From Anthoceros angustus (Eukaryota; Plantae; Anthocerotophyta), in assembly GCA_010909165.1 (NCBI GenBank), contig VJWM01000025.1:2914001-2978000 (forward strand): a DNA stretch of 64,000 bases. Reading direction: 5' to 3'. How positions within the stretch are numbered: position 1 is the first letter of the stretch; every line of letters begins with the position of its first letter. Both the position numbers and the translations under genes were made by a program. Under the pieces are notes generated by a model. The model was given only the letters and a program-made list of their open reading frames with translations, was not told the DNA's origin and searched no databases. Shown one piece after another: positions 1 to 64,000 of the stretch.

Positions 1-1327
1 TCACAGTGACCGTGCCGATCCCAACAAGCACCACCTACTTCGACACCCGCCACAAGACAGAACCCTGCAACAGCCAAAGGATCCATCATCTGCCCGCACC
101 TCAATCCACGCAAACACCACCGTGAGCCATCTACCCTTCCCCTACCAGCCTTCACTCACAACGTCAAAAACACCTGCCCACGTACCGTTCTACTGCTGTG
201 CACCTTCAGACGGCTAACAACCCATATCTTAGCCCTTAACTTCGTCAAGAGAGGAACGAATCACTGCCCCTAGACCCCAGATACACTCTACTCATCTCCA
301 TGCTGGATCGCAACTGGATCATTCTAACACATGCGCAACCCCTGCAAGTGTCTACCTCCAGCTTGCCTTACACCAGATCTGCACACCATCTCCTTCAATT
401 CGCAACTCCAGCCCTCCACCCACAACACGAGGCCACTCCGTAACCCAGCTTTCACCCATCAACCCTCCGCCACACTATCGTCGTCCCTGAGCCCGCACAT
501 GCGGAAGCTGCATCAATTCCCCTCCTCCCCCGCCTCCCTGGGTCACAAGATACCCGCCCAATTTCGAGCATTCCCGGATCTGAGGACCCCAACTCTCCCT
601 CACCCTGCCGTGCCAACCACCAGCCAGAAGCGGCAGCGAAATTTCCTCAACCGCCCACAAAGTCTCCAGCCACTTGGCCGATCCGCAGCAGACGACAAGC
701 GTAATTGAGGCGGCGCGGGGAGGGCCAGCCCAGCCCCAATTGCTCTTGGCTAAGTCAACCCCTGCAGTTGCTGCGTTCCAGGCGGTAGGTAGTGCGAGTG
801 TCTGGATGGAACTAGAACCGCGCCCACCTCTGCCCTCCACACTCGATAAGACTGCAGTGAAGGGCGTTGCAATTCTGGACCCCGTTAGTGCTGCCGCATT
901 TCGCGCCTCCCCATCAATCTGACACGGCATTCCTGCGCCCAGAGCCTGGCCCGTGCCTTCCCGCTGGCCGGCAAATTTGTCCCTATGATTTTGTGCTTTC
1001 GCCTTCTCCAAACTCGAGGAATTTTGGCTTTGGAGGCCTTCAAGCCCCGCATCATATTCACTTTAATTTGTGCAAAGCAGCACCTAAACCTAGGGCTTAA
1101 TGCGGCTTATTAGTTGCTCTATTGCTTTTTAGTATCGCACACTTCTCTATCAACACTTCAACCCCTTCAATTTGTCATTATCACTCTAAGGGGTTGCAAA
1201 TCCACTGTTTGGTATGAAGATATACCTTAGAACCTACTTGGAATGACTGGTCTTACAAGTAGACATTGAGAACACCTTAATATCATTTTCAGGGGCATCA
1301 TCTTCGAGGAGCTCAGAGGCTCTAGTA

Positions 1328-1927
1328 GTGTCTTGGCGAGCCTCATCTTGTTTGTTGGTTGTTTCTATAGCAGGTCCTCCAACCTCTATTAGCAGCACAA
1401 GAATTTCTCATCAAGATTTGCATGTCTCTTTTCTAAAGTCGGCCACGGGATCATGCGACCCTCTGGGTGGTACTCTTTCCGCCATTGCTCATTGCAACGC
1501 TGTATCCATTGTTGTCTCCTCAGCGCGCGATTGTGTCTTCCCTTCGATGGCTAACGACTCCCACATTCTTGGACCTAGTGAGAAAGTCAAGGAGGCCTTT
1601 GAGTTCTTCTCCTTTGAGCTCTCCTTGCTCGGTTTGAAGGTCAAGCTCTCCAAGTGCCATGTCTAGCCTCCATCAAGGGGCACTCCTATGTTGCAATTCC
1701 CCGCTGATAAGATTGCGTCGGCTTCGGATCTACGAATTTTGGGGGTCCCCTTTGGTAGTCTCGACTTCTCGGAAGCTTCCTTCATCAGGCTTTGGCAGAC
1801 GATGTTGAAGACCTTCCTTTGCTTGAGGATCGACATGTGGCTTTTGGCATTTTTTCCTCCTGTTTTGCTAAGCATCCAAGTTACCTCATCCGCACTCTGC
1901 CCCTCCTCCAACCTCCAGTGCTTCTAG
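1328..1927 (+). mobile_element. Degenerate non-LTR retrotransposon reverse-transcriptase fragment (CRE-like)
   Basis: Broken ORFs contain eroded RT motifs: SCDPLGGTLSAIAH (~QGDPLGxxLF), FPSMANDSHILGP (~YADD), LGLKVKLSKC (~LxLNxxKC), then LRILGVPFG in another frame. Stops and frameshifts are present. Confidence 0.6.
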
Positions 1928-3911
1928 TGCGGCTGTAGGGGTTTACCAAAATAATTATGGACACATCGGGCTTTTGAGTGCCTCTGGGGCCAAGAGGCTT
2001 TTGAGTGCCTTAGAGGTGACTTGGCACATTGGCAAGTATCGTTGCCAATAGATTTTGGGAGTATTAGTCTACTTTCGATGGTGTAGTCTTTCCACGCGAA
2101 GTTTTTAGGCAGCTAGGCTTAGTCTGTCCTGGCTTTGGCCTCCTCCAGTACAAGTCCTTTTTGGAGGTTTTTCTATATGGAGTTAACATGCACATTCAGA
2201 ATCAACATAAAAATCAAGAAGCATCTTTTCACTATTATAGCATAGAAATAGCATTATCAAGACATTTGTACTCACCATTCACCACTTTTGCCTTGACCCT
2301 ACTAGAATTTATTAGGCTATATAAGTTTTATGTTAAGTGTGGGCCTTTCTATGTTTCACTTTGGGAGTCATGTTACTTTCCCTTGGGGTGGTCCCAAACC
2401 TCCAAAGTGTAACACCCAATGTTACTTATCTATACATACATATGTACCTTGTTATGTTGACCTTGGAGGTTCAAAGTCCGTATAGCTACATGGTTGCAGG
2501 TACATCGGACAGGTATGATGCCGACACCCTTGCATGTGGGGGCATTTATAGGCTCAATTCTATGGGGCCGTGCACTACGTGCGAGGCATTTATGGGATGC
2601 AGCCTATGGGCCCTCGGGCGCTAGACCATGTGTATGCCTGCCCATATGCGTACATGTATATGGCATGTCTGCCCATATGGGCACATGCACATGGCATTCC
2701 CAGCGCCTTCCCGTGTTGGTGGGACAATCATGCGGAATTAACCTTGCCCTCCTCTATCCACACTTGTTCACATCCTTGCGAAGCGGGCCATGTGCCCCGC
2801 GTGCATTGAGCCATGTGCATTTACCTGGTCGATCAAACAAAAGCCATGTTATGCATTGTGAAAATCCCACTGAATGTTTGGGAACAAGTAGAGGAAGTTT
2901 TCGACCTTTCAGCGAGGGCTAAGCTACCAAAGTAAGGCAATCAGAAGAAGGAATCAAAAGAAGTAAATCACAGTGTTCATGGCCGGATCCAGAACTGCGG
3001 TCGTACGAGATCCGAATATAATCATTAAGCCAATTCATGCCAACAAATGACAAGTTTACCAAGTATGCCTCTCAGGGAAGCAGGCAAGCGTATCAGCTTA
3101 TCTAGTTGGGAGAAGGTTTTTTTTAGGGCGAACTCACCGTGGATGGCATGAAGGCATGGATTATTAAGGCCAAGAAATTGAATATGATCTAAATTATCCT
3201 CTATTTAAGTTTGTATCGGAATTCATTTGCTGAAGTCGAACGAGAATACTCGCAGTACTCCATAGCGGTAGACATAGCAAAGATTCAACCAGTCTTTGAC
3301 CATATTGTAAGTAAGCAATTCTCTTTTTGATGTGCGCACAATTCATTTGGGTTCGCACATAAGGGTGTGAATTAGTTTGTGCACCATTCCCTTTAGGTGC
3401 GCAAAGTAGTTTGCGCACTTGCAAAGTGTGCACCCTTGTTTGCAAACTCCTGCCTTCGTAAGTGCGCAAACGCGTACCCCTCTCTTCGCAGTAGCTAACC
3501 TCGTGAACACGATATGCATACAAACTCTGAAGTAGAGCTGAAGAATACAAATGAAATTTGATTTTAGATAGCTTCAAAGAGTATATTAATGCGACACGGA
3601 ACTGGAAGAGGGTCGAAGATTTACAAAAAAGTTAGCAGAAGACAACAATGATGCAAATCTCTTAGTGTTTCATGTCCCGAAAAGCAAGCAAAAAGTACGG
3701 TACTAAGCAATCATTGGAGACATTCGAGAAATGACAACCTATCTGGGGAAGAGGGAGTCCAAGTTATTGATCGTTAACTTGCCGAGAGGGAAGTTATCAG
3801 ACATATGAATAAGAAGATGACATTGGGAAGATCATGGAAGGATTCATGTTAGTCACGAAGATGTGTTTATACCATCGTCTGGCAAAAAGATAACTTGGTT
3901 GCGAATGAAGG

Positions 3912-3965
3912 GCTGTTTGAAAACTTTGAATACGTGATATCACGTATTCAAAGTTTTCAAACAGC
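3912..3965. repeat. Perfect 54-bp loopless palindrome
   Basis: gctgtttgaaaactttgaatacgtgat|atcacgtattcaaagttttcaaacagc; the 27-bp arms are exact reverse complements. Confidence 0.95.
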
Positions 3966-5142
3966 TAGTAGGCTATGGTGTCCACGGTACTGTGGAAGAT
4001 GTTTGGAAGTGCAGGGCATTATGCAACAACGCAGCCAATGAGATTGGAATTAGGCTCGCTTTCATCAAACACAGCGTTGTCGTTAAAAAACCGTTTCAAA
4101 GCACTTGCGCCTCTATCGACCTTCAGGAGTTGAGTCAAATACAAGGAATACACAAGAAATCCTCCCAAAGGACCTGGTGGAGCCTAGGCCCTAGCTTAGG
4201 GGCTCGAGAAAGAGAAGGGACGAAGGTTAGGGGGTTAAAGCGTTGAAGCTGCAACTGTGGATGCTTATTTTTGTTATATAATTCACTAGTATGATTAAAA
4301 AAAATCCCTAGCGTGCAGTTCGGCATGATAGTGGCCGCCAACACCTCTCCTGTCGGCACCTCTCCTGCTGGCACGCCTTGCCTCTTGGCAGCTTGCACGT
4401 CCTGCCCTCTTGGCAGCTTGCACATCCTTGCTGTCCATTTCATTTCTAACCCTAGGGAAGGAGGTTTTTCAACCTATCATTCCCCCATCAACACTTCCTA
4501 TGGCATTCTCATCTTCATAATCCACCAAGCCTTGATGAATGCCTCTTCCCTATAAGGAGAGAGGTGCTTCCACAATGGTTTTTTCAACATTGTTGTAACA
4601 CCAATGCTGTAAGTAGAACATATTAAAAAGCGTTGACAAAGGCGTGTTGTAATGGAATCCAGTGAAAAACAATACCTATCTTACAACGGGCGTTTTACAT
4701 TGTGGTTTGCAACAAATCGTTTTACAATGTACGATATTCCGGACGATTTCTTTACGTAGATAAGTTTCCCTTTCAGAGAAAATGTATCACATTACAGATA
4801 CGCCAGCAGGATGTTGGAGTGTGCAATACATATTCAGAAAACTAGGACGGCAGTTTGATCCGTACATCGGCCGAAGGTTGGACCAGTACATTCGGACGGA
4901 AAGCATCTCGGACGAGATTTAGGCAAATTTGAAAGAATGGTAAGAGAAAAATCTATTTTAGTCCACTTGGATGGAGTTTTCCTATCATGGGACAAACCCG
5001 TCCTGCTCAAGAAAAGTCCCAGCCGGCGCGGTATCCATGGCTGGCTGTGGCTGCCCTTAACAACATAAGAAGAATGGTTCTACCATCGCTCTACCCACAA
5101 ACGTGTTGCAAACGAATGAAAGAAATCAGGAGGCAGGCAGCC

Positions 5143-7040
5143 TTATACTGATTTGGGCCAGTCTCCACCGATGAAGTCCAATGACAAGAAGGGCGCCGCC
5201 TCCTTCTTAGTAAGGACTTTGGCCCAAGACGGCCATGTGGTGGAGTTGGAGCCAGGCCCTGAGCACTTGTATTCTCCGTAATACACAGTCCTGCACATGC
5301 ACAGTCGCAGAGCATCTTAAAATCAGAGGGAGCCTGGATTGCATATACCTGTAAGGGGGAGATGTGATGCATGAGGATAGCTGCTCAGTGCAGCAAATGG
5401 TGTAGGAAGGGTGTTTGGTACTCACTTCTCCCGTCCAGGGACTCCCCAGTTGTACCAGCCGCCGGGAGTGATGATGTCGTCAATGTAGCAGAAAGAGTAG
5501 ACAACCCTGGAATAGGGCCCCCAGGCTCGGCCCAGGTAGAGAATGCCGGAGCCGTCGATGAGGCAGTCGATGAAGGAGAAGCCTGTCTTCTCCTTCTTCG
5601 TCAGTCTCTTCTGGGCTGTGAGCGAGCCGAAGGTCTTGGCTATGGCGTGCAGGTGGCAGCTCTGTCACATTGGTCACTTCAGATTAGCGCAACTTGAAGC
5701 GAGCTTCTCCATCACGTCCCTGGACTTGGGTGAACTAAAGCATGCAGCATATGTTGAGACACGAAGCGAAGGCCTGGGCGTTGCAGTGGTACCTGGTAGA
5801 TAGACTGCCCGTCGCCAAAAATGAAGTCGATGGAGCCTTCGATGTAGCAATTCTTGAAGTAGTGCCGACCACGGTGATCGTACAGAGTGTCTTGAGCACC
5901 GTAGAATCCGCAAGCGGAGAAGTAGGCCTTGTCCCCTGAAACCCGCAGCGCCACGGCTTGCTTGCCGACAGCTCCAGGAGGTGGAGCTGGAGCTGTGTTC
6001 TGCCATGATCCGTCCACGTCAATGCCGTTTCCGCGAGTGAGCTCAACCACTGGACCAACAAGCGTAAGGAGCACCGATCCATGGCCACCAGCAACAAGCT
6101 GCTGTTGCTGCCGCTGCATACCTTGAAATTAATGCCCGTTGCGACGAAATGGTCAGAGTTGACGGCAACGCTGGCGCTTCCGTAGGTGCTCAGATTCTTC
6201 TTGTCCGCCCCGAGGGTGGAGGCGGTGTCGTTCCACTCGATGATGGTCAGGTGCCGGCCGTCGCCTTGGAACGTGATGTACGGTTTGTTGGAGGGAACAG
6301 TCACCTTCTCCCTGCAACAGCGCAATTGCAGTCTCAGGCAACCAAGCCTTCCCTCACAGTCGACATCGACATCGACATCGACAAAGCAGCAACAGCAAAA
6401 ATAATGCAGCAAAGTCTCCAATTCTGGCCAGCTCCTCACCTGTAAATGCCCTTCTTAATGCGGATCACAACCCGCTTCCGGTTATGCTCAGCCACGCTGT
6501 CCACCGCGTCCTGCACCTTCTGGAATTTCCCACTCCCATCCTTGGCCACCACTATGGTCTTGCTCTTGCTCTTCTTCGACTTCTGCACAGTCCGAACGAA
6601 CATTGTCAGTCTCGCTCACCTCCACCCTCCTCACACACAAGAGACAACTTCCCACAAATCCACCCAACGCTGGCCTACAGTCACATGATTCACAACAGAG
6701 GCATTAATCTTCACTGCCAACCCCGCACCTTGCTCTTCTTCTTCTTCTTCTCCTTGTCCTTGCTGCTCTTCTTCTTGTCCTTGCTGGAGGTTTTCGTCGG
6801 GCTCACGGAGAGGGAGACGGACTCTGGGTCCCCGCCCGCAGCATCCTCGTCCCCACCAACGTGCAGCTCGCTGCCGCTCTTCTGCTTGGCGTAGTACTCA
6901 TCCCCGACCGCTTTGATCCAGTTCTCGTACTCCTCCTTCTGGGTGGCGCTGGGGGCCTTGGGGAAGCCCCCCAGGGCCGCGCCCGAGACTGTGAGCAGGA
7001 AGCAGAGCAGCAGACACACAGGATTTCGGCTCGCCATCAT
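5143..7040 (-). CDS. Pectin methylesterase without PMEI pro-domain, with signal peptide and Lys-rich linker; multi-exon
   Basis: Spliced motifs [64 protein letters not shown] and [14 protein letters not shown] at 7040 precedes a hydrophobic signal ([17 protein letters not shown]); TAA at 5143-5145. Confidence 0.92.
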
Positions 7041-7499
7041 TCCTGCTCGCACCACCCCAGCTCCGCAATGTGGCTTAATTCCTCACCATCTTCGAACCGA
7101 GGAGTAGAATCCTTGAGGCAGCAGGGGAGCCCAAGACCGCATTCGCAGAGCCTGGGCCTGGCGGCTGTTGAGATTCATGCGCATGGGGAGACCAACTGAT
7201 GAGCTGCGTTGCAACGAGCAAGACAGGACCGGCAACTTGTAGCGGGGAGAGGCCGCTGCGGGGACGCCAGTTTCGCCTCTGGTGCAGGCGGCTGCAGAGC
7301 CATTATGGGTAAGGCGGGAACAGATATTTGGTTGCGCCAGCGGTTGAGGGATTTCGCCTCTTTGTCTGCCCCCATTGGCTTGACGCTTTCTTTTGTGTAT
7401 TTAAGACTCGCGCTTATCCAGCCGGTGGACGGGCGACTGCGGCCTGCCCCAATTCGCGCCGGCCTACACAGTTACTTTGCAGGCCGACTGGTCGCCACT

Positions 7500-9500
7500 G
7501 CAGGGCTGGACACCCACTGTATTCTACGCACTGGGAAAGTGTGTGTTAAAATAAGATAGAGATGCATGTCTTCCTTGGCTGAAGGCCGACAAGTGTGAAG
7601 CCAGGTGTGTGGTGGCTCCTACCATTCTTGCTTCGCATGCATGTCCTCCCTCCGGCAGATAAAATAGACCCAGTCTGTCTGCATTTGGAGCCAGATCTGA
7701 TGTGGCCGGCTCCGGATGCACTTGATGCAGTTGGTGATTCCATCGTGCGTTATAGCAGCTTGCTGCTTGATTGCTCCAACTGGAAGTTAGGATACACTTA
7801 CGTTATCACTCGTGCATGGATGATTGGAGGCCAAGTTATTAGGGAGATGAAAGGAGAAGGGTTCGTACCAGTTTACCACAAGGGTCGTGCTCTTCCCAAC
7901 ACCAGTGACCACAGTCGAGAACGTGGTGACCCCCAGCCTACTCGTGCCCCTCGCAACCTGGATTCCTGACAGAAAAGAGGGGTCCATGAGTGGCAGCTTC
8001 AAACGTTTTTGTTATAGAATATGCCACGCCACTGGCTCAGTCAGAGACAGTTAATACTGCGTGCTCAAATCATGTAAGCCCATTGGACATAACCCATCTC
8101 CGGCATTGACTCTCTGACATGCCAGCCCATCGCTGCTCTGTTTCCAGCAGCACGGCGCCGGTTCCGGTTGCCTGGACAGTGTGCAGAAGATACATAGGGG
8201 AAAAGTACCTGCAAGAGTATCCCTCAAGGTGTGTCAAGTCCAGGCTCCTCCATTCACACTCCAGGTTTTGGGCCTCTTGGAGCATCTGGGATTCTGGTGG
8301 AGGCCGAGAGTCGGGGGGGCATTTTGCGTTGTAGACTGGAATCCGTCGGGACGAACGTTCCTGGAAGGCAGCTTTGCATGTGTGCTCACATGCGTGTAAA
8401 CTTGGAGCACCTGTCCAGCAGGGTACCATGGGCCATGCCGAGAACGCAAGTCAGAAAAGAGCCAAAAGCATCTGCGCGAGGAGGTTAAATAAGTACAAGA
8501 TGCAGGCCCGCATGCGGGGGGCATGCTGAGATGATGCAAACAGACTTTGGCGCTGTAGCGTGGAACAGACACATGCTGTGTGTAACATGATGCTTGCGGT
8601 AGACGACAAAAACAGAGGATGAAGCATGTCACCTTTTAGTACAGCTTGACTATTGTGCTGGACTCGGAGGCGGCAGTGCAGGCCAACACATATCCCTTTC
8701 GTGAAGGCATGGTAAAGTGGACAGTGTCTGCAGTTAGCAGCAGGAGGCTTGAAGGAGCAGGAGAAACACTTAAGGCATTGACACAAAAGTAGCTCTTGGC
8801 TTTGGAGGGAGGAACCGGAGAGGGCACCTGGTCTCTGCGAGGATTGAAGGCGACGCAAAGGTGCTGTTTGCTGTCTGCACATAGAACAGAGCATCTTGGA
8901 ATGTCCAGCAGGGATATTGTATGCAGTGCACTTGTCGAGTCACAACACAACCAGGTGTGATGTGATACGAAAAGAATGGGCTAGACTCGTGCAATGTATA
9001 CCTAGCCCTTGTTTACTGCTTGCCAAGCAGCCAAGAAATTTGTAAACGAGAACTAGGAACATATTGCACTGAGTCTAGCCCAGTGCTTGCTCCATGACAT
9101 TGGACACGTGGACCACTTTTCCGTACAAATTCGCCAGGAGCATATGACAGGCAGCAGCAACTAATGACATGGGGCGTAACTTCACACAATCGTCTCGCAG
9201 CCTCACGAACCTCTACTCGAAGGTGCAAGAAGTATGTGAGAAGTGATCAGAAGGCAAACGCTAGCTAGCATTTTTAGGCTGTGCCACTCTCTGCACATCC
9301 CAAACCACAGGCACATCACATCAGGTAGGAGAAAAAGCACATCAGGCACACCAGGTAGGAGAGCAATCTCCTGCCATGGCACACATGACTTTCGAAGGCC
9401 TCAAGGACTTGTACACCAGAGAGCTCTCAACGGCACCTCAGATCCCATCGCCAACATTCCTCACAACCTCAAACGTGATGCGGGTTTTGCACTCCAGTGA
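7500..9500 (-). other. Possible multi-exon gene of unknown function (unresolved)
   Basis: Several GT-AG-bounded open segments on the minus strand (e.g. ~8730-8635, ~8470-8410, ~8170-8090, ~7960-7870) with gene-like composition. I could not assemble a consistent model or recognise a family. Confidence 0.25.
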
Positions 9501-10013
9501 CTGCGTCTTGAGCTACGTCCTCCGGCCTACTGGTTAGGCTCGCCCTAAAAATGCCGACCTCAGCCTAAGCCCCGGTGTCACTCCAAGCAATCGATCTATT
9601 TCCCCGACACTCGCGCTCGCTAAGTACATTGCAAGGCGAGAACGTGAAAGGAGGACCGCATCATAGGAGGGCATGCGCTGTTTTCGAAATCTGCGAGTCT
9701 ACGCAACTCAATGTGCCTGCAGGCTACGGATACTGTCGACCTACAGTAGTTCGAACTCAATCGGGACGCTTTGAGACTATATGGTGGGGCTTCCTGCTTT
9801 CAATAGTTCACAAGGCTTTACTGAATCAAATTCACTGTCCACAACTGTCCAAAGACGGCAGTGAAGCTGCACAGGCTCATCCAGCATGGAGACTGGGCGC
9901 TATGAGCCTTCACTGCGCTACAAATCGCAATCGGATATGTACACATGGAACAAGCACACCTGGGACTGTGACGACAACACAGCTGACGTGTGCTAATAAA
10001 TAAATCTTCTCAT

Positions 10014-11160
10014 CTACAAGGTCTGAACGGGGCCAACCTTACCATCCACAAAATCCCAGTGCTCATAGACGCCATCAACGATGTCGTAGTATGCGCCGAA
10101 GATTCTCAATCCACGTTCCTTGATGGCTTCGGTCACGAAGGGATAGGTCAGAAGATTTTTCAGCGAGTTGTTGACTGACTCCCTGGCAAGCAAATCATGT
10201 TTGTCCTGAAAGGAAGCGTCCTCGCCAAGGGCCTGGATGGTCTTGGTGTGCGCATCCTCGCTGATCTTGATCCATTTTTCCACAAATTCGAAACTGCAAA
10301 TTCGGGACCCGGGACGAAATGTCAGGTCTCAGCTGCAGGATAGTCAGTCCCTCCCTGTGGGAACGAATGAAGCGGCATGTGAGAGCTTCCTCACCTTTGC
10401 TTCTTTGCTCCATCCGAGTTGAGAAGATGGACTATACCCCCGCAGCTGTGGTGTCCAGTCACCACAATGTATTGTGCCTTGAGGACCTTGACAGCGTACT
10501 CCAAGCCAGAACCGATGCTCGGTGTCACATTCCCTTCCTGCATTATTTACAGTAGAAAGCACGGTCAGGACAACCATAATCCCCTTCCAACAAACTCACA
10601 TTCAAACAATCTTCACAACCCGGTTGACAGGGCAACTTCAAGGAAGCCACCTTCTCGGCGCTGTAGGGAGGCACCAGGTTGGCAACATTGCGAATAACAA
10701 TCGCCTCTCCTGGCTGAATTCCAATCAACACCTCAGGTGCAACCCGGGTATCCATACAGGTGATGATGATGAACTGCACAGCATCCATTTCAGTACCAAT
10801 CCATTCAGAACAACAAAGGTTCAATGGACTCTTCCCACCTGGCTTGTTAAATCTAAGCTCAAAAACGTCTTGCAGCTGGCAATTGGATAGTACTCACCCG
10901 TGGCCATTGCCCTGTCTTCAGAGGCTCGTACCTCGCGGGCTCTTTCCTACAGACAGTGAATCGGTCCACGCAAGCGAGACAGCAATTCTCAAGCCACAGC
11001 CTTCAAGGTTTGAAATCGAAATTAATTGAGCTTAAACTTACAGGAATTTCTCATTCCGGTACTGGTTGAAGGCAACTTTGAGCTTGGCGAAGGGGTCAGT
11101 GCCAGGGGGATCAGGAGCATGGACATTCTCCTTCTCCACAACAGCTGCGGTAGAGGCCAT
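10014..11160 (-). CDS. Beta-carbonic anhydrase
   Basis: Exons: MASTAAV...TDPFAKLKVAFNQYRNEKF / KEPARYEPLKTGQWPR / IITCMDTRVAPE...QPGEAIVIRNVANLVPP / LEYAVKVLKAQYIVVTGHHSCGGI / ESVNNSLKNLLTYPFV...GAYYDIVDG. Zn ligands Cys and HxxC are retained. Confidence 0.93.
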
Positions 11161-13249
11161 TGAAGCTTGTGTGATCTGCACACCGACTAATGAAATCACT
11201 AAGCAGGAATTCTAATAAAGTTACTAAAAAGCAACGGCTCAGTCCACATCCCGCATGCACATCGTTAAGAGCAGCGAGACAGTCACAAGACTCCGGCAGA
11301 AAAACACGAAAGATGCAAATGGTACGCAAGCGAAATAAACGGGATAGCCAAATTCGAATAGCAGCGAATGAGGAGCAAAGAGCGGCGTCTCACATGAAAC
11401 TTGGACCAAAGGAAGCAGCGGCGGATGGTGTGAGCCTGAACCCAGCCATGCCGCCTTATGTTGTGCATTTCGGAGAGAGGCACAAGGATTACAAACGCTT
11501 CAACCTGCAGTGAACCTGTAGCTCATTCCGGTCCAGATTCACGCCAAAGACACCTCCTCCCACACTTCGCTCCGGCATTCATGGGAATGGCAAGCAGAAA
11601 CGCCTCAAACTATTCCCACACATCTCTCTTTCATCTTAAAGCGAGATGGCCTCGCCGCGCACGCGCTCGGGCTCGGGCTCGCGCTGTGGCCTTGGCCTTG
11701 CTACGGCAACCCAGGTGCCACCCGTCTGCCGGTCCTACTGTCTACACCGGGGTCGCCAGTGCTGTCGGTCAATTACATGTCACACAAATATCCCCCCATA
11801 AACTTGGATCACAAAATGCAATCTACAATTACACCTTCATACATACCTTTACACTACATACCTAGACAACATAGATATATAGAGGAAAGACCTTGAGGTT
11901 TCAAACTTGCAAGAACTAGAATTAAAATTAAAATTAAAAAACCTTTACGATAGTAACCTGAAACCAATCATTTTATCTATATCAAAATAATCATAAAAAA
12001 AAGAAATTCATGACAAACGTGTGACTTAGAGTACCGTTTCACGAAAGTGCTATATTTCATTGTGATATTATAGGTCTTTATAATTTTTTCGTCATATAGG
12101 TTTGCCATCAAGTTCGCAAGATAGTTGAGGACCTATAAGTCTCTATGATTTCATTCCTATAATGCTCTATGATTTTATTCTCATATAGTTCCTATGATAT
12201 TATTTTTATATAAGTTCTTTTAAAAAATAATATGTATAAAATATCATCTTCAGTTTCGACCAATTATGTGTTTGGAATTCAATTGCATTCGTATATGTCT
12301 CTATATCAATCCAATGGCAAAAGTTTATTTTATTATATGAGAAGATATGAAAGAATTTTGTCATGAAATATTTTGTTTGGGTTGGATTTATGTATATGAG
12401 GATATAATTGTAGGAATGTTCTTATTTGTTTTTGGAATTTGAGTTGTTAAGTTGCATGCTGTAAAAATGTTCACTACTCAACAAGTGTGCGAGCATGGCT
12501 ACGACTATGAGCCATTGTGTGCAGTTCGGAGCAGTAATAGGGGCTAGTCTGGGAGTCCTATCCTTTGTGAAGCAACGAAGTAATGAATAGTAGCAAAGGG
12601 TTGGTTTGAGAGTCCTAATATAATGAGAAGTACCGAGTAATAGCAAGGGTTTTGTCTCTATGTTAAATAAAGAGTAATAGCATCAGCTAGTCTCCAATCT
12701 CGATTGAAGTAACATGACGCAGAAAATCTTGAAATCCCACCACATATGGTAGACATTGGTCTATATGTGTTCATCCGCTTTGAGATGTGTGAACGAAAGC
12801 ACACGTTGTCCACATTCCTTGGGAACACATTTCAGGTTTTGATGCAGGGATGATGGCCAAAGTTTTTCTCTACAAACCATGTTCAAGTGTGGGCGAAGGG
12901 GCCAGGCCATTTGCCACCTTCGAGCCAACTACAAAGGCTGATGCACCAATCATGGGTGTGAGGTACTTTCATGGTGTTGCTCATTGTATTTTGATTTTGT
13001 TGCTAACATCACTAGTGTTTTGCGACCTCATAACATCCAAAAGAAATGGCTCCACTTCAAATAAATATTTATACTATCTATTTTCTTCTGATTCAAATGA
13101 ATATTTTTACCTTCTAGGTGTGAACAAATGAGTATATGTGTGAACAAATATTTTTATCTTCTATGTTTTTTCAAATTCATTTCTTTTTTCAAACAATGAA
13201 AATGAAGAAGAAGAATTTTATTTAGGTCCTCTAAGGATAGATTTTTGTC

Positions 13250-14564
13250 ATGGGACTCAAATATGGTTGCGGTAAAATGGTCTGGACAAATCACACCAGT
13301 GCAAGTAGCCAGACTCTTTGGAGAAATGGAAGAAGAAGGGATGGCAGCAGGGCCATCCAAGTTGATGTAGTGTGCGCCCGGCTGACCCGTCAGCGAAAGG
13401 CCGTCCACAACTGGCCATGGTCGAGACACAAACCTCAGCAAAACTTAAGTGCCAGCGCACCGACAACCGCAGGAAATTTACGTCGAATGAGTTTGCTGAA
13501 TTTTGTGCAGACAAGGGCATTGTGCGTCAATACACTATTGCCTACACACCCTAGCAAAACGGTGTGGCTGAAAGACTGAATCAGACCCTGCAATGAATGG
13601 CTAGAGCCATGCTAAAACACTCAAAACTTGAACAATGGTATTGGGCCGAGGCCTTAGCCTTTGCCACCTACTTGCGGAATCGGCTTCCTTCTCATTCGAT
13701 TCAAGGTCAAACTCCTTATGAATTATGGATTGGCTCTAAACCCTCTATTACTCACTTGCACATTTTTGGTTGTGCTGCATATGCTTGGATACCAACAGAA
13801 AAACGCAGGAAGCTTGACGAAAGATCAAAGAAGCTCCTCTTTCTTGGCTATGCAGATGGGATCAAGGGCTACAAGCTCTATACCCTCTTTCAAGGATGGT
13901 TACTTATGCTCGCAGTGTTAAGTTTCTTGAAGCTAGATTAATCCTGATACTACTGAAACTTAATCACGTTGAGCTTGAGCTGGTGCCCCCACTGCAAAAA
14001 AAATATCCACTATTTACACGTCCACAGTACTACACAACTTTGAATGTATCGCATCGAGCCATTCCTTACGTTCTGAGCCGGAGAGAGCCTCCTCCATCGG
14101 GACAACATGCTCCGAGGCTCTGGCTCGAGACAAGAGAGCTTGTTGCACATCGTTCCTATGATGAGGAGTGACGTCAGATAGAGCATTGCTTAAGTGTATA
14201 GATGGATCAAGAAGAGTTTCTGTAGTATCGGGATTAATCAAGCTGGTGCACTAAGCAATGCTTAAGATCATGCAAAAAGGTATCCACTATTTACACATCC
14301 ACAGCCCGGAGTGAGCATAGTGCACTCTCCATGGCAGCCAAAGACTTAATTTGGGGAAAGAATTTTCTTGATAGTATACAATACACACAAACCAAACCCA
14401 CCACCTTATATACGGATAGCCAAGTTGCGATTGCTATGGTAGCCAACCCTCGGTTCCATGGTAGAGCCAAACATATTGAGTTAAAACACCACTTTATACG
14501 TGAAATAGTTTCTGATGGCAAAGCACATCTCACCCAAAGACTCTTAATTGTTCTTCTTCGTTAA
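13250..14564 (+). mobile_element. Ty1/Copia retrotransposon relic (integrase and RNase H, internally deleted and rearranged)
   Basis: Integrase KCQRTDN...YTP*QNGVAER and WAEALAFATYLRNRLPS; RNase H PTTLYTDSQVAIAMVANPRFHGRAKHIELKHHFIRE. In-frame stops are present and most of the RT is missing. Confidence 0.9.
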
Positions 14565-14599
14565 TCAAGCCGTTACTTTACAAAACCTAGTGAGGTATC

Positions 14600-16815
14600 T
14601 CAGGCAAACGACCAATCCTTGTAACTTCTCCCACGCTTCGAAAACACATAGATGTTCCCTATGGCAGACAAAATCATCAACACAACGCCCAGCACGATAA
14701 TGGCCTGCACCATTGAGTGAGCAAGTTATCAGTGTGGAGCACGCAGTTCAGCGGTAAAGAAAAGCACTCCTTGCAACAACACTATAAGGAACTCACCCAA
14801 TTCACCATCCACACAAAACTGAGGTATTCTGGTCGCTTGATCTTCAACCACATGAGACATGGCAACTGCGAAACAGAAGTCAGTGCTTCATTTATCAGAA
14901 CATTCTACAACAACTGTGATCTGTAGAAGTGTGGAGCTAGTAGAAAGTCGCAAGGTAGCGTCACTCACAAAGTATGTGGTTGGGGCGAAAAGTAAACCTC
15001 CAAAAATACCCAGCAAGCTGTCGAAATCCGGCATTGCAACAGCAGCAAGGAGGGTGGACGCTGTCAATCAACCAAGGCACCACCTGTAGGGTCTTTCCAA
15101 ACATGTATGTTTATGTTGCAAAAGATGGAAACCAAGGGTCACTACCGACAAAGAAGGACCGGACTGCCACGGAGTAGGAGGGACGTATGTATGTGTTTCT
15201 ATGATTCTTCCAATTGGAGAACACCTGGAATTTCTCTGTCAAGACTTGCTCTAGTAGACCATATACAGGCGTTGCAAAAATCTGAAGAAAGAAGCAAAAG
15301 CTGTAGGTCAAAAGAAGCAAAAGCCAGAGGCCAGACGCAGTCAATGCCACGGATTGTAAAGCAAACAGTTACAAAATTATACAGATGCTCTCACCTGGTA
15401 AGTACCAGATAGATGCAGGGCAACCATGATATTTGCAGCAGCTGCTACTCCTGGTCTCAGGTCAGCTAGAGATGAGTTGTGGAGTGGGTTTCCATAGCCC
15501 TTGTGCCGGCATCCTAAATACCCAAGATTACCAAGCACATTGCTTGCAGCTGAATGTCCAAGCTTGATATAGCCGCTTATAGCCACTGCGAAGTAGCAGA
15601 TTCCTACCACCTGTACACAAGAACGTGCTGAAAACGATGAAGGGTACCCATCTCACTGCAAGATACATTATTTCAGTTCTCAACCTTACCACATATGTTA
15701 CAGCTATCCCCCATAGCATAGGCAACTTCTTGCTCTTGGGTGGCGTTGGAATAGAGTCTTGGATCTCCAATGCAACATTATGTCCCGCATATGCAAAGGC
15801 AATAAACCCCATAGCAGCGAACGACGATAATGCATCGAAGTCCTCATGATCACAGGTGGGTGGTTGTGCAGGTTCGTGTCCTGGAGCTCTCGGAAGCGAT
15901 GGCGAATGGTCGGAAATGGTGGCAGTGATGGTGACAGAAAAGCTAAGATCATGGTACAAGGACAAGTGCACTCATTCAAATACTAAAGACGGTTCAAAGA
16001 AGGGCAGGAGGTAAAAGACCACTTTCTACGATAACAAGCCATAGCCCGAGAGATGGCTATAAAATCACGTACCTTACGATCATCAGTGCTGATATGAAGG
16101 ACACAAAGGTCAACGAGGTAAAGTTCGGAATCTGACTGAGCACAAACTGCAAAGAGGAGAAGACTAATATCCATGCTGAAAGTCCAAAAGATTCACATTG
16201 CCGCAGCTCCCCACTCCGACGATGGTGGCATAATAGCTTATAAGCATTAAGAAGACACGCACCCCCTGCTACCATGTACACGATGCACACCCCGACGAAG
16301 ACTACCAGCTGCATCACCGCAACAACATAGGACCCCTTCTTGCCAAATGCTCGTTCCGCAAGATCTGCGTACCGTTTGTAATAAACCTTCTTGACAATCC
16401 CATGGTTATCGCGTACAGGATTTCCCTCAGCATCGAGTGCATCTAGCTCATGCATTTCCACAAGCTGCCAAAGAGAGAAACCAGTGGTGGCCCAGGAGAT
16501 AAAAAGGAACGAGAGACCTCCAGTCCTGCATCATCAGTGCAACTACAATGCTTAGATGTCTGCTCGGCGACGAACACATTCATGCAAACTCCGGACATGC
16601 AGAGGCCACATCCACTTATACCATTTAAGATGGGCCATCGCATTTGGGAGAGTCAGAATCCCAACCCCAATAATAGCTGTGACGTTGAGCACGGCAGAAT
16701 GGAACGAGCCATAAAGTACGGGACCCATAAGCCTCTGCAGCATCGGTTTGCGCTCGACATTTCTTGCAGGGAGTTGTCCAGAGATGGCGTCCTGCGAAGA
16801 AGTAGCAGACGCCAT
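14600..16815 (-). CDS. Divergent LHT-family (AAAP) amino-acid transporter, paralog A
   Basis: Spliced segments [92 protein letters not shown] at 16815, TGA at 14600-14602. Confidence 0.85.
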
Positions 16816-17774
16816 CTCCCCTAGCTGACTAAGAAGGCAAAAGTGAGGGCAGGTAGCTGCGGTATCCGAATCACAAAACCCACCCACAACACCAGCATAG
16901 GAGAAAGGACATACATATAACTCGGCACCTGCGATCCGGGCAATCCCACACCAGAACGACCCCTTGGAGAAACCATTTGCGCTGAAGTCTCGGCAGCAGT
17001 AGCCCACACCGTGAGTATCCCCTTGCACGCCGTATACACAATGTCTTGGGCTGAGGAAACTGCTCTGGGGGTACATGAGAGCACGTGCTGCACCCTGCAG
17101 TCGTGAATTGCACGACACGGTGAATGGGCTGGTCGTTTGAAGGTCACAGGACATGTACAGATGGAAGTTGTTTGATCGCATGTCTAATCCAGAGTCTGGT
17201 CAAACAAGGTCAAGTACACAAGATGTGTATCTTCCAGCCGCTTATCAGGTGGTCCTTATGGCTACACAGGCGAGACAGGCAGCTGTCCGAAAAGGAGGTG
17301 CCCTTCTTGTGTGGTGCGGCTGTCAACTGCATGCACGTTCTCTGTCCCATTGAAAAGCACTTTTGTTAACCTCACTCCACTTCTGAAGGAGACTGCTGTG
17401 CTTCACATCGCCGGTGTAATGCCGGGCATTTCCCTTCGTGTGGGCCACCAGCAGGAGTCAGGACGTAGCCGACTCCCTTCACAACCAGTAAAAACCAGGC
17501 AAGGCCGCGGGCATGTAGGGATTGGATCGACGAGACAAGGGCGAGTCACAGGGGTGGACGGGATATGAGTCCTACGCACAAGAATTCGTATTTACAACCT
17601 CCAATGAAAAAATAGCAGAGGGTGGCTGAGGCTCCCATCAATGAGAGTTTCGCAAGTTTCAAGTCACAAGTCTAGCCAAGGCTCCAAATGAATTCTCACA
17701 TTCAAATCCCCACCATGCTCAATGGCCACATTGACTCCCGCGATACAAGTACACTACGAAATAGATTATTGCGC

Positions 17775-20009
17775 CTACTGGTAGAATCTGTAAGTAGAGG
17801 CATCCACTATGATGTTTCTCAATCCTCCGATCGCGGCGGCAAGCATGAGTAGAACTCCGAGGAAGATACAGACCTGCCAGAGAACCAACACGGCGATGTG
17901 AGCAAACTCCACGCGTGTCGTAGTGGGATATATGCCACAATGTACATGGGCTGATGACAAGGTGAATGTTCTTGAAAGGGCTTACCCAATTAATAATCCA
18001 GGAAAGGCTGAAAGGCCTTGGCTTCTTAAGGGCCAACCACATAATGCAAGGAAGCTGTGCATGAACACAATTCCAGAAGTGCAAGTCATTACTTCAACCA
18101 CCAGCAATATACCAACTTCAGAGGATCAAACAGATCATGCTGGACGAAGTTGAACTCAGGCAAGTAGATTCACTTACAAAATACGTTGTGGGAGCAAATG
18201 CAAAACCTCCTAAGAATCCCAGAAGGTCTCCGAAGAACGGAATGGTGATGGCGACAAACGCCGTGAAAACTGCAAGATGGAAAAGAGGATCGAATGTATT
18301 AAGTGTAAACCCCAGACAGACAAACACTCAGGAGATGTATATCGAGTAGAAGAAAATATAGATTCAACTTACCGACATAGAGAGATCGGGTAACAAGTCG
18401 CAACAAGAAGCTGGGAGGAATTCTGAAGTACTTCACTAACACAGTTTCCAGCATATCGAACACAGGCATGGCGTAAATCTACACACAGTACAAAGGACAA
18501 CATGTCTGTTAGTACAAACTAGAACCGTTCTGACTCAATCCGAGAAAGGAAGTGGGAGGTGTTACCTGGTAGCTTCCGATGACGTGGATGGTGACCATGA
18601 GATTGGCCATGAGGATGAGCCATGCAGGCTTTTGGAGTGAAGTCAAGACGTTGTCTGCAACATCATTTCCAAAGGCCCAATACCCTGTAACGACGACGCA
18701 AAAGTAGCAGAAGGCAACTACGGCGTACGCTACTAGTACACCCCTCCACATAGCCACCTTGGATGGCTTCTCGGGAGTCGAGGGGATAGTTGCTTGGATC
18801 TCAAGCACGACATTGTGCCCTGCGTAAGCAAAGGCTATTGTACCCAAAGCATTGAATACATTGAAGACGTAGTGGGCAGTAGAGTGCCCAGGTGGCAGAT
18901 TATAGTCCACATGATCAGCCTTGCCTTTGTTCACTGAGGCAACCCAAGCTATGGTCGAGTAACTGCAACAACGAGCATCTCAGAAACAAGCACACACAAG
19001 CATCCTAAATCGGTCAAGACAGACGAACATGAAACGTCCACCACTCACCTCAGAGACATGACAGCAGCGGCCAGCGAGACCCCCGAAATGGAATTGAAGT
19101 TGGGGAGTTGCGACAGCACAAAGTGCACCGAGGAGAAAACCAGAATAAAACACGAAATCCCAAAGCTGGGGGTGCACTCCGTCTCGTGATGCAGCTCGTG
19201 GCAGATGAGCTTGTGAACATTCTGCAGGGACCTCCCCCCTGTAACCATGTAGACGATGCAAACTCCAACCTCCACGATGAGCTGCTGAGGCACCACGATC
19301 CAAAGCCCCAACCTTTCGCCGAACGCTTCCTGTCCAAGCTCGTGGTAGCGGTCGAACCTCTTCCCAGGCACCATCTCATGCATCTCTACCATCTGCCACA
19401 GCGTGTAGAGAGTGATGATCCACGAGAGCACAAGCACCACCATTCCCGGGCCCCTGCAAAACACGTCCTCACCATCCTCAGTTCCCCCCTCCGCTCCACA
19501 AGCCTAAAACCACGAGAATTCAGCACAGCCCCCGCGTTACCAGGTCAGATACACCATCGCCCTGGGCAGCCCCAGGACCCCGGCTCCCACCATCGCCGTA
19601 ACGTTGTGGAAGGCGGAATACCACCATTTGGCATTCCGCGACCCGGTGACGGGCAGCCAGTCATCCACGGTCTTCACCTTCCCCCTTCCGCCCTCCACAT
19701 GCTCCTGCCAGGAGCCAGCAACGGGTTCAGACATGGCGGCAGAAGGCGCAACACACAAGAATCCGCAAGCGGCAGTCCTAGCAAGGCTGCCGGCTCCCGC
19801 AGTACTAGCAAAGCTCCCACAAGCTCTCTCAGCCTCCCGCAAGCTCCCCCGAGCCCCCCGCGAGCTCCAAACCGGAGCAGCAGGAGCGCAAAACGAAAGG
19901 AATGCAAATCCGCACCCCGTTCCCAGACCTGGATGGACGCCGTGAGCGAAGGCCGGGCATCGTCGTTGGAGGGATCCTTGAACTCCCTGGACGTGTCGTA
20001 GGCCGCCAT
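17775..20009 (-). CDS. LHT1-like lysine-histidine transporter, paralog B
   Basis: Exon 1 (20009-19929, 27 codons) splices phase 0 to 19704. Motifs [89 protein letters not shown]; ends STYRFYQ*. Confidence 0.92.
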
Positions 20010-20087
20010 TGCGGCTCCCGGCAGCAGCAGGCTGAGTCGCGCGTCCCTCCTCGAGACGTCTCGAGCCGCAAGAGAGGCTCAGCTCAC

Positions 20088-20121
20088 GCTCAAGCTCAAG
20101 CTCAAGCTCAAGCTCAAGCTC
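20088..20121. repeat. (GCTCAA)5 microsatellite upstream of the LHT-B start codon
   Basis: Five perfect hexamers plus a partial unit. Confidence 0.9.
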
Positions 20122-20207
20122 GGCCTGGACCTGGACCTCGGGCGCTCTGCGCTGTCAGGTCTCACGCGCAAGTGAGCTACCAGCGGGCGACGCGCGCCGA
20201 GACACGC

Positions 20208-20213
20208 TTTATA
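20208..20213 (-). promoter_or_regulatory. Candidate TATA box for LHT-B
   Basis: TATAAA on the minus strand ~200 nt upstream of ATG 20009 in a GC-rich context; motif evidence only. Confidence 0.3.
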
Positions 20214-21595
20214 AAAGCCAAAAGCCCAATCACCGATCGAGTCCGAGAGAGAGAGAGGACCGTCCCGAGACCGGCACACGCCGTTTAATATCGAACCTGC
20301 TTCCACATATATAATTCGGGAAGCACGTATCGACTTAATCGGACCCCCACTCAAACTGATGCCGATATGTGCGGCCTGTAAAAACGGGCAGAGCCAGCGG
20401 CCCAGAGCGCGCGAGCCAGCGAGAGCCAGAAATAGCCTCACTAACATCTGCCGGCTTCACAGCAGATATACGGGGGTCCCGATTCCCGATTCCTGATTCC
20501 CGATCCCCTCATGCCCAGCAGGGAGCAGCTGCGTCAGTCGTGGAGCATGCACAAGTACGGAATCCGCGGTGGGCCCCGCCGACCCCCGGTTAGCGCCGGT
20601 GGCCGGTGCCGGTGAAAAGTGGGTGGCTCTCCCGTTTCCCATGTGCCCCTGATGCTCATGCAACGGCCGCAAGTCTGGTCATGGCCCCGGCCGGTCCTGT
20701 TGCGGCTGGACCGCCATCATTACGCAAACCGCCACGGCACCGGGAAGCAAGCGGGCAAAATCATTACCTACCTACCATCCACCCGTCACGTCCCTGTCGA
20801 GGCCAGGTTCGGGCCGAGGCCGAGGCCAGGCTGGCCTGGCGATTCCTGTTTCACCATCGGAGTGCGTAAAAGTAAAACAAGTCTATTCCAGTCGACACGG
20901 ATGGAAGTTTTTCCTTATCACGGACTTTGGTACGTACTTGACAGCCAACCGTTTTTACTTACATGGTGTGCGTGCCTGAAGTTACCCCAGTGCCAAGGCA
21001 GTGGATGCCACCTTGGTATAAATGTGTGTCCATTATTTAGCCCAAGCCATTTGGACACATTCGGACATATGTATACAGCTTTTGAAGTAATATGCTGCCT
21101 GGCCTGGGCCTGGGCCCGGGCCTGGGCGGCTCGGCTTGCGTGTGCAGTTCCGGAAGATGTTGTCGCTTCTGCCCGCCGGCTCGCCATTCGCTGGCATTCA
21201 TGCCCTGCTCGCTGGATCTTGCTGTCGTTGACCGTCTATATTGGGTGAAGACCGTGCTCGCTCTCGGTTATGTCCGCCGCACACGTGCCGCGCCGCGCTC
21301 GCTCCTCTCTATGTACAACACACATCCTTCTTCACACGGAATCGGATTCCGAATTCCTGTTTCCCCTGCGGAGGGAATTCCATTGTCCTCCATTATAAAA
21401 CATGCCCACCATCATCATGTGCATACAAACACGTCTCCTTGTTTGAGGGATCTGGCTTCGTCGAGTTGCTTTTCTCCCTCACTCACACACTTCCTCGTCC
21501 AGGATGTGGTTGTGAGGGCTGCTTAGGGGTGAATTTGTGCAGAATGCCAATCATGATAGAACAAATATGCAAAGTTATCTAATGTATGACATCCT

Positions 21596-21669
21596 GGTTT
21601 CGTGGTGTAGTTGGTTATCACGTCAGTCTAACACACTGAAGGTCTCCGGTTCGAGTCCGGGCGAAGCCA
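21596..21669 (+). tRNA. trnV-AAC: tRNA-Val(AAC)
   Basis: Acceptor stem GGTTTCG/CGAAGCC, anticodon arm TCAGT-CT AAC AC-ACTGA, T-loop GGTTCGAGTCC, discriminator A, followed by a TTTT Pol III terminator. Confidence 0.97.
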
Positions 21670-22619
21670 TTTTAATATTGCATCTCCGGGGATTTTTCTT
21701 CACCGTGCTCGAAGGTGTACGTACATGTATGTGAGCAAACCGCGCTCCAAGCACTGATGATCATAGATGTGTTCACACCGTGACATCGTAGCAGAGGGAG
21801 ACCATGGATGGTCGGAGATGTCTGAATTTTCACAGGCAGATGACATTCCCAGCAGATGGTTTCATTCCCGCCATCGCTGGCACGCGGGAGAAGGAAGATG
21901 GTTGCTGCAGGCTCCTCCAAGGGAAGGTAGAAATGGGCCAGGGCCATGAGCGGCCGGTGGGCGGGTCGGAGGAGCTGGAGCTCCGGCCAGCTCCATGCAC
22001 CAAAGCTGGAGTTCCATGGAGCTCGGTGCATCCGGCCGGCCGGCCGGCCGGCTTTGAGCTCCACGTAGACAGAGAAAAAAGAGAACAAGAAAGCGCAACC
22101 TGGTGGCGGGAATGCTGTGCCTCCATTTTGACACGTGATGGAGTTGCCTGCAGAGATGAGATTGTGTGGAAGTGTGATGAAGCTTTGCGAGTGCAAGATT
22201 TGGAAGGAAGGTATGTACGTCAGCAAACGCGTGGATTGATGACGATTGGAGCGTCTGCAGGAGGCGCAGGTCCCGGAGCATAGTGTACTTGAAGCCCACG
22301 CCCCGCGCTGTCTTCCGGCTCACGGGACCACGAGACCCACAGCAGTATCTAACGTGGGGAAAAGATAAAGTGGAGGCGACGCGCTAACTTGGCGTGGCAG
22401 GCTGCAGGGCCCGTGATATGTTTATGACAGACCACTCTTCTGCTGCCCTGCCCTGCCCTGCCCTGCCCTGCCCATTCCCTTTTGCAGCAAGCTGGTTTGA
22501 TGACTAATCCGGTCGTTACAGTGTGCTTCTGCACCACCAACTTGTCTCCACGGGCACGGCCTTTCCTGGAATCCCGGGTGAAGTACTAGGACTGTGGCTG
22601 CTTGGACCCAGTCTCAGCC

Positions 22620-25025
22620 ATGGATCCCAGATCAGGATGTGGGCATTTATGGCTCAGGAAAGAGCAGCCGCCCTGCTTCTCGAGCTCTGTCTGCCCCTCC
22701 CCTGCTGCCGCCTCCTCTGGATCTGCCGCACCTCCTGCTCCTGCTCCTGCTCCAGCTCCAGCTCCAGCTCCAGCTCCAGCTCCAGCTCCAGCTCCCTCGA
22801 TTGGTGGCATTGGCGGATTTGGGCGGCGGGTAGGGCAGAGCAGGGGAGGGCGAAGGGGGAAGGGTGAAGGTTGTGGGTGGGAGGCATGGAGTTTGTTAGT
22901 GGGGACGAGCGTGTGCCACGGAGCTTTGATTCCATCAAGGTAATTTTGATGCCATCCGGTGTGGGGGCAGGGAGATTGGATGCCTTGAGACTGGTTGTGC
23001 ACTTGGACCTGGATCTCGGGTTGCTCGGCTAGGGGTGTATGTGGATTACAGGGAGCTCAGTGATTTGTTGTTAAAATGCACAGGAGTATGTGGAGAGGGT
23101 TGGGAGCTCGTCCAGGGTGAAGAACATCGACGACTGGCTGCCCGTCACAGCTTCTAGGAAAGCCAAGTGGTGGTATTCTGCGTTTCACAATGTTACAGCG
23201 GTGGTTGGCGCAGGTGTGCTTGGATTGCCCCATGCCATGGCCCAGCTTACCTGGTATGTTTACGGCACGCGTGCTCGTATGTGTCAGAGTTTCGATGTTT
23301 CCTGGCTTGCATTGCCCACGTCCATGTCAGTCAGCTCTGCTGTTAGGTGACATGCTGTTTGTGGTGCAATCCGTGCAGGGGTCCGGGTATCCTGATTCTC
23401 GTTCTGTCCTGGGTTATCACTCTCTTCACCTTCTGGCAGTTGGTGCAGATGCACGAGATGGTTCCAGGCAAACGATTCGATAGATACCATGAGCTGGGTC
23501 AGGCTGCTTTTGGAGAAAGGTTGGGGCTCTTCATTGTGGTTCCTCAGACACTGACAGTGCAGATAGGCTTGGACATAGTCTACATGGTCACAGGCGGTGC
23601 GTCTCTGCAAAACATATATAGAAGTGTATGCCATACGCACCATGAGACGTGCCAAAAATTTGGCATTGCTCCTTTCATTGTAATCTTCGGTTCTGCTCAC
23701 TTCGTGCTGGCTCAACTTCCCAACTTCGGGTCCATCACTCTATTTTCCTTGGCTGCTGCCGTCATGTCTATCAGGTAACACTCCACCCAAAGTTCTTGAA
23801 CATAACTTTGTAGCCGCAGACATAGCCTGAAATTGTGCTGGTTTCTTGACGACACTTGCAGTTACTCAACCATTGCTTGGGTCACATCGTTAGCTCGAGG
23901 CAGAGATGGGAACCCTAGTTACCACTTACCATATTTCTCACATGGGCCTTCCTCAAGCGCAGACCACATTTTCGAAGCCATGAAGGCAACAGGAATTGTG
24001 GCTTTTGCTTATGCTGGTCACAGTGTAGCACTCGAGATACAAGCTCAGATTCCAACCACTCCAGAGAAGCCTTCCAAGAAAGCTATGTGGAAAGGTGTCG
24101 TCACAGCTTACGTTGTTGTTGCCTTCTGTTATTTTTGTGTCGCCATATGTGGATACTGGGCATTCGGCAACAAAGTGAAGGACAATATCCTACGCTCTAT
24201 CGAGCATCCCGTCTGGATCGTCGTCGTAGCAAATCTCATGGTGGTCATTCACGTCCTGGGCAGCTATCAAGTACGCGATTCAGCTTTTGCTCATTTTCCC
24301 ATAGAGTTTCTCGCTTCACTGACATAGTTCTAATGCTTGTCACTCGCCTTTCACCCTTGGCAGATGTATGCAATGCCTGTCTATGACATGCTGGAGATTT
24401 TCTTTGTCAAGTATTTTCGATTCGCTCCTAGTTTCCTTTTACGTTTGGTTCTACGCTCTTCTTACGTAGGTGAGTGTCAAAATAAGGAGTTGGGTTTTGC
24501 ACGGATGGAGCATATTTGTCTGTCCATATGCTAATTGAACTGGTTTGCTTGTTTGCAGCCTTCACCCTTTTCATTGCCACACTTGTACCCTTTTTTGATG
24601 CGCTTTTGGGTTTCTTTGGTGGGTTCGCACTGGCTCCCACGACATACTTTGTAAGTATTATTGTACTCGTGTAATATAATCATGTAACTTATATTATTTA
24701 ATAGTTTCTTAATCCTGTTTCGATTCCTGTTTTGCAGATGCCATGCATAATATGGTTGATCATATATAAGCCTCGCATTGGTAGTGTGTCGTGGTTCGTC
24801 AATTGGGTAAGGGGTTTTATTTATTACATGTTGCACTAATCTAACAGTGAATTTAACTTTGTTTTCATTATTATCTTATTTTATTTATACCTCGATGAAT
24901 TATCATGGGTGCAGGTTTGTATCATTCTTGGGGTTTCGCTCATGTTCAGTGCTACGATTGGAGGATTTAGAACGATATATGTCGATGCGAAAACATATAG
25001 AGTATTCCACAGAAATGAGTTGTGA
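22620..25025 (+). CDS. LHT1-like transporter, paralog C (first exon tentative)
   Basis: Exon from 23084 EYVERVG...[34 protein letters not shown]; then [49 protein letters not shown]-type segment; ends VFHRNEL* at 25025. Putative exon 1 (22620-22829) joins phase 0. Confidence 0.87.
22732..22791. repeat. (CTCCTG)3(CTCCAG)7 hexamer microsatellite
   Basis: Ten consecutive hexamer units read directly. Confidence 0.95.
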
Positions 25026-25461
25026 TCTTAACGATGAGTGGAATCCCAATGTAAGACACGAAATTGTATAAGTAATGTATTAGAGTTGGGATTTAAATGG
25101 ATTAGGTGCGTAGCTTTTGAAGTGTTGGTGAGTGGTAGAAGGGTGTGGCGCCCACAGTCATGAACGGATGCCAAGATAGAGGCTCCCATTGGCCTTGCCA
25201 GGATAAACCGGGCGAATCCGTGCCCAATGGCCAGAATGGTACTGATTCAGGTTACACCATACCATGCGGCGAAACGGCGTCCGCCCGGCGCAACGTTGTG
25301 TGCCACAGGGTTAAGGTGTCGCCGGTTTCGCCGCCCGGGCCTCGCGGCATCAGGATTCAAGCTCGTGAGAAGCTGCGGCTGCGACGGACGCCTGTTGTGT
25401 TCCAGTCACCAAGCTCGGGATCAGCACACCAGCAAGCAGCAGCAGCAGCAGCAGCAGCGCG

Positions 25462-26826
25462 ATGGCGGCAGCGTTGGCGGGATCGGCGTTGGGAAGGGCG
25501 GAGCTGCTGGGCCAAGCCATTGCGGCTGCCCCCGCCCCCGCCAAGGCCGCTGCCCGGGCCCCAGCGCAGATCGTGTCCCTGCTCGGGAAGAAGAAGGCGG
25601 CTAAGGCTGCTTCCAAGAAGGCCGCGCCTGCTGATCCTGAGCTCGCCAAGTGGTATGGTAGGTGTCCGGGCATTCTCTCCCGTGTGGTTTGCATTCGGTT
25701 CTGGACAATGCAGCTCGGTAACATGCGTGCGGTGTCTGTGGTGATGGTGTGCAGGCCCGGACCGGAGAATCTACCTGCCCGAGGGTTTGCTGGACAAGTC
25801 CGAGGTGCCGGCCTACCTCACGGGAGAGGTGCCCGGGGAGTAAGTGTTTGTGATGCATTGAAGAATGTTGTGGAATGGCATTTGTGCGTCCTGTTGTTGC
25901 GCGGCTTCTCATGCTTGGTTGTTTGCTCTTCTTGCTCTGCAGCTACGGGTTTGACCCCTTCGGTTTGTCGAAGAAGCCCGCGGACTTCGACAAGTGAGTT
26001 GCGGCACTTGCCGCTGGATGTGGAACGGAACGGAAGGGATCCTAGGTAGAGTTCGAGACTGCTGCACGGTGTGTGTGCTGACGGCATTATTGCTTGCACT
26101 GGCAGGTACCAGGCGTACGAGTTGATTCACGCTCGCTGGGCCATGCTTGGCGCAGCTGGCTTCATCTTGCCCGAGGCATTCAACAAATACGGTGCCTCTT
26201 GCGGTCCTGAGGCTGTCTGGTTCAAGGTTAGTGTCTTACCTTGTAATGTACGTGTCTGAAGATGTTACCAGGCTATGGATCTGATTTTCGTGCTTTGACT
26301 CACAGACCGGCGCTCTGCTTCTTGACGGCAACACTTTGGAGTACTTCGGAGCTACCGTGCCTGTCAACCTAGCTGTTGCTGTGATTGCCGAGGTAGTCCT
26401 TGTAGGCGGTGCCGAGTACTACAGGGCGACCAACAAGTCACCCTTGGGATCTGTAAGTCTGCTGCTTTGCCCGTCCTTTGCTGGCTTCTTTGTTCAGGAC
26501 TGTAGCCTGCGATTGAGCAGGCATGGTTTCTGAACAGAGTTGTATCTGCCTCCCCTGGCTTGGTGCAGGACTTGGACAGGCTACACCCCGGTGGTGCCTT
26601 CGACCCCTTCAACCTGGCCAAGGACCCGGACACCTTCGCTTTGTTGAAAGTGAAGGAGATCAAGAACGGCAGACTGGCCATGTTCTCCATGCTCGGATTC
26701 TTCATCCAGGCCTACGTCACTGGCGAGGGCCCAGTCGAGAACTTGGCTGCTCACTTGAGCGATCCCTTCGGCAACAACCTGCTGACGGTGTTGCAAGGTG
26801 GTGCGGAGCGAGTCCCGACCTTGTAG
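25462..26826 (+). CDS. LHCB5: Light-harvesting complex II minor antenna CP26
   Basis: [94 protein letters not shown], ending AERVPTL*; Ala-rich transit peptide. Confidence 0.96.
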
Positions 26827-27005
26827 ATGTCGAGCTCACATACTAATCTTTCATCGAGCAAATCCTTCCAGGAGGTGTACAAAGCAAAGTAATTGTGCCT
26901 GCAGAGCCCGCAGGGGAAAAAACTTTTTGTTTCGTAAATTAAAACTCATATTGGTGGACGGGATCTTCTATCTTCCGGTCCAGGAGTAGGCTTCACTACT
27001 GTGTC

Positions 27006-29511
27006 TTAGCCATTTCTGGACCCCACAACCTGCCCTGGTCTCCGGATTCCCTGCAACATTTGTACAACCGTCTTCATCTCTGGCCGCTGTGATGGAAGCA
27101 CTTCTGTGCACCTCAGCGCTATGCTTAAGACGAACAGTAACTCTTGCCGCATAGCCGTCGTTAAACAAACACCCGATCGAAGCTCCGGATCGATCACCTC
27201 CTGGATGAGGTCCACCTTCAGGTTCACAGATTCCTTCAACCATCTCACCAAATCGTTGCCCTCGTCGCACCGTCTTCCGCTCAAAAGCTCAAGCAACACC
27301 ACACCGTAACTGAACACATTGCTACTTGGAGTGACACGGCTTGTGTATGCATACTCTGCGAAACCCACAATTACGGTCACCCTGAGGTTAAGACAGATCT
27401 ATGACAAGAGTACTGCAGACTTTGCTCTTTGGATGGAAGCGTGATGAAATACCTGGAGCGATGTAGCCGCTGGAGCCGGGAAATGTGGCAACCGATTCTC
27501 GGTGCACCTTGGTCGGATCCAGTATCCTGCTCAGCTCCACGTCTCCAACCAGAGGCACAAATTCTTCATCCAGCAGGATGTTGCTTGAGGAAATGTCCAG
27601 GTGCACCGTAGGAGGCTGGTAACCCTGGAAGAACGCAAGGCCCTGTGCAATCCCCAGGGCAACCTGATACCTTCTTTCCCAATCTAAGGCCCATGCATCG
27701 GAATCCAGAAGCTGCCGCAGAGTGCCTTGCGCCAAGGTGTCCTTATACATGAGCAGCAACTTCTGGTTGAGGATGAAGAAGTGGATCGGGCGCAAGATGT
27801 GCTTGTGTGCCAGACTTCGAAGCGATTCCAGCTCGCCCGTGATGTGATCCGCATGAGCTTCGAGTATCTTCTTGTCCACCTTCACCCTCTTGATCAAATA
27901 CCTGTGATCGGACTCCAGCGCGCCCACGCGATACAGCGTGCTGTATTTGTTTGCGCTCACGATGTCTTCCTGCTTGAAGAGCTCTTTCAGCTCGTCCTGC
28001 GCAGTGAAAGAATGCTCGGAGTCCTCTACGGACCTGGAAAAACTGAAGTCCTCGCTCTGGGGAGTTGGAAAATCGTGCGGAGTTTCTGCATCCCCCTTCT
28101 GTGGAATCACTCCGTTGGGTCTCGATTTTAGAACGGGAGTTCCCTGAGCTGTCACCGGCGCTGGAAATTTGGACCTGCAGAATCCGAGCAAGAAGAAGAG
28201 CAGGACAAGCAGCATCAGGATCCCCAGTACCACAAATCCTGCTAACCCCCAGGTCCCCGTCTTCCGTGTTGCTCCAACGGGGGATGGCGCGGCAGCCGGA
28301 AATTTGGAGCCGTTCGCTGTCAGCTTGCACTCCTGTAGCGGGGACCCGCAGAGGCCCCTGTTTCCTCTGAAGCTGCTCGGGGCACTGGCAGTGAAAGCGG
28401 GGGATTCCGGCACAGGACCTGTCAGCTGGTTGTTAGAGACGTCGATGAACGTCAGGGACGCAATCCGAGCAAGGTCTGATGGAATGCTGCCGGTGAGCTG
28501 ATTGTTCGAGAGATCCAGAACCTCGAGCTTGGAGAGAGCAGAGATGTTTGCGGGAATGGCCCCCGTGAGAGCATTGGAGCGAAGGATTAGCCGCCGGAGG
28601 TTTTGGAGTTGTCCAATCTCCTGAGGGATGTTCCCGCTGAAGCCATTTGCTGCTAGATTGATCCTGGTCAAGCTGGAGATGGCACCGAGCTGCGGAGGAA
28701 TTGAACCTGACAAGTCATTGGAATGCAGGTTCAGCTTTGCCAGATTCTGTAAGTTCTGAACCCAAAGCGGAATGCCTCCGGTGAGGTTGTTGAACTGCAC
28801 ATCCAGCACTCGCAAGTTGAAGCAATTTGACAGACTAGCGGGCAAGCTCCCGTTGAGGGAGTTGCCTTGCAGAAGCAGGTGTGTCAGATTCACAAGATTT
28901 CCCAGTGTCTCCGGGACAACACCTTCCAGCCTGTTCCCGTTCAGATTCAGGATGACGAGATTCCTCAGCTGGCCAATTGTGGCGGGAAGTCTTCCAGTGA
29001 GCCCGTTGTTGGAAAGATCGAGAACCTGCAGATCGATTGCACCTGCACGCAGCAGATCACCTGGAATGGGCCCTGAAAACTGGTTTCTGGACAAATTTAT
29101 GACCGTCAGCGTGGAGCTCAGATTCGAAGGAACTAAACCCGTGAAGTTGTTGCCCGACAGATCGAGAAAACGAAGAGAACTCAACCGGCCCAAGCTGTCG
29201 ACTGGAGTGCCCCTGAGACCCTGGCCGGGCAAGGACAGGGAAATCACTGCAGATGTGGAGGGATCACAGGTGACTCCAAGCCAGCCGCAAGCTGTAGGAT
29301 CGGAAGAATTCCAGGTAGAGAAGGAAGACACACCAGTGGTGATCTGGACGACAGAGTTGCGGAACTGCAGCAGGCCCTGAGCGTCTTCAGATTGTTGCGT
29401 GAGAACGACTCCTGCTGCAAATTCTATGCCCACCAAGAGTACGAGGAAGGTAGCAAGTACCACTACGGGAGTAATGCAGTGCAGATGAACGCAAAATCTG
29501 GCTGTTCCCAT
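27006..29511 (-). CDS. LRR receptor-like kinase, PXC3-like non-RD kinase domain
   Basis: Signal peptide, LRR N-cap (CGWLGVTC), about 11 LxxLxLxxNxLxGxIP repeats, TM segment, kinase with HLDISSSNILL, GDVELSRILDP and GYIAP|EYAYT...NVFSYGVVLLELL; one intron near 27450-27355. Confidence 0.92.
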
Positions 29512-29702
29512 GTTGCCTACTTGGAACAGCCTCTCACACAACAGTGGCAAAGGACATGGCATGCTCATGAAATCGGCAGGCATTTGGATACCTTTGCAAT
29601 TTTGGACTGAAGGACACCGGCGAACATTGTGTGCTCACCGGTTCCAGTTCCTGTTATTACGCCACGTGGCAGAAGAAAATAACTCTGCAGGCCGCAGCAG
29701 GC

Positions 29703-32253
29703 CTAGTAGCAGCAGAGGGACTGGACATGTTGGGCCTTCTTCTGCTGGTGATCTGCATCACGAGACTCAGAGTTTGGAACAGTCTCGAGCATTTCCCAGA
29801 TATTCCATTGGCTGGGACCCATCGAGTCTGCGGGAAATGATATATCCGGCTTGTCTGCACTAGACCAAAATCGGAGTCAAGTACATCCGTAACAGTTTGA
29901 GAAGTTGCCCACCAGGAGATGCTGATGCTTACTTTGTACAAGTCGGACGAAGGAATGAGCTGCACCAAATGGTGGAACCAAGCGCTTAATTATCCACTAA
30001 GGACTGCATCAGGGCCTCTCAACTTGGAACGGTGCTGCTTGGGGAAACCACAGATTTTGCAGGAGTCAAGGTCACGTGGAAACATAAAATTGCAGAAGCA
30101 TAGCCAGGAGACGTACCGGGTGGAGAGCGCTTGGCGCGATCAAGATACGATAAGCACACAGCACTGCATAAGAGTGCAACGATGCAGAAGCCAAACATTG
30201 TGCTGTTCTCCAGTGGCTGTAGACGCGCAGCCTAGCATGCCAGAGGAAGAGGTTACTGATTGGACATACTACTGCACATTGTGCTGATGCTAGGCATGGC
30301 AGTTGCACACTACAACTTACTCTGAATAATATCCACCATAGCATAACATTTGTGGGTGCTTGATACAAGGTCATGATGCCAGCTCGCCTGTCATTTGGCA
30401 AGTGTCTGCAGACAGCAATTCTCACATTCTCATCACATCCCTACTCGATATGCCATTTAAGCGTCAGGAGGAAGAAGTACTTACATGCTCCTTAGGCGAG
30501 CAAGAGATGGCAAGACGATGCCCACACAAATGTTGAACACGCAAAACACAAACACCAACACGTAAACCTCCTGCGCAAGGTAAGACTCAGTAGCTTATCA
30601 GGCCAAGAAAGGCATCCATTGGATTAGGCTAGCTACAAAAATGACAGCTTCCGCTGCCCTTCACATACCTGATAATCATAGGCTGCGATGAAAAGAGCAC
30701 CAGCCGATGCAATAAATGCCCAAGGTAGGAACTTTTCAGGATGCATGAACCAAGGTCCAGACAGGAGACAAGAGGCAATTATGCTGCCAAGAATTATGGA
30801 AGCCATCAACTGAGTGTAGATTGATCCAACTTGCACATGCCGACCATCTGCCTGATTATGCATTAGGACAGGATAAACTGAGCCTTTGAAGAATTAATCA
30901 CATTCTGCATGGAAAATACACTAGAATCCAACAGACAACTGGGCGTCAGTTTGTATCCTGTCTTCGATAGAAAGCTCACCACAAGAGTTGGAGTCCAGAG
31001 CAGCCAAAAAGTTGATACAGAGAACCCAAAACTTGCTTGCACCAATCCAAGGAGGAGAACAGTTCTGTCTGCAGAAGGCAATAACTTGTACATTCCGATT
31101 ACCACAAGTCTCTTCAGTAACTTACTTGGGAGAAAGAAGAATGCAAAGAATGGAGACCTACCCTTCACAGAGTGCAAAGCATGTGACGCTGATCTGATTA
31201 CATTAACTCGAGGAATGGTCCGATTCTCAGCCCATGTAGTGCCAATGAGGACGACACATAATCCTGTGAATACAGCGGCCACAACCGAGGAAGAGGATGT
31301 CTCGAAGCCTTGAATTGTGACCAAAACATTGGCCATCGCTCCACTTCCAAGGCCCATGACTGCTGCACCAACTGTCATCACCCAGAATGTTGCTACAAGC
31401 CACTCTTGCTTGAAGCCCATCTTCACACGTACAGACCGACAAGGAGGATGTCAGCTCAACGGGAACCATCAGAGCTCAGAGAGCATCAAGATGACAAATT
31501 GCCCTAAACGACAAAGGCAACTGGGGAAGTAGAAGTTCACACCTTCTCGTGCTCTACAACCATCCAGGCCTCGAAGGTAGATGAGAAAAGAGATGTAGCC
31601 ACCCCAAGAAATATGTGTGCAAAGCATAACATATTGAACTTGCTGGACAAGCTGAACAAGCAGCCCATGAGGTGCAGTATCCCAAACAGGATGCATCCTC
31701 GTTTCCGACCTCTGCAGCAACAATTGTCTCAAAGTGGGTAACAAATCTCATCCAACGTAACAAGCCATACATTCTGCGACGAAATCTAGTTGCTCCTTAC
31801 ACAGAGTCAGCTACTGCACCAGCAAAAGTTCCGAACAAAAGCGCACTTCCATGTCCGACTGCCAGCAGAAATGCAATGTCTCTTCTCTTCAGTCCATAGT
31901 TCTCATAACGATTCTCTCTCCACACAAAGTGCTGCTGAAAGGCCACTGCATCCACGGATGTTCTCTCTCAGCATTGCCCGGTACCAGCAAATCTACAAGC
32001 ACCTGAAATTCATCACATGAAGCACAACAACGACAATGATCGACAGCTTACACGCGGCAGCAAGGAAGGGCAGGAGGAAGGACCGCTGGAACGCAAAGAA
32101 GGAAGGAGGGAGACGAGTCAGGCTAGCAGCTCGATCAAGATGGGAGACTGTCCAGTTAGGCTTCAAAACTCTGCGTCCATACAGAAGCAAAGTGCAGGCC
32201 CCTAATAGCCATCCGTAGAGCCAGGGCGGTCCTTGCCATTCTTCGTCTGCCAT
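29703..32253 (-). CDS. MFS transporter, molybdate-anion transporter (MOT2/MFSD5)-like; multi-exon, ends approximate
   Basis: FFAFQRSFLLPFLAA, REDIAFLLAVGHGSALLFGTFAGAVADSV, FWLLWTPTLV, FNICVGIVLPSLARLRS, LPNDRRAGIMTLYQAP; hydrophobic segments in family-typical order. Confidence 0.75.
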
Positions 32254-33165
32254 TGAAGCTGTGTTGCTGCCCACTTACTGAAGTAATCGCTGTATCCTGA
32301 AAGCATCTGAACTGATAAGTTGTTTCTCTTTCTCATCGCAAGAAATGTCTTAGAGGATGAGACTTGTGGCGAAGATACATGGATGGTCCACTTTGAGGAT
32401 CGTGGTGCCCGATTACCATTACCCAGAGCTGTTATGACCCTAACTCTCCCGCGTCTGGTGAAAGGGGAATCTTCGTGCCGATGGCGATGGCTTTGCGTGC
32501 GGTGGAGCCGTACTTTGGGCAAAGTATTACTGGCTTCCTCCTGGCTGTGTACCACAGACTGGCACCGGGTTGAGAAGATCTATGTGGAGGATCGTGCAAC
32601 GCTGTGATCACTAGTTTGATGCGGGAGCACAAGAGGAAAATATGAGGAGAACTGGTGCTTGGGGCGAGAATTTGGTTTCCGCATGTCTCCGATGCCGGAG
32701 TTGCAGCGTCTGCATGCCTTTTGAAGTATGGTGTAAGCATCTGTCGAGCCTGCAAGAATCCACACAGCCCCTCAGACCTGCTGGGAGGTCGGGTAAGTGG
32801 CACGGCTCCTGTCACAGTTCCAGCTGGTGGACTTTGAATTGGGGTGAGAGTTGAGGTTCTAATGCGTTCTGCTGGGTGGCAGATCAGCCCATTGTCCAGG
32901 ATGCGTCGTGGGAGAATTTTCTGGCTGATCCTTCTCGCTGGGTGGACATCAGATCGAACAAGGTAGAATATTTTTGCGAGCTGGTGATGCTATATTTGTT
33001 TTAAAGGTTCCAACAGCGAATGAGGCCTTGGCAATGCGTTGCATTGTTCACAGTTTGTCGTGATCGCCACAGACAAACCTCAAGTATGCCGACTCCGGGC
33101 ACAGCACACCAAGGGAGGGCCTGTGGCTTGGGTCTCCTTCTAATTCTGGATGGGTTGAAACGAAG

Positions 33166-36100
33166 ATGTCAAGGAAAGTACTCCCTGCTGCATCCACGGT
33201 GTCTTCCCCTAGCCCTGGTTTGCCTGCACAAAGTGATGGGCATCCTCCTTTCAGGTACCGCTTGATTTGGTTGGTACGTTTGCACTCCCATTTTTGGGTT
33301 GTCGACTGACATGTCTGCTGGTTGGTTGCGAGCTCTGTAGGTTGGCAAGTAGTGACGATGTTGAAGCCTGGATCAAACTTTGTGGAGAGGGACAGCTTAT
33401 TGAGGCTTTTGAGGTGTTGGACCTCATGGAACGGAGTGGAATTAAGGTGTCCGCTGAGATGTTGCACCACCTTCTGAAGCAGTGCATCACAAGGAAGAAT
33501 TTAGATGTTGGCAGACGGGTCCATGCGCTCTCAACTAAAAATGGGTACGAGTCCAATTCGGTCTTAGGAACCCACTTCATCAGGTTATATTCTTTAAGTG
33601 GGAAATTGCTCGAGGCTACTCAGGTGTTTAGCAGACTGCCTGCACCAGATACATTAGCATGGACTGCAATCATTTCAGCATACAGTGAGAACAAACAAGC
33701 CTGGCAAGCGATCCAGCTTTATCATCGTATGCGGCAATCAAAAGTGAAAGCAAATGATTACACATTTGTGGCTGTGTTGAAAGCTTGTTCTACTGCAAAA
33801 GATTTATCATCCGGCAAGCTGGTCCACTCTGATGTGATGGAGAAGGGGTGCAAGTCGAATGTGTTTCTTGGCAGTATCCTCATGGACATGTATTCAAAAT
33901 GTGGGAGTTTGGAGGACGCTCGTCAGGTCTTTGACTCTTTGTCAAAGAGAGATGTGGTGACATGGACAGCCATGATTGCAGGATATGCTCAGCGTGGGAT
34001 TGGTGAGGAGGCTCTCAAGCTTTTCGATAGTATGCTGCAGGACCAGGTGACACCAGACAGCTTCACGTATGCGAGTATTCTAAAAGCTTGTGCAAGCATA
34101 GGGGTGACACAACAGGGTAAGCAGATTCATGCTCAGATCTTACAGAGGGGACTTGAAACTGACAGCTTCATTGGGAGTGCCCTCGTGGATATGTATGCTA
34201 AATGTGGTAGCCTGGATGATGCTCGCTTGGTGTTTGACAGATTGCCAAAGCGAGATGTGGTGACATGGAGTGCCATACTTACCGGATATGCTCAGCAAGG
34301 GCGTGGTCAAGATGTCTTCAAACTATATGAGACCATGAAACAAGAAGGCGTCATGCCCGACAAGTTTGTCTTTGCCAGTGTTTTAAAAGCATGTGCTGGT
34401 GTAGGAGCTGTTCAGGATGGGCAACGGGTTCATGCTGAAATCATGGAAAGGGGACTGCAGGGGGATGTGTTCGTTGGGAACACCCTGGTAGACATGTTTG
34501 TAAAATGTGGCAACCTAGAAAAGGCCCAGAGAGTGTTCGACACCTTGCCTGCCAAAACCACGATGACATGGGGTGCCATGATTGCAGGATATGCTCAGCA
34601 GGGTCTTGGCCATGAAGCTGTCAAATTGTATAAGAGCATGCAGCAGCAGGGCTTGACACCAGATCAGGTGGCGTTTGTGAGCATTCTCAAGGCTTGTGGC
34701 ACCTTGGGAGACAAACAAGAGGGTCAGCAAATTCATGCTCAGATAGTGGATGCAGGGCTACAGGACAATGGCTTTGTAGGGAGCGCCTTGGTGGACATGT
34801 ATGCCAAGTGTGGAAGTTTGGAGGACGCCCGCAAGGTGTTTGATAGTTTACCCTCAAAAGACTTGGTCACATGGAGTGCCATGATTACTGGATATACACA
34901 GCACGGGCTTGGCCATGAAGCTCTCCAACTATACATGTGCATGCAGCAACACGGCATTGTGCCGGACCATGTGACATTTGTGAGTGTACTGAAAGCATGT
35001 AGCAGCATTGGTGCCATTCAAGAGGGCAAGTGGATCCACTCCCAAATCCAGGAGAGGGGGCTTGCAGCAGATGTTTTTGTTGGCAGCACCCTTGTGGATA
35101 TGTATGCCAAGTGTGGCAGTTTGGAAGATGCTCAAGGAGTGTTTGACAGATTGCCATCGAAAGATGTGGTCACATGGAGTGCCTTAATTGCAGGTTATGC
35201 AGAGCATGGACTTGGTCATGAGGCCCTCAATCTCTATGCAAGAATGCAACAAGATGGGATGTCGCAGGCAAATGAGGTCACATTTGCTGGCATTCTGAAA
35301 GCATGTAGCATCGTAGGAGACCTACAGAAGGTTAAGCAAGTCCATGCCGACATCTTGGACAGGGGACTGGAGAAGAAAACGATAGTAGGTAACACTCTGA
35401 TTGACACCTATGCAAAGTGTGGGAGTCTTGAAGAAGCCCGAACAGTTTTTGATGGGCTGTCAGAGAAGGATGTTGTGACTTGGAGTAGTATGATTGCAGG
35501 ATATGCTCAGCATGGACTTGGTCTGGAAGCTCTGCAACTCTATCTGAGCATGCAACTGGTGGGAATAATCCCGGACGTTGTTACAGTAGTGATAGCTTTG
35601 AAAGCCTGTGGCAGTGTGGGAGCCTTACATGAGGGCAAGCAGATCCATGCTCACATTGTGGATAAGGGTCTGGGGCAGGACTTGGTTGTTGGTAATACTC
35701 TGGTGGACATGTATGCAAAATGTGGGAGCCTAAATGAAGCGCACAGGGTTTTCACAGAAATGCCAATTAGGGGTGTTGTGACATGGAATGCACTCATCAA
35801 TGGTTATGGCCAGCATAATGACTCTGCAATGGCCATTCAGTGTTTCAAGGAAATGCAGGAGGAGGGAGTGGTGCCTGATGCTGCAACATTCACTGCTCTT
35901 CTGGTTGGTTGCAGTCTCGCAGGATTGGTAAATGAGGGTAAGCAGTACTTCAACATGATGGTGGAGAAGTATTCCATCCCACCTGGAGTGGAACATTATA
36001 CATGTATAGTGGACCTCCTTGGCCGGTCGGGGCACTTGGAGGAGGCAGAAAATGTGTTGCTTAATATGCCTCTAGAACCAGACAGCGTTGGGTGGATGTC

Positions 36101-36671
36101 ACTGCTCAGTGCTTGTAAAACGCACGGGAACGTGGAGCTTGGAAAGCGCTGCTTTGATCAGCTGGTTCGGATGGATCCTCACCATGCGGCTGCTTATGTG
36201 CTGATGTCAAATACATATGCAAGTGCTGGAAGGTGGAGGGATGTACAGCATGTAGAATCTCTGAGAGAGAGAGCAGGGGCTCAGAAGAAGCTTGCAACAG
36301 CTTTTATTGAAGTGAACAGTACAGTGCATCAGTTCACAGTGGGGGCCGACAGGGCTGATACTTCCGCGAAGCTGCAGAGTCTAAATGCAAGGGCGAAGGA
36401 GGACACAGATTTGGGTTTGGAATCACTGTCTGACAAGGAGAGGGAGGATGCTCTTTGTGGGCATGCAGAGAAGTTGGCATTGGCCTTTGGTCTCCTCAAC
36501 ACGCCTGAAGGCACAACACTGCTAGTGGTTAAGAATCTTAGAATGTGTCATCATTGCCACAGCGGCACTAAAATCATTTCCAGCGTCGAAAAGCGAGAGA
36601 TAATTGTCAGAGATGCACATCGAGTTCATCATTTCCGAGGTGGGGTGTGTTCATGTGGAGAGGATCGCTGA
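33166..36671 (+). CDS. PLS-class PPR protein with E1-E2 and DYW:KP-type deaminase domain (candidate organellar RNA-editing factor)
   Basis: About 26 P/L/S motifs in one long ORF, E1 (PDSVGWMSLLSAC), E2 (AAYVLMSNTY), then KKLATAFIEVN...CGHAEKLALAFGLLNTP...KNLRMCHHCH...HHFRGGVCSCGEDR*. A likely short first exon (ATG 33166) splices to ~33341. Confidence 0.95.
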
Positions 36672-37124
36672 AGGTACTCAGGAAGATGGCACCATCACAC
36701 ACATGCCAGGGTCTGCGCAGATCAAGCATGGCATTATTTCCAATGTCGGCAGATGGATCGAGGGCTGACCGATCTCTGGACTTTGAACTTGTACACCAAT
36801 TCATATGTCTGTGTCGTCTGTTTGTTACATCTGGTGTCACTTGTGGAATCTTCGAAGGCCTTGCAGTGGAGAGATGTATTGCTTATTCACTGGAACTGGA
36901 AAACCTCAAACTGTAAATACACAGTTCGGCCTAGGAGCTCTCTCCGTGGACCTCCGTGAGTGCTTTGGAAGTAACGAACGAAGATTCTCCAAGTTAGGTC
37001 GCTGTTACTGATCATGAACCGAGGAACAGCATCTTGTGATACCTCATCTCTAAGCTCTGGGTGGAGCTTGGTTGACGTCTAGCACATAGCATATGCTGCC
37101 CGTAATGAAAGACTACATCACCTC

Positions 37125-37373
37125 TCACTTCTTTTTAACGGTTACTACGTGTTCCCATTGTCCATCAAGAGAAGCAGTCTGCTCCTTCTTAACAGTTGCT
37201 ATGTGTTCCCACTTTTCAAGACCTGTAGCACTCGGCTTCTTCTTAACAGTAGCTATGTGTTCCCACTTTTCAGGCCCAGCACCAGCCACCTTCTTCTGGG
37301 CAGTTGCTACGAGGTCCCGCGTTTCAAGATCAGCAGCAGTCACGGCCTTCTTCACAGTTGCAATGTGTTCCCA
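37125..37373 (-). repeat. Coding 54-bp tandem repeat (~4.5 units; WEHIATVKKxxxAxxxEx)
   Basis: ttcttaacag...tatgtgttccca recurs at 37186 and 37240 (period 54); peptide period 18. Confidence 0.9.
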
Positions 37374-39304
37374 ATCACCAGGCACAGGGGCAGCTATTCT
37401 GTTTGATTGAGTCTGTTCGGCTTCTTTGGTCTCGTTCCCAAACCCACATCTTTTGTACATCAGCAGTACTGCCGTATCCAAGTCAGAATCTGGCTCCACC
37501 AGTATGTCTGCAGCCTGAGATTGAAGCCATTTGCCAACCTCTACCGCTGCTGGTACCGTACAAGCTTCTAGCAGTTTGATGAATGTGGTCTGTGTTGGTG
37601 TGTGTCCATCTTGTAGCATCCGAGGGAAGAGCTCATACGTTTCACCATACTCTCCGTTCAAAATATATCCTGCAATCAGCATGCTCCATGTAACGACATT
37701 CTTGCGGGGCAGGCTGTCAAAGATCTGACGGGCTTGTTTCATATTCCCAAAGCTTGCATACATGTGAACTAGATTGGTGCCAACACTTACATCAGTTTCG
37801 AGTCCTAACTTTCTAACAGTAGCATGGATCTGTGTGCCCTCAACAACAGCTGCATCTTTCGCGCATGCAATCATTACTGCGCCGTAAGAAGATCGATTTG
37901 GGCGGACTCCTTCGAGCTGCATCTGCTGGAAGAGCTCACGAGCCTCCTTGCACAAGCCATACTGAGTGCAACCTGCGATCATAGCTGTCCAGGAGATGAC
38001 ATCTCGTGTCGACAGCTTCCTGAACACGATGTGGGCATCAAGTATGGCTCCACATCTAAGATACATGCACTGGACTGCAGTTCCAACGATAACATCCGAA
38101 TGAAATCCTCTTTGTACAACATCTCTGTGAATCAGCTTGCCGTGATTCAAATGCCCCGCATCAGTGCATGCATTGAGAACACACACATATGTGATCTTGC
38201 TTGGTTTCACACCTTCACTCTGCAACTTCCGATACAGTGTGAAGGCCTCCAAAGTATGCCCATTACTGGCATAGCCAGCGATCATCGCATTCCATGACAC
38301 CACGTCCCTCCTCAGCATGCTGTCAAATACCTGGCGTGCTGCCTCTACGTTCTGACATTTAGAATACATGTCAATCAGGGAATTCTGCACAAACTGGTTT
38401 AGATTAAGCCCCTCATCACGGATGAGCCTGTGAACTCGCTCACCATCCTCTAGACTTCTCAACTTTGCACAGGCGCTAAGCACAGAAACAAGGAGCTGAC
38501 CAGATGGCTTCACATCAAAGTCCTGCATGTGGAAGAACAAGTTCAACCCTTCTCTACCTTGATCGTTTAGCACATAACCTGTTATCATTACAGTCCAAGA
38601 AAACAAATTACGCCTTTCCATACTATCGAATTCCCTTCGAGCACTCTCTGTCTGGTTGCAGGATGTATACATGCGGATGAGATTGTTCCTGAAATATTTG
38701 TTAGCATACAGATTGTGTTTGATCAACAACGTGCGTATCCTCTCGCCCTCCTTGAATGCTTTCCTTTTTATACAGGTTTGCAGGAGTAGACCCATCGTCT
38801 CGCTATCAACCTGTAGGTCATGCTCATCTATTAGGTTCAGTGCCGAAGCCAGCCTACCCTGGTAACAGAGTTTCCGGACATCGAGGGCAACCTCCCTTGA
38901 AATCTCTGTGGGTGCAAGCCCACCTATCAGCTCAGGAGCCGACACATTCTCCACCTCATGCAAAACTTCTGAGGCCAGTGCTGCCCGAGCAGCAAATGCA
39001 TTTGAGCCGATACCCTGCATCATGGGGCCCCTTGCATCCACAACCTGAAGCCTGCCACATCTGGCAAATCGCAAACGTTAACCAGGATGTAACAAATCCC
39101 AATTCCCAGAAACGGTTCAAGCCAAAAGACATACCTTTCACTCAAGGCACCTTGAACTCTGCACAAGGCATTGTTGCAGGACGCATGATGCTGCCCAGAA
39201 ACCCAGGCTCCAGACTGGATAAACACAAGCCCACGGTCACATTCTTGAGTTCCAACATAACCCCGCATTCTGCCAGTTTCAGGATCATAAAGTTCATGTT
39301 TCAT
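37125..39304 (-). CDS. PLS-class PPR protein lacking E/DYW, with C-terminal 18-aa repeats
   Basis: PLS motifs (NLFSWTVMITGY, RDVVSWNAMIAGY, RDVISWTAMIAG, KNVVTWSMLIAGY) in ORF 37125-39074. An upstream exon ending GALSE(R) splices in frame; the start position is uncertain. Confidence 0.87.
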
Positions 39305-40018
39305 ACCGTTCCCCTATTTCTGCAGGTCCACACAAGTTGCTGCAACCCATCCCCCCGCTTCTTCCTAGCAGCTTCAGTATCCAGAAAGGCCAACCCAGTC
39401 CAGTCTCTAGCTAGCTGCGATAGCCGCCAACACTGGATTAACATCACAAGTAGAACCGACATGTAGGGACGATAAAAACTCTCCAATAATCCAGAAGAAT
39501 GGTGCCCAGACCGTACCATTACGCAGTCCATGATGCAAGACGGAGAAGCTTGAACCTTCAGTTGGCGGTTGGACCATGGTATGGTCTGGTGAGATGAAGC
39601 ACGTTGCGATATTTGGAAATGGGCCCGGCAATGTGATTGTCCCCCAGCCCCAAGCATGGCCGGATATGGCGTCCGGCACAAATGCTCGAGCTCGACTAGT
39701 AAGCGCTAGCCGAAATCCAGTCGTTGGTCGATCAAACAAAACAGAAAAATTCGTAAAATTCGTAAACGACTCACCGATTTGGTGCTTTGGTGCATAATCC
39801 AGTGTGGCACCCCATCTGAGTACGCCTTTCGGATAGACCTATTCTGCAATCAACCTGCTGTCAAATAGAAAAGGAGAGTCTCCAAAATCGTCAATGTCCC
39901 GAGCTAATTGCAGGATGAAAACTACTTGCTCTGTCATGGTGGGTTTGCCAGCGACACCTTATGTGCTCTGCTGGTCAAGCGGGGCATTCGACCATTTTCA
40001 CTTTTGCAATCCGCAAGA

Positions 40019-42320
40019 CTATGCCCTGAAATGTATTAAGCTGGGGTTGATTTCCGGAGGTGCGGGTCTCTCAGGAGGATACTCTTCCAGGGATTTCGAC
40101 AGGTTCATTGCATCCTCCAAGTATGCTGTGTACTTCCTGCTGGCACTCATCTCCTGCTCCAGCTCCACGTAAATGCTGTGAGTTTCGTTGCCATGGAGTG
40201 GTAAGGATCCTGATTCCTCAGCCCAGATTTCTTCCAGAAACTTGCAACTGGTGTTGTATTCCCCTGATGTGGAAGAGGCAATGGGTAGGGGCATGATGAG
40301 GTTATTCAAACAAGAGTGCTTCAAGGTCCACTCTCCAGTATACCAGTCGAAGTCGTACAAGGGCAGAAATCTCTGACCCTGGTCAGCTACGAATTCTATG
40401 GCCGACAGAATGAAGTGGAACTCATCGTTGGTGATGAAGTAGCCGAAGCTGAGCCTTGCCCACCCAGGCTTCACACCGATGTGGCCCTGCGGAATTTAGC
40501 CACATCCCATTATTAGCCGGGTACTGTTGGGTGGTTACAAAACATAGCAAAACATAGCAGATTCTTGTACCACCCACCTTCCGAATAGCTTCCCGAAACG
40601 CCAAGGATTGGTCGTCGTCGATGTTCAATAGGTAGTGACCGTAAGGTGCTGCACAGGCACACCCAGCTCTCGCTTGTATCCCAAATAAATCATTCAATAG
40701 CCTAACAACAAATCGGCAGTGTAAAGGTCTCCCTATTCTGCTCTCCACGATGTCGTCAGAGCAGATCTCCAGCTCTCTCGAGTACACGAGAAACGACAAA
40801 ATGGCACATCGTTTCACTTCGGTGTTGCCAAGTATGTGAATATAGGGATTCTTCTCCAGCCTCCTGATCGCAGTTGTGATGAAATAGTGTTCTCTTTCTT
40901 CAATAAGCCCATGACCCATGAGCTCTTTCACCCAGAAAGCTAGAGCTGCTCTCACTTTTTGCAGTATGGGAGGTGTACCAGCGTCCTCTCGCTGCTCGAT
41001 ATCTTTGGCATAAATAGTGTCCTGCAGAAAAGGGGCCAATCAGGTTGACAAAACAATGATCAATGCCCATGCAGTGCATGTGTCTCAGGAGAGTGACCAG
41101 AGACCACTTCAAACAATGCACCTGTAGCCTCACCTTGATGTGCATGTTGACGTAATCTACGGTTCCACCTCCAGAAGTTGATGGAGGAGAGTCTTTCAGC
41201 AGGTACAGATCCTTTGTCATGACCAGAATTCCAGGGGATCCAGGGCCACCCAAAAACTTGTGAGGGCTCAGAACCACCGCATCATACCCATCCAGCTGCC
41301 CAGCACGCATGTCGATTCTGACATATGGGCCACTGCAAAGTGTACAAGGCGTTATTAGACCCGCAAGAAAGTGCTCCACATGAAAAAAATCCTGCACTGC
41401 TGCCGATGAGTTTTAATAGAGGTGTTGAAAGGCATGCCTGGCTGCAAAGTCGAAGCAGGCAAAGGCACCGTGCTCGTGTAGAATGCAGGCTATGGCACGG
41501 GTGTCAGTTACCAGCCCAGTCACGTTACTGGCAGCAGAAAAGGATCCTAGCTTGGGCCTGCTTCGATATTTTGGATCCTCGAGAGCTGCTCTCAACTTCC
41601 TCACATCCAGGCCACTGCCATCATCATTCATAGGTATCTCTATAACCTGCACGTCACGCAACAGAGTTTTGTTCATCCCATCGATTTTCTGGCTGCAGAT
41701 GGCAAGCGTTGGTGAAATCATCATACCTCAGCCAAACTCTCGCGCCAAGAAAGTAGATTAGAGTGGTGTTCATATGGTCCGACAAACACCACCCACTTTT
41801 CAGCATCACCCAGCATTTCCCCAACTCTTGGACTGAGAATTGACGGCACCCATACTCCTAAGCATTCCTGAAGCCTTTTCAAAGCTGCTGTGGTCCCACT
41901 TCCACAGTAAAATATAGCTTCATCCCGTGTGGCCCCAAGGCAATGCTTAATGAAGTCGCTTGCCTCATGGGCAGCATAGGTCATGGCTTTCCCCACATGA
42001 CTGTCTTCTGTGTGGGTATTGCCTGCGAGAGCAGAGATTGCAAGCAACAAAGTTATTGGCCTCTTTCGCCGATGCACCAGAAAATACTCAAATTTCCAGC
42101 AAACAAAGGCTTCAAGTAGACGCACCATAGAAAGGAAGCAAGGTCTGCGCTATGAAATTCTCCACGTGGAGAAGGGGCTGGCCCGATGCTGTGTGATCCG
42201 CATAGGTGAGCAGCCGTGTGGTCCCAAACGGCGTCCGAAACTCTGTAGCTCGTCCTGGAATTTGAGACCTTATCCAAGCACATATAGCTGCCTCGCTTGG
42301 TTTCACATTCTTCCAGATAG
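40019..42320 (-). CDS. Class-V PLP-dependent aminotransferase / cysteine desulfurase-like domain (apparently the C-terminal half of the ABCG gene)
   Basis: TPFGTTRLLTYADHTASG, YG|NTHTEDS, FVGPYEHHSNLLSW, GSFSAASNVTG, CFDFAA|SGPY, VVLSPHKFLGGPG (PLP lysine), EDAGTPPIL, QARAGCACAAPYGH, KPGWARLSF; stop at 40019. Confidence 0.9.
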
Positions 42321-42449
42321 GTGGCAGCAACTCATCATCACTTTCCAGAGTCAGCTTGAGAGGCAACACTGAATCGCTTCTCGATGCTCTCCTTGTCAAC
42401 CACCTCCCTTTCCAGCTGGTGAAGGTTTGATGCTGAGACCTTGGAAAGA

Positions 42450-45400
42450 CTTTGCAACCTCTTCGTCTTGCTGAGATGAACGTCAGAGCTGGTCTCAAGT
42501 TCTCACTCACCCTGATCGTGATGTAGAACAGGGCACGGTAAAGAAAAACTTGCATAAACACAATACCCAGGTTCATCCATTTTCCTCGGCTATCAGGCAC
42601 TTGGAAATCCCTGTACACAATCTCTTCCCCGCTGATCAACTGCTGGTTCAGTGGATAACCTTTGGGCTTGAACGTCAGCCCCAGAAAGTCGTTCTCGTAT
42701 AATCCCTGCACACATAGCACACTCGGTCACACACATTTCATGACAATAACAAACAACTGCTGCGATCTCTCAGTCCTGACCTGAAATCCGTAGGTGTGAA
42801 ATGCAATGTATGACATAGGATACCGCCAGATTGGTTTTGGCAGATCCCAAGGGAGCCGGAAAAAGCCTCCAGTAAGCATAAAGAAACCCTGCAATACACA
42901 AGGGTGTCATGCACATATGCAGAATCAGAATGAGAGGGATTTTTTCAAGGTGTCTCGAGTCTCGAGGGATATGTCTCGAGTCCGTCAAGATGTTCCGTCT
43001 GCTAAGGGGTTGAGTGGCAGACCTGAATTCCAGCTCCTATGATGATCCCCATAAGGAAGTTTGGTATGACTGCCGAGATGGCCATCATCATGCCCTCCAC
43101 AGCAGATGTAGTTGCAAAGATCACGAGGACGAAGTAAGAGAAGTGAATCATGCCTGGATGCAGGCCTACCAGGAAGTACATGGCCGCTCCAGAAACAGAG
43201 GCAATAAGTAACAGAAACGGCAAAGAAGATAGGGTGTTGCTGATCACAAAAGCTCCAACTCCATAGTGCCCGTTGAGCCGCTCTCGAGAGAACACCTGTA
43301 ACTCCCCCACATCAGCATTTTTCTTAACATGAAGAAACGTGAATTGGAACTTCACTTGCCTTCATCTCTTCTACGAACGAAGGGAAGCCACCAATTGCCA
43401 TGAAGGTAAGGAATGCAATCACGAATGACAAGCTTGAAGCTCTTGCCTGCATGACGCACCATCATGTGTCGGACGAAAGAGAAAATCTAGATCGATCAGC
43501 AGACTTGAGAGACGAATTCATGGATACCTGAATGGCATCGTAGTCGGTGCCAACATCATAGTATATAGTTCCAATGGCAAGGCACAGTGCAACATACATC
43601 AAAAGACGAAGCCAGTAATAGCCTAGGTCTCTTGACATGTTTCTGAAGGACCTGCTAGTGAGTGTGTAGCACTGCATCAAGGTGCTTGCTTTAGTTCCAG
43701 CTGACTCCCACATGGCCCCATTCTGCAACACAAGGTTCCAAGTGTGAACACTGAGCTCCTGCACTCGAAGTAGCACAGATCTCAAATTTAAAGTCTGACA
43801 CTGTCCTTGAACTTCCACATAAAACAATACCGACCATCTCAGAGATTTGCCGGGCCTTCTCGTCAGCAACCTTGGAGTAGGAGGACCTGTTGTAATTGGC
43901 CACAAGAATTTCCGTGCGTTGGGACGTGGAAATGACACGTAGGGGTTCAGCTTGCTCAAGATCAAGGTCCTGGTTCCCTCCAGCACCATCCTGCGATCAT
44001 TTCACCCAACATTCCTAAGACTCCGAAAGAGCTGGGTACTTCAGCCAGCTGGCCGCAGGAAACAATCTGATCACCTTCTGGAATTGGGCACTCGTTGGAA
44101 GAGCTGCCGTAACATCGTCAAAGTCCGAGTTGATTGCACGAAGAAAATGATCAGCAGGATTCCGCCATGGCGGGCAAGGTAATCCCACGTCCTCGAAATG
44201 CTGCTCAAGATTGTAACAAGACACAGGCCAGCCAGAAGGAGGCCTTCAATATGTGCAATGGCATATGGTGGGATGCTCTTGGACCGGTCGTGAAACCTTT
44301 ACCTGGTGAGCTTCCGCAGCTGAACCAAAGTACACAGTCTTCCCTCCAGAGATGAGCAAAAGGATGTCGAAGAGTTCAAACACCTCACTGCAGGGCTGGT
44401 GAATGGAGGTGATGACGGTGCGGCCATCTCGAGCCAGATTCTTCAACGCGGTTGTCACAAAGAAGGCTGCAGCACTGAAAGTCTTAAAGCATTCAACACA
44501 TGCCGGCTCCATTCTCAATTGAAATCCAGCACTCCTAGTTCAACGTGCTCCTCAAATCATCCCAAACCCATGGAATCCGATGGAGTGCAATTTAATGCAA
44601 TCTCGCGACGTGTACAGTAAATACCTGTCCAAACCACTGGTGGGCTCGTCCAGAAGCAGCAATCGAGGCCTGGTGAGGAGCTCCAGAGCAATTGTGACTC
44701 GTCTCCGTTCACCACCGCTCAGGCCTTTCAAATGCCAGTTGCCCACAGCGGTGTGGACAACATCACGCAGCCCCATGTCGTTGATTGCGCTGTCAACAAT
44801 TCCCATCTTTTCATTCCTTGACATACTATCCGGAAGCCGGCAGAACGCACTCAACGTCAGCGTCTCCAACACGGTTAGCGTTCCCAACAAGGTGTCATCC
44901 TGTGGCACATAAGCCTGCAGTAACACACAATCTCCACATTCTGAGACCTCAATTCGGCATCACGGGACATGTGATGATGTGACGTCATCCGAATCCGAAT
45001 GTTCTGTTGTCCCTCAAATCAATGAGTAAAACATTCTGTTCTACAATCGAGATTACATGATCGATCGACCACTTCCGAATCAGAACACCTTACCGCAATA
45101 CCATAAGCAAGTCTGTGTCTCTTGCCATTCAGGAAAACTTCTCCCGTCTGTCTCGCATTCTTGGACAGTCTCCCTACACAGGTCCAAGCAAATTGAAGCT
45201 GTGCAGTCAGTGACCAACTTCCTTGTCATCAGTCCTTAGTACATGGCCTACAATAAGTAATTTCTTCTTCTTTCTTCTTTGTCTGCATGATTCCCCACTT
45301 CAACTGTATGAATCAATAGACTCACCGGCCAGAGTGTCCAGAAGAGTGGATTTTCCGGAGCCCGAAGGCCCCATAACAGCAGTGATGGTGCCAGGTTCAG

Positions 45401-45527
45401 CATAGCCTGTGAGGCCATCGATCAGAGTGTTTATGCTACTCCTCCAAGACACCGTGACTGAAAGATTGGACCAAGCCAAGTAGGCACCCACTTCAAGTTC
45501 CTTCCCTGGCCTTGAGGTGAGCTCCAT
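42450..45527 (-). CDS. ABCG (WBC) half-transporter, ABCG11-like; no stop codon after the last TM helix
   Basis: Walker [17 protein letters not shown], signature LSGGERRR, Walker [81 protein letters not shown]; ATG at 45527. Confidence 0.93.
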
Positions 45528-46458
45528 CAATTTCCCCACCACCAGCAAGTCCTCCGCGAAGGTCCGATGTGGATCCGGGTGGAGATAAATGTAACCGGAC
45601 GCGGCCCATAAAGCGCAAAGTCTTTTTTAGCGAATTCGGAGACAATAAAGCGCAAAGTCGGTGACGGAGGGACAAACAAGATACATGGCTGCAACAAATG
45701 GCTTGCTCTTTAAACCTCAACCACACTTTTTATCAGAATAATTACTGTGGGCCCTTTTTCTTCACAGTTCTCTAGAATCCATCTGAGTTTTCACTTTGAA
45801 TGTTTATTATCAATTTTTATTTAAACCAGAAAACTAACGCATTATAAATAATCCTGAAGATGTGATCAAATTAAGTTCATACAAGCTTCACAAGTCTCGT
45901 TCAAAATTGATGCGCAGTGCTGATAAGGTACACGTCTTTGTTACAATAGTACAATTTTTTAAAGTTTTAGATACTTTTCACATGCATATTACATGAGCCT
46001 CCCATCACTATCCCATAAAATATTTTAATATAGTATATTAATAACTGAATACCATAAGGTTAAAGATTATTATTGAGGGATTCCTAGTACCTACCAATAT
46101 ACGACATTGGAAGATTCCAAGTTGTATATGGTATATTTTATAGTTATATTATATGTATATATGTTTTTGGAGAAATCCAAAAATTCTTTGTTCACATTAA
46201 CTATGAATGATTTGTCCCTGTTCACATTAACTACTTCTTGAAAACAGAATACAAGGTCAGTACAAGAGTAAGATATTTTTTATTCTATCATCTCGTTTGA
46301 TTTGACCATAGACATGAAAACTTATTGTTTTATGAAATTTTAAGAAATAAATATTTTTCATATGAGTTTCTTTTGATTGGTAGTCTAGGGAAAACTTGTT
46401 GTCCTTATAAAGTTCAACTATGTACCTATACCTAGCTTGACACAATGTTGGACGACGG

Positions 46459-46560
46459 TTAGGTCTTACTTAGTTTGAATATTTTTCTTTCATTATCTTG
46501 CATTGCACATTGTCTTTTTAGGTCTTACTTAGTTTGAGTATTATTCTTTTATTATCTTGC
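46459..46560. repeat. Diverged head-to-tail dimer, period 59 bp
   Basis: ttaggtcttacttagtttga...ttatcttgc at 46459 and 46518. Confidence 0.85.
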
Positions 46561-46803
46561 ATCGGACGTGATCTTGTTCTATTTTTCAATATCATATCTA
46601 CTGGTTAATCACTAAACTATATCTAGGGTGAGAGCTTGCTAGGGCCTGTGCTCATTCCTTTCCCATAGCTAGCACCATTTCCTTCCAAGGAGGGCAAGAA
46701 CTCGTGATTAACTACTTATTCACCTATGTTTAAACTATCGTTAAATATATGTCATTTAGATAGGATGACTAACATATTCATTCAACTAGCATATAGTTAA
46801 CAG

Positions 46804-47110
46804 TATATGCTAGTCATCCTTGCCAAGATCACCACAAAGTTTCTGCATAGTAAATTGCAACTATATGCTAGTCATCCTTGCCAAGATCACCACAAAGTTT
46901 CTGCATAGTAAATTGCAACACCCAAGCTAGAGAAGGACTAGTACTCATCCTAGCTTATATATACTTAGGTCCTGCACAATAAAATACTATACCAAATACT
47001 ATAGCCAAGCTAAAGAAGGACTAATACTCATCCTTGGCAAGATCACTAAATAAGTACCAAAGCTAAGGAAGAACTAGTACTCATCCTTGGCAAGATCACT
47101 AGATAAGACT
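46804..47110. repeat. Identical 58-bp dimer followed by related diverged repeats (core ta[g/c]tcatccttg[c/g]caagatcac)
   Basis: Units start at 46804 and 46862; the related core recurs at 47026 and 47079. Confidence 0.9.
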
Positions 47111-47194
47111 AGTACTGAAGCACAACCTATAAAATATAATACAATCCAGATTAAGATGTGATCTGGCCCCGAAGAACTCTTACGGTAGAGTTTT

Positions 47195-47510
47195 ATTGAA
47201 GTTTTGTTGGAGGTTTTCTTCGTCCGGCTTGCTGGCCTCTCTCGGTTAAGCTTGCCGGCCTCTCTCCATTAAGTCGCCGTGTTAGATTTGTGGGAGGCGG
47301 GCTTGCTGGCCTCTCTCGATTAAGTTCATGTGTTAGATTTGTTGGAGTTCTTTTCGTCATGGCGCACCCAACTCCCTAGATCTCGATCAAGTTCACGTCG
47401 TTAGATTTGTTGGAGGTTCTCTTCGTCTGGGCACACCCAACTCCCTAAATCAAGTTCACAATGTTAGAGATTTGTTGGAGGTTCTCTTGGTCCTGCATGC
47501 GCGACTCCCT
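47195..47510. repeat. Irregular tandem array (ttagatttgttggaggttct... units of ~50-70 bp)
   Basis: Core at ~47281, 47332, 47400 and 47464, with shared cccaactcccta and gcttgctggcctctctc sub-blocks. Confidence 0.75.
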
Positions 47511-48496
47511 CAATCCAGTTTACCGCGTGAGAGCACCACCTTAATCATAATAAAAAATGAGTTGTGCCTTTAGTAAGAGACTACTTACAAACCCATTATC
47601 ATGTGGGAGGATGATCATATGACACCTAGACACTAGCAAGAGCACTCAAAGGCTACTAGCTACAACACTTGTAACTAGGCATTACACAGACTTATAGTCT
47701 CTATTCACTTAACTTATAATCAATTGGCACTTGGCCTTCTACATCTTCACCACCTTCTAATTTATCTGGTCTCAATGGCGATCCTCCACAAGGCGGCGAC
47801 AGTAGGTGACGCATCTTCCTCTATCTCCGTGGTTTGCAGGCCGTTTATTCTTCCTGCATATAACATTGTGGGTGCAGTAGGTGACTTTAGGTAGGGAGCG
47901 TATTTGCTCCTCTTCACCTTGACCCCTGGTCCTCTTTGGTTGTCCCCTCATAGATGGGCTTTTTCCATCGTTTTTCACCTCAATAAAATATTTTCTTTAT
48001 CTGGTCCTTGAGTGTATTCACTTAAATTATAAGCAATTGGTATTTGGTCTAGGGCCCGTTTGTGGGTTTTCTCCCACCATATTGTTGTAGATGGGACTCC
48101 CCATCTCATTTTTTTCTATATGTTGTCCTCTTATTCTTCTGCATCTTTACTCTCTAATTTATGAAGTCCAGTCCCTCTACATCTTCAGTGTTGATTTATG
48201 AAGTAGCCTATGCTTGAATCTCTAACAAGTTCAAGACTTTCATAAAAGTGGGAACTATGTCCAATAAGTTCACAATCATTATGGAGTCAAGCTATAACTA
48301 TAATTGAAGGCACTCGACAAGGTAGGTTCATGACAAGCTCCACATGGCAAGTCATGAGTAATGGGTGAACCATTTGACTGGAAGATTTACTATAACTATC
48401 TACTTCAGAAAATAGATATGTTTCTTCCGTACTTTGTACAACTTCATTACCCGTTGGCGAGAGATGTGTTGACAAGCTTATGTATTGGCGTGAGAT

Positions 48497-48615
48497 GGTG
48501 GTAACAACTTAACGACTAAACCCGATTACAACAAGCTGGATAGTGCCTCGTAATGGGTGGTAACAACTTAACGACTAAACCTGATTACAACAAGCTGGAT
48601 AGTGCCTCGTAATGG
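48497..48615. repeat. Near-identical 59-bp dimer
   Basis: ggtggtaacaacttaacgactaaacc[c/t]gattacaacaagctggatagtgcctcgtaatgg twice; one mismatch. Confidence 0.92.
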
Positions 48616-48815
48616 TTTTAAAAGCACCACTTAGGCTTCCGTTAGAGCACTGCTCTAGAGCTTCTAAAGGAGTTTGAAGTCTATATTTAATTTTGAATAA
48701 CTTGTAAAGAGAAATTGTGCTAATATAATTTTATTAATATAATAAAAATAAATATCAATAATTGTTCCTGTAAGCTCGATATATATATGATTTTTTTCCA
48801 TCGATAAATTACATG

Positions 48816-49027
48816 AAAGTTTGTCTATATATGTAAGGAGATGGATACAAGTTAAAATATTACATCTTCAAATGCAGGTGAGATTTTGAATTTTTGAGAT
48901 AGTTTATTTGATGTAAATAATAAAGTTTGTCTATGTATGTAAGGAGATGGATACAGTTAGAATATTACATCGTCAAATGCTAGGTGAGATTTTGAATTTT
49001 TGAGATAGTTTCTTTGATGTAAATAAT
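48816..49027. repeat. 106-bp head-to-tail dimer
   Basis: aaagtttgtctat...gatgtaaataat at 48816 and 48922, with a few substitutions and indels. Confidence 0.88.
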
Positions 49028-49405
49028 TTGAAATAGGTTGTCAAGAGATGCATGTTTGCAATGGCCAATGTAATTAATAGAGTAGTTTTGATTATGCATG
49101 CATGTACTAGGAAGTATATACAACTAAATATTGACTATTCTCCATGGTCCTAGTGTGTGTGTTATCTTCTGACAATGTGCGTATGTTTTGGTGGTATATA
49201 TAGATCAACTCTCATCTTGTGAAAGGCTTTCTCAACTAAATGTTAAGCTCCCTCTTGCACCGATTGTAAGTTGAAGCTTTTGGAATTGTTGAGCTGTTAA
49301 GATTCCTTATTTTATCATGAGGAACTTTTTTATCAATTGAATTAAAATTGACAGAGATATAATGGATCGTAGATTCGCTTCCTTGTCCAGCCAAGATTGG
49401 TGAAA

Positions 49406-50176
49406 ATGCCGAAGAGAAGAAATAATGGAGACTGTCCTGGGTTAATGAGAAAACTATCAAAAGTCGAACAAGCCAATCTTATCAAGGCATGTATGAAATG
49501 CTTCTCGGATCTAATTCCCGTGGAGGAAGATGTTTACGAGACGGGTCAGGCTGGTGGTGGCTTGCAGGTTAATGATACGATGCCAGCCCCATTGCCAACC
49601 GGTAACCATGGTGCGGGGATTCCAGTCTCCTCTGAAATTATCGGCTGTGGTGCAGGCGTTGTGGAGGCACCATGCCAAGCTACTCTTGATGGGTGTGAAG
49701 TGAGTCAGATACCATTACAAGCTACTCACCATGGGGTGGGGATGCAGGCCCCGTCGGAAGGGGAGGCACGGCAAAGCCCGGAAATTCAAGTTCCGCATTC
49801 CGAAGCAACTCAAAATATGGAAGGGATTCAAGACACAAGCGGCAGGTTTGAGATGCAGGCTCCTTCTCAAGCCACAGGCCCCATACATGGTTTTGATGGT
49901 TATGAGGTTTTGCCTGCACCAACTGTTACAAGGGTTGAAGAAAGATTGGTGAGCGAGGATAACAGATCTATAATACAAACAGCATCAGAAGGTGGGAATG
50001 GTGCCATATTACTCGAAGTTCAGAGAAAGCTGCTGGAGGACCGATTGAGAGCCATGTTATCCGAACGAGACGCCATGACAAGTAAAATTGAAGCTATGCG
50101 CCTTGAGATTATGATGACAGATGCCAAAGAGGCAAGAGGTGAAATCGATGGTGAGGTCCCAGGATCAGGCTGCTGA
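49406..50176 (+). CDS. Intronless orphan ORF (256 aa), low-complexity middle and predicted coiled-coil C-terminus
   Basis: Open frame from ATG 49406 with a sharp GC rise over the AT-rich flank; no recognisable domain. Confidence 0.4.
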   Translation: MPKRRNNGDCPGLMRKLSKVEQANLIKACMKCFSDLIPVEEDVYETGQAGGGLQVNDTMPAPLPTGNHGAGIPVSSEIIGCGAGVVEAPCQATLDGCEVSQIPLQATHHGVGMQAPSEGEARQSPEIQVPHSEATQNMEGIQDTSGRFEMQAPSQATGPIHGFDGYEVLPAPTVTRVEERLVSEDNRSIIQTASEGGNGAILLEVQRKLLEDRLRAMLSERDAMTSKIEAMRLEIMMTDAKEARGEIDGEVPGSGC

Positions 50177-50856
50177 GAGGATTTAGGACGCATCAAACGC
50201 CTGTCACTAGGCTGTTGCTGCTGTCTCATTTTGTTGAAGGTGTGGGAGCCGACGGGGTCAGTGCCGCCACTGAAGATCGAAGTCCCCTAGTTAATCCCTT
50301 CTGCAGGCTAGCTGAGTTCCAGTATGCCTATCCTGGTATTTTTCCAGGATATCTTTCTTAATTCCTCTTTTTAGGATTAATCTGATTTTTTGTTCTAAAG
50401 AAAAAACGCCACTCACTGTGGTGTGGGGGAAAAGAAAAGGCTAGGTGGCTCGAGGACTCTACGTGTTGTAAGGATCTTGTGGAGCCCTCACAGCTCAAAC
50501 AAATCGCATTGTGAAGCTTTGCTGGCGGTTTCAACACAACTTTTTTTTGCACCCTTTTCCCTCGCAGGACAAAGTTTGCTAACAGCTTGGAGTTTAGCGG
50601 GTCCAACAATGAGCGATAAAACAGAGCTTTGAGTCCCGAAAGAGGACGAGGACAAGATCGTCGTCGAACACGAAGACGCAAAGCAGACGCATGGACGTTT
50701 GCTGCCGCGTTGTGCCAGGCCAGCACGCTCTGGCAGCACAGTCCATTTGTTGCGGATGAGAAATTCTCGTCCTTGTATGGAAGTGTGAATTGTGAGACTG
50801 AGCTTTGGAAATCATCAGAACCTCTTGTGGCGTCCCAGGCCTGCCCTGCCGGGAGT

Positions 50857-53098
50857 ATGCAGCTCGGCATGGCGCACGCAGCTAGCGCTGCATCAGCCCG
50901 GACGCTAGCAGAAGGGCCGGCGCTGGTGCACAACTCCAGCTACCCCGCCATTCCCGTCCTCCACATGACCACGGCGGCGTGGGCAGGCGTCGGGCTCATT
51001 CTCTCCTTCTCGATTGTTGTGGCCGTGGCCGGGGCCATCAAGCTAGCATTCGCCTTGCGGAGCCTGGCCAATGAGAGGAAAGCCAAGGAGGAGGGGGATG
51101 CATCCCTGAAGCAAAAGGTAGGGCGGATCCGAGGATTCGAGTCTCCGGCCGGCGCGGTGATCCGGGCCGCGCCTCCTCCCCGCGAGGGAGTGGCTACGGT
51201 GGAGAAGGCGGCGCCAGAGCGGACGCCATGGAGCTTCGGAGCGCGGGACATGGTGGCCGAGAATCGGTACAGCGCGGTGTACCGCGTGGTGATGCCGCTC
51301 ACGGGGCAGGCGGTGGCCGTGAAGCGGGTGAGCCGAGGCCTGTGCCAGCGAGCTCGGAAGGACGCCGGCCGGGTGCTGCGGGAGGCCGGCGTGGCGCACC
51401 CTAACGTGATGTGGCCGACGGGGTTTGTGCTGGACAAGGGCCGCAGCCTGCTGTTGCTCTACCCGGAGGAGCATATCGGGAACGGGAGCTTGCGGGATCT
51501 GCTGCGGCAAGGCTGCCGGTGCGGGGAACCGGGGCCTGGAGGTGGCGGATGTGGTGAGAGGAAGACGCACGGTACGGGTGGAGATGTGGATGGGAGTTTG
51601 TGGAGGAAGGGAGTTGGCAATGGTAAGTTGGATGCAGCGCTCCCGCCTTTGCCGCTGCCTGCTGAGAGGAGGTTCAATTTTTCCAAGTTGCATTGCGAGC
51701 CGGGACTGCCGGCTTTGGATGATCTGGTGAAGGTGGACATTTCGAGGGAAAGGTATGTTCGCGGCGGTGCTGCTGCCGGTGCAGGCTGGGACGTGGAGTC
51801 TGTGGCGTCTGACATGTCGGAGCTTAGCCTGTATCCGCAGTCCACCAGCTATGCTAGCTCGGCGATGTTTTCATGCCAGGATTGGAGCGAATCTGCGGCA
51901 GGGAGCACGGCCGTGAGAGACGCCAGGGAGTACTTGAAGCGCATGGCGGAGACGTTTCGTGCGAAGGAGGGGAAATACTACGAGTCTGAGACGGAAGGGA
52001 GCATCATCTCGTTCCGTGTTGGATCCAAGTTCACCGCCAATTCCACAGAGTCTACACAGTCGTGGCGTGATGCACAATCTGAGGTTGAGTCAGTGAGGCA
52101 CGAGCCGGATCAGATTGGTGCAGGAAGTTTCCCGCATGGTGGAAGTTCGGTGGAAACGACGAAGGTTGCCAGCAGCGGCGAGTTTTCTGCTTGGTATGGC
52201 CATTCCTCCTTCCGCCGTTCCCCGTCTAAGGATCTCCCCAAGCATGCTGCGGATCTGGATCCTTACTCTACTCCGCCGCCTGTACGTTTCGAAGGAGGGA
52301 GTCCGATCGTCATGAACTACAAGAAGGAGAAGCATGAGAGTCCCATAAAGATATCGATGAACTACAAGGAGAAGGAGCATGAGGACCACGATTTGTTGAA
52401 TTGGAGGGCCAGGTTCCAGATTGCGTTGGGGCTAGCTCGGGGGCTTGCGTTTCTGCATCACAAATGCTCGCCTCCAATCATCCACCTTGACATCTCCTCC
52501 AACATCGTGTTTGTCGACAACAACATGCAGGCCAAGTTATGCGACGCGGAACTCAGCAACCTGCTGGATCCAGCTAGCTGCAGCTTGGAAGATGGAAACG
52601 TGTTAAAGGACTGTGCCTCTGAGGGCTACGTAGCGCCAGGTACATGTACATGCAGCTCGCATCAATCATTTTGTCTCGTTAGCGTTGCTGCTGTTTCCAG
52701 ATGTATTGCGGCAAAGTTTAACAATCTGGTCCGCTGTGTGATGCGCAGAATGTGGAATCGATAAGAAGAGCGTCACTCGTAGCTGCAACGTCTACAGCTT
52801 TGGGGTTGTACTATTGGAGTTGCTTACAGGAAGGGAGGCTAGCGGCTACATCGACCAGCGCCACAAACACCTTGTGTCCTGGGTGAAGGAAAATGCAAGC
52901 TCACAGTTGCAGTACCATGATGCCATCGTTATTTTTGATGGAAGGATCACGGACGACATGGGCTGCCTTCGGCATATGCTCTCCGTTTTGCGGATTGCTA
53001 TGCAGTGCATCAGCTCTGTGTCGTGTAGGCCAGATATGCAGAAGATTGTACAGCTTTTAGAGAAATCGGACTCCAGGGGAAGATTTCGGCGCAACTGA
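50857..53098 (+). CDS. Membrane-anchored PXC3-like kinase without LRRs, with a ~290-aa insert in the kinase domain
   Basis: TM (WAGVGLILSFSIVVAVAGAIKLAFAL), VAVKR, HPNV, GNGSLRDLL, [insert], LLNWRARFQIALGLARGLAFLHH, IIHLDISSNIV, DAELSNLLDP, GYVAP|ECG...NVYSFGVVLLELLTG; start uncertain. Confidence 0.8.
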
Positions 53099-53597
53099 CT
53101 TCCTCATCCTCGCCAGAACGGCAGCCTCACCGAGGTGATCATCCTTCGGCTCCCTTTCAGTTGATCCGCGCATCACACGTCCTTTGGGAAGCCAAAAGTG
53201 GGGCAGCGAATTGTACAGTCGGCCGCCTACACCTCATCAGAGCTCCACATATCGGTATGCCAGCTGCAGACTTCTTATAAGAGAGTTTTGGAATATTCTA
53301 CGGTATCTGCAGACAGAGATACGACGGTTCTCCAGTATTAATGAAAGGCCAGCTTTTAATCGAACTGTTTATGTTTCTTAATCGCACTTCAACTGTTCCC
53401 GTCGTTTCATGTGTGCTAGGGAAATGGTGATGCTCAATACCAGCATCACTATAATGTACCGCCCTATGGTATCCTTAGGGCAGAGTTAGGGCCGGTAAGC
53501 AAATGATAAAAAAAGTGCCTGCCAGTCGGTGACCGGCAAGACTTGAACATCCTTTCCTTCAAGCTCGAAGCCAAATTTCAATAAGAAACCATGACAA

Positions 53598-55421
53598 TCA
53601 GTTTCTGTGGTGCATTCGTCCGCTTTCAGAGCCTGCAAATGGGTCGATCGTCACATTGATAACCGCAGGTTGCCTGGCGGCGAAGGACTCTTTCAGAGCT
53701 GACTCTAGCTCCTCTGGCGTTCCGGCAAGATAGCCTTTGCCTCCGAAGGCTCCCATCATGACGTCATAGCGCGCACCTGGGACAAACGATGTTGGTGCAG
53801 GGTCGTCTTTGTGGGGTCCTGAGATATCTTCTGGTCGTCTGCGGTCGCCACCGTAAACGCCACCGTTGTTGAAGACAATGACAATCACAGGCAACTTGTA
53901 GCGCACTAGAGTCTGGAGGCAGAAAACGAGGGATCAAAAATGTGAGAGATGTAGTTGCTGCTGTCTTCAGACTCACTATACTCAAATGAATGACCCGATC
54001 GATGTTTACCTCAACCTCCATCGCACTGAACCCAAAGCCAGAGTCTCCTTCGACAGCCACAACCAGGCGTCCAGGTGACACCACAGCTGCAGCAATGGCG
54101 TAACCTAAACCGACACCCATGGTTCCCCAAGTGCCGGCATCGAGCCTTGTCCGGGGCTCGTTTTGTTCGAGAACTGACCTCCCCACATCCATAGTGTTGG
54201 CCCCCTCAGAAACCAGGATCGGAGCTGGTGATCCTTCGGCCAATATGGCATCTCGGATGATCCTCATGGGAGTCAGGAAGTTGAATGGAACAACGACTTT
54301 GGCCAGTGATGCTGCCATTCTGCTCTTGTTCACCTCAGTTTTCGACCGAATCTGTTGCACCCAAGGATGTTGACTTCCCACCACGAATGGGTCATCTTTG
54401 ACAACCTTGTTCAGTTGCTGGATAACAACTCTAGCATCGCCAACTAGTCCAACAGCGGGCTTCCTCAATTTTATCTCTGCTTCATCAATGTCGACCAGGA
54501 TGAACTTGACATCCTTTGACCACTGCGGAGGTTCACCAAAATGTAGCAACCAGTTCAGACGTGCACCGACAACTAGGACCACATCACTCTGTCCTACCAC
54601 CAATGATCTGGCTGCTGCAGCAGACAGGGCATGAGAATCAGGAAGCAACCCCTTCCCCATTGGAGTAGCCAAGAAGGGAATTCCCGTGACTTCAACAAAT
54701 TGTTTGATAGGCCCCTCAGCCCTTGCCAAGGCAGCTCCTTTTCCGAACACAATCAAAGGCCTCTCTGCATTCCTTAGCAGCTCAGCTGCTTTCTCCAAGT
54801 CGGTGAATGAAACTTGCTTGGTCTCCTCTCTGGCCCATACTGGAACAAGTTTCTGAACAGAGCTTAGAAGCTTTTCTGCATCTTCCTCCGACAGCGTCTC
54901 ATGTAGCACATCCGATGGTAAATCAACGTATGTCCCACCCGGCCTGCCATCCACTGCAGCGGCCAGTGCATCAGAGACAACCTTTGGAATCTCCAATATG
55001 CTCCTTGCCTTCCCAGAGTACTTGGAAAACGGTTTCACGATTTCCACCTGGTCTAACTCCTGAAAATCCCCTTTCCCGACGTCTGCTTGTGTACTGGAAC
55101 CAGACACCAAGACCAGGGGCCAAGTATTGATGGCGGCATTACTAAGACCAGCTAAGCCATGAACACAACCTGGCCCAGAAACAGTAAGCAGAACTCCAGG
55201 CTTGCCTGTCAAGTAACCAGCCGCACCGGCAGCATAACCTGCAGACTGCTCATTGTGGAACGCTATGAAGCGAACGCCTTCCTTCACGGCACTTGATGCA
55301 AATGAGGTCACAGGAATCCCGACCACTCCAAACATATGTTCCACTCCGGCCTTTGCAAAAGCCCGGGCTGCCACAGCATTGCCATCAACTACTCTATGCT
55401 CGATCTCTGCCCCATTTTTTT
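53598..55421 (-). CDS. HACL: Oxalyl-CoA decarboxylase / 2-hydroxyacyl-CoA lyase (ThDP-dependent); apparently the 3' half of an AAE3 fusion
   Basis: VDGNAVAA...HMFGVVGIPV, FHNEQSAGYAA, RTRLDAGTWGTMGVG, ThDP motif VEGDSGFGFS...NNGG, C-terminus DPFAGSESGRMHHRN*; one intron at 54009-53913. Confidence 0.95.
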
Positions 55422-55700
55422 CTGCAACCGCTCAACACAAGAGATGACACCCCTTCAGGTAGCTGAATGTTGCAACCACACCACTTTCTACGATCCCTGC
55501 AGAATTCAGACAACTGCCAAGACAAAATACTTCCCTACATGACCCTGAAGTGTCTGGCGACATAAATGTGTCTACCACATGTGCCTACCAATGCTCCAAA
55601 AGCCCAGCCAGATACCGGGCTGCAGTGTTTATTCCAGATTGATGGCATGTTTACAATCGCTGAGGTACACCCCTAACAAAGTCTACGAAAAGCCACTCGG

Positions 55701-57563
55701 CTAACCTGTTTTTTCTTCTTTTTGAGAATCGGCAGGCTTAGGCAGGAAGTGTTCAGCAACAATGCGCCGCTGAATCTTGCCCGTTGCCGTCTTAGGAAGC
55801 TCTTCACCGAAGAACAAACGCTTGGGGATCTTAAATGGGGCAAGGTTGTTCTTCAGATAATCCAGAATATCCTTCTCAGTGGCGTTTGATCCTTTAATCA
55901 ACACCACTGCAGCATTCACCTGTTGCACAGCGTGTTGTGAGTTCAGCGGAAGCTTAAGGTGACTGCAAGCCCCAGAGCTAAAAAGTTATGAGCAATCCTT
56001 AAGATGGTAAGAAGCTGTACCTCTTCACCATACTTTTCATCTGGAGCAGCAAAAGTCACCGCCTCTGAAATTTCTGGATGCCTCAGCAGCACATCATCAA
56101 TCTCGAGAGGGGATATCTTCTCGCCTGCACAAATATCATGGCAGCTGTGAGTTGTGTTCAATAACAACTGTACCACCACAACCCAAAAGATCTGGTAACA
56201 CTAGCTTACCACCGCGGTTGATGAGCTCTTTAATACGGCCAGTCAAGGTGAGGTAGCCGTCCTTGTCCAGAAACCCACGATCACCAGTATGAAACCAGCC
56301 AAACTTGAACGCAGACTTGTTGGCTTCCGGATTGTTCTTATACCCTTTTGTCACATTTGCACCCCGAATGCAGACCTCACCCTGCTCTTCGGGCTTCAGA
56401 ACGTTCCCCTCATCATCCAGAATGGCGAGTTCAACACCTGTTGCCTTGCCAACCGTCCCCGCCTTGTGCGGTCCATGTGCCGGCAGTGGATTGGCAGTCA
56501 TCTGATGACTGGCTTCTGTCATAGCATAAGCTTCAAGCACCGGAGCCTGGAAGGCTCCCTCCAGCTTCTCCAGCACCGCCGGTGCAAGACTGGAGCTGCA
56601 GCTTCGGATGAACCTAAGCTTGGGATACTCCTCCAGCGGTTTGCTCCTATGCAACGAGAGCAGTATCTGATGGATGGTGGGAACCGCAGTGTACCAAGTA
56701 GCATGGTAACCCTTTACGTCAGCCCAGAAGGTGGACGCCGAAAACCGACCAGCCGCTGGCAGGATTGCAGCCCCCCCGGCTGCCAGAGTTGAGAGCAATG
56801 CCGCCATCAGCCCGTGCACATGAAACAGAGGCATGACGATCAGAGTCCGGTCAGACTCCGATAGCTCATACGCTGCCTTGATGTTCAGCAATGACGTGGC
56901 CAAATTCTTCTGCGTCAGAGGAACCCCCTTGGGCCTGCTCGTGGTCCCTGAAGTATGGAGAAACAGCGCACCATCCTCCTCCTCAGGCTCCGGCCCTGCC
57001 AGACCTTCACCCTCGGCTCCCACCTCCAACCTTGCCCGGGGCGTGAGGACCACATCCCCGCTCCCACTCTCAGCCTTCTCCCAGTGCACCCCGGCCACCG
57101 GCAAGCCGAGTCTCGCAGCCGCAGCCTCTGCAGGTGCGTTCCCCTCCTTCGCAGGGACCAGCAGCAGCGACGACTCCGCATCCTCCAGATAGAACACGAA
57201 TTCATCCTCCGTGTAGGCAGAATTCAGAGGAGCTGCGATGGCACGCACCCGGATGGTTGCCAAAAACACAACCACGAACTGCCCACAAAGCACAAATCCG
57301 TCATCAGGCTTGGATTAAACCAATTATCCCACACTGGAGAAAGTCTGCGAGCAACCCACCTCGAGGGAGTTGGGGAAGGCAAGCGACACCAAAGCTCCAG
57401 GCTTGACACCGGCGCGCCTCAGCTGCGCCGCCGCCTTGCTGACCGCGGCACCCAATTCGGCGTGCGAGAGCTGGGGGCCTCCAGACGCTATCAGAGCCGC
57501 ATTGCCTCCGTGCTCTGCAGCGGCCTTCTCCAGCAGGGCAGTCACTGTGACAGCTGGTGCCAT
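55701..57563 (-). CDS. AAE3: Oxalate-CoA ligase (AAE3/PCS60 family acyl-activating enzyme)
   Basis: AAPLNSAYTEDEFVFYLED, LFLHTSGTTSRPKGVPLTQ, VMPLFHVHGL, TWYTAVPTIHQILL, RFIRSCSSSLAP, YAMTEASHQM, WFHTGDRG, RIKELINRGG|EKISPLE, LPKTATGKIQRRIVAEHF; ATG at 57563. Confidence 0.95.
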
Positions 57564-58148
57564 TGCGGAAGCGTCCAAGCTCTGTAGACGAAAAGGCCAA
57601 CAAGTAAGCTATATCAACCGCTTGAGAGACTTTGGAGCCTTCCTGGATTGCTTCCGTAAGGCGAGCATCCAGTGCACCTGGCCTAGCCGCCTGTGCATGG
57701 AGGATAGCAATATTCTGGAAAGCACACGTCATAATACCACTTCCTTCGCTGGTCCAACGAGGAAATTGCAACTCACGCTCCAGGAACAGATTGCGGAAAT
57801 TTCATGTCATTCCCCAGGAACAGCTTGCCACGACGATAGGTACCCAAATCCTGGCACAACCTATCGGGTAACATACAGGATCGATAGTACAAGCAATTAC
57901 GGGAAAACCTAGCAAACAAATCGCTTCTGTTGTATTAAGGTAAGGACCTCGAAGGCACCTCAGAAAAATGCACACCGCCAGGCACGACGCCACAACAAGA
58001 GCTAGTATGCATGAGTCAGGCTGAAAATTTTCTCGGCAGCACCTTAATGGAGTGGAAAATCTCGGTTTCCATGTACTGGAGCTGGTCCAAGGACGACGCT
58101 TTGAGTCCAGGGAGGCTTTGGAATCACAAAAGCGAGGGGTTTCAAGGA

Positions 58149-58805
58149 TTAGAACCGGAGCTTAGAAAAAAACCACCGATTCTTGCCGGTCTTGAATCTC
58201 TCCTCTAGTAGAGCCTTCGCCTCCTGCAAAGGAGGGGACTTGGTAAGAAAAGTAAAGCACAAAAAACTGGTGCAGGACTGGATGTCTTGGGTGGTGTATA
58301 CCTTGCGAGCCTCGACTCGCTTCGCCTTGGATTCCAGTTTCTCCGGCACCACCACGGCCTTCAGGTCGACATCGAGAGTATACCTGTGCATGCGTGGCAC
58401 AGACAGGTCGGATCGTCATGCCACACCTTCAGCGGAGAGAAAAACCTAACGAAAGGGAATTGCATCGCACCTTGTCGGCATGAGGTGGTTGTAGTTGACA
58501 AGCTTGATGAAGGATTTCAGTCTGGAGCGTTTGGCTATCTTCTTGGCCGACGCCTTCTTAATCACCTGCCATGCGAGTGAAGTTCGCGAGCTCAGGCCAG
58601 CTGGCCAGGTGACCGGGAAGGAATGCAGCAGCAGGACCATAAGCCTCACCTTTCTAGGGTACTTGGCGATGCCAACCACCAGGGCATGCCCATACCTACG
58701 TTGCTGCGTTCCTTCATCGAAGTTTTTCACGATCACAGCCTTCCGGCCTGCATACCTCCCTTGCAGCAGCACCACCACCTTGTTCGGCTTCAGAAACTTC
58801 ACCAT
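58149..58805 (-). CDS. RPL27: 60S ribosomal protein L27 (eL27)
   Basis: [32 protein letters not shown]...YPRK / VIKK...[13 protein letters not shown] / RYTLDVDLK / [24 protein letters not shown]; four exons. Confidence 0.96.
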
Positions 58806-59753
58806 TGTGGCAAGCTGCAGAGATTCAAAGCATTTAGAGAAGGCTACTATCTGCCACCAACTGAAACACACAATCCCCTTAGGTGCAGTTCACCACACCA
58901 GTCTCTAGACGCCGCCCCCAACGGAACGGGTTCACCGGACAGTCACAACCGCCTTCACAACGCTAACGACAGCACGCCTCCCGCCCCACATCGAGGGCAA
59001 GCTTCTCACTTACGAACCCTTGCAATATCGGCCTTCTGTTTGGACACCATCTTGTCGAATAATTATTTTAAAACAAATAATTTTCTCAAGATTTAATAAT
59101 TTTTAATCATGAAAATATGCCCGACGGTAATTAGACGTGGGTCCATTGAAACTCCACGGTCAATCAGCCTTGAGTCGGATCACGGCATAGATGGGTACTA
59201 TCCATCCCTATTGTAAAAAGCCCTAATGTTGTAAAAAGCCCTATATCGCCTATTGTAAAACTCTACGGGGGCAACTTTGAATTCAAATCCTTGATCAAGT
59301 TCACAATAAACAAGGCCCAACGGTATTGCATGAACTACAAGGTTCTGTTAGGCAGACCTTGGTTGTATTGATCGAGTGTGTTTTTTATTTTGGTCGCAGC
59401 GGTCTTACGTTTAAGTCTCGTAAGGTAGGTCCTGCGGAGACCTCTTTTGTGTCCTAGAGCAAGGCTCCCTATGAGGGTGAGACTAAACCCCTTTCTGATG
59501 GCTATACCTCAAGAGCCACACATGTTAGCTCATCTGGTGGTAGCGATAGGGCCCACCGTGGACCATTTGTTGAACTTATGGAAATAAAGGTTGATTTGGA
59601 GTACTCTTGTTTTCAAGTAGAAGCTGAGGCGGAGGACTCCGAGGATGTGGCTTATAGAAGAGGAGTAGCCTTCTGGAAAGGTAAAGCCTATGATAGAGAG
59701 CTCCACTGGAATACCTGTCATGTCAGTAACCTGAAAAACAAATACATCTAATA

Positions 59754-60900
59754 ATGTACTTTGCGGACAACTTCGGGATACATCACATAGATCTAAAGGA
59801 AGGCAACACACCAGCAAAAATTAATCAATACAGCCTGAATCCTAAGTACTCCGTGGTGGTGAAGGACCAGCTAGATCAATACCTGGAGGCAGGTATGATC
59901 TACCCTATGCTAGCAAGTGAGTGGGTTGCCCTAGTTGTTATTGTGCCGAAGAAGCAACAAGGAAAGGTACGTGTGTGTTAGGATTTTAGGAAGCTCAACG
60001 AGGCCACAAAGCAGGACCATCATCCTTTGCCTTTCATGGACAGTGTCTCAGACACAGTACTAGGACTTGAGATGTACAGCTTTCTTGATGAGTACTCAGG
60101 GTACAACAAAATTATGGTGAGGAGGGAGGATCAAGACAATACCACGTTTACAACGAAGTGGGGGACGTACGCTTATTCTAAGCTACCCTTTGGCTTGTGC
60201 AATGCACTTGCTACTTTCTAGCGAGTTGTGAATGTGATTTTTCGCAAGTTCCTAAGGAAGTTTACGGAGGTGTTCTTAGATGATTCCTAAGTGTTCGAAA
60301 AACGGATGCTGCACTTGGAGCATCTGAGGCAATGTTTCCAAAAGTGTTGGGAGTCTAACATAAAGCTATACCTAGGAAAGTGTTATTTTGGTATAACAGA
60401 AGGAATTTTACTTGCACATAGGGTTTCTGTTAGGGGCTTGCAGTTAGCCAAGGAAAAGGTTGCAGCCATAGCATAGATGGATGTACCTTTGAATGTGAAG
60501 TAGCTACGAGCTTTCATTGGTTTTGTGGGATACTAGAGGAGATTCATTAAGAATTTTGCCAAAAAAGCTACAGTGTTGACATAGGTAACGGAGAAGGATG
60601 TACATTTTGAGTGGCCGAAAGAGAGGCAGGATGCTTTTCAGCAACTGAAGGATAGCTTAGTGAATGCTCCTACCTTGCAGCCTCTGAATTGGAAGAAGTT
60701 GTTTCACGTATATGTGGATGTGTTAGCCTGTGCTATTGGGATCATTTTGAGTCAAAAGGACAAGTAAAAACGAGATCACCCAATTTCCTATGCTGGTAGA
60801 CAGGTCACAAATGCAGAGAGGAATAACTCGACCATTAAAAGGGAAGGGCTTGGCATCATATACTTTTGTAAGAAGTTTAGATAGTATCTGCTAGCAACTA
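59754..60900 (+). mobile_element. Ty3/Gypsy RT-RNase H relic
   Basis: SEWVALVVIVPKK...RVC*DFRKLN, HPLPFMD, YSFLDEYSGY, TTFTTKWGTYAYSKLPFGLCNALATF*R, VFLDD, FHVYVD...IGIILSQ, HPISYAGR, ERNNSTIKREGLGII; several stops. Confidence 0.9.
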
Positions 60901-61883
60901 TTTCCCTTTGTATGTGCATACCTGAGCTTGTCTCCATTACCATTAGCATGAGGATTGCAAAGGATCTCGCATGGTATAAAGTACTCTAGATGATACGCAA
61001 TCACTCAAATCTCCACTACCATAGGCATTGCCGTTTGAAAACCTCTACTTTCCACTACAACTTCTTCATTTATCAAGATTCTCCCACGATAGCATGGGAG
61101 AGTCATGGAGAATAAAACCTGTACAATTAGAACAATAAAATCAGTTTGCATTACAGCAAAACCCCTCTTTGGGGGTCTTGCTCTTCTTGTTTGCTATGGT
61201 TTAGCATTTACCATCCTGGATGGAGTGCTATAATTGGCATGCAATCCCTCCTCTCAAGGCTCGCATAAATGTGCAACATGATTCGAGGAGCCATGGCCTA
61301 CCACCTTGAAAATATTCAGAAATGTCAAACATTTCAACATTAAACTAGTCTTTTTAAAGCTTCGACATGATAGGTTGGACCATCACCTATGATGACAATT
61401 CCTTCTCACTCCCCAATTGCGCACAATACTCAGAATGCCAACTTTTTTCAACACTTTTGCCATGCCAATGCGTGCTGTCATGTGTCTCAAGCTTCCCGCT
61501 ATCCATCCAATCAAGGCGGATTCCACCACCATATTGTGTGCAAGTTTGCGGCACTGCGATAAACTCTTGGAATAGCAATGGCAAAAATAGCTCAAGAACA
61601 ACATCCACCGGACGCCACCTAGTGAGAGCTGCTATAGGCCAAGGCGCTTCTGTTGCATTGCTTCCAAATGCCAACTCTAATTTTCGACAACCACCCACAA
61701 AAGCCAACAATGCGCTTGCCATCGTTGTCAATGGCAACTACAATGCGCTTGCCAACATTGCCAACGGCAACGACAATGCCATCACCAATCTAGTAAGTAT
61801 GTTGCAGTAACTGTTTTTTGCTTGGCGTTTGCTTGTTGTCTCTTTCTCCCTATAGTAGGTAGTTGGAGCTTTCTTCCTATAAC

Positions 61884-62043
61884 AGGTAGTTGGAGATTGT
61901 TGTCACTTTCTCCCTATAGCAGGAGGTTGGAGATTGTTGTCATTTTCTCCCTATTGCAGGTAGTTGGAGATTGTTGTCATTTTCTCCCTATAGCAGGTAG
62001 TTAGAGATTGTTGTCACTTTCTCCCTATAATAGGTAGTTGGAG
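61884..62043. repeat. 37-bp minisatellite (~4.3 units; second array near 63330-63490)
   Basis: aggtagttggagattgttgtca[c/t]tttctccctatagc starts at 61884, 61921, 61958, 61995 and 62032. Confidence 0.92.
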
Positions 62044-62719
62044 AGCTTTATAGCTAATGGCCTTGCTCAGTGCGTCTCGCACTGAAATTTGAGGCTTCAT
62101 AAGTGGTAGCTAAACCCCTATGAATGAAGGGTTCGAAAAAGCATGCAGAAGATGCTTATTGGTGTTAAATACTAAAATGAGATTCAAGAAAATGTATTGT
62201 ATTATTTACCGATAGGTAGTATTATTGGACCTCAAGATAGGTTTGTTTGGTTTTGACGTCACGATTGAGCGATCGAAGGGCTTTCAGGTTGGAACGGAAT
62301 CGTTTAGGAAGCACGCGAATCTCAAAGTGGACCATAAGCAAAAACTTTGGGTTTCGTGTACAACAACCTTCGACTCCAGCATAAGTATTGCCATTGTTGG
62401 TTTTTTTGCTGCTCTAGTAATGGTTGTTGCTACTCAGGTATCGGACTTGTGTCTTCACCACCGAGTGAGCCGTTGGTGCATTCACAGGTGTTGCTTGCCG
62501 CTTGGCAATATTGTGGGGAGAGGTCCACTACAAGTTACTTATTAGGTATGTGTCCAAATGGCTTAGGCCAAATGGATACACATATATAAGAACGCCGTGA
62601 TTAAGCATCCTGAGCTTGGATCGGTACTTATGGGGTGCCTAAAGGGAGTGGATGCCCTTGTAGTGGCCTTCACACTTCATGTAGGTAGTACGCGGAGAAG
62701 AGTTTCCACACTTCCCAAC

Positions 62720-62860
62720 AAATCCTAGATAACAGGTAAAATAACAAACACTTACCAGTAGAATAACAAACACTTACCAAATCCTAGACAACGTAAAATA
62801 ACAAACACTTACCAATAGGTAGAATAACAAACACTTACCAATGATCCTAGACAACAACTT
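62720..62860. repeat. Nested tandem repeat (aataacaaacacttacc x4 within ~59-63-bp superunits)
   Basis: aaatcctag begins at 62720 and 62779; atcctag occurs again at 62844. Confidence 0.85.
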
Positions 62861-64000
62861 AGACAATGTAGAATTCAAAAGAAACCGAGCATTCTTACGA
62901 GAATCATGTCAAAAATATAAGAATATATGTATGTATCAAATCAATATGTTTGTAATGTATGAATCAATGAGTGTCTTAAAACCTTCCTCGCCCATTCCTT
63001 GTCATTCCCTGCCATTTCATTCTTGTCCCACCTGCTTCTCCGCCTGCTCATTCCCGCACTGACCGCCGTCAAAAGTTCCCAACTGCCTATGGAGTTAAGG
63101 AAAGCTCCCTCATCACGGTTCAATGCCAAATCATGTCACTCTAATTTTCGACAACCACCCACAAAGCCAACAATGCGCTTGCCATCGTTGTCAATGGCAA
63201 CTACAATGCGCTGCAACATTGCACAACCATAATGCCATCACCAATCTAGTAAGTATGTTGCGTGAATCGCTTTTTGCTTGGCGTTTGCTTGTTGTCTCTT
63301 TCTCCTATAGTAGGTAGTTGGAGCTTTCTTCCTATAATGTAGTTGGAGATTGTTGTCACTTTCTCCTATAGCGGAGGTTGGAGATTGTTGTCATTTTCTC
63401 CCTATTGCGTGTAGTTGGAGATTGTTGTCATTTTCTCCTATAGCGTGTAGTTAGAGATTGTTGTCACTTTCTCCTATAATAGGTAGTTGGAGAGCTTTAT
63501 AGCTAATGGTTTTTGCTCGGCCTCGTGACCGAAATTTGAGGCTTCATAAGTGGTAGCTAAACCCTATGAATGAAGGGTTCAAAAGCATGCGTAAGATGCT
63601 TATTGGTGTTAAATACTAAAATGAGATTCAAGAAAATGTATTGTATTATTTACCGATAGGTAGTATTATTGGACCTCAAGATAGGTTTGTTTGGTTTTGA
63701 CGTCACGATTGAGCGATCGAAGGGCTTTCAGGTTGGAACGGAATCGTTTAGGAAGCACGCGAATCTCAAAGTGGACCATAAGCAAAAACTTTGGGTTTCG
63801 TGTACAACAACCTTCGACTCCAGCATAAGTATTGCCATTGTTGGTTTTTTTGCTGCTCTAGTAATGGTTGTTGCTACTCAGGTATCGGACTTGTGTCTTC
63901 ACCACCGAGTGAGCCGTTGGTGCATTCACAGTGTTGCTTGGCAATATTGTGGGGAGAGGTCCACTACAAGTTACTTATTAGGTATGTGTCCAAATGGCTT

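What the first reader, a model, noticed from the sequence alone, without database searches (positions are those of the whole stretch)
40019..45527. ABCG half-transporter fused in frame to a cysteine-desulfurase-like PLP enzyme
Seen: one exon (42705-42126; acceptor tgcag|GGA, donor TATG|GT) encodes the ABCG end (LYENDF...[27 protein letters not shown]), a ~70-aa linker and the PLP-enzyme start (WIRSQIPG...TPFGTTRLLTYADHTASG...LLPFYG), with no stop and no Met after the last TM helix. The next exon continues in phase as G-NTHTEDS, and the PLP lysine (SPHK) is intact. Established: ABCG half-transporters have a cytosolic C-terminus, and both partners work as dimers. Inference: a ~1,200-aa transporter-enzyme that could channel a PLP-made or detoxified product (sulfur or amino compound) straight to export. 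I know of no characterised plant ABCG with this architecture.
Basis: partly seen in the sequence, partly recalled or inferred. Interest (0 to 1): 0.85.

Follow-up and report, generated by a model that had tools for sequence, protein, structure and literature searches.

The report
ABCG transporter fused to PLP enzyme
In this probable hornwort, a membrane pump gene (ABCG half-transporter) runs without a stop into a cysteine-desulfurase-like enzyme gene, and spliced RNA covers the join, so one 1,294-residue pump-enzyme protein is likely made; I found this architecture nowhere else, and its function is untested.

Summary
On the minus strand, 16 exons (45527-40019) give one open frame of 1,294 residues.

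- **Transporter half:** residues 1-646 are a complete ABCG/WBC half-transporter, with all ATPase motifs and six membrane helices.
- **Enzyme half:** residues ~693-1294 are a complete class-V PLP enzyme, with the PLP lysine K950 and a SufS-type cysteine, C1114.
- **The join:** exon 11 (42705-42126) holds the last membrane helix, the ABCG tail, a ~45-residue predicted-disordered linker and the enzyme's start. It has no stop, and no Met after the helix.

Spliced contigs from two runs join ABCG exons to this exon. One 3.2-kb contig, from a relative about 96% alike in DNA, continues through every enzyme exon. Unspliced DNA contigs from two relatives are collinear, so this is not an assembly error.

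Two more distant homologue loci, one for each half, are unfused. A search of 1.84 billion representative proteins found none matching both halves, and I found no paper on it.

Verdict: a real, transcribed, lineage-restricted gene fusion. It is a new domain architecture built from two known families. Coupling of enzyme to export is only inferred. Separate isoforms, for example from an internal start, are not excluded.

The parts
40019..45527 (-). Whole coding region of the fused gene: 16 exons, 3,885 nt, 1,294 codons plus the stop at 40021-40019
   Evidence: Assembled and translated. Splice joints come and homology guides.
45326..45527 (-). Exon 1: start ATG at 45527 and Walker A (GPSGSGKST, aa 53-61)
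   Evidence: ABC_tran hit. The boundary comes from GT consensus and homology to P0093.
45094..45173 (-). Exon 2
   Evidence: Placed by frame and GT-AG only.
44625..44914 (-). Exon 3: Q-loop, ABC signature LSGGERRR and Walker [13 protein letters not shown]
   Evidence: An X1 contig piece ends exactly at 44625.
44303..44474 (-). Exon 4: H-loop SIHQP
44075..44200 (-). Exon 5
   Evidence: The donor is seen as joint 43989/44074 in X2.
43835..43990 (-). Exon 6
   Evidence: Joints
43528..43722 (-). Exon 7: membrane helix 1
   Evidence: Joints
43360..43446 (-). Exon 8, followed by an intron that I read as GC-AG
   Evidence: The joint was reported with non-canonical ends (CC..TG). Placing it one base over gives GC-AG and keeps the frame.
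43023..43295 (-). Exon 9: membrane helices 3-5 (ABC2_membrane)
42781..42888 (-). Exon 10
   Evidence: Joints in X1 and X2
42126..42705 (-). Exon 11, the junction exon (aa 564-756): the ABCG extracellular loop, membrane helix 6, the ABCG tail, the linker and the first ~55 residues of the conserved PLP domain
   Evidence: Whole-exon contig pieces lie on it in X1 (0 differences) and X2 (23 differences, 0 gaps), each joined to upstream ABCG exons. X2 is also joined to exon 12.
42508..42579 (-). Membrane helix 6 (aa 606-629)
   Evidence: Hydropathy; AlphaFold helix with pLDDT above 88
42457..42507 (-). Conserved ABCG tail [17 protein letters not shown] (aa 630-646). It aligns with the tails of stand-alone ABCG last exons.
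42325..42432 (-). Predicted-disordered core of the linker (aa 655-690). The fusion point lies between about aa 648 and 672.
   Evidence: pLDDT below 50 and coil. The limits of homology to each side are seen.
41727..42022 (-). Exon 12: NTHTEDS and YEHHSN
41438..41646 (-). Exon 13, followed by a GC-AG intron
41134..41332 (-). Exon 14: the PLP-binding lysine K950 (codon 41259-41257) in LSPHKFLGGPG
   Evidence: Aligned to the SufS Lys through homologue P0087.
40578..41021 (-). Exon 15: the active-site loop ARAGCACAAPY, with C1114 (codon 40655-40653) at the position of the SufS catalytic cysteine
40019..40486 (-). Exon 16: KPGWARLSF and the family's C-terminal extension, ending ...IHFRA then stop
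42505..42510 (-). Unused consensus donor GTGAGT inside exon 11, just after helix 6. If spliced to exon 12 it would give an ABCG-only protein, 13 more codons and then a stop.
   Evidence: Read from the sequence and frame arithmetic on the model. No joint supports it among those listed.

Best explanation
This is a lineage-restricted gene fusion. An ABCG11-like half-transporter gene lost the end of its tail and its stop codon. It now reads, within its last exon, straight into the N-terminal region of a streptophyte class-V (SufS-like) PLP enzyme gene.

Shown here:
- One 16-exon open frame of 1,294 codons.
- Both halves complete, with their catalytic motifs.
- Spliced RNA-derived contigs that join ABCG exons to the junction exon and, in a close relative, run on to the enzyme's 3' end.
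- The same gene order in DNA contigs of two relatives.

Inferred from the anatomy:
- The protein sits in a membrane as an ABCG dimer, with NBD and C-terminus both cytosolic (six membrane helices).
- A linker of about 45 residues, predicted disordered, lets the two tethered PLP domains form the dimer that this fold needs.
- The enzyme therefore works at the cytosolic mouth of the pump.

The active site keeps the PLP lysine, His-His, Arg and the loop cysteine of SufS-type desulfurases. The most likely chemistry is therefore C-S (or C-Se) cleavage of a cysteine-like substrate, with a persulfide on C1114. The most likely benefit of the fusion is local coupling, in which the product or the sulfur species is made where it is exported, or an imported or exported conjugate is processed there. 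That coupling is a hypothesis only.
For: - **Open frame:** searches show the junction ORF has no stop or Met. One search gives a 3,885-nt CDS with a single terminal stop and 15 introns of 64-179 nt, 13 GT-AG and 2 read as GC-AG.
- **Domains and motifs:** one search finds ABC_tran, ABC2_membrane and Aminotran_5 (three exons). One search places Walker A, Q-loop, signature, Walker B, H-loop, K950 and C1114.
- **RNA and DNA contigs:** X2 has one 3,239-nt spliced contig running from exon 5 to the 3' end across the junction exon. An X1 contig (0 differences from the window) joins exons 9, 10 and the whole of exon 11. X18 and X20 unspliced contigs are collinear. The one coding indel listed, in exon 15, is 6 nt; the other listed indels lie in an intron or past the stop.
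- **Enzyme half:** one search shows it aligns end to end with stand-alone plant homologues. One search aligns the SufS catalytic residues.
- **Topology:** one search finds six hydrophobic segments and none after aa 630. predicts that helix 6 and the tail are helical, aa 655-690 are disordered, and the enzyme's N-terminal helices are formed.
- **Tolerance of N-terminal fusion:** searches show bacterial members of the same PLP family often carry N-terminal fusions (cNMP-binding, hemerythrin, GST).
Against: - The runs are only guessed to be RNA. I infer it from their spliced contigs.
- A short-read contig can merge overlapping transcripts, so no single molecule spanning everything has been seen.
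- There is no protein evidence.
- I could not check that the relatives' junction exons are free of stop codons. Only the absence of indels in X2 is known.
- The fusion is absent from the two more distant homologue loci recovered, so it may be young and not yet shaped by selection.
- The junction exon diverges a little faster than the other coding exons, 4.0% against about 3%.
- Nothing here tests substrate, activity, location or coupling.
Confidence: 0.65

Rival explanations
1. One locus makes separate proteins. The ABCG would come from an mRNA that ends in the linker, keeps intron 11 (stop after ...LLPFYGAST), or uses the internal GTGAGT donor at 42510. The enzyme would come from an internal transcription start, beginning at M607 or M614. 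That would give a roughly 690-residue enzyme carrying helix 6 as an N-terminal membrane anchor. On this reading the bridging contigs are merged overlapping transcripts.
For: Contigs cannot show molecule ends or single molecules (the tool's own caveat). A consensus donor lies right after helix 6. X1 contig depths rise from the ABCG half to the enzyme half, 4.3-5.5 against about 8, which the tool warns is a poor measure. Stand-alone homologues of each half are the rule elsewhere.
Against: No listed joint uses the internal donor or an acceptor inside exon 11. No in-frame Met lies between M614 and M770, so a soluble enzyme-only product would lack YADHTASG and NTHT. No in-frame stop follows the ABCG tail. 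X2 shows the exon 11 to exon 12 splice on the same contig as the ABCG exons.
Confidence: 0.15
2. The fusion is a recent, neutral accident. The chimeric protein is made, but the two halves do not cooperate. One half may be impaired or on its way to decay, and another copy elsewhere in the genome may supply the enzyme.
For: The fusion is seen only in organisms at least 90% alike in DNA. The more distant loci are unfused. The linker has no recognisable domain and is predicted disordered. Lineage-specific read-through fusions are common in eukaryotic genomes (general knowledge).
Against: Every catalytic motif on both sides is intact across 16 exons. Exons differ from the relative less than introns do, roughly 4% against 8% by my count. 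The listed coding indel is a multiple of three. The fusion persists in three labelled organisms.
Confidence: 0.17
3. It is an assembly or sequence error, such as a collapsed intergenic region or a missed indel, that creates a false read-through.
For: None found. The possibility exists only because the window is a single assembly.
Against: Contigs built independently from four public runs agree. X1 matches the junction exon with 0 differences and 0 gaps. X2 has 0 gaps there. X18 and X20 DNA contigs are collinear across it.
Confidence: 0.03

Closest known systems
Plant ABCG/WBC half-transporters, ABCG11-like by tail motif. Examples here are P0093 (764 aa) and the last-exon ORFs P0007, P0015, P0054, P0060.
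   Same: The order NBD then TMD, all ATPase motifs, the ABC2_membrane domain, six membrane helices, and the conserved post-helix tail E-N/D-x-x-P...ARRR.
   Different: The stand-alone genes stop 25-55 residues after the E[ND]xxP motif in most of the aligned last-exon ORFs; P0093 runs about 140 further. Here the tail is cut short at about aa 648 and the frame continues for 650 more residues into an enzyme. The link to Arabidopsis ABCG11 itself rests on my memory of its tail and was not tested.
Streptophyte stand-alone 'Aminotransferase class V domain-containing protein' family, about 550-700 aa and uncharacterised. Examples are P0087, P0118, P0009 and the gene on locus L001.
   Same: Full-length collinear alignment from AWLRSQI to the C-terminal ...FRV/FRA, with all conserved blocks and the same intron-bearing gene layout.
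   Different: Those proteins have their own Met and a free, variable N-terminal region of 35-130 residues. L001 has a stop 21 codons before its Met and no ABCG within 4.85 kb upstream. Here that region is replaced by, or joined to, a transporter.
Bacterial members of the same PLP family with N-terminal cNMP-binding, hemerythrin or GST domains, such as P0139, P0190 and P0203
   Same: The same PLP family (37% identity between P0139 and the plant homologues over the enzyme), also extended at the N-terminus by another domain.
   Different: The partners there are soluble sensor-type domains, not a membrane transporter. None of the 240 rows listed in the two searches carried an ABC domain.
SufS/CsdA group II cysteine desulfurases (PDB 8d8s, 9ddd, 5xt5, 1jf9)
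   Same: The nearest solved structures. They share the PLP Lys, EHH(S/A)N, the Asp before the PLP-ring contact, the Arg and the loop Cys (R-x-G-x-x-C-A-x-P), aligned through the homologue P0087 and my own alignment.
   Different: A plant homologue scores only 113 bits against the SufS model's cut-off of 475. The Gln of SufS's D-G-A-Q is Ala or Ser here. There is an extra C-terminal region of about 150 residues. No SufE/SufU partner is known.
Functional pairings of ABC systems with cysteine desulfurases: mitochondrial Atm1/ABCB7/ATM3 with NFS1, and SufBC2D with SufS. Also the plant ABA3 (NifS-like domain fused to a MOSC domain). All from general knowledge.
   Same: A desulfurase-type enzyme working with an ABC machine, or a NifS-like domain used as one module of a fusion protein.
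   Different: In those systems the desulfurase and the ABC protein are separate polypeptides of other ABC subfamilies. No ABCG is involved. This is an analogy only and was not tested here.

Membership tests
ABCG (WBC/White) half-transporter | Reverse topology: one NBD on the N-terminal side of one TMD | tested here: met
   ABC_tran hits lie in exons 1 and 3, and ABC2_membrane in exon 9, downstream on the same strand and in the same frame.
ABCG (WBC/White) half-transporter | Intact Walker A, Q-loop, ABC signature, Walker B and H-loop | tested here: met
   GPSGSGKST 53-61, YVPQDD 96-101, LSGGERRR 159-166, [12 protein letters not shown] 179-190, SIHQP 214-218.
ABCG (WBC/White) half-transporter | Six membrane helices, so the C-terminus lies on the NBD (cytosolic) side | tested here: met
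   Hydropathy scan: six hydrophobic segments between aa 380 and 628, and none later. This is a prediction, not an experiment.
ABCG (WBC/White) half-transporter | ATP-driven transport as a homo- or heterodimer | not testable with these tools
   Needs biochemistry.
Class-V aminotransferase fold (Pfam Aminotran_5, PF00266) | Match to the family model above its gathering score | tested here: met
   Three separate exon translations each pass: 21.7, 23.5 and 22.8 bits against a cut-off of 21.5. Together they cover profile positions 26-348 of 371.
Class-V aminotransferase fold (Pfam Aminotran_5, PF00266) | Schiff-base lysine in the S-x-H-K motif | tested here: met
   LSPHK, K950, aligned to the SufS GHK through P0087.
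SufS / group II cysteine desulfurase | Catalytic cysteine in the R-x-G-H-H-C-A-x-P loop | tested here: met
   ARAGCACAAPY. C1114 falls on the SufS Cys column through the P0087 alignment to 9ddd_A.
SufS / group II cysteine desulfurase | Score above the curated family cut-off (TIGR01979, 475 bits) | tested here: not met
   The plant homologues P0087 and P0118 score 113 and 110 bits. This is a SufS-like sister family, not SufS.
SufS / group II cysteine desulfurase | Cysteine desulfurase activity and a sulfur acceptor partner (SufE/SufU) | not testable with these tools
   Needs an assay. No partner was searched for.
Streptophyte stand-alone class-V PLP family (P0087/P0118 type) | Collinear full-length similarity, including the N-terminal AWLRSQI...YADHTASG...GNTHT block and the C-terminal GQRFLPLY...FRV extension | tested here: met
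   Alignment. tblastn of P0118 hits every enzyme exon.
Streptophyte stand-alone class-V PLP family (P0087/P0118 type) | Its own start codon and a free N-terminus | tested here: not met
   No in-frame Met between M614 (inside helix 6) and M770, and the frame is open back into the ABCG.

The most novel reading that the evidence does not exclude
The fused chain is a working transporter-enzyme. A dimeric SufS-like PLP domain held at the cytosolic gate of an ABCG dimer would make a sulfur- or selenium-bearing or amino-acid-derived compound, or strip a cysteine conjugate, and pass it directly to the pump. That would make it a single-polypeptide counterpart of the desulfurase-plus-ABC-exporter pairings otherwise known only as separate proteins, and the first ABCG with a catalytic metabolic domain.
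Probability: 0.2. Interest if true: 0.8.

Novelty: new variant of a known kind. Interest (0 to 1): 0.6.

Why it matters
- **Architecture:** ABCG transporters are a large plant family that exports cuticle lipids, hormones and defence compounds. As far as I could find, they are not known to carry enzymes.
- **Function by association:** the enzyme partner belongs to a PLP family found across streptophytes, with no function assigned in any source I reached. A natural fusion is a classic clue that two proteins work together. It therefore offers a testable lead to that family's substrate: look at what this ABCG moves. It also offers a lead to a possible enzyme-to-exporter hand-off.
- **Tractability:** if the genome is an Anthoceros, as other agents' unchecked notes say, knockouts, tagged lines and long-read RNA should settle the question (tractability is my recollection, not checked here).
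- **If the fusion is only a young neutral accident:** it still documents how a deletion between neighbouring genes creates a new multi-domain membrane protein.

Tried and rejected
1. **Survey for the architecture elsewhere.**
   - phmmer of the junction exon against 1.84 billion representatives gave 208 hits. Every listed genuine hit matches only the ABCG end or only the enzyme start. The one long multi-stretch hit, P0030, is an unrelated repeat protein.
   - The word-indexed search with the same exon gave two weak enzyme-start hits.
   - The ESM Atlas gave no usable hit.
2. **Attempts to list long plant relatives (up to 1,638 aa).** I used a 936-aa bacterial homologue and a mixed plant/bacterial profile. 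Bacterial sequences swamped both lists and no plant row appeared. The spliced 1,294-aa model has no reference, so I could not send it to any search, family or folding tool.
3. **Bacterial gene neighbourhood of the PLP family (P0310).** The gene is flanked by unrelated genes on the other strand, so it gives no functional clue.
4. **Ancient adjacency of the two genes.** Rejected for the two loci recovered. L001 has no ABCG within 4.85 kb upstream on either strand. L002 has an ATS3/PLAT gene downstream of the ABCG end.
5. **Internal GTGAGT donor at 42510 as the true exon end.** Rejected as the main form, because the ABCG tail homology continues past it and both RNA-derived contigs read through it.
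6. **Literature.** Five searches found nothing on an ABCG-PLP fusion.

Full report
**What is in the sequence**

Read on the minus strand, 42726-42115 is a 204-codon open stretch.

That exon encodes, in order:
- the last extracellular loop and sixth membrane helix of an ABCG transporter ([12 protein letters not shown]...[25 protein letters not shown]);
- the conserved ABCG tail ([17 protein letters not shown]);
- about 45 residues with no recognisable family;
- the conserved start of a class-V PLP enzyme (AAICAWIRSQIPG...TPFG...YADHTASG...LLPFYG).

There is no stop. The only Mets are M607 and M614, at and within the membrane helix; the next in-frame Met is M770 in the following exon.

Pfam finds ABC_tran and ABC2_membrane in the upstream exons. 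It finds Aminotran_5 in three downstream exons, each just above the gathering score.

**Gene model**

I took the intron joints from spliced public contigs. For the first five exons I used homology to a 764-aa plant ABCG (P0093) plus splice consensus.

The result is a 16-exon coding sequence, 45527-40019, of 3,885 nt. It translates to 1,294 residues with a single, terminal stop. The introns are 64-179 nt; 13 are GT-AG and I read two as GC-AG. One of those two, intron 8, was reported with non-canonical ends, and I placed it one base over.

The transporter half has Walker A, Q-loop, signature, Walker B and H-loop. A hydropathy scan gives six hydrophobic segments between aa 380 and 628 and none afterwards. 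The C-terminal extension should therefore lie on the same, cytosolic, side as the ATPase domain.

The enzyme half aligns end to end with stand-alone plant homologues of 480-696 aa (P0009, P0087, P0118), down to the C-terminal ...FRA/FRV.

**Is it transcribed as one unit?**

I laid four public runs on 39900-45750.

| Run | Organism code | Type, as inferred | What it shows |
|---|---|---|---|
| X1 | A, identical to the window | Spliced, so RNA-derived | One contig joins exon 9 (part), exon 10 and all of exon 11 up to its donor. Other contigs cover exons 12-16 with their joints. |
| X2 | B, about 96% alike | Spliced, so RNA-derived | One 3,239-nt contig runs from exon 5 through exons 6-10, the whole junction exon (23 substitutions, no gaps) and exons 12-16 into the 3' UTR. 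|
| X18 | B | Introns kept, so DNA | Collinear across the junction. |
| X20 | C | Introns kept, so DNA | Collinear across the junction. |

The agreement of four independently built sets of contigs removes an assembly error as an explanation.

The one coding indel listed, in exon 15, is 6 nt. The others listed fall in an intron or past the stop codon. By my rough count from the same table, exons differ from organism B by about 4% and introns by about 8%.

There are caveats. The runs are only guessed to be RNA. Short-read contigs can merge overlapping transcripts, and they cannot show 5' or 3' ends. I also could not see whether the relatives' substitutions create stops.

**Where the join lies**

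Last-exon ORFs of stand-alone ABCGs from other plants share the tail motif E-N/D-x-x-P and, in one case, ARRR. Most then stop 25-55 residues later.

The closest match to the enzyme start is P0001, 47% identical. It is the first-exon ORF of a stand-alone homologue on a 7.3-kb contig (L001). Similarity to the window is clear from about SDSVLPLKLTLES (aa ~672) onwards.

L001 has its own Met, a stop 21 codons before that Met, and no ABCG within 4.85 kb upstream on either strand. A contig carrying an ABCG last exon (L002) has an unrelated gene downstream.

The fusion point therefore lies between about aa 648 and 672. The fused state is derived, and it was seen only in the three closely related organisms.

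An AlphaFold model of the junction exon shows three regions:
- helix 6 and the tail as one confident helix, to about aa 644;
- a low-confidence coil over aa 655-690;
- formed N-terminal helices of the enzyme from about aa 693.

This is the picture of a flexible tether.

**What the enzyme is**

The nearest solved structures are SufS-type cysteine desulfurases, at E = 8e-19 for the plant homologue P0087.

The residue-level alignment, carried to the window through my alignment, shows these matches:

| Window | SufS | Role |
|---|---|---|
| EHHSN | EHHAN | His-His motif |
| SPHK | GHK | PLP lysine (K950) |
| R-A-G-C-A-C-A-A-P | R-x-G-H-H-C-A-x-P | Active-site loop, with C1114 on the catalytic cysteine |

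The family is not SufS itself, scoring 113 bits against a 475-bit cut-off. In streptophytes it forms clusters named only 'Aminotransferase class V domain-containing protein', 550-650 aa, with no other domain.

In bacteria the family is large. Members often carry N-terminal cNMP-binding, hemerythrin or GST domains. This shows that the enzyme tolerates, and is repeatedly given, an N-terminal partner. A bacterial gene neighbourhood gave no functional clue.

**Novelty**

The junction exon was searched against 1.84 billion representative proteins. Each genuine hit matched only one half. A word-indexed search in the 106-338 aa range, the ESM Atlas and five literature searches found nothing comparable.

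These searches have limits. Many entries in these libraries are ORFs called without splicing, the fused model itself could not be submitted, and InterPro was not available.

**Interpretation**

I put the probability at about 0.65 that the main product is the fused transporter-enzyme, a membrane-embedded ABCG dimer carrying two tethered SufS-like PLP domains on its cytosolic face. I put about 0.2 on the stronger claim that the two activities are coupled, with the enzyme feeding or processing the pump's substrate.

The rivals are:
- separate isoforms, including an enzyme that starts at M607/M614 and uses helix 6 as a membrane anchor, or an ABCG-only form made through the unused GTGAGT donor at 42510 (0.15);
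- a young, neutral chimera without cooperation (0.17);
- a sequence error (0.03).

Notes from other agents on this genome call it a hornwort, and one names Anthoceros angustus. I did not test this.

Noticed in passing
window 37125-39074 (-): The long PPR-protein ORF just downstream ends in four copies of a short motif, (K/D/Q)WEH(I/V)(A/V)TVKK, spaced about 18-27 residues apart. That is an odd C-terminal repeat for a PPR protein.
   Followed up: no
window 43296-43359 and 41333-41437 (-): Two of the 15 introns of the fused gene read as GC-AG rather than GT-AG. Intron 13 is reported that way by spliced contigs in two runs. Intron 8 was reported with non-canonical ends, and I placed it one base over as GC-AG.
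   Followed up: partly
window 42505-42510 (-): A perfect GTGAGT donor consensus lies inside the junction exon, right after the last membrane helix. If used with the exon 12 acceptor it would end the ABCG after 13 more codons. No listed contig uses it.
   Followed up: partly
window 44117-44181: This short stretch of exon 5 attracts high-depth contigs that run on into unlike sequence in three of the four runs. It is probably a conserved block shared with paralogous ABCG genes, and it is where the long X2 contig breaks.
   Followed up: no
proteins P0190, P0192, P0203 (bacterial, 1,363-1,444 aa): Bacterial relatives of the PLP enzyme occur as very long fusions with hemerythrin, GST and cNMP-binding domains. 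This suggests redox or small-molecule sensing upstream of this uncharacterised enzyme family.
   Followed up: no
window 40732: Organisms B and C carry a 6-nt insertion (CAACAG) in exon 15 relative to the window. It is an in-frame length difference in the variable segment before the active-site loop.
   Followed up: no

What the first reader, a model, noticed from the sequence alone, without database searches (positions are those of the whole stretch)
53598..57563. Predicted single-chain oxalate-CoA ligase / oxalyl-CoA decarboxylase fusion (AAE3-OXC)
Established: plants degrade oxalate via AAE3 (oxalate to oxalyl-CoA), then oxalyl-CoA decarboxylase (to formyl-CoA + CO2); in Arabidopsis these are separate unlinked genes. 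Seen: the two are head-to-tail in pathway order. The AAE3 stop lies inside a donor site (ACA G|GTTAG, intron start 55705). An acceptor (ttgcag|, 55422) precedes the decarboxylase frame, which has a TGA just upstream and no in-frame ATG; the ATG at 55416 is out of frame and stops after 8 codons. Removing the 284-nt phase-1 intron gives ...HFLPKPADSQKEEKT-E-KNGAEIEHRVVDGNAVAA..., exactly in frame. Inference: a ~1,100-aa bifunctional enzyme channelling reactive oxalyl-CoA, with intron retention able to yield stand-alone AAE3 as a splice switch. The alternative is that G4 after ATG 55416 is really G5, giving a separate gene (MGAEIEHR...); even then this would be a two-gene pathway cluster.
Basis: partly seen in the sequence, partly recalled or inferred. 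Interest (0 to 1): 0.9.

Follow-up and report, generated by a model that had tools for sequence, protein, structure and literature searches.

The report
Ancestral oxalate ligase–decarboxylase fusion gene
This plant gene joins the two enzymes of the CoA-dependent oxalate breakdown pathway into one 1,105-residue protein by splicing; the join is real and expressed, but it is the old, widespread state in algae and bryophytes, not a new invention.

Summary
On the minus strand, an oxalate-CoA ligase (AAE3-type) and an oxalyl-CoA decarboxylase (OXC) are joined by a 284-nt GT..AG phase-1 intron (55705-55422). This gives one 3,318-nt ORF of 1,105 aa. RNA contigs from three related organisms carry exactly this joint at 72-80% of the local depth. 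The unspliced form makes up the rest, and no other intron of the gene shows an unspliced form. No run shows a fifth G, so the "separate gene" alternative fails.

The fusion is not novel. The product aligns end to end (75-76% identity) with annotated ~1,100-aa proteins of Sphagnum, Marchantia and Calypogeia. The same architecture occurs in streptophyte algae, chlorophytes, Galdieria and alveolates. Trees of both halves make the fused state ancestral and the split state of vascular plants derived.

One feature may be new. All five bryophyte-grade genomes examined have the same linker donor, CAG|GTTAG, so retaining the intron ends the ligase after one Gly. None of 17 other donors in these genes has T at +3. 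This supports a ligase-only isoform but does not prove one. The searched papers do not mention the natural fusion.

The parts
57564..57634 (-). 5' untranslated region (minimum extent)
   Evidence: The RNA contig of run X1 starts at 57634 and is identical to the window (record 4).
57360..57563 (-). Exon 1, from ATG 57563; ligase N-terminus (204 nt)
   Evidence: Joint 57278/57360 in three RNA runs; spliced CDS.
56210..57278 (-). Exon 2, AMP-binding core of the oxalate-CoA ligase half
   Evidence: Pfam PF00501, E = 4e-64. Best solved match is Arabidopsis oxalate-CoA ligase 5IE0, E = 3e-147. Motifs A3, A5, A7 and A8 present.
56021..56124 (-). Exon 3 (104 nt)
   Evidence: Joints 56123/56209 and 55917/56019 (with cut ambiguity +1 and +2) in three RNA runs. 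Same 104-nt exon in Marchantia, Calypogeia and Sphagnum.
55706..55919 (-). Exon 4, AMP-binding_C with the A10 lysine motif and the start of the linker; ends in phase 1
   Evidence: Pfam PF13193; PKTATGKI at aa 501; RNA joint.
55422..55705 (-). Linker intron, 284 nt, GT..AG, phase 1; spliced in 72-80% of transcripts and retained in the rest
   Evidence: RNA joint 55421/55706 in X1, X5 and X16, plus an unspliced unitig 55395-55735. All sampled words of the intron are present in RNA run X1. Homologous phase-1 linker introns in Marchantia, Calypogeia, Sphagnum, L006, Closterium and Coccomyxa.
55701..55703 (-). TAG that ends the ligase ORF when the intron is retained (donor CAG|GTTAG)
   Evidence: The same donor and Gly-TAG are present in five genomes.
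55628..55633 (-). AATAAA hexamer inside the linker intron; possible poly(A) signal for a ligase-only mRNA (inferred only)
   Evidence: Sequence. The relative L006 has GGAATAAA about 100 nt into its linker intron.
55413..55415 (-). Out-of-frame ATG in exon 5; not a start codon for the decarboxylase
   Evidence: Stops after 8 codons. No indel in any run. Reads AAG in relative L006.
54010..55421 (-). Exon 5, decarboxylase half: TPP_enzyme_N, TPP_enzyme_M and the start of TPP_enzyme_C
   Evidence: Pfam. NCBIfam oxalyl-CoA decarboxylase NF006721, 502 bits for this partial piece. Solved OXC/HACL structures, E = 1e-129 to 4e-112.
53598..53912 (-). Exon 6, end of TPP_enzyme_C, with stop TGA at 53600-53598
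   Evidence: Joint 53912/54010 in three RNA runs; Pfam. The GDSGFGFS...NN ThDP motif spans exons 5 and 6.
53504..53597 (-). 3' untranslated region (minimum extent)
   Evidence: The RNA contig of X1 ends at 53504 (record 1).

Best explanation
This is one gene on the minus strand with six exons. Its main mRNA encodes a 1,105-aa bifunctional enzyme. The N-terminal half is an AAE3-type oxalate-CoA ligase. After a linker of about 30 residues comes a ThDP-dependent oxalyl-CoA decarboxylase.

Shown:
- The linker is interrupted by a 284-nt phase-1 intron. Removing it joins the two halves in frame.
- This spliced form is the majority transcript in three related organisms.
- The gene is the ortholog of fused genes already annotated in other bryophytes and many algae. 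The fused state is ancestral, and vascular plants carry the split state.
- The decarboxylase half has no usable start codon of its own in this genome.
- About a quarter of transcripts keep only this intron. In these the ligase ORF ends after one extra Gly at a TAG that is part of the donor (GTTAG).
- This donor is identical in five bryophyte-grade genomes.

Inferred:
- The decarboxylase half is made only as part of the fusion.
- The retained (or intron-polyadenylated) form supplies free ligase.
- The fused protein passes oxalyl-CoA directly from the ligase to the decarboxylase, yielding formyl-CoA and CO2.
For: Sequence and reading frame:
- One 3,318-nt ORF after splicing.

Domains and catalytic residues:
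- Pfam AMP-binding, AMP-binding_C and TPP_N/M/C.
- Catalytic motifs of both halves intact.
- Closest solved and curated families are oxalate-CoA ligase and oxalyl-CoA decarboxylase.

Transcripts:
- The joint 55421/55706 has depth 68.5, 141.3 and 80.4 in X1, X5 and X16. The unspliced unitig has depth 27.2, 35.8 and 22.3.
- In X1 the two sum to 95.7, against flanking exon depths of 94.2 and 93.1.
- The four other introns are spliced, and no unspliced contig of them was laid in any of the three runs.
- A relative's DNA contig (X18) is collinear, with indels only in non-coding parts.

Orthologs:
- End-to-end alignment at 75-76% identity to annotated fusions of Calypogeia, Marchantia paleacea and Sphagnum fallax.
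- A Sphagnum run contig carries the whole 1,102-aa ORF uninterrupted (L003).
- Same exon layout and same phase-1 linker intron in those genomes.
- Donor CAG|GTTAG in 5 of 5 genomes, while 0 of 17 other donors have T at +3.
- The Sphagnum jensenii ligase model ends ...STSG, exactly at that stop.

Distribution and direction:
- The fused architecture occurs in streptophyte algae, chlorophytes, Galdieria and alveolates.
- Both halves give trees with the stand-alone vascular-plant forms nested inside fused lineages.
Against: - The transcript evidence is from assembled contigs (Logan unitigs), not reads. Depths are mean k-mer depths and are noisy for a 57-nt junction unitig. In X16 the two forms sum to only about half of the exon depth.
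- Contigs carry no strand, end or full-length information. A ligase mRNA ending inside the intron plus a transcript starting inside it cannot be told apart from true retention.
- A retained-intron mRNA would have a long 3' part with a downstream exon junction. It could be a target of nonsense-mediated decay and not a productive message.
- No protein-level evidence exists for either product.
- No enzyme assay exists for any fused form.
- Only one sizeable RNA run of the window's own organism was available.
Confidence: 0.85

Rival explanations
1. Two separate genes, with an assembly error. The run of four G after ATG 55415 is really five, which would give the decarboxylase its own start (MGAEIEHR...). 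On this reading the splice is incidental.
For: An ATG lies 7 nt into exon 5, and one extra G would put it in frame.
Against: - RNA contigs of X1 cover 55395-55424 and 54603-55424 with no differences.
- No indel at 55410-55413 in any of four runs, including a 16-kb DNA contig of a relative.
- In relative L006 the ATG reads AAG, while the fused frame stays open.
- Other bryophyte orthologs have no Met at that place.
- The joint is the majority form in RNA.
Confidence: 0.02
2. A conjoined gene pair. The functional products are two separate proteins from independent transcripts, and the spliced chimera is a by-product of read-through transcription.
For: - A stop sits at the donor.
- Marchantia and Sphagnum have an in-frame ATG 7 nt before the acceptor.
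- Some Sphagnum annotations model the two halves separately (P0389, P0268).
- An AATAAA lies inside the intron.
Against: - In this genome there is no in-frame ATG between a TGA in the intron and Met 55335, which lies inside the conserved TPP-binding core.
- The joint is 72-80% of the local depth.
- The fused frame is preserved from Galdieria to bryophytes, including genes with no linker intron at all.
- Both halves co-evolve along the organismal tree.
Confidence: 0.05
3. The gene makes only the fusion protein. The unspliced fraction is slow or inefficient removal of a weak-donor intron and has no product of its own. The GTTAG donor is conserved for splicing reasons or by inheritance, not for its stop codon.
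For: - GTTAG is a sub-optimal donor, and sub-optimal donors give retention.
- The retained form would be a predicted target of nonsense-mediated decay.
- The five genomes are not independent samples.
- Contig data cannot show cytoplasmic or translated RNA.
Against: - Retention is specific to this one intron in three organisms.
- Positions +3 to +5 of the donor are identical in five genomes, while every other donor of the gene has drifted.
- Read-through stops at once (Gly-TAG) in all five, against 3 and 9 codons in Closterium and Coccomyxa.
Confidence: 0.4

Closest known systems
Annotated fused proteins of other bryophytes: Sphagnum fallax BDL97_09G066300 (1,102 aa), Marchantia paleacea Mapa_006291 (1,101 aa) and the Calypogeia fissa unnamed product (1,105 aa)
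   Same: - Same five Pfam domains in the same order.
- 75-76% identity end to end.
- Same exon layout.
- Same phase-1 linker intron with donor CAG|GTTAG.
   Different: - Marchantia and Sphagnum have an in-frame ATG 7 nt before the linker acceptor. The window has GTT there and a TGA just upstream.
- All three are named only 'hypothetical' or 'unnamed' in their records.
Fused proteins of algae and alveolates: Chlorokybus, Spirogloea, Mesotaenium, Closterium, Coccomyxa, Chlorella, Chloropicon, Galdieria and Chromera, mostly named '2-hydroxyacyl-CoA lyase'
   Same: Same domain order and similar length, about 1,100-1,250 aa, at 48-66% identity over the whole length. Closterium and Coccomyxa also have a phase-1 intron in the linker.
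   Different: - No stop directly in the donor: read-through runs 3 codons in Closterium and 9 in Coccomyxa, and Galdieria has no linker intron.
- Several chlorophyte and alveolate forms end in peroxisomal-type tripeptides (SKL, SKV, SKM, ANL). The streptophyte forms end in HRN or HKN.
Arabidopsis AAE3 (oxalate-CoA ligase, PDB 5IE0) and AtOXC (PMC8004701), encoded by two separate genes
   Same: - Same two enzyme families and the same pathway order.
- The ligase exon matches 5IE0 at E = 3e-147.
- The decarboxylase half is about 70% identical to seed-plant OXC.
- The C-terminus ...SESGRM.H[RK]N is shared.
   Different: They are separate polypeptides from separate genes. In the trees the seed-plant forms sit inside the fused lineages, so they are the derived, split state.
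Bacterial oxalyl-CoA decarboxylase (Oxalobacter formigenes 2C31, E. coli 2Q27) and the OXC/HACL superfamily (8VZ* structures)
   Same: ThDP fold, catalytic Glu and GDS...NN motif. E = 1e-129 to 4e-112. The best NCBIfam model is oxalyl-CoA decarboxylase NF006721.
   Different: - The bacterial enzymes are stand-alone. In my recollection of the literature they work with formyl-CoA transferase, not with a ligase.
- Sequence alone cannot settle OXC against 2-hydroxyacyl-CoA lyase activity.

Membership tests
AAE3-type oxalate-CoA ligase (ANL adenylate-forming superfamily) | AMP-binding and AMP-binding_C domains | tested here: met
   PF00501, E = 4e-64; PF13193, E = 1e-8.
AAE3-type oxalate-CoA ligase (ANL adenylate-forming superfamily) | Core motifs A3 (P-loop), A5, A7, A8 and the A10 catalytic lysine | tested here: met
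   TSGTTSRPK at 177, YAMTE at 319, GWFHTGD at 395, GRIKELINRGG at 415, PKTATGKI at 501.
AAE3-type oxalate-CoA ligase (ANL adenylate-forming superfamily) | Closest characterised relatives are oxalate-CoA ligases and not other acyl-CoA ligases | tested here: met
   All four PDB matches at E <= 1e-40 are oxalate-CoA ligases (5IE0, 6QJZ, 8AFF, 8ATD). The ligase half clusters with land-plant oxalate-CoA ligases in the tree.
AAE3-type oxalate-CoA ligase (ANL adenylate-forming superfamily) | Oxalate as the preferred substrate | not testable with these tools
   Needs an enzyme assay.
Oxalyl-CoA decarboxylase (ThDP-dependent OXC/HACL family) | TPP_enzyme_N, TPP_enzyme_M and TPP_enzyme_C domains in order | tested here: met
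   PF02776, PF00205 and PF02775 across exons 5 and 6.
Oxalyl-CoA decarboxylase (ThDP-dependent OXC/HACL family) | Catalytic Glu of the N domain and the GD(S/G)...NN ThDP-Mg motif | tested here: met
   HNEQ at 586; GDSGFGFS...NN at 989.
Oxalyl-CoA decarboxylase (ThDP-dependent OXC/HACL family) | Score above the curated cut-off of the NCBIfam equivalog NF006721 | tested here: inconclusive
   Exon 5 alone (470 of 574 residues) scores 502 bits against a cut-off of 557. The complete C-terminal half of the Calypogeia ortholog scores 638 bits. The window's spliced half could not be submitted by reference.
Oxalyl-CoA decarboxylase (ThDP-dependent OXC/HACL family) | Decarboxylation of oxalyl-CoA, as opposed to 2-hydroxyacyl-CoA lyase activity | not testable with these tools
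   The fusion to an oxalate ligase argues for oxalyl-CoA by association only.
Fused ligase-decarboxylase architecture of algae and bryophytes | One continuous reading frame across both halves in mature mRNA | tested here: met
   Spliced CDS of 3,318 nt with one stop. RNA joint in three organisms.
Fused ligase-decarboxylase architecture of algae and bryophytes | Collinear full-length similarity to annotated fusions | tested here: met
   Residues 1-1105 align to residues 1-1105 of Calypogeia, 1-1101 of Marchantia and 3-1102 of Sphagnum.
Fused ligase-decarboxylase architecture of algae and bryophytes | Shared phase-1 intron in the linker | tested here: met
Conjoined (read-through) pair of independent genes | The downstream gene has its own start codon | tested here: not met
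   No in-frame ATG between the TGA in the intron and Met 55335, which lies inside the TPP core.
Conjoined (read-through) pair of independent genes | Independent promoter and poly(A) site between the two halves | not testable with these tools
   Contigs carry no ends. An AATAAA at 55633-55628 is only a motif.

The most novel reading that the evidence does not exclude
The bryophyte linker intron is a conserved isoform switch and a living intermediate of gene fission.

- The ligase stop codon is built into the donor (CAG|GTTAG) in all five genomes examined.
- In Marchantia and Sphagnum a start codon sits 7 nt before the acceptor.
- One locus could therefore give the fused enzyme, a free ligase and, in some lineages, a free decarboxylase.
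- Vascular plants and some mosses later fixed the split.

If so, this would show how an ancient bifunctional enzyme was taken apart through alternative splicing.
Probability: 0.4. Interest if true: 0.6.

Novelty: new member of a known kind. Interest (0 to 1): 0.42.

Why it matters
- **Pathway link.** AAE3 and OXC were connected experimentally in seed plants only in the last fifteen years or so. A conserved natural fusion of the two, from red and green algae to bryophytes, is independent "Rosetta stone" support that they work together. It also argues that the many database entries named "2-hydroxyacyl-CoA lyase" are oxalate-pathway enzymes.
- **Direction of evolution.** The textbook Arabidopsis arrangement of two unlinked genes is the derived state.
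- **Annotation.** The stop in the donor and, in some lineages, the ATG at the acceptor make gene finders split this gene. That appears to have happened in the Sphagnum jensenii and S. balticum models and in Klebsormidium.
- **Possible regulation.** The conserved stop-in-donor intron offers a simple, testable case of isoform control of a bifunctional enzyme. It may also show a route to gene fission.

Tried and rejected
- **Bacterial-type promoter/terminator scan and composition profile of the linker.** Not informative for a eukaryotic gene.
- **Literature searches.** Five full-text searches and two in-paper searches found no paper describing the natural fusion. "Fusion" in the hits means GFP or tag fusions. 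The OXC conservation paper (PMC9090294) lists Physcomitrium and Chlamydomonas OXC without comment. Absence from this library does not prove that nothing has been published.
- **Own-genome annotation.** Homology searches with the window's exons gave best hits of only 81-85% identity. I could not see how the window's own genome or its close relatives are annotated.
- **Closterium NIES-68 protein P0162.** Not on record for a locus; another Closterium was used instead.
- **Intron-only run search.** Found only one RNA run of the window's organism, so the retention ratio could not be replicated within that species.
- **In-frame ATG at 55563 as a start for the decarboxylase.** Rejected, because its frame is closed by the TGA before the acceptor.
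- **The "M" at the start of the relative's ORF P0265.** Rejected as a start: it is a GTG chosen by a bacterial-style ORF caller.
- **Submitting the whole spliced protein.** It has no single reference, so the halves were searched apart.
Full report
**1. Observation**

Both coding regions lie on the minus strand.

- The upstream one starts at ATG 57563 and carries Pfam AMP-binding and AMP-binding_C.
- The downstream one carries TPP_enzyme_N, TPP_enzyme_M and TPP_enzyme_C.
- The ligase frame ends ...KEEKT-G-TAG. The exon's last base is G 55706, GT follows at 55705-55704, and the TAG (55703-55701) is part of the donor GTTAG.
- The acceptor ttgcag ends at 55422.
- The 284-nt intron is phase 1. Splicing rebuilds G|AA (Glu) and continues KNGAEIEHRVVDGN... 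in the decarboxylase frame.
- A TGA lies three codons before the acceptor in that frame.
- The nearby ATG is at 55415-55413, not 55416. It is out of frame and stops after 8 codons.
- The six exons join into 3,318 nt and encode 1,105 aa with a single terminal stop.

**2. Transcript evidence**

Contigs of four public runs were laid on 53400-57700.

- X1 is identical to the window. X5 and X16 are two related organisms, each with pieces 90-99% alike.
- All three are RNA-derived. Their contigs skip all five introns at GT..AG boundaries.
- X18 is a 16-kb DNA contig of one relative that runs through the locus with its introns.

The linker joint 55421/55706 and the unspliced unitig 55395-55735 compare as follows:

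| Run | Joint depth | Unspliced depth | Spliced share |
|---|---|---|---|
| X1 | 68.5 | 27.2 | 72% |
| X5 | 141.3 | 35.8 | 80% |
| X16 | 80.4 | 22.3 | 78% |

- In X1 the two branches sum to 95.7, against 94.2 and 93.1 in the flanking exons. Essentially all transcripts there run through from ligase to decarboxylase.
- In X5 the sum is 177, against 130-204. In X16 it is 103, against 182-201, so that balance is rough.
- None of the three RNA runs has an unspliced contig for any of the other four introns. This rules out DNA contamination or general pre-mRNA as the source of the retained form.
- No run shows an indel at the G run 55410-55413. All indels in the relative's DNA contig fall in introns or untranslated regions.
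- The intron-only search found all its sampled words in X1.

Limits: these are assembled unitigs with mean k-mer depths. They carry no strand, no ends and no full-length molecules.

**3. What the two halves are**

*Ligase half*
- Its best solved relatives are all oxalate-CoA ligases: Arabidopsis 5IE0 (E = 3e-147), Lathyrus 6QJZ and yeast 8AFF.
- Motifs A3, A5, A7, A8 and the A10 lysine are present.

*Decarboxylase half*
- Its best curated family is oxalyl-CoA decarboxylase NF006721. Exon 5 alone scores 502 bits, which is below the 557 cut-off because the piece is partial. The complete half of the Calypogeia ortholog scores 638 bits.
- Solved OXC/HACL enzymes match at E = 1e-129 to 4e-112.
- The catalytic Glu (HNEQ) and the GDS...NN ThDP motif are present.

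**4. The fusion is not new**

- An exhaustive profile-free search with exon 5 returned long hits. These are a 1,105-aa Chlorokybus protein, Closterium (1,615 aa), Chromera (1,233 aa) and Rhytidocystis (1,256 aa). All have the five domains in the same order.
- Searching with the Chlorokybus fusion listed dozens of ~1,100-aa proteins with the same architecture. They include Sphagnum fallax, Marchantia paleacea, Calypogeia fissa, Spirogloea, Mesotaenium, several Closterium, Trebouxia, Coccomyxa ("probable 2-hydroxyacyl-CoA lyase at C-terminar half"), Chlorella, Micractinium, Chlamydomonas eustigma, Chloropicon, Ostreobium, Botryococcus and two Galdieria.
- The window's product aligns end to end with the three bryophyte proteins at 74.5-76.2% identity.
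- A Sphagnum run contig (L003) carries the 1,102-aa ORF uninterrupted, although the genome has six introns. It is therefore a spliced fusion mRNA.
- Lycophytes, ferns and seed plants have stand-alone-length proteins for both enzymes.
- In maximum-likelihood trees of each half, the stand-alone vascular-plant forms sit inside a grade of fused streptophyte algae and bryophytes. So does a clade sister to Sphagnum, probably other mosses. Fused chlorophytes and Galdieria lie outside.
- The fused state is therefore ancestral in the green lineage, and the split state arose more than once.
- I found no paper in the searchable library that mentions the natural fusion.

**5. The linker intron**

Exact spliced mapping of the annotated proteins on their genomes gave these results:

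- Window, Marchantia and Calypogeia share the same six-exon layout. Sphagnum has one extra intron.
- The linker intron is phase 1 in all of them.

| Genome | Linker donor |
|---|---|
| Window | AAACAG\|GTTAGC |
| Marchantia paleacea | CTTCAG\|GTTAGC |
| Calypogeia fissa | GCTCAG\|GTTAGC |
| Sphagnum fallax | CATCAG\|GTTAGA |
| Relative L006 (81-85% protein identity) | AAATCAG\|GTTAGC |

- In every case read-through gives Gly then TAG.
- The 17 other donors in the four annotated loci vary at +3 to +5, and none has T at +3.
- Closterium and Coccomyxa also have a phase-1 intron in the linker, but with other donors and stops after 3 and 9 codons. Galdieria has none.
- The annotated Sphagnum jensenii ligase (522 aa) ends ...STSG, which is exactly the retained-intron product.
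- The Sphagnum balticum decarboxylase model starts MPEDIN..., using an ATG 7 nt before the acceptor.
- That in-frame ATG is present in Sphagnum fallax and Marchantia. It is GTG in Calypogeia, GTT in the window and ACT in L006.
- So in the window the decarboxylase has no start codon of its own. The next in-frame Met (55335) lies inside the conserved HMFGVVG core.
- Both the window and L006 carry AATAAA about 70-100 nt into the intron. Ligase-only mRNAs might therefore end there instead of retaining the whole intron. Contigs cannot tell these apart.

**6. Mechanism**

*Shown*
- One gene whose majority mRNA encodes the fusion.
- A minority form that keeps only the linker intron.
- A stop fixed in the donor across bryophyte-grade lineages.

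*Inferred*
- The fusion converts oxalate to formyl-CoA and CO2 in two steps on one chain.
- The minority form yields a free 531-aa ligase.
- Channelling and stress regulation are both untested.

*Main open rival for the isoform part*
- Retention may be an unproductive consequence of a weak donor, with the RNA removed by nonsense-mediated decay.

**7. Verdict**

- The core of the interpretation, a fusion by splicing with a retained form also present, is supported.
- The sequencing-error alternative is refuted.
- The gene is a further member of an already annotated but apparently undiscussed architecture.
- The conserved stop-in-donor intron is the part worth a follow-up.

Noticed in passing
P0200 and P0412 (Klebsormidium nitens, same 279,628-nt contig): The 'stand-alone' Klebsormidium decarboxylase model (618 aa) begins MPRTATGKIQRR, which is inside the ligase A10 motif. 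The neighbouring ligase model (511 aa) ends aberrantly just before that motif. Together they look like one fused gene split by the annotation.
   Followed up: partly
P0151, P0389 and P0268 (Sphagnum fallax, S. jensenii, S. balticum): Three Sphagnum annotations model the same locus differently: fused (1,102 aa), ligase alone ending at the donor stop (522 aa), and decarboxylase alone starting at the ATG 7 nt before the acceptor (581 aa).
   Followed up: partly
C-termini of fused proteins: Chlorophyte and alveolate fusions end in peroxisomal-type tripeptides (SKL, SKV, SKM, ANL, SAL). Streptophyte fusions and plant OXC end in HRN or HKN, and Galdieria in SHN. This suggests a change of compartment within the family.
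   Followed up: no
P0033 (855 aa): A different fusion: a PEP_mutase/isocitrate-lyase-family domain joined to an OXC-type TPP enzyme. From memory, the PEP-mutase family includes oxaloacetate hydrolases that make oxalate, so this may link oxalate production and breakdown. Source organism not looked up.
   Followed up: no
P0212 (920 aa): An OXC-type TPP enzyme fused to formyl-transferase domains (PF00551, PF02911) in a eukaryotic transcriptome. It may be a link to the fate of the formyl-CoA product.
   Followed up: no
P0002, P0170 and P0180 (Closterium, ~1,600 aa): These Closterium fusion models carry an insertion of about 450 residues between TPP_enzyme_M and TPP_enzyme_C that other Closterium models (1,147-1,161 aa) lack. 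It is probably an unspliced intron in the annotation.
   Followed up: no
window 58446-58871 (-): The ORF upstream of the fusion gene begins [26 protein letters not shown]..., which looks like ribosomal protein eL27. It appears interrupted by an intron.
   Followed up: no
window 50629-53098 (+): Long ORFs on the opposite strand, downstream of the fusion gene, contain protein-kinase-like motifs (a receptor-like kinase, convergent with the fusion gene).
   Followed up: no
window 57572-57637: In organism B the 5' untranslated region differs from the window: 64 nt are replaced by 67 other letters in both RNA (X5) and DNA (X18) contigs.
   Followed up: no
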